A DNA stretch of 58,917 nucleotides from Nocardiopsaceae bacterium (GTDB lineage Bacteria; Actinomycetota; Actinomycetes; Streptosporangiales; Streptosporangiaceae): positions 1 through 58,917 of the forward strand of contig JAFMRC010000002.1 in NCBI GenBank assembly GCA_017354375.1, written 5' to 3'. The position numbers and the translations under genes are program-made. Below, piece after piece: positions 1 through 58,917 of the stretch. The first letter of the stretch is position 1. Every line of letters begins with the position of its first letter. The notes beneath the pieces are model-generated. The model was given only the letters and a program-made list of their open reading frames with translations. It had not been told where the DNA came from and made no database searches.

Positions 1-1067
1 GCGGGGCCGTCGGCCGGGCCGGCGCCGTCTCCGTATGCCTCCGGCGGCAGCGAGCCCGCCCGGTGGCAGGCCACGAGGTGCCCGCCTCCCTCCCCCGCGG
101 GCTCGAGGGGCGGTGCTTCCTGGCGGCACCGTTCCACCACGACCGGGCACCGCGGCGCGAACGGGCAGCCGGGGGGCAGCCCGATCAGCGACGGCGGGCT
201 ACCGGGGATCGGCCGCAGCGGGCCGGCCTCCGAACCGCGGTCCAGCCGTGGCATCGAGCCGAGCAGGCCGAGCGTGTACGGCATCTGGCTGTGGTAGAAC
301 ACCTCGTCGACACCGCCGGACTCGACCGCCTTCCCCGCGTACATGACCGTGACCCGGTCCGCCATCCCGGCGACGACGCCCAGGTCATGGGTGATCAGCA
401 GCAGGGACGCGCCGGTGGCGTCCCGGGCCGAGCGCAGAGCGTCGAGCACCTGCGCCTGGATGGTCACGTCCAGCGCGGTCGTGGGCTCGTCGGCGATCAT
501 CACGTCCGGGTCGGCCGCCATCGCGATCGCGATCACGACGCGCTGCCGCATGCCGCCGGAGAACTCGTGCGGATAGGATCCCGCGCGGCGGGCGGCCTGC
601 GGGATGCCGACCACGTCCAGCAGCTCGACGGCGCGGCGGCGCGCGTCCTGCTTGGACATCAGGCCCCGCGTCCAGAGCGCCTCCGCCACCTGCCAGCCGA
701 CGGTGAACGCGGGGTTGAGCGAGGTCAGCGGATCCTGCGGGATGTAGGCGATGGTGCCGCCGCGCACCGTAGCCAGCTCCGTCTCGGAAAGGCCCAGCAG
801 CTCGCGTCCGGCGCAGCGCACCGAGCCGGCCACGCGGGCGCCGCGCGGCAGCAGGCCAAGGGCGGCGAGCGCGACCGTGGACTTGCCCGACCCCGATTCG
901 CCGACGATCCCGAGGGTCTCGCCGCGTTCCAGCGTCAGGTCGATGTCCCGGACCGCGCGGACGTCGCCGTCCGGCGTCGGGAACGTGACCGACAGGCCGG
1001 TGACCGACAGCAGGGGACCAGGCGAGCCGGGCGAGCCGGCGACGGCGGCCGAGGATGGGACAGTCAC
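1..1067 (-). CDS. Oligopeptide/dipeptide-type ABC transporter ATP-binding protein (OppD/DppD-like); 3' end runs off the window
   Basis: Minus-strand frame from GTG at 1067 gives Walker A IVGESGSGKST, YPHEFSGGMRQR, IIADEPTTALDVTIQAQ and C-terminal PPGCPFAPRCP; directly follows the permease gene. Confidence 0.9.
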   Translation of the reverse strand, partial: MTVPSSAAVAGSPGSPGPLLSVTGLSVTFPTPDGDVRAVRDIDLTLERGETLGIVGESGSGKSTVALAALGLLPRGARVAGSVRCAGRELLGLSETELATVRGGTIAYIPQDPLTSLNPAFTVGWQVAEALWTRGLMSKQDARRRAVELLDVVGIPQAARRAGSYPHEFSGGMRQRVVIAIAMAADPDVMIADEPTTALDVTIQAQVLDALRSARDATGASLLLITHDLGVVAGMADRVTVMYAGKAVESGGVDEVFYHSQMPYTLGLLGSMPRLDRGSEAGPLRPIPGSPPSLIGLPPGCPFAPRCPVVVERCRQEAPPLEPAGEGGGHLVACHRAGSLPPEAYGDGAGPADGP

Positions 1068-1069
1068 GC

Positions 1070-1993
1070 CTAACGCTCCCGCCGGGTCGGGTCGAGGGCG
1101 TCCCGCAGCCCGTCCCCCACGAAGTTGACGCAGAGGATGGCCAGCACGAGGAACGCCGAGGGGAAGTAGAACAGCCAGGGCAGGGCGGTGGCGTCGCCCT
1201 CGCCGGAGGCGATGAGCGTGCCGAGGTCCACCTGCGGCGGCTGGACGCCGAGCCCGAGGTAGGACAGCGCGGCCTCGATCAGCATCGCGTTGGCGACGGT
1301 GAGGGTGGCGTTGACGGCGATGGCGCCCGCCGCGTTGGGGACGAGGTGGCGGAGGATGATCCGCGGGGCGGACGCCCCGATCGCGTGCTCGGCCTCGATG
1401 AACTCCCGTTCCCGCAGCCCCAGGAACGTGCCGCGGACCAGCCGGGCGAGGTAGGTCCACAGCAGCAGGGCCAGCATCAGGCCGACGAACAGCGAGCTGT
1501 CGGCCTGCTTGCTGAACCGGTTGGACAGCACCAGCAGGACGGCCAGCACCGGGACGATGAGCACCAGGTCGGTCAGCCGCATCAGCACCTGATCGGCGAT
1601 CCCGCCGTAATACCCGGCGATCGCGCCGACCAGCGTCCCGAACGCGGTGGAGATCGCCGCGACCAGCAGCGCGGTCTCCAGCGAGGTCCTTGTTCCGGCG
1701 AGGACCTGGGCGAGCATGTCGTGCCCGATCGGGTCGGTGCCGAACGGGTGCTGAGCCGAGGGACCGGTCCCGTACTGGCCGGTGATCGACGTGTAGCCGT
1801 ATTTCCAGAACAGCGGGACGACCAGCGACGCGAGCAGCAGCAGGAGGAACACGACGAGGCCGGTCATGGCCAGCTTGTGCCGGACGAACCGCCCGGCGGC
1901 CATCCGCAGCTGACCGCGGCTGGCCGCGACGGGGACCGGGCCGCCGGCCGTGGACGGCACCACGGTCACGGTGGGGGCGGCGGGCTCAGGCAA
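1070..1993 (-). CDS. ABC transporter permease (OppC/DppC-like)
   Basis: PSAQHPFGTDPIGHDML, EFIEAEHAIGAS EAA loop, NFVGDGLRDALDP C-terminus. Confidence 0.92.
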   Translation of the reverse strand: MPEPAAPTVTVVPSTAGGPVPVAASRGQLRMAAGRFVRHKLAMTGLVVFLLLLLASLVVPLFWKYGYTSITGQYGTGPSAQHPFGTDPIGHDMLAQVLAGTRTSLETALLVAAISTAFGTLVGAIAGYYGGIADQVLMRLTDLVLIVPVLAVLLVLSNRFSKQADSSLFVGLMLALLLWTYLARLVRGTFLGLREREFIEAEHAIGASAPRIILRHLVPNAAGAIAVNATLTVANAMLIEAALSYLGLGVQPPQVDLGTLIASGEGDATALPWLFYFPSAFLVLAILCVNFVGDGLRDALDPTRRER

Positions 1994-2969
1994 GGCGGAT
2001 CCTCGGGTCGAGCACCGCGTACAGCATGTCCGCGATGATGTTGAACACGATCACGACGGCGGCCACCACCATCATCCAGGCTTGCACGGTGGTGGTGTCG
2101 GGGCTGACCGGACCCGTCAGGCCCTGCAGCAGGAACTGGCCCATCCCCTGCCAGCCGAACGCCGTCTCCGTCACCACCGCGCCGCCGAGCAGCACCGCGA
2201 AGTCGGCGGCGACGACGGTGACGACCGGGACCAGGGCGTTGCGCAGCGCGTGCACGAACAGCACCCGGCGGGGGGACAGCCCCTTCGCGCGGGCGAGCCG
2301 GATGTAGTCGGCGTTCAGCACGTCCAGCAGCTGCGCTCGCTGGTAGCGGCTCCAGCCGGCGTAGGTGATCAGGGTGAGGGTGAGGACCGGCAGCACGGTG
2401 TGCTCGACCACGTCCGTGAGGACCGGCAACGTCCCGGTGGTGCCGGGCGTGTTCTGCCCGAGGGTGAACAGCACGGTGTGCCCGGCCGCGTTGTTGACGT
2501 CGACCGCGAGGAAGTCCTTCAGCAGGATCGCCACGACGAACACGGGCGTGGAGTAGAACAGGTACGCCACCGCGGTCATCGCGTGATCGGTGACGCTGTA
2601 CTGCCGGACGGCGCCGATAACGCCGACCCCGACCGCGAGCACCACGGCCACGATCACCGACGGCACGACCATCTGCAGCGTGACGACCAGCCGGGTGCCC
2701 AGCTCGGTCCCCACCGGCTGGCCGGTCGTCGACGTGCCGAACGAGCCGCCCAGCATGCGGGTCAGCCAGTCCCAGTACCGCACCAGCAGCGGCTGGTCCA
2801 GCCCGAGCTCCCTCTTGGCCGCCGCGATCGTCGCGGGCGAGATGTGCGGGTTCGCCATCAGGCTCGCCAGCGGATTGCCTGACACGGCGACCAGGAGGAA
2901 CAGCAGGAAGCTCGCCACCAGGAGGGTCAGCAGGCCCGCCAGCAGGCGGCGGATCAGGAAGCCGGTCAG
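1986..2969 (-). CDS. ABC transporter permease (OppB/DppB-like); probable CTG start overlapping the upstream stop
   Basis: LGLDQPLLVRYWDWL, DYIRLARAKGL, DMLYAVLDPRIR; frame stays open 17 codons upstream of the GTG at 2918, giving (M)TGFLIRRLLAGLLTLL. Confidence 0.9.
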   Translation of the reverse strand: MTGFLIRRLLAGLLTLLVASFLLFLLVAVSGNPLASLMANPHISPATIAAAKRELGLDQPLLVRYWDWLTRMLGGSFGTSTTGQPVGTELGTRLVVTLQMVVPSVIVAVVLAVGVGVIGAVRQYSVTDHAMTAVAYLFYSTPVFVVAILLKDFLAVDVNNAAGHTVLFTLGQNTPGTTGTLPVLTDVVEHTVLPVLTLTLITYAGWSRYQRAQLLDVLNADYIRLARAKGLSPRRVLFVHALRNALVPVVTVVAADFAVLLGGAVVTETAFGWQGMGQFLLQGLTGPVSPDTTTVQAWMMVVAAVVIVFNIIADMLYAVLDPRIRLA

Positions 2970-4672
2970 GACTTCAGCCCCCAGTCATAGGCATTCCACG
3001 GGATGCCCCACTCGGTGGGGTTGGGCACGAGGTTGCCGTAGGTGGAGGACCAGGAGTACAAGTTGGGCTGCTCGAACAGCGGCAGCGTCACCATGTCCTT
3101 CCACAAGACCGCGTCGGCCTGGTTGTACAGGTTCGCCGACTTGGCCGGGTCGAGCGTGCTGTTGGCCTCCACGAACAGCTTGTCCAGCTTCGGGTCCGAG
3201 TAGTGGTCATAGTTGCTCCCGCACAGCGACGCGTCCGTATAGGAGCAGTAGACCGACTGGCTGTTGGACGCGAACGGCGTCTGCACCCAGGCGAACTCGG
3301 CGATGTCGAACTCGCCCTTCGGCAAGACCGTGCCGAATAGCGTGTTCGCGCTGTAGTTCTGGATGTTGATCTTGACGCCGATGGCCTTCATGTCGGACTG
3401 GAAGAGCTGCTCGATCTGTGACCGCACCGGGACGCCGGAGGTCGTGGACAGCGTGAACGTGAGGTCCTTGCCCTTCTGCGGCCCGGAGTCCGGGTGGAAG
3501 TACCCGTCGGAGCCCATCGTCATCCCGGCCGCGGCGAGCATCTTCTTCGCCTTCGAGGGGTCGAACGCGCCGTAGCCGTCGCTCGTGTCCTTGTACTGCG
3601 GCTGGATCGGCATCCAGATCCGGTTGTCCAGCGGCTTGATCTTCGTCGTCAGCGGGCTGACGATCCGCTGCACCATCTGCTCCCTGTTGGTGCCGTAGGC
3701 GAGCGCGTGCCGGACGCTGGCCTGGGACAGGTACGGGTTGGCCTGGTTGAAGTCGATGTGCTGGAACTCCAGCCCCGGGGACACGTTGGTGGTGACGTTC
3801 GAGATGGCGCGGACCGCGGAATTGAACGCGACCGAGGCGAGCGCCGGGTTCGCGATGTTGACCTCGCCGTTCTGCATCGCGGGCGGGACCTGGTTGTCGT
3901 CCAGGATGAACCGGAACGTGATCTTCGACAGCTTCGGCTTCGGCCCCCACCACTTCGGGTTCGGCACCTCGACCAGGTCCTCGCCCTGGGTGTAGCTCTT
4001 GATCTCATACGGGCCACCGGACACCTGGACCGGCGGGCCGAAGTTCTGGAACCCGTCGTTGAAGCCGACCTTCTTCGCGATGTGCGATGGCATCAGGTCC
4101 TCGAACAGCAACTTCCAGTCGCCGAAGGGCTTGCTGAAGGTGACCGTGACGGTCTTGCCGCCGTCGGATCCGGCGACGGACTTGATCTGGTTGTACCCGC
4201 CGGTGTTGGCGGGCAGGTACGCCTTGCCCCCCACGTCCTTGAACTTCGGGTTCCCGCTGTCCGCCTGCCACTCGTAGACGAAGTCGGCCGCGGTGATCGG
4301 CACCCCGTCGGACCAGGTGGCCTTCGGGTTGATGTGGTACACGACGGTCTGCGGGCTGGTGCTGGTCACCTTGGCGCTGGTGACGATGTTGGTGTTCAGC
4401 TTCGGGGCGAGGCTCGGCGTCGGCACGTAGACGGTCGGCCAGACGTTGTCCAGGATCTCTTGCAGCACGAACTCGTTGTCGTCGATCTGGTTGATGTTGA
4501 AGCCCGCGACGTCCTCGTCGAGGGCGTAGGTAATAGAGCCCCCGCTCTTCACGCTGACGTTGCCGGATGGGGTGCCGCTGGTGCCGCCGCTGGCGCAGGC
4601 CGCCAGCCCGAGAGCGCAGGCGGCGGCGAAGGCGAGCGCCGCCGCACGACGTGCTGGTCGAAGCCGGATCAT
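2966..4672 (-). CDS. ABC transporter substrate-binding lipoprotein, family 5 (OppA/DppA-like)
   Basis: Lipobox LAAC, INPKATWSDGVPITAADF, SGGPY, VRHALAYG motifs. Confidence 0.92.
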   Translation of the reverse strand: MIRLRPARRAAALAFAAACALGLAACASGGTSGTPSGNVSVKSGGSITYALDEDVAGFNINQIDDNEFVLQEILDNVWPTVYVPTPSLAPKLNTNIVTSAKVTSTSPQTVVYHINPKATWSDGVPITAADFVYEWQADSGNPKFKDVGGKAYLPANTGGYNQIKSVAGSDGGKTVTVTFSKPFGDWKLLFEDLMPSHIAKKVGFNDGFQNFGPPVQVSGGPYEIKSYTQGEDLVEVPNPKWWGPKPKLSKITFRFILDDNQVPPAMQNGEVNIANPALASVAFNSAVRAISNVTTNVSPGLEFQHIDFNQANPYLSQASVRHALAYGTNREQMVQRIVSPLTTKIKPLDNRIWMPIQPQYKDTSDGYGAFDPSKAKKMLAAAGMTMGSDGYFHPDSGPQKGKDLTFTLSTTSGVPVRSQIEQLFQSDMKAIGVKINIQNYSANTLFGTVLPKGEFDIAEFAWVQTPFASNSQSVYCSYTDASLCGSNYDHYSDPKLDKLFVEANSTLDPAKSANLYNQADAVLWKDMVTLPLFEQPNLYSWSSTYGNLVPNPTEWGIPWNAYDWGLKS

Positions 4673-4774
4673 GCCAGCTCATGCTGAATCAGCCTTATAA
4701 CGATCAGATCACGAAAATATTACTTATTGATCATTAGTGGGCATATGCCGTAAATCTACAAAATCACGACGGGC

Positions 4775-4788
4775 TGACATCGATGTCA
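4775..4788. promoter_or_regulatory. Perfect 14-bp palindrome TGACATCGATGTCA; LacI-family-like operator upstream of the ABC importer
   Basis: Fits the TGnnAnCGnTnnCA pattern, ~100 bp upstream of the binding-protein start in an AT-rich region. Confidence 0.5.
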
Positions 4789-5188
4789 ACATAACCGCGG
4801 TCACCACCGGCGATCGCTCGCCCACCGAACGGCGGTCGTACCCAGGCCGGGGTATCCCCACGGAAAGCACTGCGGTCCGCGCGCCGGGACCGTAACGACA
4901 GCAACGGCGCCACCGTCGCCCCGCCATAGCGCACGCAGGGATGCCGTCGCGTACACCAGGGAACCTGTTGCAGAATTCACCAGGAGGTGCGCAAGGGGAG
5001 ACTGTGGTAAGTGAGCCGGCACGTTCCCAGCCTGCTGGCGGGCGATCCCCGCAGGAGCCGAGGCTTTTGGCGAATGGCGGCCCCACATATGCCGCGAACC
5101 GGGCGTGATCAGGGTCCTCATGCGGGCCCTGTCTCTCTTTACGGGAACGCTGGGCGGACCTGCCCCCCGTCCGCTCCCGCTCCCCCCT

Positions 5189-5299
5189 TCGCGGGGCCGC
5201 CCGGCTCTTTGCCGGAGTTCCGCACGGGCAAACGGGCCCGAAACGGGCACGGAAGGGGCCGGAACTCCGACAATGAAGCACGGGAGTGACGGGTGTGGC
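5189..5299 (+). repeat. Repeat family A, copy 1 (~111 bp palindromic REP/MITE-like element)
   Basis: About 9 differences (hand alignment) from the reverse complement of 22068-22179; internal IR TTGCCGGAGTTCCG...CGGAACTCCGACAA. Confidence 0.85.
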
Positions 5300-5650
5300 T
5301 GACGGGAACGGCGCGGGCGGGACACCGGCACTGGCAGCTCCCCATAACCTGCGACAGAGCCCTCATGCGCCAAAAGACGATCCCGCCGGGCCGGGCCGGG
5401 CAGGGGCAGAAGTGGCCAGGCAGGCTTGATGCGCGTATTGGGGCGCATGGGGTAAATGGCATTGCGCCGAGGCCTGTGACAGACGCGCACGAGGTTATCG
5501 CCAGAAGCTTCTCCGTTACCGGAAAACCCCTCACAAGGGGGAACGTCCCATAATCCCCGCGAATTACTCCCGCGCCGCAGCACATTTATTGAGCAGCGGT
5601 TACCGCGAACGATACCGAATGTAACCAAACGCTCCCGATTCGTTACGTTT

Positions 5651-5676
5651 ATTATGAACGTCACAACGTTCATAAT
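5651..5676. promoter_or_regulatory. 11-bp perfect inverted repeat ATTATGAACGT-N4-ACGTTCATAAT, candidate operator
   Basis: Seen directly in the AT-rich region upstream of the XRE-like gene. Confidence 0.5.
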
Positions 5677-5750
5677 GGAAAATATTTACCAACGGCGACA
5701 CCGTGTAACCGAAAACCCCCACAGAACCCGCCGCCGGTAGTACCTTAGAT

Positions 5751-5797
5751 GCCTTAAGCCGCCTTAAGGGCACCGTAAGGCGCCTTAAGGGCACCGT
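5751..5797 (+). repeat. Direct repeats CGCCTTAAGGGCACCGT x2 (period 21) plus an extra GCCTTAAG
   Basis: 5760-5776 is identical to 5781-5797; GCCTTAAG also at 5751. Confidence 0.75.
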
Positions 5798-5851
5798 GTA
5801 TTACTACCCAATCAGTACCGGCATAGCTCCATCCGTTCCGGTAAATGCCAT

Positions 5852-6634
5852 ATGTCACGAAATGGCCAACGAGGGATGACGAAAGCTGCACCAGGGGGCA
5901 CCGCCATGGACGATTATCAGCCACGGCATGCGTCACAGAAGATTCATTGCCCACCAAATATACACCACCATATCCGGCATAACGGCACCGTTTCCCCCAG
6001 CGAGAGCGGTACGCCCACCGAGCCCGTTACGCCCGCTGAGGCCGTTTCGCTCGCGCTGTCCGTGCTGACCGAGACCCGCGAGCGCCTGGAGTCGATGGGC
6101 GTCAGCCAGCGGGTCCTCGATACCGCCTTCGGGGAGACCCTGGACGGCCTCGCCACGGGGCCACGGTGCGAGCACGACGCCATTCCGGACACGCCCGGCA
6201 CAGACCTGTGCCCCGACCCCGGTGCCGCGCGGACCGAGGCGGAGTTCCTCGACTGCCTGCGCAACTACCGGACCTGGGCCGGCAACCCGTCCTACCGCGT
6301 GATGGCGCGGCGCTGCGAGCACCGGTTCGCCGCCTCCACCATCTGCACCGCGCTGCGCGGCGAGGTGGTGCCGAGCCTGGATATGGTCCTCACGATCGTC
6401 TCCGCCTGCGGCGGCCCGGAGCGGCACCGTCGCGAGTTCGCCTCCGCCTGGCGCCGCCTCGCCCTGCCCGATCAGGCCCTGCCCGAACAGGCCAAGCCCG
6501 ATCCGGCCCTGCCCCGTCAGACGCGCCCTTACGACTACGCCGCCGATTACGCCGTCGCCGCGGCGGCGGCGCGGCCGGCGGTACGGCCGGAGAACAGGCA
6601 GCCACCCAGGAACGTGCCCTCCAGGGACCGGTAG
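5852..6634 (+). CDS. XRE-family helix-turn-helix protein (actinobacterial type); start uncertain
   Basis: EFLDCLRNYRTWAGNPSYRVMARR...STICTALRGEVVPSLDMVLTIVSACGG...WRRL pattern; 3' end overlaps the convergent gene. Confidence 0.7.
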   Translation: MSRNGQRGMTKAAPGGTAMDDYQPRHASQKIHCPPNIHHHIRHNGTVSPSESGTPTEPVTPAEAVSLALSVLTETRERLESMGVSQRVLDTAFGETLDGLATGPRCEHDAIPDTPGTDLCPDPGAARTEAEFLDCLRNYRTWAGNPSYRVMARRCEHRFAASTICTALRGEVVPSLDMVLTIVSACGGPERHRREFASAWRRLALPDQALPEQAKPDPALPRQTRPYDYAADYAVAAAAARPAVRPENRQPPRNVPSRDR

Positions 6635-8202
6635 CCGTGCATGCCGCCGCCGCCGAACCCGGCGGCCTCCCCAGCCGCGTACAGTCCCGGCACCGGCTCT
6701 CCGGAGGCGCTGAGCACCCGCGCGCTCAGGTCGGTGTGCAGCCCGCCCAGGCTCTTGCGGGTCAGCACGTGCAGCCGCACCGCGATCAGCGGCCCGGCGG
6801 CCGGATCCAGCAGCCGGTGCGGCCTGGCGACCCTGACCAGCCGGTCGCTCAGGTACCGCCGGGCGCCGCGAACCGCCGTCATCTGACCGTCCTTCCCGAA
6901 CGGGCTGACCGCGTCCCGGTCCCGCGCCACGACCTCCCCGCGGATGGCGTCGGCGTCGAGGTGCGGCTCGCCGCCGGTCAGCTTGTTCATCTTCGCGACC
7001 AGGTCGCCGAGGCTCGTCGCGGTCACGAAGTCGGCGCCGTGATCGACAAACGCCTGTACCGGTCCCGGCACGCCGCCGCCGATCCGGCTGGCGAGTATCT
7101 TCTTGCGGTCCTTGCTGGTGATGTCCGGGTTCTGCTCGGAACCGGACAGCGCGAACTCCCTCGCGATGATCTTCCTGGTCAGGATGAACCAGCTGTGGTC
7201 GTACCCGGTCCGCCGCAGGTACTCCAGCGTGCCGAGGGTGTCGAACCCGGGGTAGAACGGGCCCGGTAGCCGCTTTCCGGTCGCGTCCAGCCACAGCGAG
7301 GACGGTCCGGGCAGGATCCGGATGCCATGCATCGGCCAGACGGGATCCCAGTTATCGATGCCCTCGACGTAGTGCCACATCCGGTCGCGGTTGATCACCC
7401 GCCCGCCTGCCCGTTCGGTGATCGCGAGCATCCGCCCGTCTACGTGGGCGGGAACCCCGGACAGCATGCGCTCGGGCGGCGGGCCGAGCCGGTCCGGCCA
7501 GGCCTGCCGGACCAGGTCGTGGTTGCCGCCGATGCCGCCGGAGGCGACGATCACCGCCTGCGCCCGCAGCTCGAAGGTCCCAGCCGGGGTGCGGCTGGTC
7601 GCCTCGCCGCGCGGCGCGTCATCCGGCTCCAGGATCGTCCCCGCGACGCCCTCGACCGCGCCGCCGGAGACGATCAGCTCATCGACCCGATGGCGGAAGC
7701 GGAATGCGACCCGGCCGCGCTCGGCCTGCTGCCGGACCCGGCGCTCGAACGGCTCGACGATCCCGGGCCCGGTCCCGAGTGTGATGTGGAAGCGGGGGAC
7801 GGAATTGCCGGGGCCGGTCGCGTCGTAGCCACCGCGCTCGGCCCAGTTGACGATGGGCAGCACGCGGTGGCCCATCCGCCGAAGCCAGGGCCGTTTCTCG
7901 GTGGCGGCCCACTCGAGGTAGGAACGCGCCCACTGGCGCGGCAATTCGTCGGTGGGCCGGTCGAAGCCGGCCGTGCCGAGCCAGTCCTGCCAGGCGAGGT
8001 CGAAGCTGTCGGCCACCCGCATCCGGCGCTGTTCGGGCGAGCCCACGAAGAGCAGCCCGCCCAGCGACCACCACGCCTGCCCGCCGAGGTCCTGCTCGCC
8101 CTCCTGGTCGAGCAGCAGCACCTTCCGCCCAGCCTCGGCCACCTCCGCGGCGGCCGCCAGCCCGGCCAGCCCGTGCCCCACCACGATCACGTCCGCGTCG
8201 AT
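6547..8202 (-). CDS. FAD-binding dehydrogenase (KsdD-like/FAD_binding_2 family); start at ATC 8202 or GTG 8190
   Basis: DADVIVVGHGLAGLAAA dinucleotide motif, GGQAWWSLGG, LYAAGEAAGFGGGGMHGYRSLEGTFLGGC. Confidence 0.9.
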   Translation of the reverse strand: MDADVIVVGHGLAGLAAAAEVAEAGRKVLLLDQEGEQDLGGQAWWSLGGLLFVGSPEQRRMRVADSFDLAWQDWLGTAGFDRPTDELPRQWARSYLEWAATEKRPWLRRMGHRVLPIVNWAERGGYDATGPGNSVPRFHITLGTGPGIVEPFERRVRQQAERGRVAFRFRHRVDELIVSGGAVEGVAGTILEPDDAPRGEATSRTPAGTFELRAQAVIVASGGIGGNHDLVRQAWPDRLGPPPERMLSGVPAHVDGRMLAITERAGGRVINRDRMWHYVEGIDNWDPVWPMHGIRILPGPSSLWLDATGKRLPGPFYPGFDTLGTLEYLRRTGYDHSWFILTRKIIAREFALSGSEQNPDITSKDRKKILASRIGGGVPGPVQAFVDHGADFVTATSLGDLVAKMNKLTGGEPHLDADAIRGEVVARDRDAVSPFGKDGQMTAVRGARRYLSDRLVRVARPHRLLDPAAGPLIAVRLHVLTRKSLGGLHTDLSARVLSASGEPVPGLYAAGEAAGFGGGGMHGYRSLEGTFLGGCLFSGRTAGRAAAAATA

Positions 8203-8262
8203 GGCTGAACCTCCATCCCACCCAGGGCTCCTACCCCAACCCTAGCGTCTCCGCTCCGGGCG

Positions 8263-8314
8263 AAGATCTTGGCGGATTTCCAGTAGCGGGGTACTGGTTC
8301 CACGCCAAGATCTT
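8263..8314. repeat. Intergenic hairpin AAGATCTTGGCG...CCAGTA-N6-TACTGG...CGCCAAGATCTT (REP-like or terminator)
   Basis: 12-bp perfect outer arms plus a 6-bp inner stem. Confidence 0.7.
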
Positions 8315-8408
8315 TAAGGGAAACGTTGTCAGCTGCGGGGTGGGCAGCTGACGGCCGCGGGAACCGGGGGGCGGGGGCGGGAACGGGGGGCTGGGGCGGG
8401 AACCGGCA

Positions 8409-9476
8409 TCACGGGACGACCACCACCTTGACCGGGTCGCCGTCGCGCTCGCGCAGCACCCGGAACGCCTCGGCGATGTCGTCCAGGGCGAACCTGTGGG
8501 TGACCAGGTCGGCGCCGCGCAGCTTGGCCGCTGCGGCCAGCGCGACCGCGCGCTTGACGTTGTTGCCGCCCTCCCCCCGCGACGTGCACAGCGTGATGTC
8601 CTTGCGCACGATCGCGCTCAGGTCGAGCGTGACCGGCGACGGGTAGAACGCGACCACGAGGACCTTGCCACCGCGCTTGGTGACCTGGCCGAACAGCTCC
8701 GGAACCGCGGGCGATCCGGAGCAGTCGATCGTCAGGTCGGCGCCCTCGCCACCGGTGAGGCCCAGCACCGACGCCGCCACGTCCGCGGACCGGACGTCGA
8801 TGACGTGGTCGGCGCCGAGGCGCCTGGCCAGCTCCAGCCGGGACGGGCGGGTGCCCGCGCAGATCACCCGGGCGGCGCCGAGGGCCTTGAGCACCTGGAC
8901 CGTGGTGAGCCCGACCGGGCCGGGGCCGAACACGACCACGTCCTGCCCCGCCACGAACCCCCCGGCCACGTCCAGGCCGTACAGGCCGGTGCCGGCCGTG
9001 GTGATCAGCACCCCGTCCTCCCACGACAGCTGGTCCGGCAGCTTGTACAGGGCGGAGACGTGGTGCACCGCGTACTCGGCGAAGCCGCCATCCGCCGTCA
9101 TGCCGGACGCCCGGTGCCCCTTGGCCGCGCGGCCGTAGTTGAGGCAGGCGGTGTACCGGCCGGTCAGGCAGTTGTCGCACCGGCCGCAGCCGCTGTGCGC
9201 CTCGATGCACACCCGGTCCCCGGGCCCGAACTCGTCCACGGTCTCGCCGGTGGCGGCGACCGTGCCCGTCCACTCGTGGCCCGGCGTGAACTCGCCGAAC
9301 GGCGGGGTCTGCGGGAAGTGCCCGTCGAGGATCTTCAGGTCGGTGCCGCAGGTGCCGCACATCGCGACCCGGACCAGGACCTCGTCCGGGCCGGGGCGCG
9401 GGACCGGCCTGGTGGTGACGCGGATGTCGCCAGGGCCGAACAGGACGGCGGCCCGCATGCTCGTTGCTGATGCCAC
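8409..9476 (-). CDS. Zinc-dependent alcohol dehydrogenase (MDR family)
   Basis: CGTD, PGHEWTG, CGRCDNC..C structural Zn site, VFGPGPVG. Confidence 0.93.
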   Translation of the reverse strand: MASATSMRAAVLFGPGDIRVTTRPVPRPGPDEVLVRVAMCGTCGTDLKILDGHFPQTPPFGEFTPGHEWTGTVAATGETVDEFGPGDRVCIEAHSGCGRCDNCLTGRYTACLNYGRAAKGHRASGMTADGGFAEYAVHHVSALYKLPDQLSWEDGVLITTAGTGLYGLDVAGGFVAGQDVVVFGPGPVGLTTVQVLKALGAARVICAGTRPSRLELARRLGADHVIDVRSADVAASVLGLTGGEGADLTIDCSGSPAVPELFGQVTKRGGKVLVVAFYPSPVTLDLSAIVRKDITLCTSRGEGGNNVKRAVALAAAAKLRGADLVTHRFALDDIAEAFRVLRERDGDPVKVVVVP

Positions 9477-9510
9477 GGCGCCCTCCCGGGTGCGGCGAGC
9501 GATTTCACTA

Positions 9511-9540
9511 CGATTTCATCCCGAACGGATCATGCCTATT
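9511..9540 (+). repeat. Repeat family B, degenerate copy
   Basis: TTTCATCCCGAACGGATCAT; core at 9521-9530; flanks match the family weakly. Confidence 0.5.
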
Positions 9541-9589
9541 CCGGTTCGATCAGGCTGACTCGCCCGGGTGCATTAGCATCGTAGTGGTG

Positions 9590-11521
9590 ATGGGCCAGGG
9601 CCAGTTCGACGGCAGCGATCAACTGCTCAACGATCATTTCCGTCAGCTTACGGCCGAGCTTCGGCGCTACCGGGAGGACGCGCTGGCGGCGCGGCGGGAG
9701 CTGTCCGAAGCATACCGGCGTGTCCAGGAGCTTGAGCGGCCCTCGAGCGTGCGCGTCGAGCAGCTGCTGCGGGCCGCGCGGGACGAGGCCACGGAGTTCG
9801 TCGAGCGGGTGAAGGCGGAGGCGCGCGAGATCGTCGCCACCGCGGAGGCTCGCGCCGCACAGATGCGGAAGGCCGCCGAGGAGGAGGCCGCCGCCGGCCG
9901 GACCCGGCTAGCGGAGGAGGCCGCCGAGGCCCACGCCGCGGCGCAGCGCCACGCGGACGCGCTGCACACCCAGATCATGCAGCAGTCCGGGAACCTGATC
10001 TCCGCGGCCGAGGCCGAGGGGGCCAAGCGCGTGGCCGCGGCCGACGCCGAGGCCGCCAGGCGGCGAACCGCCGCCGAGCGCGAGATCGAGGCGCTGCGCA
10101 CCGACGCCGAACGGGACATCGCCATGAAGCGGACCGCGGCGGAACGGGAACGGGACGAGATCGTGAGCGCGGCGCGGCGGCAGGCGGAGGAGATCCGGCT
10201 CCGGGAGCAGCGGCTGGTGGAGGAGAGCGAGGCGATGCGGACGCGGGTGGAGTCCGAATTCGAGGTCCAGATGGCCGCCCGCCGCGAGGAGGCCGAGCGG
10301 GCCAGCGCCGAGCAGCTCGCCGCCGCCCAGGCCGCCACCCGCAACGTGGTGGCCGAGGCGGAACGGCGGGCCACCACCGCCGAGGAGCGGGCGGTCGCCG
10401 TCACCGCGCGGGCCGAGCAGGTCAGGAAGGATGCCGCCGCGGAGGCGAGCCGCACGATCGGCACGGCGAAGGACGAGGCTAGCCGGATCGTCAACCAGGC
10501 GCGGGAGCGGGCCGAGGAGCTGATCGCCAGTGGCCGCGAGGAAGCGGAGCGCCGCAAGGCCGCGGTGCAGCGCGAGATCGACCACCTGACCGGCCAGCGG
10601 GACGAGGTCGCGAGCCACCTGGACGTGATGCGCCAGGCGCTCGGCGCGCTGGTACCCGACCTCGACACGGCCCTGGCGGACGGCCCCCCTCCCGAGTCCC
10701 TGGCCACATCCTCCTCCCAGCCCCACGAGGCTTCCAGCGCACCCGAGGCTCCCGGGACCGCGCCTCCCGAGGCCCCGCCCGCCGCCGCCGAGGCCGCCGA
10801 GGCTCCCGGTGCATCCGGGGCTCCCGCTGCAACCGGGGCTCCCGCTGCAACCGGGGCTCCCGAGGCCGGGCCGGCCCCCGAGCCCGCCCAGGCTCCCGAG
10901 GCCGCCTCCCCCGATGCCCCGTCGGCTCCCGAGGTAGCGGCGGAGTCCCTCGATGCTCCAGAGCGCTCGGAGGCTCCAGAGAACTCGGAGGCTCCAGAGG
11001 ACTCGGAGGTTCCAGGGGACTCCGGGACCGCGGAGCGCTCCGAGACCGCCCTGGCCTCCGCACCGGAACCCGCGCGAGCCTCCGCGCCGGAACCCGGGGA
11101 GGAACCCGCGCCGGAGCCGGAATCCACGTCCGAGCTGGAACCCGGGCCAGAGCCCGCGCCGGAACCCGAGGCCCAGCCGGAGCCAACCTCACCCCCGGAG
11201 CCGGAGGCCCCGCCGACCCTCGCTGCTCCAACCCCGGCTGGTCCAACACCGGCGGCCGAAGCCGAGCCCCCGGACTGGTTCAGCCCCCGGCCGAAGTCAA
11301 CGACCACCGCGGAGCCGGGGAACGGGACCGGGCCGGGTGGCACTGAGCCGGATGGCACGGGGCCGGATAGCACGGGGCCGGGCGGCAAGGGCGAGGTCAA
11401 ACCGGAGGGCGGGGCGGAGCCGGCGACCGCCGCGCACCCCGAGGACCAGGCGGAACCCGCTGTCCCGCTGCCCAAGAGGAAGCCGGGACGGGCGGCCACA
11501 TCGAGGGCGGCGCGCGACTAG
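9590..11521 (+). CDS. Long coiled-coil protein (FilP/Scy/DivIVA-like) with a Pro/Glu/Ala-rich repetitive tail
   Basis: Ala/Glu/Arg heptad-rich N-terminal ~350 aa (RVEQLLRAARDEA...), then APE/PEP repeats. Confidence 0.7.
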   Translation: MGQGQFDGSDQLLNDHFRQLTAELRRYREDALAARRELSEAYRRVQELERPSSVRVEQLLRAARDEATEFVERVKAEAREIVATAEARAAQMRKAAEEEAAAGRTRLAEEAAEAHAAAQRHADALHTQIMQQSGNLISAAEAEGAKRVAAADAEAARRRTAAEREIEALRTDAERDIAMKRTAAERERDEIVSAARRQAEEIRLREQRLVEESEAMRTRVESEFEVQMAARREEAERASAEQLAAAQAATRNVVAEAERRATTAEERAVAVTARAEQVRKDAAAEASRTIGTAKDEASRIVNQARERAEELIASGREEAERRKAAVQREIDHLTGQRDEVASHLDVMRQALGALVPDLDTALADGPPPESLATSSSQPHEASSAPEAPGTAPPEAPPAAAEAAEAPGASGAPAATGAPAATGAPEAGPAPEPAQAPEAASPDAPSAPEVAAESLDAPERSEAPENSEAPEDSEVPGDSGTAERSETALASAPEPARASAPEPGEEPAPEPESTSELEPGPEPAPEPEAQPEPTSPPEPEAPPTLAAPTPAGPTPAAEAEPPDWFSPRPKSTTTAEPGNGTGPGGTEPDGTGPDSTGPGGKGEVKPEGGAEPATAAHPEDQAEPAVPLPKRKPGRAATSRAARD

Positions 11522-11764
11522 CTGGCCCGCGCGGCCTGCCCCTGGCTGGCCTCCGCGACGGGCTGCCCCTGGCTGACCTCCGCGATTAGCTGGCGAATGG
11601 CGCGGGCGAGTGCCTTGTCGACATCCGGGTCCGGGTCCCCCGCTTCGGTGCTCATGGCCGATCCGCCACTCCTGGTTTTCGTGTGGTTCATCCGATCCCC
11701 CGAGTACGCGACGATGCAGTGAGTCTAAGTTACACCGGTGCAGTTTAATATCGCTCGCGCGACA

Positions 11765-12112
11765 TCAGCTATCGTCGGTGGAGTCCTGGATGTCGACGCC
11801 GGCGACCGACGGGTATTTCTGCAGGCACTCCTGCAACCGGGCGACGTCCGCCGCGCTGGCGTTATCGATCTGGAACACGACGTTGCCGAGCGCGGCGGAC
11901 AGCGGGACGCCCTTGGCGATTGGCGCCGGGTGGACCTCGGGCAGCTTGCCGCACGCGGCCCTGACCTGCAGCCGGACCGCGTTCGAGGCTCCCGGGGCGA
12001 ACGAGACGAGTGCCTGCTGCCGCCCCAGCGACTTGTCTATCTGCGAGCATCCCGTCACCCCCAGCACGCACAGGGCCGAGGCTGCTATCACGACAGACGG
12101 TAGTACTCGCAT
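11765..12112 (-). CDS. Small putative lipoprotein
   Basis: Signal peptide MRVLPSVVIAASALCVLGVTG-C. Confidence 0.65.
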   Translation of the reverse strand: MRVLPSVVIAASALCVLGVTGCSQIDKSLGRQQALVSFAPGASNAVRLQVRAACGKLPEVHPAPIAKGVPLSAALGNVVFQIDNASAADVARLQECLQKYPSVAGVDIQDSTDDS

Positions 12113-12183
12113 GGATCTCAGGGTACGCGGTCCGCGCACCGAGTACCGTATCGGGGAGACCCACGAAGGACCAACATCTACAA

Positions 12184-13080
12184 ATGCCGCAGCGCCACAT
12201 ACTCATCGTCAACGCCCGCAAGGTGACCCGGCCCGTCTTCGTGATCGGAGCCCCGCACTCCGGTGCGGAAGCCGTCGGCCGGGCGCTGAAGATCTCGCCG
12301 GGGTTCCACGTCACCGTCGGGCAGCGTGCCGTGCTGCAGGCCGTCTACGCGTTCGCGCGCAAGCCGTCCATGTACATCGGCCGGGGGGAGGCCGCCGCCG
12401 CGGTCATCCGGGATGCCTTCGCCCAGGGGTGGCAGATCAACTCCTCCAGCTGCCTGGAGTGCACTCCGCAGTGCCGCGCCGCCGCCGGCCTGCGCGACTC
12501 CGAGGTCGGCCCCTGCACCGAGGACCGCGGGCTGGCCCGGTTCGGCGACGCCAGCCCCGACCTCGCCTACTGCGCCGAGGCCGTGATCACCGCGTTCCCC
12601 GACGCGCAGATCGTGCAGGTCGTCAGGGACGGCCGGGACACCGTGGCCGCCATGATCGATGACCCCCTCGCCATGTACTGGTTCCGGCCCGGCGTGTCCA
12701 ACGCCGACGACGAGTTCCCCAACCCCTTCTACGGGGTCGAGGACGAGGCCGACCGGTTCACCTGGCACGGCATGTCCATCGCCGCCAAGTGCGCGCTGCG
12801 CTGGCGCGGCGCGATCAGGCTCGCCGCCCGGCTGCGGCTGCAGCTCAACGACGACCAGCTGCGGACGCTGCGGTACGAGGACATGATCAGCGACCCGCGC
12901 GGCGCCGCCGCCATGCTGTCGGAGTTCACCGGCGCCACGATCGCCGCCCCGGTCTCCGCCAACCGCCGCAAGCTGAAGAACGAGACCGGCTTCTGGCGGC
13001 GCACGCTATCGCTGTCCGACGTCAGCGACATCGAGAAGGTCGCCGGGGAAGAACTCCGCCGCCTCGGCTACGTCCCGTAA
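12184..13080 (+). CDS. Sulfotransferase-family protein (Sulfotransfer_3-like)
   Basis: VFVIGAPHSG, AFPDAQIVQVVRDGRDTVAAM, LRYEDMISDP. Confidence 0.8.
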   Translation: MPQRHILIVNARKVTRPVFVIGAPHSGAEAVGRALKISPGFHVTVGQRAVLQAVYAFARKPSMYIGRGEAAAAVIRDAFAQGWQINSSSCLECTPQCRAAAGLRDSEVGPCTEDRGLARFGDASPDLAYCAEAVITAFPDAQIVQVVRDGRDTVAAMIDDPLAMYWFRPGVSNADDEFPNPFYGVEDEADRFTWHGMSIAAKCALRWRGAIRLAARLRLQLNDDQLRTLRYEDMISDPRGAAAMLSEFTGATIAAPVSANRRKLKNETGFWRRTLSLSDVSDIEKVAGEELRRLGYVP

Positions 13081-13087
13081 GGCGCGG

Positions 13088-15085
13088 TCAGGCGGGACGG
13101 TGGGAGGCGCCACGATCCGTTCGGCATAAGGGTTGGGGTTGGTCGTGCCGGTCCTGGCCCGCGGGTCGTTCCTGGCGCTCCTGTCGTTCCTGGCCCGCGA
13201 ACTGCGTGCGGTACAGCTCGGCGTACAGGCCGTCCGCGGCGAGCAGGTCGGCGTGGCCGCCGGATTCGACGATGCGCCCGCCATCGACGACCAGGATCTG
13301 GCTGGCCTCGCGGACGGTGGACAGCCGGTGCGCGATCACCAGCGAGGTGCGGCCGTCCAGCGCGACCTTGAGCGCCTGCTGGACGAGCGCCTCGGACTCC
13401 GAGTCCAGGTGGGCGGTGGCCTCGTCGAGCACGACGACCTCCGGCGCCTTCAGCAGCAGCCGGGCGATCGCGACCCGCTGTTTCTCGCCGCCGGACAGCC
13501 GGTAGCCGCGGTCGCCGACGATGGTGTCCAGGCCGTCGGGCAGCGCCTTGATCAGGTCCCAGATCTGCGCCGCCTGGCACGCGGCGATCAGCTCCGCCTC
13601 TCCCGCCGACGGGCGGGCGTAGGCCAGGTTGGCGCGGACGGTGTCGTGGAACATGTGCGCGTCCTGGGTGACGACGCCGACCACGTCGCGCAGCGACTCC
13701 AGCGTGACGTCGCGGAGGTCGTGGCCGCCGATGCTGACCGCGCCGTCGTTCGGGTCGTACATCCGCGACACCAGGTGGGTGATGGTCGTCTTCCCCGCGC
13801 CGGACGGCCCGACCAGGGCGGTCAGCTGCCCGGAAGGGGCGGTGAACGAGACGTCGTGCAGGACTCCGGCCGCGGCGCCGGCCCGCTCGGGAACCTTCAG
13901 GGCGATGGACTCCAGGGAGGCGAGGGATACCTCCGCGGCGGTCGGGTACCGGAACGAGACGTGGTCGAAGCGGATCTCCGGGGCGGCATCCGCCCGCTTG
14001 TTGCTGTTATCACCGAGGCGGGGCAGCGGCACCGCGTCCGGCTTCTCCTTGATCAGCGGCTCCAGGTCGAGCACCTCGAAGACCCGGTCGAAGCTGACCA
14101 GCGCGGTCATCACCTGGACCTGGACGTTGGAAAGCTGGGCGATCGGGGCGTACACGCGGGTGAGGAGCTGGGCGAGGGCGACCAGCGAGCCGATCTGGAA
14201 CACGCCGTCGATGACCATGCTGCCGCCGACTCCGTACACGACGGCGGTTATCAGCGCGGTGAGCAGCGTGACCGCGACGAAGACCACCTGCCCGTACATC
14301 GCGGTCACCACGCCGATGTCGCGCACCTTCCCGGATTTCACCCGGAACAGGTCGGCTTCCTCCCGCGAACGGCCGAACAGCTTCACCAGCATCGCGCCGG
14401 CCACGTTGAACCGCTCGTTCATCATCGAGCCCATTTCGGCGTTGAGCTGCATGCCCTCCCTGGTCAGCCGCTGCAGGCGGCGGCTGACCAGGCGGGCCGG
14501 GATGATGAACAGCGGGATGAGCACCAGCGCGATGACGGTGACCAGCCACGACAGGTAGAACAGCGTCGCCAGGATCACGCCGAGCGACAACACGTTGCCG
14601 ACCACGCTGGACAGGGTGCCGACGATGGCCTGCTGGGCGCCCATCACGTCGGCGTCCAGCCGGGACACCAGCGAACCGGTCTGCGCCCTGGTGAAGAACG
14701 CGAGCGGCTGCCGCTGCACGTGACCGAACACCTGATTGCGCAGGTCGTAGATCAGTCCCTCGCCGATCCGCGCGGAGAACCAGCGGTTGACGAAGCCGAG
14801 CACCGCGTCGAGCAGCGCCACTCCCGCGACGATCGAGGCGACCACGATGACCACGGTGACGTCGCGCGGGAGGATGCCACGGTCGATGATCTCCCGCAGC
14901 AGCAACGGGTTCACGACCGTGATGGCCGAGTCCAGCGACGTGCCCAGCAGGAACGCGGCGAGGGGGACGCGGTAGGGCCTCGCGTAGCCGACGATGCGGC
15001 GGATGGTCCCCGGCTTGAGCTTCTGCTTGGTGACGGACGGATCCATGCGGAAACCGCGCATCATCATAAAACCCGGAGCATGCAC
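13088..15085 (-). CDS. ABC exporter with fused permease and ATPase (MsbA/MdlB-like)
   Basis: TM domain, then GPSGAGKTT, LSGGEKQR, LDEATAHLD, IAHRLST. Confidence 0.93.
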   Translation of the reverse strand: MHAPGFMMMRGFRMDPSVTKQKLKPGTIRRIVGYARPYRVPLAAFLLGTSLDSAITVVNPLLLREIIDRGILPRDVTVVIVVASIVAGVALLDAVLGFVNRWFSARIGEGLIYDLRNQVFGHVQRQPLAFFTRAQTGSLVSRLDADVMGAQQAIVGTLSSVVGNVLSLGVILATLFYLSWLVTVIALVLIPLFIIPARLVSRRLQRLTREGMQLNAEMGSMMNERFNVAGAMLVKLFGRSREEADLFRVKSGKVRDIGVVTAMYGQVVFVAVTLLTALITAVVYGVGGSMVIDGVFQIGSLVALAQLLTRVYAPIAQLSNVQVQVMTALVSFDRVFEVLDLEPLIKEKPDAVPLPRLGDNSNKRADAAPEIRFDHVSFRYPTAAEVSLASLESIALKVPERAGAAAGVLHDVSFTAPSGQLTALVGPSGAGKTTITHLVSRMYDPNDGAVSIGGHDLRDVTLESLRDVVGVVTQDAHMFHDTVRANLAYARPSAGEAELIAACQAAQIWDLIKALPDGLDTIVGDRGYRLSGGEKQRVAIARLLLKAPEVVVLDEATAHLDSESEALVQQALKVALDGRTSLVIAHRLSTVREASQILVVDGGRIVESGGHADLLAADGLYAELYRTQFAGQERQERQERPAGQDRHDQPQPLCRTDRGASHRPA
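13101..13140 (-). repeat. Repeat family B copy, inside the extended 3' end of the ABC exporter
   Basis: GGGAGGCGCCACGATCCGTTCGGCATAAGGGTT. Confidence 0.7.
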
Positions 15086-15200
15086 GAAACCTTAAGCTAC
15101 CCGCACCCGGCGGGCGCCTTCATCCGCCGGTCGCCCCGGCGGGCCCGAGACCATCGGCCTAGGGCCCGCCGCGGCATCTGTCAGGTCAGTCCGATTCGGG

Positions 15201-15428
15201 TCAGTCGCACTCCCAGCCGACCGTCGCGCCGCCCGACGTGGAACAGTAGGAGCCGGACTGGTAGCAGTCGGCCGCGCCCCCGAGGACCCCGCCGGTGCAG
15301 GTTGCCCTCGCGAGCGCCTCACTGTCGCCCGTCCATACCGACGTCTGGGACTGCGGGTCATACCTGAACTCGACTGGAATGGTCTCCACCGGCTGGGCTA
15401 CGCGAAACGCGAACAGCTTGCTCTCCAT
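15201..15428 (-). CDS. RiPP (graspetide-type) precursor peptide, 75 aa, with a 4-Cys core
   Basis: RBS AAGGGA before the ATG; leader KLFAFRVAQP...YDPQSQ; Thr/Ser/Gly-rich core ending WECD; divergent from an ATP-grasp ligase. Confidence 0.85.
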   Translation of the reverse strand: MESKLFAFRVAQPVETIPVEFRYDPQSQTSVWTGDSEALARATCTGGVLGGAADCYQSGSYCSTSGGATVGWECD

Positions 15429-15492
15429 GAGCGATCCCTTCTGTTTGGGGGATTCACGGGCTATTGTCCGTTTTGTTGCTTATACTACGATT

Positions 15493-15544
15493 TTGAACAA
15501 TTGCCCGTCTTGAGCTATAGTACTTTAGCGCCAAAAGCCGTCAA
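15493..15544. promoter_or_regulatory. Overlapping divergent sigma70-type promoters for the RiPP operon and the precursor
   Basis: + strand TTGAAC(15493)-17-TATAGT(15516); - strand TTGACG(15544)-16-TACTAT(15522). Confidence 0.6.
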
Positions 15545-15603
15545 GAGTGGTCAAGTGCGAACTTGAACGAAAGTAGCATCAAGTGCGACTTGGTGGGACA
15601 AAT

Positions 15604-16629
15604 GTGACATCAGCCGACCAGATTGTCATCGTGACGCAGACGAAGGACGCGCACGCGGACGACGTGATCCTCGCGCTGGAAAGAACCGGGCATGAGGCGG
15701 TACGCATCAACAGCGACGAGATTCCCGCGGACGGGCGGATCTCCATGAGCTGGGGCGGCGATCACGCGCCCTTTGACGCCAGCATCGACGTGCTGACCAG
15801 CGGGCGGATGATGAATGCCGCGAGGGTTCGCTCCATCTGGTGGCGCAGGCCAGCCGGGTACGCGTTCCCGCAGGACCTCTCCCCTCAGGAGCGTGAGTTC
15901 GCGACGGACGAGACCGATCATGCCCTCATGAGCCTGTGGGCGTCCATTGACTGCTACTGGATCAGCGAGCCCGAGCGCATACGCCAGGCGTCATGGAAGG
16001 GCGAGCAGCTCTTGCGGGCTGGCCGGTTCGGGTTCGACGTGCCGCGGACGCTCGTCACTACCGATCCCGACAGCGCCCGGCGGTTCTTTTACGACTGCGG
16101 CAAGCGGATGGTGTTCAAGGCGATGTCCGGTCCGTTCCTCGGCGCGGAGACCATGTCGCGACGGCACCCCGGGGAAGATGCCGTTCCATACCAGTCCCGG
16201 ACCACCCTCGTCACCGAGGGCAATCTCGGCATGCTTGATTCGGTCCGTGCCGTGCCATGCCTGTTCCAGGAACACGTGCCCAAGAAAGTCGAACTGCGCA
16301 TCACGGTGATCGGCGAGAAGATCTTCGCGGCCGAGATTCACTCGCAGCAAAACGAGCGCACCGCCCTCGACTGGCGTAGCCACAGCGTGGACATCCCCTA
16401 CCGCGTGGCCGAGCTACCGGGCCCGGTCTCGGAAAAATGCCTGGCCCTGGTCAAGAGCTACGGCCTCAACTTCAGCGCGATCGACATGATCGTCACTCCA
16501 GATGACCGCTATGTATTCGTCGAGAACAACCCGAACGGCCAATTCATTTTCGTGGAGAACAAGCTTCCCGAGCTTGCCATGACCGATGAGCTCGCCGCCT
16601 GCCTCGCCCGGGGGTCCAATGCCGCATAA
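15604..16629 (+). CDS. ATP-grasp RiPP maturase (MvdC/MvdD, graspetide synthetase family)
   Basis: SIWWRRP, KGEQLLRAGRFGFDVPRTLVT, VFKAM, FQEHVPKKVELRITVIG, DWR, FSAIDMIV...FVENNPNGQF; start at 15583 or 15604. Confidence 0.92.
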   Translation: MTSADQIVIVTQTKDAHADDVILALERTGHEAVRINSDEIPADGRISMSWGGDHAPFDASIDVLTSGRMMNAARVRSIWWRRPAGYAFPQDLSPQEREFATDETDHALMSLWASIDCYWISEPERIRQASWKGEQLLRAGRFGFDVPRTLVTTDPDSARRFFYDCGKRMVFKAMSGPFLGAETMSRRHPGEDAVPYQSRTTLVTEGNLGMLDSVRAVPCLFQEHVPKKVELRITVIGEKIFAAEIHSQQNERTALDWRSHSVDIPYRVAELPGPVSEKCLALVKSYGLNFSAIDMIVTPDDRYVFVENNPNGQFIFVENKLPELAMTDELAACLARGSNAA

Positions 16630-17578
16630 CCCGGAGCCGTCGGGCATCCAGGCACTTGCCGCGGCCCTGCAGGAGGCCCGGGGGCGGCGGGTGGTCTTCG
16701 TGCACTCACCCCTGACCGCGGACCTGGTTCCCATCCTCTATGCGTGCCTGCGGCGGGCGGGGCACGTCGACGACCTCGACCTGGTGCTGTCGACCAGCGG
16801 GGGAACCATCACCGGCACCCGGCAGATCGCCATGCTCCTGCGTGAGTTCACCCGGCGGCTGACCATCGGCGTTCCTGGCCGGGCCCGGTCATCGGGAACC
16901 CTCCTGTGCCTGAGCGCTGACGAGCTCGTGCTCGGGCCCCTCGCCGAGCTGGGGCCGATCGACCCCACCATGGAATCGCAGGGCGCGATCCCGTCCGACG
17001 CGCCAGGGAACATCTCGGCCGAGGATATCCGGGCATTCCGCGGCCTGGCCGGGGACTGGTTCGGCGTGACGCGCGAGGAAGATCAGCTGCAGGTACTTGC
17101 CCTGCTCGCCACGCGGATCTTCCCGACCTCGCTGGCGTCGTTGTACCGCTTCGACAAGCTCGTTCGCGGGGTCGCGGCGGAACTGCTCGAATGGCAACTA
17201 CCCGGGGATGAGCGCGAGAAGGAGCGGGAAAGCATCATCGACCGGCTGGTCAGCGGCTATCACACGCACGATGACGTGATCTGCCGCCGCGACGCGCGGG
17301 AGCTTGGCCTGCGGGCGGTTGACGCGACCCCGGAAGAGGAGGAAATCTTCTGGTCGCTATCGCAGGCGCTGCGGCCCGTTACCGCGCCGGCGGTGCGATC
17401 TGTTGGTGGCGCCGGCGAAGGGCAACTCGCGGAGGGCGTGACCGCGGTCGTCGCGACCAGTGATTTCTGCGCACGCCACGTTGTCAGCCGCGAAGATCCC
17501 GCAGTGGCGGGGAACGTGCCGGGCGCGCCCGGCCGGCCGGCACCGGCCATGCGCGTGCGGTGGGAGATCGCCGATTAA
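16619..17578 (+). CDS. ClpP-class serine protease (SDH_sah / S49-like)
   Basis: DLDLVLSTSGG, VPGRARSSGTLLCLSADELVLGPLAELGPIDP, YHTHDDVICRRDARELGL; start overlaps the ligase stop. Confidence 0.85.
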   Translation: MPHNPEPSGIQALAAALQEARGRRVVFVHSPLTADLVPILYACLRRAGHVDDLDLVLSTSGGTITGTRQIAMLLREFTRRLTIGVPGRARSSGTLLCLSADELVLGPLAELGPIDPTMESQGAIPSDAPGNISAEDIRAFRGLAGDWFGVTREEDQLQVLALLATRIFPTSLASLYRFDKLVRGVAAELLEWQLPGDEREKERESIIDRLVSGYHTHDDVICRRDARELGLRAVDATPEEEEIFWSLSQALRPVTAPAVRSVGGAGEGQLAEGVTAVVATSDFCARHVVSREDPAVAGNVPGAPGRPAPAMRVRWEIAD

Positions 17579-17591
17579 CGGAGGAAGCTGC

Positions 17592-18127
17592 ATGGAAGGC
17601 GCGTGGGTACTCGCGTTCTGCCGGTGGGCCATCGGCCTCGCCTTTGGCGTTTCGGCGGTTGGGAAGGCGACTGCCATGGCGTCCTTTCGCGCTGCCCTTG
17701 CCGACTTCGATGTGCTGCCGCCGCGGCCATCACCACCGTCGGGGCCGAAGCGCTGGTCGTCGCCCTGGCCGGGGCCGGTCGGTGGCCCTCGCTAGCCGGG
17801 TTGTGCCTGGGCCTGGCCCTGCTGGCCGTGTTCTCGGCGACGCTGATCACCGCCCTGCGCAGGAGGGAGGCAGTGAGCTGCAACTGCTTCGGGCCCGGTA
17901 CCCGGCCGGTGAGCCGGTATGACCTGGTCAGGAACGCGGTGCTCGGCATGTGCTGCGTGGCCGGCCTGCTGGAGGGCGGATGGCTAGGATACGGGGGGTC
18001 TCCGGCCGGGCATCCGTCCCCGGCGGTGATCGTCCTGCTCGGGTTCGTGGCCGCCGTTTTCGTGACCATCGCGGTCAACCTCGAGGACATCGTCGAGGTA
18101 CTGCGGAAGCCTTACGTGTTCGAGTAG
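17592..18127 (+). pseudogene. MauE/DoxX-family redox membrane protein, frameshifted near 17720
   Basis: First frame MEGAWVLAFCRWAIGLAFGVSAVGK...DFDVLP; second frame ...ALRRREAVSCNCFG...DLVRNAVL (MauE CxCFG motif). Confidence 0.82.
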
Positions 18128-18141
18128 GAGTTGCGCTGGTC

Positions 18142-18747
18142 ATGAGCCCTGTCTGGGAAGCCGCCGCCCTGGCCGGCTGGGCGGCACTGCTGCTGAACCT
18201 GGCCCTGACCCTCCGCCTGGTGCGGTGGTTTCGCTCCTACCAGCAGGCCCTGCGGATGAACGCGCTGCGGGCCGAGCTACCGGAGCTGACAGTGGGCGAG
18301 CCTGCCCCGCCGTTCCGGGCGCGGGATCTGTCCGGCGCTCCGGTCAGGTCGGATGACCTGCTCAGCGGCAGGACAGCGCTGGTCTTCGTCTCCCCGCACT
18401 GCGGCACATGCCGCCGGGACATGCCCAGCCTGATGACCCTGGCGGCCCGCGCCGAACGGACCGACGGGACCCGGATGGTACTGGTGAGCGACAGCGGCCT
18501 CGGTGAGACGCGGTCCTGGGTATCGGAGATCCGCGACCAGGACAAGGTCGACCTGGCCGTCCCGGTGCTGCTGGCCTCCGGGGAAACCTCGGGCTTCCTC
18601 ACCCGCTACAACCCGCGCAGGCTCACCCCGTACTTCTGCCATATCGATGACGCGGGTAACGTGACCGCCCGCGGCCCGCTCCATTCGCCGGCCTGGACTC
18701 CGCTCGTCAGAAGGTGGAACGCTGCCGCTCACTCGGCCCAGTACTAA
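18142..18747 (+). CDS. Membrane-anchored thioredoxin-fold protein (MauD/TlpA-like)
   Basis: N-terminal TM helix, GEPAPPFRARDLSG, LVFVSPHCGTC (CxxC), TPYF cis-Pro loop; RBS AGGAG. Confidence 0.85.
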   Translation: MSPVWEAAALAGWAALLLNLALTLRLVRWFRSYQQALRMNALRAELPELTVGEPAPPFRARDLSGAPVRSDDLLSGRTALVFVSPHCGTCRRDMPSLMTLAARAERTDGTRMVLVSDSGLGETRSWVSEIRDQDKVDLAVPVLLASGETSGFLTRYNPRRLTPYFCHIDDAGNVTARGPLHSPAWTPLVRRWNAAAHSAQY

Positions 18748-18748
18748 T

Positions 18749-18979
18749 CTAGTGGCTGGCGATCGCCTTCGCCTCGTCGGGCCTTGCGGCACCGCCCCGG
18801 CCGCGCAGCTTAACGCCGGTCTCGGTGAGCAACCGGTGGACGAATCCGTACGACTTCCCCGTGGTGGCGGCTAGCGCCCGGATGGACTCCCCCGAGTAAT
18901 ACCTGTTCTTCAGGTCGGTCGCCATCTTGCTGCGATCGGTGCCCGTCACCCTGGCGCCTTTCCGGATACTGTCACCCAC
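18749..18979 (-). CDS. gbn: Small actinobacterial HTH / nucleoid-associated protein (SCO1839/Rv1473A-like)
   Basis: RKGARVTG..R..MATDLKNRYYSGESIRALAATTGKSYGFVHRLLTETGVKLRGRGG; lies downstream of an ABC-F gene; RBS GGAGG. Confidence 0.85.
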   Translation of the reverse strand: MGDSIRKGARVTGTDRSKMATDLKNRYYSGESIRALAATTGKSYGFVHRLLTETGVKLRGRGGAARPDEAKAIASH

Positions 18980-19142
18980 GTGTACCTCCCGTTATGTTAG
19001 GCATTCGTTGCGTAACTCTCCCTCTCCGCAATGATCACCTATCGGAGCGTGGTTGGCCACCCAGATGACGGGATTTCCGGATGCGGAGACGAATGGTCGA
19101 TATGGCGCTATGAATGGTCATGCTAGAGCGACGAATGGTCAG

Positions 19143-20747
19143 TCAGGCCAGGGCGACGAGTTCCGTGAAATCGTCGCTCCAGATGTCCTCGGTGCCTTCC
19201 GGCAGAACGACGACCCGCTGCGGCGACAGCGCGTCGACCGCGCCCTCGTCGTGCGTGACCAGGACGATAGCGCCCTGGAAACCTCGCAGCGCGGCCAGGA
19301 TCTCCTCCCGGCTGGCCGGATCCAGGTTGTTGGTCGGCTCGTCGAGCAGCAGGACGTTCGCGCCGGACACGACCAGCAGCGCCAGCGCCAGCCGCGTCTT
19401 CTCGCCGCCGGAAAGGACGCCGGCCGGCTTGTCCGCGTCCTCGCCGGAGAACAGGAATGAGCCGAGGACATTCCGCTGCTCGGTGTCGGTGAGCTCGGGC
19501 GCGGCGGTGCGCATGTTCTCGATGATCGTCCGCTCGGTATCGAGCGTCTCGTGTTCCTGCGCGTAATATCCGAGCCGCAGGCCGTGTCCCGGCGTGACCT
19601 TTCCGGTGTCCGGCTTTTCCACGCTCGCCAGCAGCCGGAGAAGCGTGGTCTTGCCCGCGCCGTTCAGCCCGAGGACGACAATGCGGCTACCCCGGTCCAC
19701 CGCCACGCTAACGTCGGTGAAAACCTCAAGGGAACCATAGGATTTCGAAAGCCCGGATGCCGTGAGCGGGACTTTTCCGCATGGTCTTGGAACCGGAAAG
19801 CGGAGTTTGGCCACGCGGTCGGACTTGCGCTCGTCCTCGAGCCCGTCGAGCAGCCGCTCCGCGCGGCGCTGCATGTTCTGTGCCGCCTTCGCCTTCGTCG
19901 CCTTCGCGTGCAGCTTGTGGGCCTGCGCCGACAGCGCGGTCGCCTGCCGCTCGGCATTGGCCCGCTCCCGCTTGCGGCGCCGCTCGTCGGCCTCGCGCTG
20001 GGTCAGGTACGCCTTCCAGCCGACGTTGTAGATGTCCAGCACGCAGCGGTTGGCGTCCAGGCAGAAGACCTTGTTGACGACCTGCTCGACCAGGTCCACG
20101 TCGTGGCTGATCACCATGAGCCCGCCGCGGTAGTTCTTCAGGTGGTCGCGTAGCCAGGCGATCGAGTCGGCGTCCAGGTGGTTGGTCGGCTCGTCCAGCA
20201 GCAGGGTCTGGGAGTCGCCGAACAGGATCCGGGCCAGCTCGATCCTCCTCCGCTGCCCGCCGGACAGCGTCTTCAGGGGCTGGTGCAGTACCCGGTCGGG
20301 CAGCCCCAGGCTGGCGGCGAGGCTTGCCGCCTCCGATTCGGCCGCGTAGCCGCCGAGCACCGTGAGCCGGTCGCTCAGGGTGCCGTACCTGCGGATGGCC
20401 TTCTCCGCGACGGCCGGGTCGTGGTGCGACATCTGCGCCTCGGCCCGGCGCAACTGCTCGCGCACCTCGTCCAGGCCGCGGGCGGACAGCACCCGGTCGA
20501 GGGCGAGAACATCCAGGTCACCGGTCCGCGGATCCTGCGGCAGGTAGCCGACACCACCGCCGCCACCGCGGCGCACGGTGCCCGCGGCGGGCAGGCCCTC
20601 GCCGGCCAGCGCCTTCATCAGCGTGGTCTTGCCGGCGCCGTTGCGCCCGACCAGGCCGATCCGGTCGCCCTCGGCTACCTGGAACGAAGCGCCGGCCAGC
20701 AGCAGCCGGGCACCAGCGCGCAGCTCAATGCCGCTCGCGACGATCAT
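19143..20747 (-). CDS. ABC-F family ATP-binding protein (ribosome-associated)
   Basis: Two ABC domains (GRNGAGKTT, GLNGAGKTT; LDEPTNHLD, LDEPTNNLD), no TM segments. Confidence 0.95.
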   Translation of the reverse strand: MIVASGIELRAGARLLLAGASFQVAEGDRIGLVGRNGAGKTTLMKALAGEGLPAAGTVRRGGGGGVGYLPQDPRTGDLDVLALDRVLSARGLDEVREQLRRAEAQMSHHDPAVAEKAIRRYGTLSDRLTVLGGYAAESEAASLAASLGLPDRVLHQPLKTLSGGQRRRIELARILFGDSQTLLLDEPTNHLDADSIAWLRDHLKNYRGGLMVISHDVDLVEQVVNKVFCLDANRCVLDIYNVGWKAYLTQREADERRRKRERANAERQATALSAQAHKLHAKATKAKAAQNMQRRAERLLDGLEDERKSDRVAKLRFPVPRPCGKVPLTASGLSKSYGSLEVFTDVSVAVDRGSRIVVLGLNGAGKTTLLRLLASVEKPDTGKVTPGHGLRLGYYAQEHETLDTERTIIENMRTAAPELTDTEQRNVLGSFLFSGEDADKPAGVLSGGEKTRLALALLVVSGANVLLLDEPTNNLDPASREEILAALRGFQGAIVLVTHDEGAVDALSPQRVVVLPEGTEDIWSDDFTELVALA

Positions 20748-21025
20748 GATTTCACCACTTCAGCGATAGGCAACTATGACGGACTCGGGCGCCTGCGGCC
20801 GGGATCTGGGTGTAGCGCGGGCGGAACCTGAGCGGAACCGGGCACACGCCTCCTCCCCCGGACGGGGCCAGGCCGTCATGTCATGAGTGGCGTCATGCCA
20901 CCAGCGTACCCGATCGGTGGTGAGGGGCGCGCATCGGCCACTACCTCCCACAAGGGGCTTCACTACTGACAGCTCTATCGTGTTTACTATCCGTGCCAAT
21001 ACGTTTCGCCACGGAGGACGACTCC

Positions 21026-22048
21026 ATGTTTCCCCTCGATCCCGTATCCAGTCCGGACGACGGCTCGCCCGCGCGAAGCCCCGGCGGCAGGTTCGTGCGT
21101 CCCGGCGCCATCGCGTGGGGCCGAATGCCCGAGGTACCCGGCGACCCGGGTGACCCGGACGACCCGGACCGCCCCGCTGGAGCCGACGCCGCCTGCGAGG
21201 ACGCCGCCTGCGAGGCGGTGGAGAAGGCACTCGCCGCCATGGCCGCGGACGACCAGATGGCCGGAGGCGACGGGATGGCCGGGGATGACGGGATGGCCGG
21301 GGGCGACGGGCGCGCCAGGGAGCTGCTCGGCGAGCTGGCCCGCGCACGCGTCCTGGTGCCGCTGCCAACCGGGCCGCATCCCGTCACCGACGGCTCGGCG
21401 GTCGTGCTCCCCGTCGTCACCTACCTTGGCGCGGAGTTCGTGCCCTGCTTCACCTCCGCCGAGCGGCTCGCCCTGTTCGCCCGGTCCCCCCTGGCCGGCC
21501 GGACCGCCGAGGGGCCGTCGCGGCGGGCAGCGGACGCGCGCCCGGTTCCGCACATCGCGGTCCCCGCGACGGCACTCGCCCGGCAGCTCCCGCCGGGCCT
21601 GGGCATGGCGCTCAACCCCGGCGCCGAGCAAAGCCTCCCGATCGGCCCGGACGGCGTCGCGTACCTGGCCGGCAACCGCCGCGGCGAGTCCGGCGGAGAC
21701 GTCCGGGTCGGGCATCCCCCGGCCGAGCCGGACGCCCTGCTGCGCGAGGTAGAGCGCGGCCTGGCGCAACTGCCCGACGTCATCGCCGCGTCACGGGCCT
21801 GGCTGTCGGTCCCCGGCGCGGGCGAGGGCCTGGTCTTCTCGGTGACGCTGGAGGATCCCGCCTGCGAAGCCGCGCACGCGAACGTCGTCGGGGCGATCGA
21901 GCGCGCCGTGGCCTCGGTGCCGCAGCAGCCCGGCTACCCCATCGACGTCACGTTCCCCGGCGAGGCCGCCCCGGACCTCGTGGACGAATGGGTCGCCGCG
22001 CACGCGCCCCCCTTCTACACCCGGGAGGGCCGCGATCCGAGCGCGTAG
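21026..22048 (+). CDS. SseB-family protein (SseB N- and C-terminal domains)
   Basis: LARARVLVP, FVPCFTSAERL, GMALNPG, VIAASRAWL; RBS GGAGG. Confidence 0.75.
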   Translation: MFPLDPVSSPDDGSPARSPGGRFVRPGAIAWGRMPEVPGDPGDPDDPDRPAGADAACEDAACEAVEKALAAMAADDQMAGGDGMAGDDGMAGGDGRARELLGELARARVLVPLPTGPHPVTDGSAVVLPVVTYLGAEFVPCFTSAERLALFARSPLAGRTAEGPSRRAADARPVPHIAVPATALARQLPPGLGMALNPGAEQSLPIGPDGVAYLAGNRRGESGGDVRVGHPPAEPDALLREVERGLAQLPDVIAASRAWLSVPGAGEGLVFSVTLEDPACEAAHANVVGAIERAVASVPQQPGYPIDVTFPGEAAPDLVDEWVAAHAPPFYTREGRDPSA

Positions 22049-22067
22049 CAGCCTGCCAACTTACAGG

Positions 22068-22179
22068 GCCACACCCGTCACTCCCGTACTTCATTGTCGG
22101 AGTTCCGGTCACTTCCGTGCCCGTCTCGTACCCGTTTGCCCGTGCGGAACTCCGACAAAGAACCGGGGCGGCCCCGCGA
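22068..22179 (-). repeat. Repeat family A, copy 2
   Basis: 14-bp perfect IR TTGTCGGAGTTCCG (22094-22107) / CGGAACTCCGACAA (22145-22158); inverted copy of 5189-5299. Confidence 0.85.
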
Positions 22180-24609
22180 GCCGAGGAACCAGCGCAGTTT
22201 CTGGCGCAGCACCGGCAGCGAGGCCGTCGCGCCGAGCATCGCCAGGAAGCCGGGCACTTCCCAGCTGATGACCGCCCCCTGGCGGGACAAGTACAGTCCG
22301 ACCTCGCGAATGCCGTACTCGTCGGAGTAGTCGAGCAGCAGGTACCCGGCGAGCTGTCTGACCTCGTCGGCGCCGAGCTTGCGGGGCATGATCGTCGCCT
22401 TGCAGTCCAGCAGGAGGCCGCCGAGGATGAAGTCCGCGTCCGCGCCGCCGATGTCCCGGCTGCCGGCGAACTCCGGGCCGCAGGCAACCGCCCGGGACGG
22501 CAGCGACCGGAACCGGGCGAAAGCCTCGTCCGAGATCTCCATCTGCCGGCCGATGTCCTCCGGGACGTATCCGGGAACCGCCGCGACCAGCTCGTCCAGG
22601 GTCGTCGCCGGGGTTGCCGACGCGAGCATGCTGTACCGCCGCACCTCTCCCGTCCGGTATACGTCCTCGTAGAACGCCGCCACGAAGCACAGCCGGGCCA
22701 GGTAGTCATCACCGATGCCGCCCGGAGCGGCGAGGTACTCCTCCACCCGCGCCATGAGGGCAGCTCCGCACTCGTGCAGCGCCCCCCTGGCCGCGGCCGG
22801 CGGTGCTCCGCGGAGCGGTCCGGTGGCGCCGACCGCCGCGATTCCCCTCGTGACCGAGTTCCCGGGCGGGCGGCCGAGCGACAGCCGGAGCCGGAAGTCG
22901 ATCGCGTGCCCGAGCGCCGCCCAGGCCGGGTATCGCACGTCCGACGGCTGGACCGGGTGGGGCAGGTTCCCGATCCGCTTCTGGTAGTCCCGGACGACCC
23001 GCCAGGTGCCCGGCAGGTTCTCCATGAGGAACGCCGAAACGGGCGCCTCGGGATACCTCAGCTGCGCCGTGAGCGGGAGATCGATGAGCGGCACTCCCCC
23101 GGCCATCCCGCCGCCCGCCGGGGCGATCGCCTTCTCGTAGTCATCCGCCCAGCCCAGGCCCGTGATATCCAGCGTCTTCCTGGCCCGCGTGACCGCGACG
23201 TAGATCAGGCGCGCCTCTGCCGCGCTGAGCGGGTGCTGCACCCCGTCGTCATCGGCGGACGGCGGGCCGAAGCCGGGGCCGATGCGGACGCTGCCCCACT
23301 CCCGGCCCTTCGCCTTGTGCGCCGTGGAGACCGTGACCGTCGCTTCCTCTTCCCTCGACAGCCGGTCCACCGCGCCGATGATCGTCTCCGCCCCGTAGGA
23401 GTCGACCAGGTCCACGAGCGACTTCAGGTCGTGAGCCGAGCTGTCGTTCTCGGCGTACTCCTGGACCGAGGCCCAGTCCGGGAACAGGAACAATTCCGGG
23501 TGACTCGTCGGCTGGCCGGCCTTGAGCTCGCGCGCGGCCTCGGCGAGCTTGCGCAGCGCGGCGCCGCCGCCGGTGATGGCAACCGGCACCCCGGCTTCAA
23601 GGAAGCCCAGCACCTCGTGCATCACGTCGGCGTTGCCGCGGCACAGCACGGCGTCCGGGGCGTTCAGGGCGTCCGGGGACCGGGTCCGCGTCACGCGGGA
23701 ATCCCCGGGGCCGGCGCCCGCCAGCCGCATGTCCGACCCGGCATGCCGAAGCCACCGGTTGGCGACCTCCGCGATCGCGGGCCCGAACCGGAAGGACCGG
23801 GTCAGCCGTGCTTGCCGCGCGGGAAACCCGGTCATCACGTCCCGGGCCGCGCGCCAGGCGTAGATCTGCTGCGCCGGATCCCCGACGCAGATCCGCTGCG
23901 CGGCCTGGGCGAGGAAGATCGCCTCCAGCACCGGATTCGTGTCCTGGGCCTCATCGAGCATGATGAAATCGCCCGGCAGGACCGGGCGGGTCATCGCCCA
24001 TATCTTCATGTAGTGGTCGTGCTCGAACCGGAGGCGGCCGGATGTCGCGCGCAGGTCGTCCCAGGCCCTTTCCGCATAACGGGTCATGGCGACTGCCACG
24101 TAGTCAGTGGCTGCTGGATTCAGCCCGTTGACCGGTTCCATGTGCCTGGCCATCGGCTCGGTGTCGTTGCTGTAGCAGAACCTGCGAACCATGTTCATGA
24201 CCAGGCGCGCCTGGTGGAACCTGGTGATGCGGGCGCCGTCGACATCCAGGTCGCCGGTGATGCCGAGCAGCCGCGCGGTCCGGGCCGTGGGAATCCGGGC
24301 CGCTCCCAGCCGTTCGGCGTAGGCGCGCCCGACGGCCGCGTAGGCGATGGAGTGGGCGGTGCGGCATTCGACGTTCGGCCCGAAGCGCTGCTGGGCATCG
24401 CTGCGCGCGGCGCGGTTGAACGCCATGTACAGGCCGCGCGCCCGCGTGGCCGCCGCCATCATCACGAGCGTCGATGTCTTGCCGGTGCCCGCGCCGGCCA
24501 CTACCGCTAGGTCGTTACCGCTGGTGAAGGCGTCCCGGGCACGCACCTGCTCTTCGGTTGGCTCGGCCTTCTTCCCGGCGCTCAGGTCAGTCCCCGTCCC
24601 TCTTGCCAC
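22078..24609 (-). CDS. UvrD-like SF1 helicase fused to a C-terminal PD-(D/E)XK (RecB-like) nuclease
   Basis: AGAGTGKT, LDEAQD, VGDPAQQIY, SFRFG, STAHKAKGREW, YVAVTRAR; C-terminal GADADFILGGLLLDCKAT...RQLAGY. Confidence 0.88.
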   Translation of the reverse strand: MARGTGTDLSAGKKAEPTEEQVRARDAFTSGNDLAVVAGAGTGKTSTLVMMAAATRARGLYMAFNRAARSDAQQRFGPNVECRTAHSIAYAAVGRAYAERLGAARIPTARTARLLGITGDLDVDGARITRFHQARLVMNMVRRFCYSNDTEPMARHMEPVNGLNPAATDYVAVAMTRYAERAWDDLRATSGRLRFEHDHYMKIWAMTRPVLPGDFIMLDEAQDTNPVLEAIFLAQAAQRICVGDPAQQIYAWRAARDVMTGFPARQARLTRSFRFGPAIAEVANRWLRHAGSDMRLAGAGPGDSRVTRTRSPDALNAPDAVLCRGNADVMHEVLGFLEAGVPVAITGGGAALRKLAEAARELKAGQPTSHPELFLFPDWASVQEYAENDSSAHDLKSLVDLVDSYGAETIIGAVDRLSREEEATVTVSTAHKAKGREWGSVRIGPGFGPPSADDDGVQHPLSAAEARLIYVAVTRARKTLDITGLGWADDYEKAIAPAGGGMAGGVPLIDLPLTAQLRYPEAPVSAFLMENLPGTWRVVRDYQKRIGNLPHPVQPSDVRYPAWAALGHAIDFRLRLSLGRPPGNSVTRGIAAVGATGPLRGAPPAAARGALHECGAALMARVEEYLAAPGGIGDDYLARLCFVAAFYEDVYRTGEVRRYSMLASATPATTLDELVAAVPGYVPEDIGRQMEISDEAFARFRSLPSRAVACGPEFAGSRDIGGADADFILGGLLLDCKATIMPRKLGADEVRQLAGYLLLDYSDEYGIREVGLYLSRQGAVISWEVPGFLAMLGATASLPVLRQKLRWFLGSRGRPGSLSEFRTGKRVRDGHGSDRNSDNEVRE

Positions 24610-24694
24610 ACATAGCTACTATATGTAACGCAAGTCTCCCTCGTGGTGACTTCTGGACACTGACGCAAAACAGGGCGGTCAGCCCCGAGGGCCG

Positions 24695-25402
24695 CTAGGC
24701 CGAGAGGGCCAGCACCTGGTCCGCGAGCGACTGCCGGTCGGTTCCCGGCTGGATATGGGGGCTGTCCTTGGCCGCCCCCTGGATCGCGTGCCGGTCGGCT
24801 CGCTCCAGGTTGTGCCAGCACAGCAGCGCGAGCCGAAGCCCCTGGAACTGCTCGTTGGCGGTGCGGGAATCGGCGATGGCCGAGATGATCGTCGCCCCGT
24901 CGGCCAGCGAGGGGTCGCCCTGCATCAGCCCGATCGTCACCACGCGCAGCATCGGCGAGGCGTCCTTGAACAGCGCCCTGACCTCGGTCGCGCTCAGCTT
25001 CTCCCGCCGGGACAGCGCGGCCGCCCGCTGGACCAGCAGGTCCTGCAGGTAGACCTTGGCGTCGAGGTGCTGTGGCTCGCGCAGCTCCTCATGAACGAAA
25101 GCGTAGGATTCGGCGAACCTGGCCAGGTCGGCGCGGTCAAGGAGCCGTCCCGTCCCCGGGCCGCCCCGCTCACCGGCCTCCCGGCCCAGGTACCGGCCCA
25201 GGTGGAGGTCAAGGCCATCGGCGATGGCCGGAAGCCGCCCGACCCGGCCGAGCGCGAACGGGCTAACGACCAGCAGCGCCCCCACGACGAGAAGGGCGAT
25301 CACGCCCCCGTCGCCAGCCGAGAAGAGCGCCTTCACCACGCCCACGACGAGCAGCGCCAGACCAGCCACGCCGATGACCGAGCGCGTTCCCTGAGAGGAC
25401 AT
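24695..25402 (-). CDS. Hypothetical membrane protein (two N-terminal TM helices and a helical domain)
   Basis: RBS GGAGG/GAGGG, two hydrophobic segments, normal codon bias. Confidence 0.65.
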   Translation of the reverse strand: MSSQGTRSVIGVAGLALLVVGVVKALFSAGDGGVIALLVVGALLVVSPFALGRVGRLPAIADGLDLHLGRYLGREAGERGGPGTGRLLDRADLARFAESYAFVHEELREPQHLDAKVYLQDLLVQRAAALSRREKLSATEVRALFKDASPMLRVVTIGLMQGDPSLADGATIISAIADSRTANEQFQGLRLALLCWHNLERADRHAIQGAAKDSPHIQPGTDRQSLADQVLALSA

Positions 25403-25440
25403 CCCTCACCTCCAACCTCCCTGCATTATGCGTGCCCGGT

Positions 25441-25497
25441 ATACCCCGTAAGACCATAAATCCCGATCTTTCATCCGAACGGATCATCCCGCCTCCC
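25441..25497 (+). repeat. Repeat family B copy
   Basis: ATACCCCGTA...CTTTCATCCGAACGGATCATCCCGCCTCCC. Confidence 0.7.
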
Positions 25498-25709
25498 TGC
25501 CCCTACCGCCTCCCCATCGAGGCAAGGCGTCGTTGTAGTCAGGGGCCCGAAGGTCCGGATGGCGCCGAGCGCCGGGCACGAGATGGGCGATGGCTGGGGC
25601 GTCGATGCTGGGGGTATGCGGGCCGGAGGCGGGGCGCATGTCCGGTTCTGCGGGGGTATGCCCGAGGCGCGGGGGTGTTCGGGACGGGCCGCGCCGCGGC
25701 GACAGAGAT

Positions 25710-25756
25710 CCGCGTGGAGGATATGTGAGGGTGGAGAGCACATATCCTCCACGCGG
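25710..25756. repeat. 18-bp perfect hairpin CCGCGTGGAGGATATGTG-N11-CACATATCCTCCACGCGG, flanked by GATC
   Basis: Seen directly; intergenic between divergent genes. Confidence 0.75.
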
Positions 25757-26023
25757 GCGTGATCGCGGCCTGGACTGATACCCCAGCGGGTATTCGAGGA
25801 TCGTGAATTGGCCAACAGGATCACCCAGACAACAGCGATGGCATCCCCGCGTACACGATCCCGCGGCAGCGGTGGCGCCATTGCTGTCGCTGCGGCCCGG
25901 CGCGGCGGCGGGCGTGAAGGCGAAGCTACACCGCGTAAATTGACGGGTTATATCCGGCGGGTGATGATGGCCGTGTCGTTCTTCGGCTCTTCAGGCATCA
26001 CCGGGACTCCAGGAGCGGGACAC

Positions 26024-26731
26024 GTGAAGATCATCGGGGCGGGGCTTCCGCGCACTGCGACGTTCACCCAGAAAATATCGCTGGAAATGCTGGGCTTCGG
26101 TCCGTGCTACCACATGGCCGAGGCCATGGACAGGCCCGATCGCATGGCCCAGTGGATCGACGCGTTCAACGGGAACCCGGGCTGGGACGCGATCTACGAC
26201 GGCTTCGCGGCCACCGTGGACTGGCCGGGAGCGTACTACTACCGGGAACTGGCCGAGGCCTTCCCGGACGCGAAGGTCCTGCTCAGCGTGCGGGACGGGG
26301 CCGCGTGGGCGCGGAGCATGCGCAATACCATCTGGGACATGGTGTTCGGCGACTCGCCGGTGCACCACCTGATGATGGCCCAGTCGCGGATCGACCCGGT
26401 CCGGCAGCGGTTCACCGAGACGCTCCTGGGGATGACCACGGAATCAGGCATGTTCGGACCCGACCCGGAGAATTTCGACGAGAAGACGCTGGCCGCGAGC
26501 ATGGAGCGGCACAATGCGGAGGTACGCCGGCTTATCCCGAAGGAGCGGCTGCTGGAATGGTGGCCGGGTGACGGCTGGGAACCGCTGTGCGAATTCCTGG
26601 AGGTGCCGGTTCCCGCGGCGGCGGTGCCGCACGTCAACGACTCGGCCGGCTTCGGTGCCATGATGACCGAGACCTACCTGGGAGCGCTGAACCAGTGGTG
26701 GCGCGAGCAGCGGCTGGCGCCGACGGGCTAG
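26024..26731 (+). CDS. Sulfotransferase-like protein (Sulfotransfer_4 family)
   Basis: KIIGAGLPRTAT, GFGPCYHM, ATVDWP, DGWEPLCEFL, PHVND; RBS AGGAG. Confidence 0.88.
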   Translation: MKIIGAGLPRTATFTQKISLEMLGFGPCYHMAEAMDRPDRMAQWIDAFNGNPGWDAIYDGFAATVDWPGAYYYRELAEAFPDAKVLLSVRDGAAWARSMRNTIWDMVFGDSPVHHLMMAQSRIDPVRQRFTETLLGMTTESGMFGPDPENFDEKTLAASMERHNAEVRRLIPKERLLEWWPGDGWEPLCEFLEVPVPAAAVPHVNDSAGFGAMMTETYLGALNQWWREQRLAPTG

Positions 26732-26755
26732 GCCACGGCGGGTTAAGCTACAGCG

Positions 26756-27487
26756 GTGAGCCAGGTACCGACCGTGCTCGTCCCGGGGCTGCTCTGCTCG
26801 CCCCGCCTGTACGCCGAGCAGCTTCCGGCCCTGTGGCGGTTCGGGCCGGTCAGCGTGGCGAGCCATCACCACGACGACAGTGTCCCCGCGATCGCCGGCC
26901 GGATCCTCGCCTCGGCGCCCCCGCGGTTCGCGCTCGCCGGGCTCTCGATGGGCGGGTACCTGGCCTTCGAGATCATGCGCCAGGACGCCGGCCGGGTGAC
27001 CCGGCTGGCCCTGCTCAACACGTCGGCCCGCCCGGACACCGCCGAGCAGGCCCGTGGCCGCCGCGACCAGATCGCGCTGGCCCGGGACGGCCGGTTCACC
27101 GAGGTGGTCGATGCCCTCTACCGGCGCTGGGTGCGCCCGGCCCGGCGCGGCGACCGCGAGCTGGAGCGGACGATGCGCCAGATGGCGGACGAGACCGGCC
27201 CCGAGGCGTTCGCCCGCCAGCAGGCCGCCATCATGAACCGCCCCGATTCCCGCCCCGGCCTCGCCGCGATCGATTGCCCCGTGCTCGTCGTCGCCGGGGC
27301 CGACGACGACGTCACTCCCCCCGAGCACGCCGCGGAGATCGCTGGCCTCATGCCGAAGGCGCGACTGGCCGTGATACCGGACTGCGGCCACCTGTCCACG
27401 CTGGAGCAGCCGGCCGCGGTCCGCCAGGCGCTGACCGACTGGCTAGCGCAAGCTCCGGAGGGAGTGGGGGCTGGGGAGACGGAATGA
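26756..27487 (+). CDS. Alpha/beta hydrolase
   Basis: GLSMGG nucleophile elbow, GADDDVTP, CGHLSTLEQP. Confidence 0.9.
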   Translation: MSQVPTVLVPGLLCSPRLYAEQLPALWRFGPVSVASHHHDDSVPAIAGRILASAPPRFALAGLSMGGYLAFEIMRQDAGRVTRLALLNTSARPDTAEQARGRRDQIALARDGRFTEVVDALYRRWVRPARRGDRELERTMRQMADETGPEAFARQQAAIMNRPDSRPGLAAIDCPVLVVAGADDDVTPPEHAAEIAGLMPKARLAVIPDCGHLSTLEQPAAVRQALTDWLAQAPEGVGAGETE

Positions 27488-27512
27488 TCCGTTCGGGAAA
27501 AAGGGTTTTTAG
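27471..27512 (-). repeat. Repeat family B copy
   Basis: CTGGGGAGACGGAATGATCCGTTCGGGAAAAAGGGTTTT; overlaps the hydrolase stop and directly precedes the fpg-like pseudogene. Confidence 0.75.
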
Positions 27513-27514
27513 GG

Positions 27515-28266
27515 ATGCCCGAACTACCTGAAGCCGAGTCTGCCCGCGCCGTTATCGAGCGGACGGCTCTCGGCCGGAAGATCGCCGCGCCGTCGATGTG
27601 CCTGGTCCACACCGCCCCCGCCGGGCAGATCGCCGCGGCCCTGACCGGGACGGCGCTGACCACGGCGCACCGGAGGCGGCGGCCCGGTCCTCGGAATCCA
27701 CCTCGGAATGTCCGGAAAAATCGTGATCGCTGATCCCGACGGCACCGAGACCGACGGCGGCGACTACTGGAAGCGCGGCCGCGCCACCGGCGACTACCGC
27801 CACACCCGGTTCTCCCTGGCCTTCGCCGACGGCGGCGTGCTGCGGCTCATCGACCCCCGCAGGCTCGGCCGCGTCCGGCTCGACCCGCCGCTTGAGGATC
27901 TCGGCCCCGACGCCGCGACCATCAGCGAGGCCCAGTTCGCGGCCGCGATCGAGCGCCGTTAAGGTCCGGCTGCTTGACCAGCACGCCCTGGCCGGGGTGG
28001 GCAAACTGGTGGCCGACGACACCCTGTGGCGGGCCGGGGTGTACCCGGGTCGTCCGGTTGACGTCCTTACCGGCCCCGAACGCCAGCGGCTTTACCGGGC
28101 GCTGCGCGACACGATCGACCAGGCGCTGCGCGACGGCGGCGTGCACGTCCTCCCCCTGGTCCCCCACCGCCGCCCTGGCGGCCACTGCCCGCGGGACGGT
28201 GCCGAACTGCGCCGTTCCAAGGTGGGCGGCCGGACAACTTTCTGGTGCCCCGCCCACCAGTCCTAG
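27515..28266 (+). pseudogene. Fpg/Nei DNA glycosylase pseudogene split over three frames
   Basis: MPELPEAE N-terminus; LGMSG...DPRRLG...LGPDA; LLDQHALAGVG and zinc finger CPRDG...GRTTFWCPAHQ in different frames. Confidence 0.88.
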
Positions 28267-28610
28267 AGGGCAAGCTCCTGGTCGGCGAGCGACCGCCGGT
28301 CGGTCTCTCAGATGGCTAGCGCATCCGCCCTGCCCCCTACAATAATATCCTATTATTACGACTGTTTTTCTTTGTATGCGGAGCGGTTGAAATACAGTCC
28401 CTTGAATCGTTCCAATCCAACCGTTTGCTGTACAAAGCCATCCGGTCTTCCTGAGAGCAGTCTCACACGGTACGGAATGCGTTGATTATCACCTTTGTCC
28501 CACGTCCTGACCCGGCGACGCGGCGACGCGGCGACGCGGCGATGAGTTCCGGGGGCGGCGGGCGTCCTACCTGGTACAGGCTCAGCTCACCAACCAGGAG
28601 GCGACCACCA

Positions 28611-29087
28611 ATGGCCGACGAGAACATCAGCGCGACCACGATCATCAACGCTCCGGCCGAGGCCGCCTTCGCGGTCCTCGCCGATCCCTCCAGTCACGCC
28701 GCGATCGACGGAACCGGCTGGGTCCGCGAACCCGTCGACCGCCAGCCGCTGACCGAGGCGGGACAGGTCTTCCGGATGGCGATGTACCACCCCGAGCACC
28801 CGGACGGGAACTACGAGATCGCCAACCAGATCCTGGTATTCGACCCGCCCCGCGCCATCTCCTGGAAACCGGGCTATGACACCGGCGACGGCACCCTCGG
28901 CTTCGGCGGCTGGACCTGGCGCTACGACCTGGCCCCGACCGGGCCCGCCGGGACCGAGGTCACGCTCACCTACGACTGGTCGGCGGCCCCGGCCCCCGTC
29001 CGCGAGCGCTTCCAGTTCCCCGCCGCGCTTCCCCCGGGCCACCTGGACAATTCCCTCGCCCACCTCGCCACCCTGGTCACCGGCTGA
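28611..29087 (+). CDS. SRPBCC/polyketide cyclase-like protein
   Basis: INAPAEAAFAVLADPSSHAAIDGTG, ISWKPG, WTWRYDL, VTLTYDWS; RBS AGGAGG. Confidence 0.85.
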   Translation: MADENISATTIINAPAEAAFAVLADPSSHAAIDGTGWVREPVDRQPLTEAGQVFRMAMYHPEHPDGNYEIANQILVFDPPRAISWKPGYDTGDGTLGFGGWTWRYDLAPTGPAGTEVTLTYDWSAAPAPVRERFQFPAALPPGHLDNSLAHLATLVTG

Positions 29088-29727
29088 CGGGGACCGGCGT
29101 GATCGTGCGGTCGCAGTTTCCCTTGCTCCGCTTCACGAGTTCACCGTTGGGGCGGTCGCTCGACGCTACCCACTCCCTGGCCGCGTCCGCTGACCGCCCC
29201 CCGGCCATCTGCCGGGCCACCAGCCGTTGCTCCCTCAGCCAATCCGCCGCGTCGACGTACCACAGGTGGTCGATGAAACGCCGCGCCTCCCGCCACCACG
29301 GGTCGTCCAGCGCGAGGTAATTCCCCTCGGTGACGACCAGCCGGGCATCCGCGGGAACGATCAGCCCCGCGGCGATGGGCTCGTGCAGGGAACGGTCGTA
29401 GGCGGGAACGTAGATGTCATCACCCGAGTCGGCCGCCAGCCGGGAAAGCATGGCGACGTAGCCTCCGACGTCGAACGTGCCCGGTGCGCCCTTGCGGTTC
29501 TCCAGCCCGAGCCGCTTCAGCTGCGCGTTGGACAGGTGGTAGCCGTCCATCGGGAAATAGGCGGCCCAGGCCTGGCCCATACACGCGCGGGCGCAGGTCA
29601 CGATGAATTCGGCCAGCGTGGACTTCCCCGCGCCCGGAGGCCCGGCCAGTCCCAGGACGACCCTGCGTCCCCCGGCCGACTTCACGGCATCCACGGCTTC
29701 CCGCGCGGCAGCGTTCGAGTCCGTCAA
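29077..29727 (-). CDS. Nucleoside/nucleotide kinase family P-loop protein (FrcK/YggC-like)
   Basis: GPPGAGKST, PMDGYH, RKGAPGTFD, VTEGNYL. Confidence 0.88.
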   Translation of the reverse strand: MTDSNAAAREAVDAVKSAGGRRVVLGLAGPPGAGKSTLAEFIVTCARACMGQAWAAYFPMDGYHLSNAQLKRLGLENRKGAPGTFDVGGYVAMLSRLAADSGDDIYVPAYDRSLHEPIAAGLIVPADARLVVTEGNYLALDDPWWREARRFIDHLWYVDAADWLREQRLVARQMAGGRSADAAREWVASSDRPNGELVKRSKGNCDRTITPVPVSR

Positions 29728-29749
29728 CCGGCCGTCACCTTCCGTCCGG

Positions 29750-30733
29750 TTAGTCGGTCATGCCGCTCTGGGTTTCCGTGCGGTCGGTGGCGGGCGGCGG
29801 GGTGGGCGACAGCGCCGAGATCTCCTCCCGCAGTTCCGGGGTCATGTCGACCTTCAGCGCGTCGAGGGAGTCCTCAAGCTGGGTCAGGTTGCGGGCGCCG
29901 ATGATCGGGGCGGTGATCGCCGGGTGCGCCATCGTCCAGGCAACGGCGAGGGTGGCGGGCTTGACGTCGCGGGCGGCGGCGAACGCGGTGAACCGGTCGG
30001 CCGTCTCGTAGTCGCTGTCCAGGCTGTACCGGGCGATGTAGCGCTGGTGCTCGACGATGCGCCCGGTTTCCGGGCGCTTGCCGGTGCCGTACTTCCCGGT
30101 GAGCAGGCCGCCGCCCAGGGGGCTGTAGGAAATGACGCCCAGGTTCTCGGCGCGGGCGAGCGGAAGGATCTCGACCTCCGCCTGCCGCCGCACCAGGTTG
30201 TACATCGGCTGGACGAGCGCGAACCGGGCCAGGTGCTCGCGGGCGGAGATGCCGAGCGCCGTGGCGATCTGCCACGCCGCCCAGTTGCTCACCGCCGGGT
30301 AGAGGATCTTGCCCTGGCGCCGCAGGTAGTCCAACGCCCCGAGGGTCTCCTCGATCGGCGTGTCGTTGTCGAAGGCATGCACGAAGTAGAAGTCGAGCCG
30401 GTCCGTGCCGATGCGTTGCAGGCTCGCCTCGACGGCCCGGGTGAGGTGCCGGCGGGACAGCCCCCGCGCGTTGGTGTCCGCGCCGACCGGGAAGTAGGCC
30501 TTCGAGGTGATGACTACGTCGTCCCGGCTGCCGGCGATGAGGCGGCCGAGGATCCGTTCGGCTTCGCCGTCGTTGTAGATGTTGGCGCAGTCGAAGAAGT
30601 TGATCCCGGCGTCGCGGACCCGGCGGAACATCTGGCCCGACATGTCCTCGTCGGCATCCCCGCCGAACGACATCGTCCCGAAGCACAGCGGCGATACCCG
30701 CACCCCAGTGGATCCCACGGTCACATAGCTCAT
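29750..30733 (-). CDS. Aldo/keto reductase
   Basis: VSPLCFGTMSFG, FFDCANIY, SYSPLGGGLLTGKY, PIIGAR. Confidence 0.93.
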   Translation of the reverse strand: MSYVTVGSTGVRVSPLCFGTMSFGGDADEDMSGQMFRRVRDAGINFFDCANIYNDGEAERILGRLIAGSRDDVVITSKAYFPVGADTNARGLSRRHLTRAVEASLQRIGTDRLDFYFVHAFDNDTPIEETLGALDYLRRQGKILYPAVSNWAAWQIATALGISAREHLARFALVQPMYNLVRRQAEVEILPLARAENLGVISYSPLGGGLLTGKYGTGKRPETGRIVEHQRYIARYSLDSDYETADRFTAFAAARDVKPATLAVAWTMAHPAITAPIIGARNLTQLEDSLDALKVDMTPELREEISALSPTPPPATDRTETQSGMTD

Positions 30734-30858
30734 GGACCCATCTTGTCAGGGAGGTTCTTGCCGGGAAGGCGCCGGGTGCTGCCATTTCCGCCGGTACCTG
30801 GCGACCGCGAGGTAGCCGTGGCTTGCATGGTTCACGCCCTCGACGCGATCTTCGCCAT

Positions 30859-31833
30859 TCAGAGGTGCTCCAGGAAGTCGTCCTCGGCCATGACTTCGAT
30901 CTCCTGTCCCGCCCTTCGCAACTCGACGGCGCGGTTGGCCTTTCTGGAGAGAACGGCTCCCGGCGCGAGCGTGTTGGGGTTCAGGTCGCCCACGACCAGG
31001 ATGTTGGTCCTCTTGGTCACGTCCCGTTCCGGGATGCCGCCGACTTCGCTGACGTCGTTCCACGCTTCCTGGCGCCCCCTGGACTGCAGCGCCCCGGTAA
31101 AAACGACCACCTTCCCGTAGAACGGATGCTCCGGGTCGGCGTCGGGGTTCGCGCCAGGCGCGGTCAGCGGCTGCCGCCCGGCGGCACCAGAAGCGCGGGC
31201 CTTCGGGGATGCGGTTCCGAGAGCGGGCCTCTTCGCGCATCGGACATAGCGGCCTGGTTCCAGTGACCCCAGGCGCACCTCAAGGGATTCTGCCAGCGCA
31301 TCCAGGCTGTCCGTGCCCTGGCGTTGGGCCAGTGCGACCGCGACCAGCGCCGCGCCGCGAGCATTGATGAGCGGCCGGTGCCGACCGTCCAGCGTTACGC
31401 CGCAGGCGTCGGCGACGAATGGCATCCGGTAAAACGGCAGTTCAAGCGCCCGCCGGGCCAGCGTCAGGGTGCACAGGAAGCGGAGCCGCGGCCACTGCAT
31501 GCCTTCAGCGTCCCATGCAGCCCGCATCATCCGGATATCCCAGTCGGTGCCGTGCGACACCAGCATGTCCGTCCCGGCGTATGAAGCGATCCACTCGGCT
31601 ACCTCGGGCCATGCCGGCGCGTTTGCCGCGATGCCGGCGGTGACACCGTGATACTCCGACAGTCGCTCGTCGAACTGATCAAGCCCCTGCGGTGGCCGCA
31701 CCGGGCCGCCTCTCTTGTCGACGATCTCTCCGTTCCGGACCCGGACCAGTCCTATCCCGCACACTGAGCCCGGCAGCTTATGGTTGGCCGTCGCCACGTC
31801 GAGCGCCGTGAAGTCGAGCACTCCCCTGATCAC
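30859..31833 (-). CDS. DEDDh exonuclease-like (Pol III epsilon-like) domain plus C-terminal BRCT; catalytic residues degenerate
   Basis: FTALDVATAN...SVCGIGLV, CTLTLARR, FYGKVVVFTGAL...VTKRTNILVVG...K...A BRCT. Confidence 0.85.
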   Translation of the reverse strand: MIRGVLDFTALDVATANHKLPGSVCGIGLVRVRNGEIVDKRGGPVRPPQGLDQFDERLSEYHGVTAGIAANAPAWPEVAEWIASYAGTDMLVSHGTDWDIRMMRAAWDAEGMQWPRLRFLCTLTLARRALELPFYRMPFVADACGVTLDGRHRPLINARGAALVAVALAQRQGTDSLDALAESLEVRLGSLEPGRYVRCAKRPALGTASPKARASGAAGRQPLTAPGANPDADPEHPFYGKVVVFTGALQSRGRQEAWNDVSEVGGIPERDVTKRTNILVVGDLNPNTLAPGAVLSRKANRAVELRRAGQEIEVMAEDDFLEHL

Positions 31834-31995
31834 CTTTCGTACTCGAATCGGAGCTAATCGCGTTATATCAGCTGCCGATACGGGCAGGACGACATCCCGC
31901 CACTAGAGGATTCGTACGCACATCGTTAACATTAGTGACCGTTGGGTAGCTTCAACGGCTGGCGACAGGGGGCCTGCGGTGCCACGTCCCGCGAG

Positions 31996-32205
31996 ATGAA
32001 GGGACTTGAGTTCCAGGCGGTAGCCGTGTTCGGGGTATCGGAGGGCGGCGTGCCTCCGGCTGCCGTGGTCACTCCCGCGAAGACGGATCCGGTCGCGCAC
32101 GCGCAGGACCTCCAGCGGGAGCGGTGCCCCGCTGTTCGTTGCTTGCACGCGGGACCCCCGAGATCATCTGTACGTGTTGTACAGCGGGGCGTCGAGCCCG
32201 TTTCG
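31996..32205 (+). pseudogene. C-terminal fragment of a UvrD-like helicase
   Basis: MKGLEFQAVAV...DLQRERC, then LFVACTR and DHLYV..SG..SPF in shifted frames (motifs V/VI); boundaries approximate. Confidence 0.7.
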
Positions 32206-32262
32206 CTCGATTCTACAGAGCTGATTTCATACTTCTACGAACTGAAGAATATAATTCATTTT

Positions 32263-32853
32263 GTGGAAAGAAGGCCAGCGCCATCGCTCCTGCCCGTCCT
32301 GCGCTCCCAGCAGCAGGGAGAGATCCTCGCGCTGCTGCTGGGCGATCCGGACCTCGAACTCAGCCTTACAGAGATCTCCGAGCGAACAGGCGCCCCAGGC
32401 CCGTCTGTCTTCCGGGAGATTGAGCGGGCCGAGCAGGCAGGACTGCTCGCGACTCGTAGGGTGGGCCGCACGCGGCTGGCCCGTGCCAATACCGCAAGCC
32501 CGTACTATGCCGGGCTAGCAGAGGTGTTGACCCGGGCTTTCGGCGTGCCAGCCGTGCTCGCTGATGCTCTCGAAGACGTCACCGGGATTTCTGCAGCCTA
32601 CATCTATGGATCCTGGGCTGCCCGGCATGCAGGACAGCCCGGACAGCGGCCCGTCGGCGACATTGATGTGCTCGTGCTCGGCGACCCCGAGCGAGATCAG
32701 CTTTACGAGGCGCTCGACAGCGCCGAGCAGCAGCTAGGCAGGTCCGTCGAGGCGACGATCCGCAACGCGGACTGGCTGGAAACAGGAACCGGCGCGTTCC
32801 ACGACACCGTGGCCAAGCGCCCCCTGCTCATGCTCGACCTGCCGCGCCGGTAA
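32263..32853 (+). CDS. HTH plus minimal nucleotidyltransferase (MNT) protein, antitoxin-like
   Basis: LSLTEISERTG..VFREIERAEQAGLL winged helix; YIYGSWAAR...GDIDVLVLG NTase motif. Confidence 0.85.
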   Translation: MERRPAPSLLPVLRSQQQGEILALLLGDPDLELSLTEISERTGAPGPSVFREIERAEQAGLLATRRVGRTRLARANTASPYYAGLAEVLTRAFGVPAVLADALEDVTGISAAYIYGSWAARHAGQPGQRPVGDIDVLVLGDPERDQLYEALDSAEQQLGRSVEATIRNADWLETGTGAFHDTVAKRPLLMLDLPRR

Positions 32854-33163
32854 CGAACCGGCCGGGCGGCGACTCCTCCAGCAGCGTTCTCACCCCGGAC
32901 ACGGCATCCGTCGCCTTGCCGATCGCCCACGACGTGTCTGCCTCAGTGATCGGCACCGCCCTGGGGTCAAAGTACTGTGCCGAGTGCCGGGTGCGCCGGA
33001 ACCTCTCCGCAGGAGCCGCAGCTGCGGTTGTACCGACGCGCAGCGACGCCCGCTTGAGCAGAGCCTCCGACTGCGACGCAAGATCCTCCGCCTCGATGTT
33101 CTCCAAGCGCCCCCTGCCGATGAGGTATTGAACGGTCCGCTCACCCTTTTGCCAGCGAGCCAT
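32828..33163 (-). pseudogene. HEPN-domain toxin-like gene with an apparent internal in-frame deletion
   Basis: MARWQKGERTVQYLI..GRLE N-terminus joined almost directly to ERFRRTRHSAQY (HEPN-like motif); central helices appear missing; RBS GGGGGAG. Confidence 0.6.
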
Positions 33164-33316
33164 GGCCACTCCCCCCTGCCCCGATGAAGCGCCATCCCCC
33201 AGCGCCCGATTAATCGCTAATAACGGAAAGTAAGGATACCGAGCCAAGTCGTACTCGACAGGGGATTACACCAATCGTGTCAGGAAGGCCAAGGCGTCGT
33301 CGCGAGTTGAAGGTTG

Positions 33317-33870
33317 TCAAGAAACATAGGCCGCGATCTTCTCCGATAGTCCGCTTATCTCGGCGAGGAGCAGGGCTGGAGGCTGTGACAGGTCCAGGGA
33401 GTGGCAGACGATCTCCACGCCCGAGCCGCGGACCACGTGGTGGGCCGGGGTCTCGTTGCCCGCGGCGTAGATGAGGTGCCCGGTAGGCAAGCCCAGGACC
33501 GTGCAGTAGGCCAGGAGCTGGTACAGGTCCGCGTTCGGGTAGCCGGACGGCTTTTCCGCCTTGTACTTGGCGTCGGCCACGGCGACGACGGAACCGCGCA
33601 CGCGCCACACGATGTCGGGGCAAAGCGGCACCCAGCACGCCGGCCCGGACCGGCGTGACGTCGCCGAACTCCCGCAGCAGCCGCCGGAGCATCCGCGCCG
33701 ACTCCTCGTCCACCCGCGGCACCTTCAGCATCCGTTCCATCGCCGTTCGCAGGATCCGGTTTTCCGGGATGTCCACCGTGAACTCGTCGTGCCGGACCTC
33801 CAGCGGCAATGGCAGGCCGTGGTGCCGCGACAGTTGCGCCGCCTCCAGCAGCCGGCCGCGCAGCACCGGC
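33317..33870 (-). pseudogene. mcrC: McrC-family restriction nuclease remnant
   Basis: LRGRL...LEVRHDEFTVDIPENRILR, then after a deletion/frameshift PDIVW...VADAKYK...ADLYQLLAYC; 5' part and mcrB absent. Confidence 0.85.
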
Positions 33871-34018
33871 GAGCTCTATTTCCTGGGACGTCGCGAGTTA
33901 CTATAGTTGTCGTCTACTGTCGAGCAGAGATGAGCTGACAGCATCACGGTTCCGGACAAGCGGGGCTGCCGTTACTACACTCATGAGGAGGCTGCTGGTG
34001 ATCGCACGGAGGTACGAC

Positions 34019-34372
34019 ATGGCTGGACAGGCAACGGGGCGGGAAGAGCCCTTGATTCCGCGCCCAGGCCTTACGCTGCCCGAGATCCGGGAAGCGGTAG
34101 CCACGGTCGCACCTGGGCGCCTGCCCGAGATGTTCACCAAGATGCAGGACGCCTTCACCAGGGCTGGCGAGCAGAACAGCGTCATTCCGATCAACATGTT
34201 CTACCGGGAATGGGCGGTCATCGTGGAGATCGAGCGCCACCCCGGCACCGCGCGGCGGCTTCACGACGCCGAGCAAGCCCTCACAAGCGACGACCCCGCC
34301 GTCCGCGAGTCCGCCATCGCCGCGGCGGGCGACATCGTCCGCGCCGCCCACCAGGCAGTAACCCCGGAGTAG
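34019..34372 (+). CDS. Small helical protein, DUF6247-like putative antitoxin
   Basis: RBS GGAGG; PLIPRPGLTLPEIREAV...FYREWAVIVEIERHP; tightly coupled to the next gene. Confidence 0.65.
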   Translation: MAGQATGREEPLIPRPGLTLPEIREAVATVAPGRLPEMFTKMQDAFTRAGEQNSVIPINMFYREWAVIVEIERHPGTARRLHDAEQALTSDDPAVRESAIAAAGDIVRAAHQAVTPE

Positions 34373-34375
34373 CCG

Positions 34376-34627
34376 GTGAGCGAGTGGCACTGGGAAATCC
34401 ACCCCGGCGACCTCCTCGACGGACTCCCCCCAGAAGCCCTTAAGGAATTTGACCGCCTCGCGCATGAAATCACCGTGCGCGATTCCATGATTTACCTGGA
34501 CGGGAAGAACTTCGCGGGTGATACTCCCGGTCTCCGGACGGAGACAAGGGGCATGCTTATGGTGTACTACCTGACGGATGTCCGCGGCGAGAAGGTCGTC
34601 TTCCTGCAAGTGTCCTGGTTCGGGTAG
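34376..34627 (+). CDS. 83-aa protein, putative RelE/ParE-like toxin
   Basis: WEI..LLDGLPPEA N-terminus and MVYYL...KVVFLQVSW beta-rich C-terminus. Confidence 0.6.
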   Translation: MSEWHWEIHPGDLLDGLPPEALKEFDRLAHEITVRDSMIYLDGKNFAGDTPGLRTETRGMLMVYYLTDVRGEKVVFLQVSWFG

Positions 34628-34702
34628 ATCCAGCGCCCGGTGAGATTACGGGCACTACCCGGCGCTGCCAGTGCGTACGAACTAGACACAACGGAGTTGA
34701 GC

Positions 34703-35362
34703 ATGCATCGCCTGCCGGTACGGGTGGAGGACATTGCCCTGCTCGGCGTCAGGGTTGCCGCGTACGTGGTCACCGACTGGGCGGAGCATCGGCGCCGGGA
34801 GGCGGCGGGAATAACTGCGGTGACCGATCCCGCCCTGCTCGACCGATTACTCGATCTGCCGATCGATGTTCCCGTGAGGGATGCGGTGATCTGGGCCGAG
34901 ATGGCGGGCCAGGCCCCCGCCATCGTCGAGCGCGCCGGAGACGGCGCTAGTGTCACGCGGCTGCTAAGGTCGCCGCTTGCGACTGAAGACGTGACCATCA
35001 GCGCCGCTGTCGGCCGGGAACTGGCCGCGGTCCAGGACGTGAGCCTGTTCGCTGGCTTCACGCGCCGGTGGATGGTGGCGTCGTGCGATCAGCTGCCGGA
35101 CGTGGTGCAGTTGGAGGCCAAGCTCTGCGGGGTCGGCGTCCTAGGACCGGAAGGAAAGGTAGTCTTGCCAGCCGCCCCTCCTGCCTCTGTACTCATCGAC
35201 AAGTGGTCGTGGCTCTGGAGGAGAAGATCTACCACGGCGGCCGGATCACTGCATGGGAGGGTGGGTCTTCTTGGCCCACGAGGGAGTCACGGCGGACGGT
35301 ACGAGCAGCGACTCTCCGTTCGGTACCTGGATTGTCCGGCCGGGGGCCGGTCGCCTGGATGA
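34703..35362 (+). CDS. Hypothetical protein; probable frameshift near 35215
   Basis: Plausible coding region after a GGAG RBS; composition changes after WSWL and LEEKIY continues in another frame. Confidence 0.5.
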   Translation: MHRLPVRVEDIALLGVRVAAYVVTDWAEHRRREAAGITAVTDPALLDRLLDLPIDVPVRDAVIWAEMAGQAPAIVERAGDGASVTRLLRSPLATEDVTISAAVGRELAAVQDVSLFAGFTRRWMVASCDQLPDVVQLEAKLCGVGVLGPEGKVVLPAAPPASVLIDKWSWLWRRRSTTAAGSLHGRVGLLGPRGSHGGRYEQRLSVRYLDCPAGGRSPG

Positions 35363-35510
35363 CCTCGCGCGCGCAGGACGGAGTGGTGCCATGGTCTCGG
35401 CCGCCGGTTTCCGGCAAGACGGCCATCACCGTATTTCCCGGAATCGTGTAATTCGTTCCGCTACCGTGGCCTGGCAGAAGGGCAACTGACCAGCGCGGAA
35501 CGGGGAGTAC

Positions 35511-37574
35511 GTGAGCGAGACCGCGGTCGCCGAACCGGCCGAACTGTCCAGCCCGGGCGGCGGGGCGGAGCTGTCCCGGACCCAGATGAACGTGGTGTTC
35601 GGCACGATCATGCTCGGCATGCTGCTGTCGTCGCTGGACCAGACGATCGTCTCCACGGCCCTGCCGACGATCGTCGGCGACCTGGGTGGCGCCGGGCACG
35701 TGAGCTGGGTCGTCACGGCCTACATGCTGGCCCAGACCGTCTCCACCGTGCTGGCCGGGAAGTTCGGCGACATCTTCGGCCGCAAGCGGGTCTTCCAGAT
35801 CGGCGTCGCGGTCTTCATCGTCGGGTCGTTCTGCTGCGGCCTGGCCAGCAGCCTGGTGATGCTGATCGCGTTCCGCGCGGTGCAGGGGCTGGGCGGCGGC
35901 GCGCTCACCGTTACCTCGACCGCGCTGATCGCCGATGTCATACCGCTGCGGCTTCGCGGGACCTACCAGGGCGTGATGGGCGCCGTGTTCGGGGTGACGA
36001 CTGTCATCGGGCCGCTGCTCGGCGGGGTCTTCACCGACGACCTGTCGTGGCGGTGGGTGTTCTACATCAACGTGCCCATCGCGATCATCGTCATCGCGCT
36101 GGCCGCGCGGACCATCCCGCAGGTGGTCAGCGGCACCAAGCCGAGGATCGACTACCTGGGCTGCCTGTTCATCGCGCTCGGCGCCACCGGGCTCACCCTG
36201 GCCACGTCCTGGGGCGGCACCCAGTACGCGTGGGGGTCGGCCACCATCATCGGCCTGTTCGCCGCGTCGGCCGCGACGCTGGTGATCTTCGTGTTCGTGG
36301 AGCTGCGCGCGCCCGAGCCCATCCTCCCGATGCGGCTGTTCCGCAGCCGCGTGTTCAGCGTGTGCTCGGTACTGAGCTTCATCGTCGGCTTCGCCATGAT
36401 CGGGTCGATCACGTTCCTGCCGACGCTCCTGCAGTACGTGAACGGCGTGTCCGCGACCTCCTCCGGCCTGCGCATGCTGCCCATGGTCATCGGCCTGCTG
36501 GCCACCGCGATGGCCAGCGGCACCGTGGTCGGCAAGACCGGCCGGTACAAGATCTTCCCGATCGCGGGGTCCGCGGTCACCGCGGCCGGCCTGTACCTGA
36601 TCTCCCGGATGGGCGCGGGCACCGGCTTCTGGATCGAGTCGCTGTGCCTGCTGGTCCTCGGCGCGGGCATCGGCCTGATCATGCAGATCCTCACCCTGGT
36701 CGTGCAGAACACCGTGCCGTATGAGGATCTGGGGACCGCCACCTCGGGCGTCACGTTCTTCCGCACCCTGGGCGGCTCGTTCGGCGCCTCGATCATGGGC
36801 AGCATCTACGCCAACCAGCTGGCCGGGAACCTGGCGGCCGCCCTGGTGAAAGCCCGGATCCCGGCCGCCGCGGTGTCCAGCCCGGCCCTGGTGCACAAGC
36901 TCCCGGCCGCCGCCCGGAACCTGGTCGTCGGCGCGTACTCGGCGTCCCTGCAGCACGTATTCCTGTTCGCCGTGCCCATCGCCGTCGTCGCCCTGCTGCT
37001 GGCCGTCTTCCTGCCCCAGGTCCAGATGCGCGGCGTGACCAGCGCCTCGGGCGTGGGCGACGGGTTCGCCATGCCGGAGGGCACCGACAACGAGCAGCAG
37101 CTGGCCAACATCGTCGGCCAGATCCTTCGCCGCGACGACGCCCCGCGCCTGCCCGGGATCCTGGCCCGCTCCGGGTCGGGCCTGGACGTCGCGACCGCCT
37201 GGGGCGTCATCGGCGTGTTCATCCACGAGCGGGTGTCCGGCGGGCCGCTGCCCGAGGCGTCGGTAGAGGCCCGGGTCGGCGTTCCCTCCGGTGTCCTGAC
37301 CCCGTTCTACGCCGGGGTCGCCGAGGCCGGCTACCTGACCCGGGACGCCGACGGCCTGCTCGCGCTGACCGACCGGGGCCGGGCCGAGGCCGAGGTGCTC
37401 GCCGCCACCTGGAAGGCGTGGCTGATGGGCGAGCTGCACGACTGGCTGGCCGAGCACCACGTGACGCCGGAGCAGGAGACCCGGGTCCAGGCGGCCATCG
37501 GCCGCATCGCCCTGCGCCTGGTCCGCGAGGCCGCTTCGGAGCCCAGGCACGAGGCCATCGCCGCCGCGGCCTAG
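35511..37574 (+). CDS. MFS drug:H+ antiporter (DHA2/EmrB) with a C-terminal MarR-like winged helix
   Basis: LDQTIVSTALPTI, GDIFGRKR, FRAVQGLGGG, WRWVFYINVP; C-terminal LALTDRGR. Confidence 0.92.
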   Translation: MSETAVAEPAELSSPGGGAELSRTQMNVVFGTIMLGMLLSSLDQTIVSTALPTIVGDLGGAGHVSWVVTAYMLAQTVSTVLAGKFGDIFGRKRVFQIGVAVFIVGSFCCGLASSLVMLIAFRAVQGLGGGALTVTSTALIADVIPLRLRGTYQGVMGAVFGVTTVIGPLLGGVFTDDLSWRWVFYINVPIAIIVIALAARTIPQVVSGTKPRIDYLGCLFIALGATGLTLATSWGGTQYAWGSATIIGLFAASAATLVIFVFVELRAPEPILPMRLFRSRVFSVCSVLSFIVGFAMIGSITFLPTLLQYVNGVSATSSGLRMLPMVIGLLATAMASGTVVGKTGRYKIFPIAGSAVTAAGLYLISRMGAGTGFWIESLCLLVLGAGIGLIMQILTLVVQNTVPYEDLGTATSGVTFFRTLGGSFGASIMGSIYANQLAGNLAAALVKARIPAAAVSSPALVHKLPAAARNLVVGAYSASLQHVFLFAVPIAVVALLLAVFLPQVQMRGVTSASGVGDGFAMPEGTDNEQQLANIVGQILRRDDAPRLPGILARSGSGLDVATAWGVIGVFIHERVSGGPLPEASVEARVGVPSGVLTPFYAGVAEAGYLTRDADGLLALTDRGRAEAEVLAATWKAWLMGELHDWLAEHHVTPEQETRVQAAIGRIALRLVREAASEPRHEAIAAAA

Positions 37575-37814
37575 TCCCGAGCTACCAGGTGACGTTCCTG
37601 GAGTCGGTATGCTGCCCCGGGTGGGTTCGAAGAAGCGGAAATCGAGCAAGAAGCCGCGGCAGCGGCCAGGGGTGAGCGGGAACCCGGCGCTGCGGGACGA
37701 TAGGGCCGCGACGGCACCCCGGTTTTCTATCAGAGACGAAGATCCGGTTTTCCCCGGCCTGGACTTCGGACCCGGGGCCTAGAAGGCGGGGAGGGGCTGA
37801 ACGAGCTTCTCCAG

Positions 37815-39170
37815 ATGGCCCGGACCATGGGGGGCGCGCCCGAGCCCTCGGACTGGTGGCCAGCGTCCCACGAACGGGTCCTGGAACGGGCCCGGGACGC
37901 CGACTGGCCGTCGGATCCCGGAGGAATCGAGGAGACGACCTGCACGATCATCGGACAGCAGGTCATCGAGAACACCGCTGAGCATCAGACCGGCCACCAC
38001 TTCAGGCCGTGGCTCACCTCTCTGGTCTCCCGCGTCGGTGAGGCTGTGCGGGACGGCGCCGTATCCGCCAGGGGCGAGGACTGGCGGTCCTTGTGGTCGC
38101 TGCTGCGCGGGCTTGTCCTCATCGCTCCCCTGGTCACGGCGAGCGACGAGTTCAAGGAGGTCTTCCCCGACATCCGGTTCGCGTACGAGACGGCAATGGC
38201 CGAGGCGGAGAAGACGGCCGCGGAACTCGCGCAGGCCGGACTGCTCGCGGACGAATGGCCGGTGCCGGAGGCCCGGCCCGCCGGAACCCCGCTGGTCGCC
38301 CGGGATGCGTACGGGAGCCGGTTCCTGATCGCGGCGCCCTTCGCGTACTCCGGTCCGCCCTCCGGGGAAACGGCTGACGGGGAAACGGCTGGCGGGGACG
38401 CGATCGCCGACCACTGGTACGCCTGGGACGTGGACATGTGCTGGATCGACATGGTCGTGGCGGCCGGGGTTTTCCGTTCCGAGGCGGAGGCGCTGTCGGA
38501 ATGGCGGTCGGCCGTGGGGGCTATAGCCGCTTCGTCGCAGCGGTCCGCCTGCGAGCCACCTGTCGCGAAGTGGCTGCTGGGTTCCTATCTGAAGGGCAGT
38601 GTCTTCGGGGACATGCAGCAGGGCAATGAGCCCGAGGAACTGCTGCGGGAGGTATTCCGGAGCCGCCGCCGCGCCGAGATCCTGGCCGGCGCGGGACTCG
38701 CCGGCGATCCCGATGCCGATCAGGATCCCGGTTCCGGTCCTGGGAGAGACCGGTTCCTGAAGCAGAATCCGAGCTGGGCTCGCAAGATCCGTAACGAGTT
38801 CCGGAAGTGGCACGCCGGGCGCTACGGCAGGCGCGTCGCCGAGGTCTCCCAGACCGCGGAGACCATCATCGACAAGTGGGGTCCGCATGACCCGTTCGAT
38901 GAGCGCTCGTTCTTCGCCTGCTCCCCGCACCGGATCGAGAAGGCCGCCGTCCTGATCGGCGACGGATTCTTCGACGATTACGCTGCCCGCGCGTTCCGGG
39001 TCCTGCCGGACTGGGTGCGGTGGTGCGCGGAGCGGAGCGAGATCAGCGGCGAGGCGGCGGAGCGATCGTTCGCCGTCGCGCGGGCTGTGTCGGATCTGGC
39101 CGCGGAGAAGGGACCGTACGCCGTCGTGGGGCGGTACGAGGACGACGAGCCGTTCCGCCGGGCGGAGTGA
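37815..39170 (+). CDS. Hypothetical protein
   Basis: 451-aa ORF with good codon bias; no motif I recognise; start uncertain. Confidence 0.65.
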   Translation: MARTMGGAPEPSDWWPASHERVLERARDADWPSDPGGIEETTCTIIGQQVIENTAEHQTGHHFRPWLTSLVSRVGEAVRDGAVSARGEDWRSLWSLLRGLVLIAPLVTASDEFKEVFPDIRFAYETAMAEAEKTAAELAQAGLLADEWPVPEARPAGTPLVARDAYGSRFLIAAPFAYSGPPSGETADGETAGGDAIADHWYAWDVDMCWIDMVVAAGVFRSEAEALSEWRSAVGAIAASSQRSACEPPVAKWLLGSYLKGSVFGDMQQGNEPEELLREVFRSRRRAEILAGAGLAGDPDADQDPGSGPGRDRFLKQNPSWARKIRNEFRKWHAGRYGRRVAEVSQTAETIIDKWGPHDPFDERSFFACSPHRIEKAAVLIGDGFFDDYAARAFRVLPDWVRWCAERSEISGEAAERSFAVARAVSDLAAEKGPYAVVGRYEDDEPFRRAE

Positions 39171-39290
39171 GAAGAAAGTCGCCCTGGCCTTCTCGACGAG
39201 CTGCCGCGAGAACTCGCTACAAGGCAGGCATCCGCCGCAGCTCCAGATTTCGCCAGTCTCAGCTACGAGGGACCGATCGCCCTGTCCGCG

Positions 39291-42200
39291 TCAGCGAGGC
39301 AGGCGGGGCAGGTTCTTTCGAGGCCGTCCTCGTCTCGGTTTCGGCGGCCGCCACCCGTCAAGATCCGCGTCGGATAGTTCTAGGGCCTGCTGCTCTCGAG
39401 CCAGGAATCTACGCACGTCACTCCCCGGTTCTCCATCCCAAAGCGGTGGCTCAGGAGACGGGTGCCACAGCTCAAGCCAGAACAACAGCTCCCGTAGACC
39501 CGCAAGAAGAGGCCTCAGCCGTTCGGCATCTCCGCCCCCCGAGTTCTTACGAGTTTCGATGATGTCAGCGAGAACCCGCGCACGCTCCGCATGGCTCCAC
39601 CCGGCCCAGCCCAGCAACTGCTCCTCATCCGGCGAGGTGGAGGGGTAGGAGATGAACCGCTCGTTCGGGACGTCGAATTTTCCTCTCAACCGCCAGTATG
39701 CAGGTTTGAGGAAGTCCATGGATGAATACCTCGGCGGAGGCAAAATTTCGGCATGTCGGCTGTTCTTCGCCAATTCACGTTGCAGGTGCCACGTCTCAGT
39801 CCATGCATCATGCTTCGGCAGACCCGACTCTGAGTACCGCAACGCGGCCAGGTACGGTACATGCTCAGCCTGCGTAAGGTCGGCGACTACATCGACAGGT
39901 TCGGCCGCCTCTCCCGCATAACGCCTAGCCATCTCGATAAAGTCTTGTTCGCTGCTCAACTGCCGGGCAAGCTCTCGCGCCGTCAGCGGACGCGGGCGGC
40001 CCGAATCAGGATCGTACCAGAGGCGACGATCTTCACAGCGGTCAAGCAGCCAGTTGCGGATGGCTCCCTTCTCCTGAAGCTCCCACGATGGAGATGCCCA
40101 TCGCCGTTTGAACTCCGGTCGCTCGACCAGCCAGATATGAGGATCGTGCTCGATGACCCGGATCCGGTTCTCGACAATTTCCTTGTAGCTGGCGGGCCAG
40201 CGACTCGGTATCTCGGTGACCGGTTGAATGCCGTTCCGTTCGAACCACGTGGTATCAGCCTCTCCGCGGTCAATACGGCGGGCCAGGACAATCTCGAACG
40301 CGCGCTCTCCCGGTATCAGCTCTGGGACGGCATCCACCGGAGCTAGGAAATCATCCGCCTTATCGATCAGGCCATACCGCAGGTAGATCTCCCAGTCCAG
40401 CTCCTCCTGCCGCCCGACGAGGCTGGCCCGCGCTTTCTCCCAGCGAACACGGGCATCGTTTAGCTCCGCTGGACGCGCGGCCGAACCGCGTTTGAGAACG
40501 GTGCCAGGCGCCACCTCATCTAGGCTCTGGACAAGGCTGTCCAAGTGCTCAGCATGCAACGACCAGCGGTCCTCAGTCCAGCGATCGGGCGGAAGCGGGA
40601 AGTCGGCCAGCCTCGTACCGGTGAACTCGTAAAAGACGGTCCATGGTTCACCCGTCCCCGTCTGACCGACGCCGGGCTGGCCTTTGCTGTTGCTGTAGTG
40701 CTTGAGCCAGAAGCAAGCGAGCGAACTGTTGAGCAGGGCCGCGAGCTGGATAACATCGGCGCCCGATGCCGTGCGCGGAAGCCGTATGACCGGGGCGGAG
40801 TTCAATGGTGCGGCACGGTCTCGGAGGACGGCGAAGTGGTTGTGCGTGCTTACCCACGAGAACACGACGGACCAGGGATGGGCATCTGGTACTTCCGTGA
40901 TGTGATGCCAGCCATACCACAGGCGCCCATCTTCAAAGTATGAGTGGCCCGAATAATTACGTCGCTGTTCGAGCGTCGTCCGGTAAGGCCACAGACGGCG
41001 GAAGTGCCTGGGAAATCTATCGGACAACGAGCCCTTATCCGCAGGAGCGAACATGGCAGCTTCCGCCTCGGATGACACCTGCCAGTCGCGGACCTCCGAT
41101 CCCGTGATTGCTTTTACAAGCGGACCGGACTCTACTCCCATCCGATGGAACGACGCAGTCGACGCGGTGAAGATCTCATCCGCGCCAGTGCTCGCGAAGT
41201 ATCCGATCCTGGCCCCTCTACCTCCCAGCCTGTTTCCGCCAACCTCCATCGCACGGATCATCTCGGTCGTGCTCTTGTCATTGAAAGACCAGGGGAATTC
41301 CCTAAGCTCTTTGCGCTCGACGAGCACGCCCTGCGCCCAGTCATCGTGCCACTGGATATCAACTGCTCCCTTGAGTATCGACCTCCAAACAACGCCTCTC
41401 GCAGGATCTTCGGGAACCCGCGGTTCCCCATGCAGCCCTACGACAGCCTTGATGAAATCACCCTGCGGCCCACTGGACCTTCCGAGAAGGATAGCCGTAG
41501 GCATACCATGCCCCGGAATATACACACCGGATGTATCGATCACATCAGTAAGGTTCACTGTCGGGAAAAACTTCTCAACGATACTTCTCCCGAACTCCCG
41601 CTTCATGAAGCTGTTCGATACAAGCATCCCCACGTAGCCAGCTCCTACAGGCCCGGGACTCCGGATCCCAAGTTCAAAGAACCGCTCCATGAAAGGAATC
41701 GTGAGTGCATATAGCCCTACGCAATCCGGATACCTTTCGCGATACAGGGCGGACTCAGCTTTATCTTTGGGGGTTATGTAAGGCGGATTCCCGACAACGA
41801 CATGATAGCTTTGATGGAATGGGTCTTCCAGCAACGAATCACCTATCTTTACGTTGGGACGCAAGGAAGGAGACTCTCCAGAGAACCACGACGAGCCTAG
41901 GGCCTTGTCGGCTTCAATGCTGAGCCGAAACCTCGCAATAGCGGCAGCTATGGGATTCTTATCAATGCCATACACCGATCTCAGGGCCCTGCCGACTAGT
42001 TCTGGGGTCGAATGCCCTGTCATCCTGCCCCACTCAGCAAGTACCAGCTGGAACGCCGCAATAAGGAACGTGCCGGATCCGCATACGGGATCGATGATCC
42101 TAAGATCCTCCAGCCCGAACTCTTGAATCGCAGGCTGGAGCGTTCGCTTCAAGATGAAGTCCGTTACAAACCCCGGTGTTCCCAGAAGCGCGTACTTAGC

Positions 42201-42728
42201 CCGCTGTTTCTCCGACAGCCCCTGATAGATCTCGGCGAGGAATCCGGTATCGAGCTCCGGATCCGTGAAGTCATAAACCAGGCTGCCGTCCGCGGTCCTC
42301 GCCCACCAGAAACCAGCGAGGGACTGGGCGGCGTCAGCCGACAGGGCAAGCAGGTTCATGGGACCGCGGGCCGGATCCGCGGCCTCTGGCACGTACTGCG
42401 CGACGCGCAGTTCCCTGAGGCCTTCACGTATCCAGTCGGGTCCCGAGTCGCCCACATCGTCCAGGTAGAACCCGGGCAGCAGATCGTTATCCTCCGCGAT
42501 CCGGAGGAACAGTGTCTCCAGCAGCCATCCCGCCGCCGCCTGGGACACGCACTCGGCCCGCCATGACTCGTAGGTGGCGGATGTTCGCCTGGCCTGCCGT
42601 GCCGTGTCCCACTCCGCTCGCAGGGCATCCTCGGCCGACGACCGGGCCGCAGATGCGCTCAGGTCGGATTCCAGCGCCGCCATCTGCGTCCTCAAGACCG
42701 CGACCAGTGACTTCGGGTCGGTGATCAC
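39291..42728 (-). CDS. pglX: BREX type 2 (Pgl) adenine-specific DNA methyltransferase PglX
   Basis: IIDPVCGSGTFL, VVGNPPYITPKDK, NSFMKREFG, VIDTSGVYIPGHG, QEELDWEIY, RGKFDVPNERFISY, WAGW, RRGRPRK tail; visibly lower GC. Confidence 0.92.
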   Translation of the reverse strand: MITDPKSLVAVLRTQMAALESDLSASAARSSAEDALRAEWDTARQARRTSATYESWRAECVSQAAAGWLLETLFLRIAEDNDLLPGFYLDDVGDSGPDWIREGLRELRVAQYVPEAADPARGPMNLLALSADAAQSLAGFWWARTADGSLVYDFTDPELDTGFLAEIYQGLSEKQRAKYALLGTPGFVTDFILKRTLQPAIQEFGLEDLRIIDPVCGSGTFLIAAFQLVLAEWGRMTGHSTPELVGRALRSVYGIDKNPIAAAIARFRLSIEADKALGSSWFSGESPSLRPNVKIGDSLLEDPFHQSYHVVVGNPPYITPKDKAESALYRERYPDCVGLYALTIPFMERFFELGIRSPGPVGAGYVGMLVSNSFMKREFGRSIVEKFFPTVNLTDVIDTSGVYIPGHGMPTAILLGRSSGPQGDFIKAVVGLHGEPRVPEDPARGVVWRSILKGAVDIQWHDDWAQGVLVERKELREFPWSFNDKSTTEMIRAMEVGGNRLGGRGARIGYFASTGADEIFTASTASFHRMGVESGPLVKAITGSEVRDWQVSSEAEAAMFAPADKGSLSDRFPRHFRRLWPYRTTLEQRRNYSGHSYFEDGRLWYGWHHITEVPDAHPWSVVFSWVSTHNHFAVLRDRAAPLNSAPVIRLPRTASGADVIQLAALLNSSLACFWLKHYSNSKGQPGVGQTGTGEPWTVFYEFTGTRLADFPLPPDRWTEDRWSLHAEHLDSLVQSLDEVAPGTVLKRGSAARPAELNDARVRWEKARASLVGRQEELDWEIYLRYGLIDKADDFLAPVDAVPELIPGERAFEIVLARRIDRGEADTTWFERNGIQPVTEIPSRWPASYKEIVENRIRVIEHDPHIWLVERPEFKRRWASPSWELQEKGAIRNWLLDRCEDRRLWYDPDSGRPRPLTARELARQLSSEQDFIEMARRYAGEAAEPVDVVADLTQAEHVPYLAALRYSESGLPKHDAWTETWHLQRELAKNSRHAEILPPPRYSSMDFLKPAYWRLRGKFDVPNERFISYPSTSPDEEQLLGWAGWSHAERARVLADIIETRKNSGGGDAERLRPLLAGLRELLFWLELWHPSPEPPLWDGEPGSDVRRFLAREQQALELSDADLDGWRPPKPRRGRPRKNLPRLPR

Positions 42729-42795
42729 CTAGGCATTCTCTCCACTCAGACCGAATCGTGCTCGCCGGTCCGGCAAGCACACATAAAATGATCAT

Positions 42796-42938
42796 CACGT
42801 GCTAGCATACCTTTCGAGGAGCGATGGTCGCCAAGGCAGAGCGACGCAGTCCTGAACGGAAGTGCACTGGTTTCTCGTCAAGAACCGCGCGACCGGGACA
42901 GGGAACCATGGATCCAGAAAAACTGAGCACGTGCTAGC
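42796..42938 (+). promoter_or_regulatory. Direct repeat CACGTGCTAGC x2 in the divergent pglX / toxin-like gene promoter region
   Basis: Exact 11-mers at 42796-42806 and 42928-42938, followed by ATACCT and CATAACCT. Confidence 0.5.
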
Positions 42939-42969
42939 CATAACCTAGATTCTTGGAGGGAGCCAGACG

Positions 42970-43629
42970 ATGGTGGCACGCTATGGCCCCGGTGACACCT
43001 GGCCACGGCACCAGAAGCCGTACTGGAACCACGTCATGGCCGAAGCCCGGCTAGCTGGATGGACGCTGGAGTACCTCGACTCGCCACACACGTTCGGAAA
43101 GGTAGCGTGCCCCGATGGTGAGCACACGTTCATGGTGGACAAGACAGCCCGCGGTGGAGAATCAGCGTCAATCTTGGCCAGGAGGCTAGTCAGGAGGTGC
43201 GCTCACCGACCAGCCGCCAACGCGGCTACTCGGGCACGGCAAGAGGAGTGCACGCGACTCCTCGACGAAGCCGGGCAACTGATCGCTTCCGCGGGCACAG
43301 GCCTGGCTATGGCCGAGACGCACCAGGACGCCTGGGACGACCTCGAGCGTCTCGAGATCCAGTTGCGGACCGCAAGCGAGACCACGGCGAAAGTGCTGCG
43401 AACCGAACTACACGCAGCCTGGAACTTCGCCATAGCCTCGGACGAGGCCCCCACCACCAGTGAGATCGCGACCACGCTGGACGACGCGACCGAGGCGACG
43501 GCACGCGGTAAGTCAGAAGCCGCCAGCCTCAAGCTCATTGAACTCGTTTCGCGGGCACGCGGCTACCTCCGGCAAATCAACACGCTCAAGCGCCGCTTGG
43601 CGGCACTGCGCGAGCGCACCCGAAACTAG
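42970..43629 (+). CDS. HicA-like N-terminal domain plus a long helical extension (putative toxin)
   Basis: PRHQK...EARLAGW...HTFGKVACP...FMVDKT pattern; RBS GGAGG. Confidence 0.55.
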   Translation: MVARYGPGDTWPRHQKPYWNHVMAEARLAGWTLEYLDSPHTFGKVACPDGEHTFMVDKTARGGESASILARRLVRRCAHRPAANAATRARQEECTRLLDEAGQLIASAGTGLAMAETHQDAWDDLERLEIQLRTASETTAKVLRTELHAAWNFAIASDEAPTTSEIATTLDDATEATARGKSEAASLKLIELVSRARGYLRQINTLKRRLAALRERTRN

Positions 43630-43700
43630 CTGAGCAAACAGTGTTGGGACTTCCCAACGTTGGGGTATGCTAGTCATGCGCAGGGAGGAAGGAGGCACGA

Positions 43701-44267
43701 ATGACTATCGAGATCCCCATGCGGTTGCACGGGCTCGACCTTCGTCGTAACGACGCATATGAGAGCGTCCATCCCGACCTCAGCGAGCTGTTCTGGATGT
43801 CCAACGGCCCGATCAGCCTCGCCGTCCTCTTCAGCGACGAGCCGGCACCTTCCGCCGCGTCGGACGCGGTTAAGTGGGCTCGGCGTATCTCCCAGCTCAT
43901 GCCGGGCGTCAGCGTCGCCGAGGTTCACGACGAGCTCGTCAGCATCTCCGACATCGCGTCGCGGACCTCAGTAGCGGCCGAAGCAGTTCGTATGTGGTCG
44001 AACGGCAAACGCCGGGGCTCCGTCCGCCCCTTCCCGTCTCCCCGGCAGGTTGTCGGCGGCAGTTCCGGCGGCAAGACCATGAACCTGTACGCTTGGCGCG
44101 AGGTGTTGTCCTGGATCCGCGAGATCCTCGGCAGCGACCCAGAGGAAGGCATTGAATACCTATCAGACGCCCAGCTGGCCGACCTGAACGTGCAGCTCGC
44201 CAGCATCGGCCAGGAGACGGCCGACCAGATCGGCTCAACCGCCCCGGCGGCGCTGTGGTACGTCTAA
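43701..44267 (+). CDS. HicB-like plus HTH DNA-binding protein (putative antitoxin)
   Basis: DELVSISDIASRTSVAAEAVRMW..G.RR...FPSP...LYAWREVLSW; RBS AAGGAGG; IR GTTGGGA-CT-TCCCAAC at 43643-43658 upstream. Confidence 0.7.
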   Translation: MTIEIPMRLHGLDLRRNDAYESVHPDLSELFWMSNGPISLAVLFSDEPAPSAASDAVKWARRISQLMPGVSVAEVHDELVSISDIASRTSVAAEAVRMWSNGKRRGSVRPFPSPRQVVGGSSGGKTMNLYAWREVLSWIREILGSDPEEGIEYLSDAQLADLNVQLASIGQETADQIGSTAPAALWYV

Positions 44268-44490
44268 AGCCGATTGGTTACCACGACGCCAGCACCGGCG
44301 TCACTCGGCATCGTGCCAGGTAAACAGTTCCTCAGACTGCGGGCGCTGACGGGTCCTCCACAGTGAGCGACTTCGACCAGTAATGGTCGCATAAGGGCGT
44401 GGTTCAGGGTCCACGCCCGGCAGATCCGTACCGAGGTCGGCTACCTGCAATCAATGGGCCAGGCGTTTTCGCATGGTTCAGACTGTGAGC

Positions 44491-45039
44491 GTGGAGTTCT
44501 TCTGTTACCACCGAGACCGGCCCGGCTCTGTGACCTTGCGCGACGAACTGGCGGAAGAGCACTGGTCCTACATGGACCGGTACCAGGCGCGAATGATCGC
44601 CCGAGGCCCGACCCTGGCCGACGACGGCGACACGGCCACCGGCAGCGTGCACATCATCGACCTGCCCGATCCCTCCGCCGCTCGCGCGTTCGCGTTCGAC
44701 GAGCCCAATTACCGGGCCGGCGTGTACCGGGATGTGCTGCTCCGCCGGTGGCGCAACCTGCTGGGGCGGACCATGTGGGACTTCCCCGGCGGCCGGAACG
44801 GCGGTAATCGCTACCTCGTGCTCGGCCTCGGCGCCGGGCAGGCCACCGACCTCGCCGTACCGCCCGGCCAAGACCAGCTGATCGCGTACGGACCACTGCT
44901 ATCTGATAGCGGCACCACCTGGCTGGGTACGGCCGCGCTGATCGAGGCGCCGGACCCGGACGGGGCACGCGCCATCCTAACCCCGGATAGTTACGCCGGG
45001 ATCGAGGTACACAGCTGGCAGTTCGGCGGGCGAGCCTAG
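44491..45039 (+). CDS. YciI-family protein (duplicated domain)
   Basis: RDELAEEHWSYMD...ARGPTL...TGSVHI...EP..RAGVY; second repeat AYGPLLSD..GTA. Confidence 0.85.
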   Translation: MEFFCYHRDRPGSVTLRDELAEEHWSYMDRYQARMIARGPTLADDGDTATGSVHIIDLPDPSAARAFAFDEPNYRAGVYRDVLLRRWRNLLGRTMWDFPGGRNGGNRYLVLGLGAGQATDLAVPPGQDQLIAYGPLLSDSGTTWLGTAALIEAPDPDGARAILTPDSYAGIEVHSWQFGGRA

Positions 45040-45536
45040 ACGGAAGGTGGCTGGCCGGGGGCGAAGACGTCGGCGGTCCAGGCCTGGGGGCCGAGGAGGT
45101 CGAGTGCCTGGGCTATGCGGCGTTCTTCGTAGCTGAAGTGGGATTCGAGGATGGCGGTGAGGCCGTCGAGTTCTCGCACGAGCGAGCCTGGGGCGGAGGG
45201 GGCCTGGCCCGGGGCCAGGAGTTCGCGGATCCGGCGGAGGATTCCGGCGACCAGGTCGTGGTCTTCGATGAGGTTGTCGATCACCGGGGCGAGTTCGGGT
45301 GCGGCGGCGCGCAGGGCGGGCAGGAGCTGGCCGTCCTCACCGCTGTGGTGGGCGTGGATGGCGGCGCAAAAGCTGAGGCAGTGGCTGAGCAGGTCCTCCG
45401 GGAGAGCGGCGGTCGCGGCGGCAGGGCCGACGTCGCCGACGGCCTCCTGGCGCAGTGCGGCGAGCCGCTCCCGCAGGGCCTGGTGAACGTGAATCAGCTG
45501 GTCGCTGAGCGCAGCCACGCGATCGGGCGTAGCCAA
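45036..45536 (-). CDS. Hemerythrin-domain protein
   Basis: HVHQALR, HAHHSGED, LIEDH, ESHFSYEE. Confidence 0.85.
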   Translation of the reverse strand: MATPDRVAALSDQLIHVHQALRERLAALRQEAVGDVGPAAATAALPEDLLSHCLSFCAAIHAHHSGEDGQLLPALRAAAPELAPVIDNLIEDHDLVAGILRRIRELLAPGQAPSAPGSLVRELDGLTAILESHFSYEERRIAQALDLLGPQAWTADVFAPGQPPSV

Positions 45537-45844
45537 CGGGAATGATGACCTTCCGTTACGGCGCCTCCATGCCTGGCGCGGTCCGCCACCGGCACGCGGC
45601 GCTGCCTGCATGTAAGCCGTTCCGTGACGACCGTGTCAAATCGCCCGACCGCCGACCCCCGGCGGCCTCGCGGCCGGGTGAAAGTGCCGTCGCTACGGCC
45701 AGAACCGTAGCAACGCGCCGTCGATGCCGGGTCGGCAGGGACACGGGGTCAGTTTCGCCCGATTTGTCGGCAGAGGCGGCGTCATCGCCCACCGCGCTGG
45801 GATAGGCGGGCACCGCCCTCACGCGCTGGGGAGGAAGCTAGCGA

Positions 45845-45900
45845 CTGGGGAGGCGCGACTACCCGTTCGGGGATAAAGGGTTTTGTGCCTGTATGGGGTA
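45845..45900 (-). repeat. Repeat family B copy
   Basis: CTGGGGAGGCGCGACTACCCGTTCGGGGATAAAGGGTTTT...TATGGGGT. Confidence 0.75.
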
Positions 45901-45969
45901 AGGGGCGGTCTTGACCGGCCGCGCACGCGATCGTAGGGTCCGGGATTGCAGGCCTGGCTTATCGTCTGA

Positions 45970-45980
45970 TTGTCCGACAA
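45970..45980. promoter_or_regulatory. Palindrome TTGTCCGACAA, GntR/FadR-like operator candidate
   Basis: Upstream of an operon that ends in a GntR fragment. Confidence 0.45.
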
Positions 45981-46063
45981 ATCGCTGTAAGGCGGGCGGG
46001 AATTGGCGGTGGCGGAAGCCGCCGGTCTCTTCGGGCCGGGAAGCCGGAACTGGAGGGCACGGC

Positions 46064-47002
46064 ATGAGCGGCGAGATCGGTTTCATCGGCCTGGGCAACA
46101 TGGGCGGCCGGATGACGGCCCGGCTGATCGAGAAGGGGCACGCCGTCATCGGCTATGACCTGCGGCCGGGGCTGGCGGGCGAGCTGGGCGCCCGCCCGGC
46201 GTCATCGGTCGCGGAGGTGGCCGAGGCGGCCGGGATCGTGCTGCTGTCCCTGCCCGACAGCCACGTCGTCGAGGCGGTAGCCGGCGGAGCCGGCGGGCTG
46301 ATCGCGCACGCCCGCGAGGGCCAGGTCGTGGTGGACCTGTCGACCTCCGCGCCGGAATCGACGCGCGCGATCCACGGTGAGCTGGCCGCGCGGGGCGTCG
46401 CCTACCTGGACGCCGGGATCTCCGGCGGGGCGGCGGCGGCCGACAAGGGCGCGCTGACCCTGATGGTCGGCGGCGCCGAGGATGCCCTGGAGCGGGCGCG
46501 CCCGGTGCTCGAGGGCTTTTCCGCGCGGATCTTCTACTGCGGGGCCAGCGGATCCGGGCACACCGCCAAGCTCCTGAACAACTTCCTCAACGCGGTGTCG
46601 CTTTCGGCCACCGCGGAGGTCATGGTGGCGGGCAAGAAGGCGGGCCTGGACCTCGACACGCTGCTGGCGATCATCAACGCGAGCTCCGGGGTCAACTTCG
46701 CGTCCCTCAACCGCTTCCCGAAGATCGTCCACGGGGACTACCTCAGGGGCGGCCTGACCAACTCGCTGATGATGAAGGACGTCACGCTGTACGCGGACCT
46801 GGTGGCGAGCCTCGGGGTGAGCAGCGTGAACGCGAGCGGTCCGCTGGCGGCGTTCGGGCTGGCGATTGGGCTGGGCTATGCCGACGAGATCAGCAACACG
46901 GTGGTCGACGCGATCGGCGACGTTTCGGGAGGGGTCCGCCTGCACCCGGCGGACGACGATCTCCCGTCCCCCGGCGATGAGGGAGGTGAGCGGGATGCCT
47001 GA
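46064..47002 (+). CDS. NAD(P)-dependent beta-hydroxyacid dehydrogenase (HIBADH family)
   Basis: IGFIGLGNMG, LDAGISGG, LTLMVGG, GHTAKLLNN. Confidence 0.92.
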   Translation: MSGEIGFIGLGNMGGRMTARLIEKGHAVIGYDLRPGLAGELGARPASSVAEVAEAAGIVLLSLPDSHVVEAVAGGAGGLIAHAREGQVVVDLSTSAPESTRAIHGELAARGVAYLDAGISGGAAAADKGALTLMVGGAEDALERARPVLEGFSARIFYCGASGSGHTAKLLNNFLNAVSLSATAEVMVAGKKAGLDLDTLLAIINASSGVNFASLNRFPKIVHGDYLRGGLTNSLMMKDVTLYADLVASLGVSSVNASGPLAAFGLAIGLGYADEISNTVVDAIGDVSGGVRLHPADDDLPSPGDEGGERDA

Positions 47003-48782
47003 CACCCCGCCGCCCGTGCCCGACGCTCCGTCACCCGCCCCGCCGCCCGTCGTCGGCTTCGTGGGCCTGGGCAACATGGGCGCGCCGATGGCCCGGCGCC
47101 TGATCGAGGCGGGATACCAGGTCCGCGGTTTCGACGTGAGCGAGGCCGCCCTGGCCAGGTTCGCGGCAACCGCCGCCACCCCGGGAGCCCTGGGAGCCCC
47201 GAGGACCCCGGGAGCCCCGGGAGCCCCGGGGGCCGCGGTGGCCGTGACGTCCGCCGCGGAGGCCGCGGCCGGCGCCGGCGTGGTGATCCTCATGCTTCCC
47301 GACTCGGACGCCGTCGAGGCGGTCGCGGGCGATCCCGGATTCACCGCGGCGCTCGCCCCCGGCACCACCGTGATCGACATGAGCTCATCCGAGCCGGAGC
47401 GCACGCGCGGCCTCGCGCGGTCGCTCGGGGAGCACGGCGTGGCGTTCGTCGATGCCCCGGTATCCGGCGGTGTCAAGGGAGCGGTCGCGGGGAAGCTCGC
47501 GGTCATGGCCGGCGGGGCCGACGCCGACGTGCGCCGCGTCGAGAACATGCTGGCCTGCTTCGGCACGGTCTACCGGGCCGGGCCCGTGGGCGCCGGCCAC
47601 GCGGTGAAGGCCCTGAACAACCTGATGTCGGCGACGCATCTTCTCGTGTCGAGCGAGGCGATCGTTGCCGGCCAGCGGTTCGGCGTGGACCCGGAAGCGA
47701 TGCTCGCGATCGTCAACGCGTCCAGCGGCCGGAGCGGATCGACCGAGAACAAGTGGCCCAACTACATCCTGCCCGAGACCTACGGTTCGGGGTTCAGCCT
47801 GCGCCTGATGCTCAAGGACATGCGGATCGCCGTCGGGCTCGCCGGGCAGGTGGGGATGCCGAGCCGCCTCGGCGAGCAGGCCCTGGCGCTGTGGGCGGAG
47901 GCCGAGCGGGCGCTGCCCGCGACCGCCGATCACACCGAGATCGCCCGCTGGGCCCGCGCCGCCCCCGCATCACCAAAGGAGGCACCGGCCGTGGAGAAAC
48001 TCACCCCGCGCCAGGAGGAAATCAAGGCCGAGTTCATCGACAGCCGCAAGACGTGGGGCGAGGACTGGGAGGCGATCCTGCGCCTCGACCCCGATTTCCT
48101 GCACGCCTACCTCGGCTTCTCGGCGATCCCATGGCGGCAGAATCACCTGCCGGACAAGGTCAAGGAACTCATCTGCATCGCGGTCGACGCGAACGCCACC
48201 CACATGTACCTGCCCGGGGTCCGGCAGCACGTCAGTGCGGCGCTCGACGCCGGCGCCACCGCCGCCGAGGTCATGGAAGTGCTCGAGCTGTCGGCGACGC
48301 TCGGCATCCACGCGATGAACATCGGCGTGCCCATCCTCACCGAGGTCCTCAGGGAGGAAGGCCTGCGCACCGAACCCGCTCCGCTCAGCGCGCGGCAGGA
48401 GGAAATCAAGGCCGCCTTCACCGAGAATCGCGGCTACTGGCATGAGTTCTGGGACGAGATGCTGGAACTCGATCCCGAACTGTTCGCCGCCTACACGGAG
48501 TTCTCCTCGGTCCCGTGGCGCACGGGGACGCTGGAGCCGAAGGTCAAGGAGCTCGTCTACATCGCCTTCGACACCGCCGCGACCCACCTGTACACGAAGG
48601 GCCTCAAGGCCCACATCCGGAACGCCATCGGGTACGGCGCGACCGCCGGGGAGATCCTCGAGGTGATGGAGATCGCGTCGGTGCTGGGCATGCACGCCGT
48701 CAACGCCGCGGCCCCGATCCTCGCCGGACAGCTGGAAGGAGAGCCGGAAGAAGACCAGCCGGAAGGAGGCCAGCGCGGATGA
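46995..48782 (+). CDS. HIBADH-family dehydrogenase in frame with a double carboxymuconolactone-decarboxylase (AhpD/CMD) domain; the CMD part has its own RBS and GTG at 47991
   Basis: GFVGLGNMG, VDAPVSGG, KALNN; then LPDKVKELICIAVDA..TH and LEPKVKELVYIAFD..ATH repeats. Confidence 0.88.
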   Translation: MPDTPPPVPDAPSPAPPPVVGFVGLGNMGAPMARRLIEAGYQVRGFDVSEAALARFAATAATPGALGAPRTPGAPGAPGAAVAVTSAAEAAAGAGVVILMLPDSDAVEAVAGDPGFTAALAPGTTVIDMSSSEPERTRGLARSLGEHGVAFVDAPVSGGVKGAVAGKLAVMAGGADADVRRVENMLACFGTVYRAGPVGAGHAVKALNNLMSATHLLVSSEAIVAGQRFGVDPEAMLAIVNASSGRSGSTENKWPNYILPETYGSGFSLRLMLKDMRIAVGLAGQVGMPSRLGEQALALWAEAERALPATADHTEIARWARAAPASPKEAPAVEKLTPRQEEIKAEFIDSRKTWGEDWEAILRLDPDFLHAYLGFSAIPWRQNHLPDKVKELICIAVDANATHMYLPGVRQHVSAALDAGATAAEVMEVLELSATLGIHAMNIGVPILTEVLREEGLRTEPAPLSARQEEIKAAFTENRGYWHEFWDEMLELDPELFAAYTEFSSVPWRTGTLEPKVKELVYIAFDTAATHLYTKGLKAHIRNAIGYGATAGEILEVMEIASVLGMHAVNAAAPILAGQLEGEPEEDQPEGGQRG

Positions 48783-48898
48783 CCATGGACGGGACGTGGT
48801 CGCCGCCCCCGATCGGACGCGTGGCCGCGCCCTTGCGCGACCAGGTGCTGGAGGTAGTGCGCCAGGGGATCCTGGATTTCCGCGACGGCACCCCATAA
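48779..48898 (+). pseudogene. Truncated GntR-family regulator (N-terminus only)
   Basis: ATGA-coupled start, RVAAPLRDQVLEVVRQGILDF, then an abrupt stop before the HTH. Confidence 0.7.
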
Positions 48899-48950
48899 CC
48901 CGATCACAACCCAGAACCTTTTCCCCCGAACGGATAGTCGCGACTCTCGC
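48880..48950 (+). repeat. Repeat family B copy at the GntR truncation point
   Basis: ACCCCATA...AACCTTTTCCCCCGAACGGATAGTCGCGACTCTC. Confidence 0.75.
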
Positions 48951-48971
48951 CCCGCCCGCCATCTCGCTCCC

Positions 48972-49076
48972 CTAACCCGGTGACCATCCGGCCGCGCGGA
49001 GAGCCCCCGGGACGGCCTTCCGGCCCAGGCTGCGGTCGAGGAAGAACCTAGGCGGCGGCTGACCTGGTGACGACAC
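48972..49076 (-). pseudogene. Truncated VapC45-like PIN toxin
   Basis: Hand translation from GTG 49076: ...PRFFLDRSLGRKAVPGALRAAGWSPG*, overlapping the antitoxin stop. Confidence 0.75.
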
Positions 49077-49791
49077 GGATCGCGTCCTCGACCTCGTCGC
49101 GGGACAGGCCGAACTCCCCGGCTACGGCATCGACCGGCTCGCCTGCCCGGAACAGGTCGATCACGTCATCGACACTGGCCCCTCCACTAGCGAACCTCGG
49201 ACGGCCGAAAGCGTGGTCCGGGTCGATCGTCACCTTGGCGACCTCGTACTGAGGAAGCCGGATCATCTGGGCATAGCCGTCCGGGGCGAAATCGACCCGC
49301 CGCAGGTACAGGTCCACGACCTCGCTGAATACTCGCTGGTCGTTCCTTACCACGACGAGTTCGCGTGCGTAATCACCATCCGGCGTGCTCGCCGCGTGCC
49401 GCGCGTAGTCGTACAGGACTTCCGCCCCGTCGGTGTACAGCCGCTTGCTCGCCAGGGCGTGCTCAAGCCCCAGTTCCCGCGCCAGCACAGCGACGGCGGG
49501 ACGGATCCGCTGCATCGGAACACCAGCGTTCCGGAACGCCGCCAGCACGTACGCCTCGGCGAGCCCGATGAACGGGACCGCTGGATCATTCCGGCGCGCG
49601 GGCCGCGCCGCGGTGATGACCGGCTCCGCCCGGACAGCGCGAGCACCCGCCCCGCGCCGCCGCTCGTAGCCGTACGCCCAGGTCGTCAGCGTGGACGGCG
49701 GGACGGCGATGTAATTCGCCGCTTCCCCGATGCCGTATAGCAACGTCGCGAACCGGTCTACGCGCAAGCCCTTCACCTCCCGCCCGCTCAA
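49048..49791 (-). CDS. DUF433-domain antitoxin (VapB45/Rv2018-like)
   Basis: LYGIGEAANYIAVPPSTL..W, FIGLAEAYVL, IDPDHAFGRPRF...AGEPVDAVAGEFGLS. Confidence 0.88.
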   Translation of the reverse strand: MSGREVKGLRVDRFATLLYGIGEAANYIAVPPSTLTTWAYGYERRRGAGARAVRAEPVITAARPARRNDPAVPFIGLAEAYVLAAFRNAGVPMQRIRPAVAVLARELGLEHALASKRLYTDGAEVLYDYARHAASTPDGDYARELVVVRNDQRVFSEVVDLYLRRVDFAPDGYAQMIRLPQYEVAKVTIDPDHAFGRPRFASGGASVDDVIDLFRAGEPVDAVAGEFGLSRDEVEDAIRVVTRSAAA

Positions 49792-49955
49792 GGGCCGTCA
49801 TCTCGATCTGTCCTCATTGTGCCCTAGCCATGGCTCCATTCTGCGAACAAACACGCGACCGGGATTAATTGTCCACCGTGAGAACAGCGCCGACACTAGG
49901 GTGGCCGACATGACGGGTGACGTATTCGAGGAGACGCTGACGGCGCGCCGCCGAC

Positions 49956-50738
49956 GTGGACCCGCTTCTCCTCGCCCTCGCGGTGGAATGCGAACTCGCG
50001 GAGCGCAAGGACGGCACGCTTGTCCCAGGCGAGGACGCCGGATGGCTGGATGATCTCGCCGAAGGCGGTGCCCTGGAGGCGTGGGACTACGCGTTCGGGA
50101 AGGTCCTGGATACCACGATCGAGGCGGCGGGTAACACGGGGCCGCGGGTCGGCAGGGACCTGGACTTGAAGGGCCACGGGATCGCCCTGGCCGTGGAACT
50201 GTTCCTCGGTGGCCGGGCGGGAGTCCCCGTCACCGCTCTATCCGAGAGCGTGAAGAGCGCGGTGGTCGCCGAAGTCCCGCCGGAGGCCGCCGAGCGTCAG
50301 TGGAAGGAGTGGACCGAGGCCCACGGCGACCCCGCTGAGGTCCTGCTCGGGCAGCTCGCGAAACTCTCCGCGGTCACCGTCAACGACGGAACGGCACGCC
50401 TGGAACCGCTCGCCCTGCACACGGTCGCCACCAAGCTGCGCGCCTGCGACGTGGGCGTGCCGGATCTCCCGCCGCCGACCGAGATGACCGCGGACGACGT
50501 GGTGCTACTGAGCATGTTCGGGACCGAGGAGGACTTCGCGGAGGACTTCGCATCCTGGATAGCCGAAAGTAGTCCCGAAGACGCCGCACGGGAACTGCTC
50601 GCCCTCGCCGCGAGCGATGGCACCAACGGGAGCGCAAGGACCCGGACCACGGCGCTCCAGGTCATATCCCGGCTCGGGGATGCCGCCGAGCCAGCGCTGC
50701 GGGAAGGGCTCGATCGCCCTGAGCTGCTGAATCGGTAA
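49956..50738 (+). CDS. Hypothetical acidic helical protein, possibly a fragment
   Basis: Plausible codon bias; the upstream ATG at 49910 is out of frame; ends inside the convergent ORF. Confidence 0.5.
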   Translation: MDPLLLALAVECELAERKDGTLVPGEDAGWLDDLAEGGALEAWDYAFGKVLDTTIEAAGNTGPRVGRDLDLKGHGIALAVELFLGGRAGVPVTALSESVKSAVVAEVPPEAAERQWKEWTEAHGDPAEVLLGQLAKLSAVTVNDGTARLEPLALHTVATKLRACDVGVPDLPPPTEMTADDVVLLSMFGTEEDFAEDFASWIAESSPEDAARELLALAASDGTNGSARTRTTALQVISRLGDAAEPALREGLDRPELLNR

Positions 50739-52109
50739 CGAACTGGCCCGATAGGCTTCCAGCCCGTCGTTCTGGCTGTCCGCGATGCCGACGTCCGGGT
50801 CGGCCACGACCGGCGCGATACCGGGAGAGTCGTTCACGTCCTTGCCGGTGCGGGCGTTCACGATGACCGGGCCGTTTGCCGTGGTCCCGTACACCATGCC
50901 GTCGTAGGCCTCGGTAATGTCCGGCGCGACCCGGTTCGCCTTCTTGTCCGGAAGCCGCCAGAGCACCCGTCCCGTCGTCCCGTCGACCGCGAACGCCGCC
51001 TGGCCCTGCCCGCCATCCGCGGACCCGCAGACCACGGTTCTCTGGCCGTCGAACTGGCATGTCCACGGCAGGCTCAGGCCGACAGGCGAGGCCGGCTGGT
51101 TAGCGATGACCGATCCCTTCCCGTTGCCCGCGCCGAGCAGCGAGATGATGTCGTTCCCGCTGTTCTCATCGGCGGCCTCGACGAGGATCGTGCCCTGCCC
51201 TCCCTGCTGGACATTCGCCGCCGAGACCGCCTCGGACCGCTTCCACTCCGCCTTCCCGTTCTGGATGTCGATCCCGGCCACCCGCAGCGTGTCACCCTCG
51301 GAATGGCTGCCCAGGCCGTACCGCTGCCCGGAGGGATCGATCGTGCCCACCGCAGTGTCCCCGGCAACCGCCCCCGCGACAAAGGAGGCGTCCTGCCAGA
51401 TCGCCTTCCGGGCCGTCAGGTCGAAGGCCACCGTCCGGTAGTTGTCGTCGTTGTCGCCGACCACGGCGACAACGTAGCGGCCCGCGACGCCAGCGAGCGT
51501 GACGGTCGGCTGGCCGCTGATATCCGACGGCTGGACGGGCAGCGGGGCAAGGATCCGCCAGAGGCGGTGCGCGTGCGCGTCAACAGCATCGAGTTCCACG
51601 GCGGCCGACGGCGGGACCGTGCCCTTCCCGGGAACGCGGACGACGTAGCCGACCAGCGCGACCTGCTGGCCGCCGATGCTCACCACCAGGGGAGGCGCGG
51701 GCGCGGCACCGACCACGCCGCTGTCCGCGCCGGCCGGAGGATCCGGAACCGCGTAGGCCGACCGTGCCGATCCGGCCGTCTGGCCCGTGCCCAGGTTCAT
51801 CACCCGTACCGCTGTCCCGGTCGCGAGGAACAACGTGTACCCGTCCAGCGCCACCGGGGGCGGGCCTTGCTGTTCTCCGCCCAGGCTCGTATTCGCGCTG
51901 GCGACATCGGGCAACGGGATCCCTGCCCGGCTGAAGGCCGTAGGCGGCCCGCGCCGCGCCTTCAGCGCTGGCTTAGCTGGCCCGGATCCGTGCGAGGCGG
52001 CCGGTGGACCGGAACCGCTGCCCCCGCCGCAGCCGGCGGCCAGCGCGCAGGCCAGGGGGCAGGCTAGCGCGCAGGCCAGGGTCATAAGTACGCTTCTCGC
52101 CGTTTTCAT
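50505..52109 (-). CDS. Secreted lipoprotein with PQQ-like beta-propeller repeats
   Basis: Signal peptide ending LAAG-C; repeats AFDLTARKAIW, IDIQNGKAEW, VDGTTGRVLW, VNARTGK; last ~75 aa probably read-through. Confidence 0.75.
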   Translation of the reverse strand: MKTARSVLMTLACALACPLACALAAGCGGGSGSGPPAASHGSGPAKPALKARRGPPTAFSRAGIPLPDVASANTSLGGEQQGPPPVALDGYTLFLATGTAVRVMNLGTGQTAGSARSAYAVPDPPAGADSGVVGAAPAPPLVVSIGGQQVALVGYVVRVPGKGTVPPSAAVELDAVDAHAHRLWRILAPLPVQPSDISGQPTVTLAGVAGRYVVAVVGDNDDNYRTVAFDLTARKAIWQDASFVAGAVAGDTAVGTIDPSGQRYGLGSHSEGDTLRVAGIDIQNGKAEWKRSEAVSAANVQQGGQGTILVEAADENSGNDIISLLGAGNGKGSVIANQPASPVGLSLPWTCQFDGQRTVVCGSADGGQGQAAFAVDGTTGRVLWRLPDKKANRVAPDITEAYDGMVYGTTANGPVIVNARTGKDVNDSPGIAPVVADPDVGIADSQNDGLEAYRASSLPIQQLRAIEPFPQRWLGGIPEPGYDLERRGPGPCAPVGAIARGEGEQFPCGVFGTTFGYPGCEVLREVLLGPEHAQ

Positions 52110-52233
52110 CCGATACACCCCGTATATATGCAACTACGGAACGAAGAACGACATGAAGAAGACTAGACCCTTTGCCGGGTCATTACCGGAGTTTCGCGGC
52201 TTCTCGGCGAACTCGCGCCCGGCGCGTGGGCGG

Positions 52234-53400
52234 TCAGGTGCTGGCCTTCTCCAGCGCCTGGGCGAAGTCGCCGACCAGGTCCTGGGCTCCCTCGATGCCG
52301 CAGCTGACCCGGACCAGGTCCGCGGTGATGCCGAGGCGGTCCCGGTCCTCAGCGCTCATGCCCGCGTGCGAGGTGGCGGCCGGCCGGGTGATGAGCGTTT
52401 CCACTCCCCCGAGGCTCGGCGCCGCGTACGCCAGGGTCATCGCGTCCAGCAGGGCCTGCGCGGCCCGCTCGCCGCCGCGCGGCCGCAGGCTCAGCATGCC
52501 GCCGAAGCCGGACAGCAGCTTCGCCGCGTGGGCGTGATCGGGATGGGACGCCAGGCCGGGATAGTTCACCGCGGCGACCGCCGGATGGTCCTCCAGGAAC
52601 CGGGCCAGGGCCAGGGCGTTGGCGTTCTGGGCCTGCACCCGCAGGGCGAGGGTCTTGATGCCCCGGGCCAGCAGGAAGCCCGCGTGCGGATCGAGGGCGC
52701 CGCCGAAGTGGTTGAGCGTCTTGCGCACCCGCTCGACCAGGTCCGCGCTGCCCATCACCGCGCCGGCGACCAGGTCCGAGTGGCCACCCAGGTACTTGGT
52801 CGCGCTGTGGAAGGCCACGTCGAAGCCGGCCGACAGCGGGCGGAAGTTCACCGGGGACGCGAACGTGTTGTCGATGACCGTGACGATCCCCTCGCGCCGC
52901 CCGAAGTCCGCCACCTGGTCCAGCGCCCCGACCCGCATCAGCGGGTTGGTGATCGTCTCGACGAGGAAGGCCCTGGTCCGCGAAGTGCGCGCGGCCTCCC
53001 AGGTCTCCGGCCGCCCGGCGTCCACGAAGGTGTAAGACCAGCCCAGGTCCGCCGCGTGACCGGTCAGGAAGTCATGCGTCCCGCCGTAGAGGCAGTCGCT
53101 GGCCAGCAGGTGATCCCCGGCGCGCATCAGGCTGAGCAGGATCGTCGTCACCGCCGCCATCCCGGACGACGTGGCGACCGCGGCCTCGGCGCCCTCCAGG
53201 GCCGCGAGCTTGTCGTGCAGGTAGTCCTGGGACGGCGTCGAGTTGAGCCGGATGTACTTCAGGTCGTGGTAGCCCGTCCCCGGCTCGACCTCGTACACCG
53301 TCCCCTGGTAGATCGGGAAGACCACGGAGCCGTCGGGCCCGGGCCGGCGTTCCCCGCCATGGACCGCCACGGTGTCCATCGATTCGCCGTTTCCGTTCAC
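52234..53400 (-). CDS. Cys/Met metabolism PLP-dependent enzyme (cystathionine gamma-synthase/lyase family)
   Basis: SSGMAA, ETITNP, VIDNTFASP, HSATKYLGGHSD, SLGGVETL, RVSCGIE. Confidence 0.92.
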   Translation of the reverse strand: MNGNGESMDTVAVHGGERRPGPDGSVVFPIYQGTVYEVEPGTGYHDLKYIRLNSTPSQDYLHDKLAALEGAEAAVATSSGMAAVTTILLSLMRAGDHLLASDCLYGGTHDFLTGHAADLGWSYTFVDAGRPETWEAARTSRTRAFLVETITNPLMRVGALDQVADFGRREGIVTVIDNTFASPVNFRPLSAGFDVAFHSATKYLGGHSDLVAGAVMGSADLVERVRKTLNHFGGALDPHAGFLLARGIKTLALRVQAQNANALALARFLEDHPAVAAVNYPGLASHPDHAHAAKLLSGFGGMLSLRPRGGERAAQALLDAMTLAYAAPSLGGVETLITRPAATSHAGMSAEDRDRLGITADLVRVSCGIEGAQDLVGDFAQALEKAST

Positions 53401-53471
53401 GCGGCCCCTCCTGCCCCGTCGTAACCACCACAACCATCAAAACAGCCCGTCACGGATCAAGGATCCCATCT

Positions 53472-53493
53472 GGCCAGGGAACTGGCCTATACT
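53472..53493 (+). promoter_or_regulatory. TA operator IR GGCCAG-N4-CTGGCC next to -10 TATACT; probable leaderless start at ATG 53500
   Basis: IR and -10 seen directly; no RBS before the ATG. Confidence 0.55.
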
Positions 53494-53781
53494 ATGGCCA
53501 TGGTAATCCTCTCGATCGCCGAGGCCAAGGACAAGCTCTCAGCCGTGATCAATGACGTCGCCTCGACCCACGAGCACTATACGATCACGCGGAACGGCAA
53601 CCCGGTAGCCATCGTCCTGCCGACCGACGATCTCGAGGCCCTGGAAGAAACGATCTTCTGGCTTGAGCGGGAGATCGCCAGGCTCCGCGTCGGCGCGCCC
53701 GTCCACGACGGCCCCGACACCAGCGGTGACGAGATGGCCGCGATCATGGAGCAGCGCCGCCAGGAGAGCGGGACGGCGTGA
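53494..53781 (+). CDS. Phd/YefM-family antitoxin
   Basis: LSIAEAKDKLSAVI...ITRNGNPVAIV...LEALEET. Confidence 0.92.
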   Translation: MAMVILSIAEAKDKLSAVINDVASTHEHYTITRNGNPVAIVLPTDDLEALEETIFWLEREIARLRVGAPVHDGPDTSGDEMAAIMEQRRQESGTA

Positions 53782-54059
53782 CCGAGCCCTACCAGCTCTC
53801 GGTCAAGGCTCAGGCCCGCCGGGCACTGGAACGCGCTCTTGCGCCATCGGCGGCGTTCGCCGCATGGGAGTTCATTAACGGCCCGCTCCGCGACAATCCC
53901 AAGCGGGTAGGGAAACCCCTCGTCGCGCCGTTCCAAGGCGACTGGTCAGCCCGGCGTGGCCATTACCGGGTCCGCTACCGGATCGATGACGACAAGCGCC
54001 TCATCACCATTATCGACGTCGCCGACCGATCCGATATCTACCACCCAGGGCGATCCTAA
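53778..54059 (+). CDS. RelE/ParE-family toxin
   Basis: GPLRDNPKRVGKPL...WSARRGHYRVRYRID...HPG; GTGA overlap with the antitoxin. Confidence 0.92.
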   Translation: MTEPYQLSVKAQARRALERALAPSAAFAAWEFINGPLRDNPKRVGKPLVAPFQGDWSARRGHYRVRYRIDDDKRLITIIDVADRSDIYHPGRS

Positions 54060-54083
54060 GACGCGAGCTGGCATGATCCTGGC

Positions 54084-54785
54084 ATGCGACCGGTCTTCGT
54101 CCTCGTGCACAGCCCATCCGTCGGACCCTCCACCTGGCGGCCCGTCGCCGAACGGCTGACGGCCGCGGGCCATCGGGCCCGGCTGCCCTCGCTGCTGGGC
54201 GTCGGGGACGGCGAGCCGCCGTTCTGGCCCCGGGCCGTGAGCGCCGTCCGCGACGACCTCGGCGGGGTTCCGGCCGATACCCCCGTCATCCTGGTCGCCC
54301 ACAGCAACGCGGGGCTGTTCGTGCCCGTGATCCGCGCGGGGCTCGGCCACCCGGTCGCGGGCTCGATCTTCGTCGATGCCGCGCTGCCGGCCGCGACGGG
54401 GGCGACGCCGGTCGCCCCGGGCGAGCTGCTGGAGTTCCTGCGCCCCAAGGCCCGCGACGGCGGCGTGTTGCCCCGATGGACCGACTGGTGGGACGAGGCG
54501 GATGTCGCGCCGATGTTCCCCGACCAGGCAACCAGGCGCACCATCACCAACGAACAGCCTGCCCTGCCGCTGTCCTACTACGAGCAATCCATCCCGGTCC
54601 CCGAGGGGTGGGACGACCATCCCTGCGCCTACCTGCTGTTCGGCCCGCCGTACGACGAGGACGCCGAGGAGGCGCGGCAGCGGGGCTGGCGCGTCGCCCG
54701 CCTGCCCGGCGAGCACCTGCACCAGGTCGTCGACCCCGGAGCCGTGGCGCGGCTGCTAACCGAGCTGGCCGGCTCCCTGGTCTAG
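54084..54785 (+). CDS. Alpha/beta hydrolase-fold protein
   Basis: FVLVHSPSVG, LVAHSNAG, FVDAALP, PGEHLH. Confidence 0.85.
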   Translation: MRPVFVLVHSPSVGPSTWRPVAERLTAAGHRARLPSLLGVGDGEPPFWPRAVSAVRDDLGGVPADTPVILVAHSNAGLFVPVIRAGLGHPVAGSIFVDAALPAATGATPVAPGELLEFLRPKARDGGVLPRWTDWWDEADVAPMFPDQATRRTITNEQPALPLSYYEQSIPVPEGWDDHPCAYLLFGPPYDEDAEEARQRGWRVARLPGEHLHQVVDPGAVARLLTELAGSLV

Positions 54786-54876
54786 CGTGGCCGCCCGGCC
54801 GGCGCTGCCGCCGGGACGTTCCGCTAGCCCGAACTGGCCCTTGCGGGGGCTGGCTGATGAGGTCTCACAATGGGAG

Positions 54877-54986
54877 CTTTGCCTGAACTTCTGTCTTTAC
54901 CTGAACGCGTGACGCCAGCAATCGTTTGCATCGCCGATTTAGCGTCACGGACTCGGGTAAAGTCACGGACTCAGGTAAAGGCAAAG
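54877..54986. repeat. Composite palindrome with a duplicated right arm, between convergent genes
   Basis: CTTTACCTGAACGCGTGACGC (54895-54915) pairs imperfectly with GCGTCACGGACTCGGGTAAAG (54942-54962); 18-bp arm tandemly duplicated (54944-54979). Confidence 0.7.
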
Positions 54987-55011
54987 ACCTAGGCGTCGGG
55001 GTCAGGTGCGG

Positions 55012-55052
55012 CTGGGGAGGCGCGACCATCCGTTCGGGATAATGGCTCTGGG
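55012..55052 (-). repeat. Repeat family B copy
   Basis: CTGGGGAGGCGCGACCATCCGTTCGGGATAATGG. Confidence 0.75.
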
Positions 55053-55062
55053 ATCGCGACGC

Positions 55063-56475
55063 TCAGGGCGCCGTCCTGGCGGCGGAATCCAGCTCGGTGC
55101 TGTCCGGGCGCGGCGGCCGGAGGGGGCGGATGATCATCTCGCCCAGGATGACGCAGGCCGCGATCGTGAGGCCCAGCGCGAGGGCGCGTAGCAGCGTGCC
55201 GACCGCCGCGTTGTTGCCGCTGAACACGTACAGCATGCCCTGGTAGAGGGTGAGCCCCGGCACCAGCGGCATCATCCCCGGCACCGCGTAGACGAAGGCG
55301 TGACTCCGCTGGCGGGTGGCGAGGAGGGTGCCCGCGGCGCCGATGAGGACCGCGGCGATGGCCGTGGCGGGAATGAGCGCCATCCCCGCGTTGCGGAGCG
55401 CGAGCAGGACCGCCCACCCCCCGGCGCCCACGAGCCCGGCGTAGGCGAGGGAGCGGCGCGGCACCTGAGCGGCCGCGCCGTACAGGCAGGCGGCGACCCC
55501 GGCGGCGATCACCTGGACGATGACCTGCGTGAACGGGGCCGTCACGATCGAGGCGAAGCGCACCGTGACGCCGGTAGACACCGCCAGGTAGAGGACGGCG
55601 GCCACGCCGGTCATGATGCCCACGGCGGTGAGCAGCACCTCCAGCCCGCGGGCGGAGCCGCTGATCGGGAAGCCGGTGATGGCGTCCCGCACGCTGGCCA
55701 CCAGGGCGTAGCCCGGGACCAGGATGATGATGCCGCCCGCCACCACCATGGACGGCTGAACCGGTATGTGCACCGCGACCACGGCCATGGCGAACCCGGT
55801 CGCCACCGCCGCGCCCAGGACGGACTGGAAGAATGCCGGGATGCCGTACCGGGCCACCGCCCGCATCAGCAGGGTCACGATGGTCGCCGAGATGAAGGCG
55901 GTCACGCCGGCTATCCACCGGCCGCCGAGCAGCACGGTGAACGCGGCGGCCATGCCAGCCCAGCTCACGAGCACTGTCCGCGGGCCGCGCGGGCGCGCGG
56001 ACAGCACCTCGTCCAGCCGGGCGATGGCCCGCTCGGGGGTGATCCGGCCGGCCGCCAGGTCGGCCCGGAGGGCGTAGATCCCGGCCATGCGCCCGTAGTC
56101 CACGGAACGATGGCGGACCACCCACACGGCCGTGACCGGCTCGACGTCGTCGCCCCGGATGTAGGAGGCGGTCATCGACGTGAAGGTCACGTCGGCCTCG
56201 CAGTGGTCAAGCCCGCAGGCGGCGGTCAGCTCGAGGATGGTCGCCTCCACCTCGTTCGTGCTGCCACCGTAGCTCAGCATCGCCGATCCGGCCCGCAGGG
56301 CGAAGTTCAGGATGCGGTAGGCCGCCCGGATCTCGGGCGGGGGGACCTCGCGCGCCGCGGCCTTCCGCCGCACGCCGAAGCCCCGCAGGGCGTGGCGAGC
56401 GCGCAGCGCCAGCCGCTGCGTCTCCTGGGGGAAGGTTCGCCTGGTCGCCGTCGTCATCGTCATCGTGAAATTCAT
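55063..56475 (-). CDS. Threonine/serine exporter family protein (ThrE-like)
   Basis: RAGSAMLSYGGSTNEVE, RSVDYGR, IILVPGYAL, MPLVPGLTLY; about 10 TM segments. Confidence 0.9.
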   Translation of the reverse strand: MNFTMTMTTATRRTFPQETQRLALRARHALRGFGVRRKAAAREVPPPEIRAAYRILNFALRAGSAMLSYGGSTNEVEATILELTAACGLDHCEADVTFTSMTASYIRGDDVEPVTAVWVVRHRSVDYGRMAGIYALRADLAAGRITPERAIARLDEVLSARPRGPRTVLVSWAGMAAAFTVLLGGRWIAGVTAFISATIVTLLMRAVARYGIPAFFQSVLGAAVATGFAMAVVAVHIPVQPSMVVAGGIIILVPGYALVASVRDAITGFPISGSARGLEVLLTAVGIMTGVAAVLYLAVSTGVTVRFASIVTAPFTQVIVQVIAAGVAACLYGAAAQVPRRSLAYAGLVGAGGWAVLLALRNAGMALIPATAIAAVLIGAAGTLLATRQRSHAFVYAVPGMMPLVPGLTLYQGMLYVFSGNNAAVGTLLRALALGLTIAACVILGEMIIRPLRPPRPDSTELDSAARTAP

Positions 56476-56568
56476 AGTCCCTGGCAGGCTAAATTACCGG
56501 GAAATAATGCCATTTCCTCCTGCGCCCGGCGGCGAAAACCCGGGTTCCGGGGGAAGGGAACGCGGACC

Positions 56569-58917
56569 TCAGCCCGCGCTGGTGACGGACGGCGGGGCGT
56601 CGGAGGGGGCGGTGCCCCAGGTGCCGGGCGAGGCGGCCAGCTTGTAGCCGATGCGGGCGCCGTGGGCGATGTCGGCCTGGCTGACCCAGGTCTGCTGGTG
56701 CTGCCTGCCGTTCAGGGTCATGCCGGTGATGTAGCGGTTCGCCCAGCTGGTGCCCGGCGCGTCGATCGTGATCGTCCCGCCCTGGCTCAGGCCATAGGAG
56801 CCGACGTGCACGACCGCCCGCGGGAACTGCGGGGAGGTGACCGCGTAGTAGTCCGCGCCGCTCATCACCGGGTACAGGCCGATGGACGACATCACCAGCC
56901 ACGACGACATCTCCCCGAGGTCGTCGTTGCCGGTCATGCCGTTGGGCGCGTCGGCGAACAGCGTCTCCTGGGCGCGCACCACGGTCGCGGTGTGGTCCGG
57001 CTCGCCGGTCCAGGCGTAGGTGTACGGAGACTGCAGGTCCGGCTCGTTGTTCGGGTTGTAGGTCTTGTTGCCGTAGTAGCCGTAGGCGGTGTTGACCCAG
57101 CCGGTCTTGACGGTCTGCGACGGGTCGGTCAGCAGGCCGCTGTAGTCGAAGAACGAGTCCAGCCGCTTGCTGGCCGCCGCGTCGCCGCCGAGCAGGCCGA
57201 TATCGCCGGGCTCGTCCTGCGGCACCAGCCACTGGTACTGGTAGGCGCCGCTCTCGTGGAACTGGTTGCTGCCGGTCCCCGGGTCATACGGGGACAGCCA
57301 GCTCCCGTCGGCGTCGCGCGGGCGGAAGAACCCGATGGAGGGATCCCACAGCGTGCGGTAGTCCTCCCCGCGCTTGGCGAGCAGCTTCGCCTCGGCGTCG
57401 TGGCCGAGCCCGCGCGCCATGATCGACAGCGCGGCGTCGGCGGCCGAGTACTCCAGGGTGGCCGACGCGGGGTACTGGCAGTCGTTGTCGCCGCCCTTGT
57501 AGGCGCAGTTCTCGCCGACCGGGATGTACCCGAGCTTGTTGTACCACGGGTTGCCGTTTCGCCCGTTGAACGGCGAGGACGCCGGGGGGTCGGAGGTGAC
57601 GTTCGCGAGCAGCGCCCGGTAGGCCTCCTGCTCGTGCCCGGCCAGCAGCCCCTTCGACCAGCCATCGACCAGGAACGGGGTGACCGGGTCCCCGGTCATC
57701 ACGTTCGTCTCGGAGTTGTCCAGTTCCCAGCGCGGCAGCCAGCCGCCGTAGCGGTAGACGTCCAGCAGAGACAGGTCCACGTCCCGCGCCACCCCCGGCG
57801 CCAGCAGCTCGAGCAGCTGGTTCTGGGTGCGGTAGGTATCCCACAGCGAGAAGTCCTGGTACTCGGTGTGGCCGATCGCGCGGTGCACCTTCCCGTCGAA
57901 TCCCATGAAGTCGCCGTCGACGTCGCTGGACACGTTCGGCTGCAGCAGGGAGTGGTAGAGGGCGGTGTAGAAGGCCGTTCGCGACGCGTCGCTGCCGCCG
58001 GAGACCTCGATCGAGTGCAGCATCTGGTTCCAGCGGCCGGCCAGCCGCTGCCGGGTCGCGTCGAAGTCGAAGGAATTCCCGGTCTCGGCCGCGAGGTTCT
58101 CGCGGGCGCCCGCGACGCTGGTGTAGGACAGGCCGACCTTCGCCACCAGGGGCCGCGCGGAAGCGCCGAACGACACCCAGCCGCCGTTGCCGCCGTTGCC
58201 GGACGCGGACCGCGACCCCGGGATGCGCGCCGAGCCCCGCCAGGTGCCGAACGAGCGGAACGGCCGGGAGAACCGCGCGGTGAAGTACACCGTGTGCTGG
58301 TCGGTGCCCGAGCAGAAGTGGCCGTCGCGCACCCAGCCCTCGACGGTGTCGTCGCCGACGATGTGGATCCCCGAGTCCAGCACGGTCATGTTCGACTTGC
58401 CGGTGTTGATCAGCACGTTGTCCTGCTCGGCGGCCGAGCCGGAGGAGGATCCGGAAGAACCGCCGGACGGGAACGTGTAGCGCTGCCAGCCGGTGCGGGT
58501 GGTGGCGGTCAGCTCGGCGTTGATCCCGTAACGGGCGAGCCGCACCTGGTAGTAGCCGGGCCGCGCCTGCTCCTGGCCGTGGCTGAACGACGACGCGTAC
58601 TTGGCCGGGTCGACGGTGGAAACCGCTCCGGTCGTCGGCATGAACGGGATCTCGCCGTCCACCCCGCACCCCGCCCCGGACAGGTGGGTCTGGCTGAAAC
58701 CATAGATCGAGTGGGTGTCGTAACCGTAGCCGGTCGCCGCCCCGCCGTTGTCCGGACTGACCTGAGCCATACCGAACGGAGCCGAGGCGCCTGGGAACGT
58801 GTTCCCCTGATTCTCGGTGCCGATGAACGGGTTGACCTCACTCGTCAGGTCCGCCTGGCCGGCTGCCTGGGGACTGGCCGACTGGGCGGGCGCGCGGGCC
58901 GCGGCGGCCGCCGGGGC
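56569..58917 (-). CDS. Glycoside hydrolase family 92 (alpha-mannosidase); 5' end outside the window
   Basis: VNPFIGT..GNTFPGASAPFGMAQVSPD, FSQTHLSGAGC, FSLWDTYR, NNEPD, GNDDLGEMSSW. Confidence 0.93.
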   Translation of the reverse strand, partial: APAAAAARAPAQSASPQAAGQADLTSEVNPFIGTENQGNTFPGASAPFGMAQVSPDNGGAATGYGYDTHSIYGFSQTHLSGAGCGVDGEIPFMPTTGAVSTVDPAKYASSFSHGQEQARPGYYQVRLARYGINAELTATTRTGWQRYTFPSGGSSGSSSGSAAEQDNVLINTGKSNMTVLDSGIHIVGDDTVEGWVRDGHFCSGTDQHTVYFTARFSRPFRSFGTWRGSARIPGSRSASGNGGNGGWVSFGASARPLVAKVGLSYTSVAGARENLAAETGNSFDFDATRQRLAGRWNQMLHSIEVSGGSDASRTAFYTALYHSLLQPNVSSDVDGDFMGFDGKVHRAIGHTEYQDFSLWDTYRTQNQLLELLAPGVARDVDLSLLDVYRYGGWLPRWELDNSETNVMTGDPVTPFLVDGWSKGLLAGHEQEAYRALLANVTSDPPASSPFNGRNGNPWYNKLGYIPVGENCAYKGGDNDCQYPASATLEYSAADAALSIMARGLGHDAEAKLLAKRGEDYRTLWDPSIGFFRPRDADGSWLSPYDPGTGSNQFHESGAYQYQWLVPQDEPGDIGLLGGDAAASKRLDSFFDYSGLLTDPSQTVKTGWVNTAYGYYGNKTYNPNNEPDLQSPYTYAWTGEPDHTATVVRAQETLFADAPNGMTGNDDLGEMSSWLVMSSIGLYPVMSGADYYAVTSPQFPRAVVHVGSYGLSQGGTITIDAPGTSWANRYITGMTLNGRQHQQTWVSQADIAHGARIGYKLAASPGTWGTAPSDAPPSVTSAG

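What the first reader, a model, noticed from the sequence alone, without database searches (positions are those of the whole stretch)
15201..18747. Candidate new RiPP system: graspetide ligase, ClpP-class protease and MauE/MauD-like disulfide pair acting on a Cys-rich precursor
Seen: a 75-aa precursor divergent from a tightly coupled four-gene operon (ATP-grasp ligase, SDH_sah/ClpP-class protease, MauE-like protein with CNCFG, TM-anchored CxxC thioredoxin). Known: MvdC/D-type ligases make side-chain ester/amide cross-links; MauD/MauE mature the disulfide-rich small subunit of methylamine dehydrogenase; many actinobacterial graspetide clusters carry a PIMT-like methyltransferase, which is absent here. 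Inference: a hybrid peptide with ester macrocycles plus two dedicated disulfides, with the leader removed by a protease class I do not know from graspetide pathways. I know no characterised example, but cannot exclude that it appears in bioinformatic surveys.
Basis: partly seen in the sequence, partly recalled or inferred. Interest (0 to 1): 0.92.

Follow-up and report, generated by a model that had tools for sequence, protein, structure and literature searches.

The report
Disulfide-stapled graspetide cluster, group 9 branch
This is a conserved bacterial gene cluster that likely turns a short cysteine-rich peptide into a ring-shaped molecule with one ester bond and two disulfide bonds; it belongs to an already catalogued peptide group for which we found no tested member, and in this genome its membrane redox gene is split by a frameshift.

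Summary
Real, conserved and interesting, but less new than proposed. Precursor, ATP-grasp ligase, ClpP-fold SDH protease (Ser91/Asp115/His217) and CxxC thioredoxin are confirmed. All 16 related loci with ligase identity of 44% or more and at least 4 kb downstream carry the thioredoxin and MauE (one truncated); 14 carry SDH; none of 11 more distant loci carries any of them. About 150 precursor relatives share C-[T/S]...C...C...C-D with mostly even Cys counts. This points to one Thr-Asp ester plus two disulfides, not several esters. Two loci with this gene set match group 9 rows of the 2026 graspetide survey, which already notes a serine proteinase in over half of group 9; MauE/MauD beside Cys-rich precursors was noted in 2020. 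I found no characterised member, and no window-type precursor in that table. New lead: charge bias puts both redox sites on the cytoplasmic face, unlike the MauEs tested so far. Leader removal by SDH is untested, and SDH is missing in 2 of 16 loci. Verdict: new variant of a known kind.

The parts
15201..15428 (-). Precursor peptide, 75 aa: leader with KLFAF, YDP-x-x-Q and W-x-G motifs; core C44-T45...C55...C62...C74-D75
   Evidence: relatives at 75% and 67% identity
15429..15603 (.). AT-rich spacer (46% GC) with promoter-like sites on both strands
   Evidence: consensus matches only
15604..16629 (+). ATP-grasp ligase (graspetide synthetase, MvdD pre-ATP-grasp domain); start codon inferred, an upstream GTG at 15583 is possible
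16619..17578 (+). SDH-family ClpP-fold serine protease with Ser91, Asp115, His217; no strongly hydrophobic segment
17592..17795 (+). MauE, 5' piece (first helix with the conserved Lys); homology ends near 17724, then out of frame to a stop
17729..18127 (+). MauE, 3' piece in another frame (conserved Glu, CNCFG, remaining helices)
18142..18747 (+). Membrane-anchored thioredoxin-fold protein (CGTC), MauD/TlpA-like
15077..18787 (.). Extent of the insertion: 3.7 kb here, about 100 bases between the same flanks in same-genus genome G779
   Evidence: joints across it

Best explanation
The cluster likely makes a small secreted graspetide of the published group 9: the ATP-grasp ligase likely binds the precursor's leader and closes one side-chain ester between Thr45 and Asp75, the MauE/thioredoxin pair likely forms two disulfides among the four cysteines, and the ClpP-fold protease possibly removes the leader, while in this assembly the MauE gene is split by a frameshift. 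Shown: the genes, their order, the conserved catalytic residues, the conserved C-[T/S]...C...C...C-D core, the frameshift, the empty site in a relative. Inferred: the ester and its position (predicted -18 Da), the disulfides (predicted -4 Da; pairing unknown), electron flow core -> thioredoxin CxxC -> MauE CxC -> quinone by analogy with tested MauEs, cleavage near Ala40 by the protease, and export by an ABC transporter, which most relatives encode in the cluster but this copy lacks. Charge bias suggests that both redox sites face the cytoplasm, the same compartment as the ligase, the protease and the signal-less precursor. The biological role is most likely that of a protease inhibitor or antimicrobial, by analogy with other graspetides; nothing here tests it.
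For: Neighbourhood: 16 of 16 loci with ligase identity >=44% and >=4 kb downstream have the thioredoxin and MauE (L033 only 32 model positions), 14 of 16 have SDH; 0 of 11 loci under 44% have any. An SDH profile search of 401 genomes hit 6 besides G000, all 6 next to ligase, MauE and thioredoxin. Precursors: of 68 four-Cys cores, 59 have T/S after Cys1, 57 have D/E after Cys4, 56 have both (about 1 expected from composition); 22 have only one acidic residue. In 99 hits that score on the leader alone, 63 of 80 Cys-rich cores keep C[TS]...C[DE]. Cys counts among 124 Cys-rich cores: 4:68, 5:11, 6:38, 7:0, 8:6, 10:1. MauE: Lys, Glu and CxCFG invariant in 16 of 16, the residues that the preprint found conserved, with CXC needed for DsbB-like activity. 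Thioredoxin CxxC invariant in 17 of 17. SDH: Ser and Asp in 20 of 20, His in 18 of 18 that reach it; ClpP is the best fold match. Group 9: small ORFs of L095 and L094 are identical to group 9 rows of the Carter table.
Against: No chemistry was measured. The MauE frameshift and the missing ABC exporter may disable this copy; L033 also has an internally deleted MauE beside an 8-Cys precursor. SDH is absent in L019 and L102 and present beside a 1-Cys precursor in L026. L001 and L017 have about 6 kb upstream and no detected precursor. All MauE/thioredoxin loci fall in one clade (support 88, quick tree), so the link with Cys-rich cores is one evolutionary event, not many. The precursor profile was built from Cys-rich rows; in the leader-only subset the even bias above four Cys is weaker (23 even, 10 odd) and 10 of 99 have no Cys. 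The window's core has other Thr/Ser and Asp/Glu residues that could form further, non-conserved esters.
Confidence: 0.6

Rival explanations
1. The cysteines are not oxidised to disulfides: the MauE/thioredoxin pair would keep them reduced or reshuffle them, for metal binding (as in Zn-tetracysteine cysimiditides), for a Cys-Asp thioester, or for self-protection against an oxidised peptide.
For: A cytoplasm-facing thioredoxin fits a reductase as well as an oxidase. The preprint cites an earlier study that found MauE potentially a reductase. Graspetide synthetases can form thioesters on engineered substrates. Cysimiditides were seen as a search listing only.
Against: Extra Cys come mostly in pairs (6, 8, 10), which a four-ligand metal site does not need. 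A Thr/Ser donor is conserved next to Cys1. Two MauEs act as oxidases in E. coli.
Confidence: 0.2
2. Same product, but the SDH protein is not the leader peptidase: it would act as an immunity or clearance protease or as a partner of the ligase, and another protease would free the core.
For: Absent in 2 of 16 complete loci. A 2023 review of RiPP leader proteases has no occurrence of 'Clp', 'S14' or 'S49'. Carter et al. suggest that group 9 co-occurring proteins may serve self-resistance, and show partner-dependent synthetases.
Against: The triad is intact. The ABC transporters scanned from three related loci have no peptidase domain (L092, L097, L027). SDH follows the ligase across distant branches, including the two-Cys type in L028.
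Confidence: 0.4
3. This particular copy is a decaying remnant that makes no mature product, even if relatives do.
For: MauE frameshift; the ABC gene found between ligase and SDH in the closest relatives (L045, L016, L001; begun in L002, L005) is missing, and the best ABC matches elsewhere in G000 are under 40% identical; the whole block is an insertion.
Against: Precursor, ligase, SDH and thioredoxin are intact. In run X2 (a related strain) the contig leaves the window sequence exactly at the break and goes on with letters that read R-L-N, as intact relatives do. In run X1 the high-depth contigs stop at 17720 and resume at 17828, so they neither confirm nor refute the break. Ligase directly followed by SDH also occurs in L014, L017, L025, L026, L033.
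Confidence: 0.3
4. The disulfides form outside the cell after export, with MauE and the thioredoxin facing outward as in the MauEs tested so far.
For: The two tested MauEs are predicted four-helix proteins with a periplasmic CXC and they replace DsbB in E. coli. No topology predictor was run here; segment limits were set by eye.
Against: Mean K+R per segment in 15 MauEs alternates 0.0 / 3.3 / 0.1 / 5.2 (CxC loop) / 0.5 / 2.3; in 18 thioredoxins it is 0.1 before and 3.6 after the helix. The genome's own ResA/TlpA-like protein shows the reverse, 5 before and 1 after.
Confidence: 0.35

Closest known systems
Group 9 graspetides (Carter et al. 2026, PMC13097080; group numbering from earlier surveys)
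   Same: Leader with KLFAF and Trp; C-[T/S] at the start of the core; serine proteinase in over half of the clusters; two loci with the window's gene set are group 9 rows; L028 joins a canonical two-Cys precursor, ligase and SDH.
   Different: The common group 9 cores listed end in D-x-G-x-x-C (two Cys) or D-x-x-C-A; the window type has four Cys and ends in C-D. Eleven motifs typical of the window type found no such precursor in the table as held (file cut). MauE and thioredoxin are not named in the sections read; the supplementary PDF with the co-occurrence table could not be read.
Microviridins (MvdC/MvdD) and SAV_5884/graspimiditide clusters
   Same: Homologous ATP-grasp ligase (PF21068; TIGR04184, 04185, 04187).
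   Different: Scores are below all three cut-offs; one ligase only; no PIMT; no microviridin core motif.
MauE/MauD of methylamine dehydrogenase and DsbB-like MauEs (bioRxiv 10.64898/2026.03.05.709764)
   Same: PF07291 with CxCFG and conserved Lys/Glu, next to a CxxC thioredoxin.
   Different: No other mau gene in the cluster; five predicted helices and a predicted cytoplasmic CxC loop, against four helices and a periplasmic loop; the client is a short peptide; MauD HMM far below cut-off.
mauE/mauD-containing candidate RiPP families of decRiPPter (Kloosterman et al. 2020, PMC7794033)
   Same: mauE, in one family mauD, beside Cys-rich precursors; a role in precursor modification was proposed.
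   Different: Those precursors have 8 or more Cys; the passage does not link them to a graspetide ligase or an SDH protease.
Stryphnines, sponge knottins (PMC13418204)
   Same: Disulfide-rich peptides with one side-chain ester.
   Different: Animal origin, Ser-Glu ester, no ATP-grasp enzyme found.

Membership tests
Graspetides | ATP-grasp ligase of the MvdC/D clade with catalytic motifs | tested here: met
   PF21068 above cut-off; K172, D294, E307, N309 invariant in 53 sequences; reading these as catalytic motifs is recalled
Graspetides | Adjacent precursor with conserved leader and conserved Ser/Thr/Lys donor before an Asp/Glu acceptor | tested here: met
Graspetides | Side-chain ester or amide actually installed | not testable with these tools
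   needs co-expression and mass spectrometry
Graspetide group 9 | Ligase clusters with group 9 ligases | tested here: met
   Window ligase is 47-49% identical to those of L094 and L095, whose small ORFs are group 9 rows, and lies in one clade with them; the paper's network itself was not re-run
Graspetide group 9 | Serine proteinase in the cluster | tested here: met
   SDH present; that the paper's 'serine proteinase' is SDH is inferred from L028, L094, L095
Graspetide group 9 | Core consensus of listed members (C-[T/S]...D-x-G-x-x-C, or ...D-x-x-C-A) | tested here: inconclusive
   C-T shared, C-terminal pattern differs; the group's rows are heterogeneous
Microviridin MvdC/MvdD equivalogs | TIGR04184/TIGR04185 above cut-off | tested here: not met
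   210.8 against 475 and 173.8 against 425 bits
Graspimiditide / SAV_5884 family | TIGR04187 above cut-off and a PIMT-like methyltransferase | tested here: not met
   248.4 against 350 bits; no PIMT hit in cluster or flanks scanned
DsbB-like MauE | CXC-F-G motif with conserved Lys and Glu | tested here: met
   invariant in 16 intact relatives; present but split between two frames in the window
DsbB-like MauE | CXC loop facing the periplasm or outside | tested here: inconclusive
   charge bias points inward; no predictor or reporter test
SDH family ClpP-fold protease | Ser-Asp-His triad and ClpP fold | tested here: met
   triad assignment from family motifs is recalled; NF047768 below cut-off
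SDH family ClpP-fold protease | Proteolysis of the precursor | not testable with these tools
   needs in vitro assay

The most novel reading that the evidence does not exclude
A graspetide branch has recruited a cytoplasm-facing MauE-thioredoxin relay that writes disulfides into a ribosomal peptide inside the cell, next to a Thr-Asp ester, giving a compact tricyclic scaffold with freely varying loops, and frees it with a ClpP-fold leader peptidase, a protease class not found in the RiPP leader-protease review searched.
Probability: 0.25. Interest if true: 0.82.

Novelty: new variant of a known kind. Interest (0 to 1): 0.58.

Why it matters
Carter et al. list only acetylation, aspartimide-forming methylation and aminomalonate formation as earlier secondary modifications of graspetides, so dedicated disulfide formation would be a new one. 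About 150 diverse precursors keep a fixed C-T...C...C...C-D frame with variable loops, which suggests a tolerant enzyme set for engineering constrained peptides. The cluster gives MauE and an SDH protease a small, defined candidate substrate, so two poorly understood protein families become directly testable. If the redox pair faces the cytoplasm, it would be a natural route to cytoplasmic disulfide formation. For experiments, an intact relative (L001, L006, L011, L092-L097) is a better choice than this copy.

Tried and rejected
Complex prediction of MauE with the thioredoxin (L001 pair, own alignments): no verdict, score 0.07, mark 0.32. Structure prediction of the precursor: low confidence (pLDDT 56.6, pTM 0.26), no disulfide pairing drawn. 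ESM Atlas for the precursor: best 0.80, no usable lead; the SDH query did not complete. PDB sequence search with the SDH profile: nothing significant. No RNA holder listed. Viral contigs: no SDH relative. Plasmids: best ligase match 40%, a Cys-free precursor without SDH, MauE or thioredoxin; SDH matches are distant; no DNA match to the L028 ligase. No near-identical intact MauE among 24 hits; best intact ones are 74% identical. Reads did not settle the frameshift. The careful tree did not finish; the quick tree was used. A second MauE in the genome (C344) lies in an unrelated context, and a second ATP-grasp (C423, 31%) was not followed up. Earlier findings: two look-ups, nothing. Ramesh 2021 and Choi and Link 2023 are not held; Lee 2020 was not read. 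Makarova 2022: no 'ClpP', 'thioredoxin', 'disulfide', 'DoxX' or 'methylamine' in the main text; one MauE row in a supplement that is cut. Rejected: several conserved esters (one conserved pair), PIMT-type cluster, methylamine dehydrogenase locus, chance neighbourhood.
Full report
Observation. The window holds a 75-aa ORF at 15201-15428 (-) and, across a 175-base AT-rich spacer with promoter-like sites on both strands (3 found, 0.3 expected), four closely spaced genes. The first is an ATP-grasp ligase with the MvdD pre-ATP-grasp domain; it scores best with TIGR04187 but below the cut-offs of TIGR04187, 04184 and 04185. The second is an SDH-family protease (PF01972) whose model matches ClpP best (Foldseek E 4e-5, model pLDDT 69); Ser91 and Asp115 are kept in 20 of 20 relatives and His217 in the 18 that reach it. 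The fourth is a membrane-anchored CGTC thioredoxin. The third, MauE, is split: the ATG at 17592 gives 67 aa matching Pfam positions 2-47, and positions 44-127 lie in another frame. Against intact 178-aa relatives about 16 bases are missing near 17725.

Is the frameshift real? Not settled. In run X1, which may be the source sample, the high-depth contigs stop at 17720 and resume at 17828. In run X2, a related strain from the same study, the contig departs from the window at 17725 with eight letters that continue in frame as R-L-N, as in two of the four intact relatives aligned. An intact allele therefore probably exists in the population, and the window carries either a strain-specific deletion or an assembly error. 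L033 has an independently deleted MauE.

Context. The block is an insertion: same-genus genome G779 has about 100 bases between the same two flanking genes, against 3.7 kb here. Of the ligase loci fetched (20 duplicate or own-genome loci left out), 16 have 44% identity or more and at least 4 kb downstream: all 16 have the thioredoxin, 16 have MauE (one only as a fragment), 14 have SDH. Of 11 such loci under 44%, none has any. L027 (45%, 3.3 kb downstream) has only an ABC gene and precursors with 1 and 0 Cys. Among 401 genomes of the same order, an SDH profile hit 6 others, all beside ligase, MauE and thioredoxin; a ligase profile hit 11 others, and the 7 best are those 6 plus one with MauE and thioredoxin but no SDH. 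Most relatives also encode an ABC transporter; the window does not. In a quick tree of 41 ligases all MauE/thioredoxin loci lie in one clade (support 88), so their link with Cys-rich precursors counts as one event. L001 and L017 show no precursor within the DNA held.

Precursor family. A profile of 19 precursors found 153 relatives among 1.84 billion representatives; the 150 listed were analysed. Of 148 with the leader Trp, 124 have four or more Cys in the core: 68 with four, 11 with five, 38 with six, none with seven, 6 with eight, 1 with ten. In the four-Cys cores Thr/Ser follows Cys1 in 59 of 68, Asp/Glu follows Cys4 in 57, both in 56 (about 1 expected from composition); 22 have a single acidic residue. 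Median spacing is C-x9-C-x6-C-x12-C. Because the profile favours such cores, I repeated the count on 99 hits that pass on the leader alone: 63 of 80 Cys-rich cores keep the motif, 10 have no Cys, and the even bias above four Cys weakens to 23 against 10. The simplest reading is one ester, Thr45 to Asp75, and two disulfides: -22 Da in all. This is inference.

The redox pair. MauE keeps Lys, Glu and CxCFG in 16 of 16 intact relatives, and the thioredoxin keeps CxxC in 17 of 17. A 2026 preprint (10.64898/2026.03.05.709764; parts 1-3 of 4 and passages read) shows that two MauEs replace DsbB in E. coli, need the CXC, and are predicted to be four-helix proteins with the CXC in the periplasm; it also cites a study that saw MauE as a possible reductase. 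In this cluster's MauEs (15 rows; the window and L093 left out) the mean K+R count alternates 0.0, 3.3, 0.1, 5.2, 0.5, 2.3 over the N-terminus, four loops and C-terminus, with the CxC in the most basic loop; the 18 thioredoxins have 0.1 before and 3.6 after the helix. By the positive-inside rule (established knowledge) both sites would face the cytoplasm. The genome's own ResA/TlpA-like protein shows the opposite pattern (5 and 1), but another anchored CxxC protein on C432 shows the same pattern as the cluster's, so the orientation is not unique; segment limits were set by eye and no predictor was run.

What is known. Carter et al. 2026 (PMC13097080; abstract, sections 5 and 7, parts 1, 102 and 103 of the precursor table and searches in it; supplementary PDF not readable) state that over half of group 9 clusters contain a serine proteinase. 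Group 9 rows include 'KLFAF' leaders with C-[T/S]...D-x-G-x-x-C cores. A small ORF of L095 and the precursor of L094 are identical to group 9 rows, and both loci have ligase, SDH, MauE, thioredoxin and ABC genes; L028 has a canonical two-Cys precursor, ligase and SDH. So the architecture is inside a published group. Eleven motifs typical of the window-type precursor found no such row (the file is cut), and searches of that paper's two readable supplements for MauE, SDH and the Pfam numbers found nothing. Kloosterman et al. 2020 (PMC7794033, section 7) noted mauE and mauD beside precursors with 8 or more Cys. Full-text searches: 'graspetide' with 'MauE' 0 papers; 'MauE' with 'RiPP' and 'ATP-grasp, MauE, precursor peptide' only the decRiPPter paper and its preprint; 'graspetide' with 'disulfide' 16 listed, none by title on such a product; SDH terms gave no relevant title. 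Makarova 2022 (sections 6 parts 2-3 and 7, passages, supplement search) does not describe it. Ayikpoe 2022 (passages) reports products from groups 2, 7, 8, 19 and one unnumbered, not 9. A protease review (PMC10885120, term search) has no Clp/S14/S49 entry. Stryphnines (passages) combine disulfides with an ester without an ATP-grasp. Most subscription papers, among them Lee 2020 and Ramesh 2021, were not available, so a prior description cannot be excluded.

Mechanism and rivals. Best reading (0.6): leader-guided single ester by the ligase, two disulfides through thioredoxin and MauE, leader removal possibly by SDH, export by an ABC transporter. The rivals concern separate steps and do not sum to one: cysteines kept reduced, metal-bound or used as thioester donors (0.2); SDH not the leader peptidase (0.4); this copy non-functional (0.3); oxidation outside the cell (0.35).

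Verdict. A real, conserved and apparently uncharacterised sub-branch of group 9 graspetides with a dedicated MauE/thioredoxin pair. It works like a graspetide and meets the testable membership features; it is not a microviridin or graspimiditide cluster. New variant of a known kind, interest 0.58; the cytoplasmic disulfide relay with a ClpP-fold leader peptidase would deserve about 0.82 at probability 0.25.

Noticed in passing
L033:8012-8343: MauE is internally deleted (only the N- and C-terminal ends remain) beside an 8-Cys precursor; second case of MauE decay in the family.
   Followed up: partly
L093-L096 precursors; L097:9568-9771; L102:9222-9422: Other core types use the same gene set: C-T-K-F...C...C...W-D-T-G-P-I-G-C (four Cys), a two-Cys core, and a four-Cys core in a cluster without SDH. 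The published table lists a different, Asp-rich neighbouring ORF as the precursor for the L095 cluster, probably in error.
   Followed up: partly
P0200, P0230, P0233, P0242, P0257 and others; L027; L108: The same leader is joined to Cys-free, Thr/Asp-rich cores, showing leader reuse across core types; L108's precursor is listed in group 13 of the published table.
   Followed up: partly
G000 C344 (L099) and C423:26210-27097: A second MauE-family gene in an unrelated context, and a second, distant ATP-grasp ligase (31% identical).
   Followed up: no
G000 C432: A short membrane-anchored CxxC protein with the same charge pattern (basic residues after the helix) as the cluster's thioredoxin.
   Followed up: no
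window:39291-42728 (-): 1145-aa Eco57I/N6 methylase-domain protein with DUF7008 in a low-GC stretch (55-62%); likely a restriction-modification or defence gene.
   Followed up: no
window:33317-34609 (-): A 104-aa ORF matching only the C-terminal end of McrBC (PF10117); the region looks fragmented.
   Followed up: no
window:53494-54059 (+); 49048-49791 (-): Phd/YefM antitoxin with ParE-family toxin pair; separately an HTH_66/DUF433 protein.
   Followed up: no
window:12010-13080 (+); 22078-24609 (-): A sulfotransferase-family gene two genes from the precursor (not seen as part of the insertion), and an 843-aa UvrD-like helicase with a long unannotated C-terminal part.
   Followed up: no
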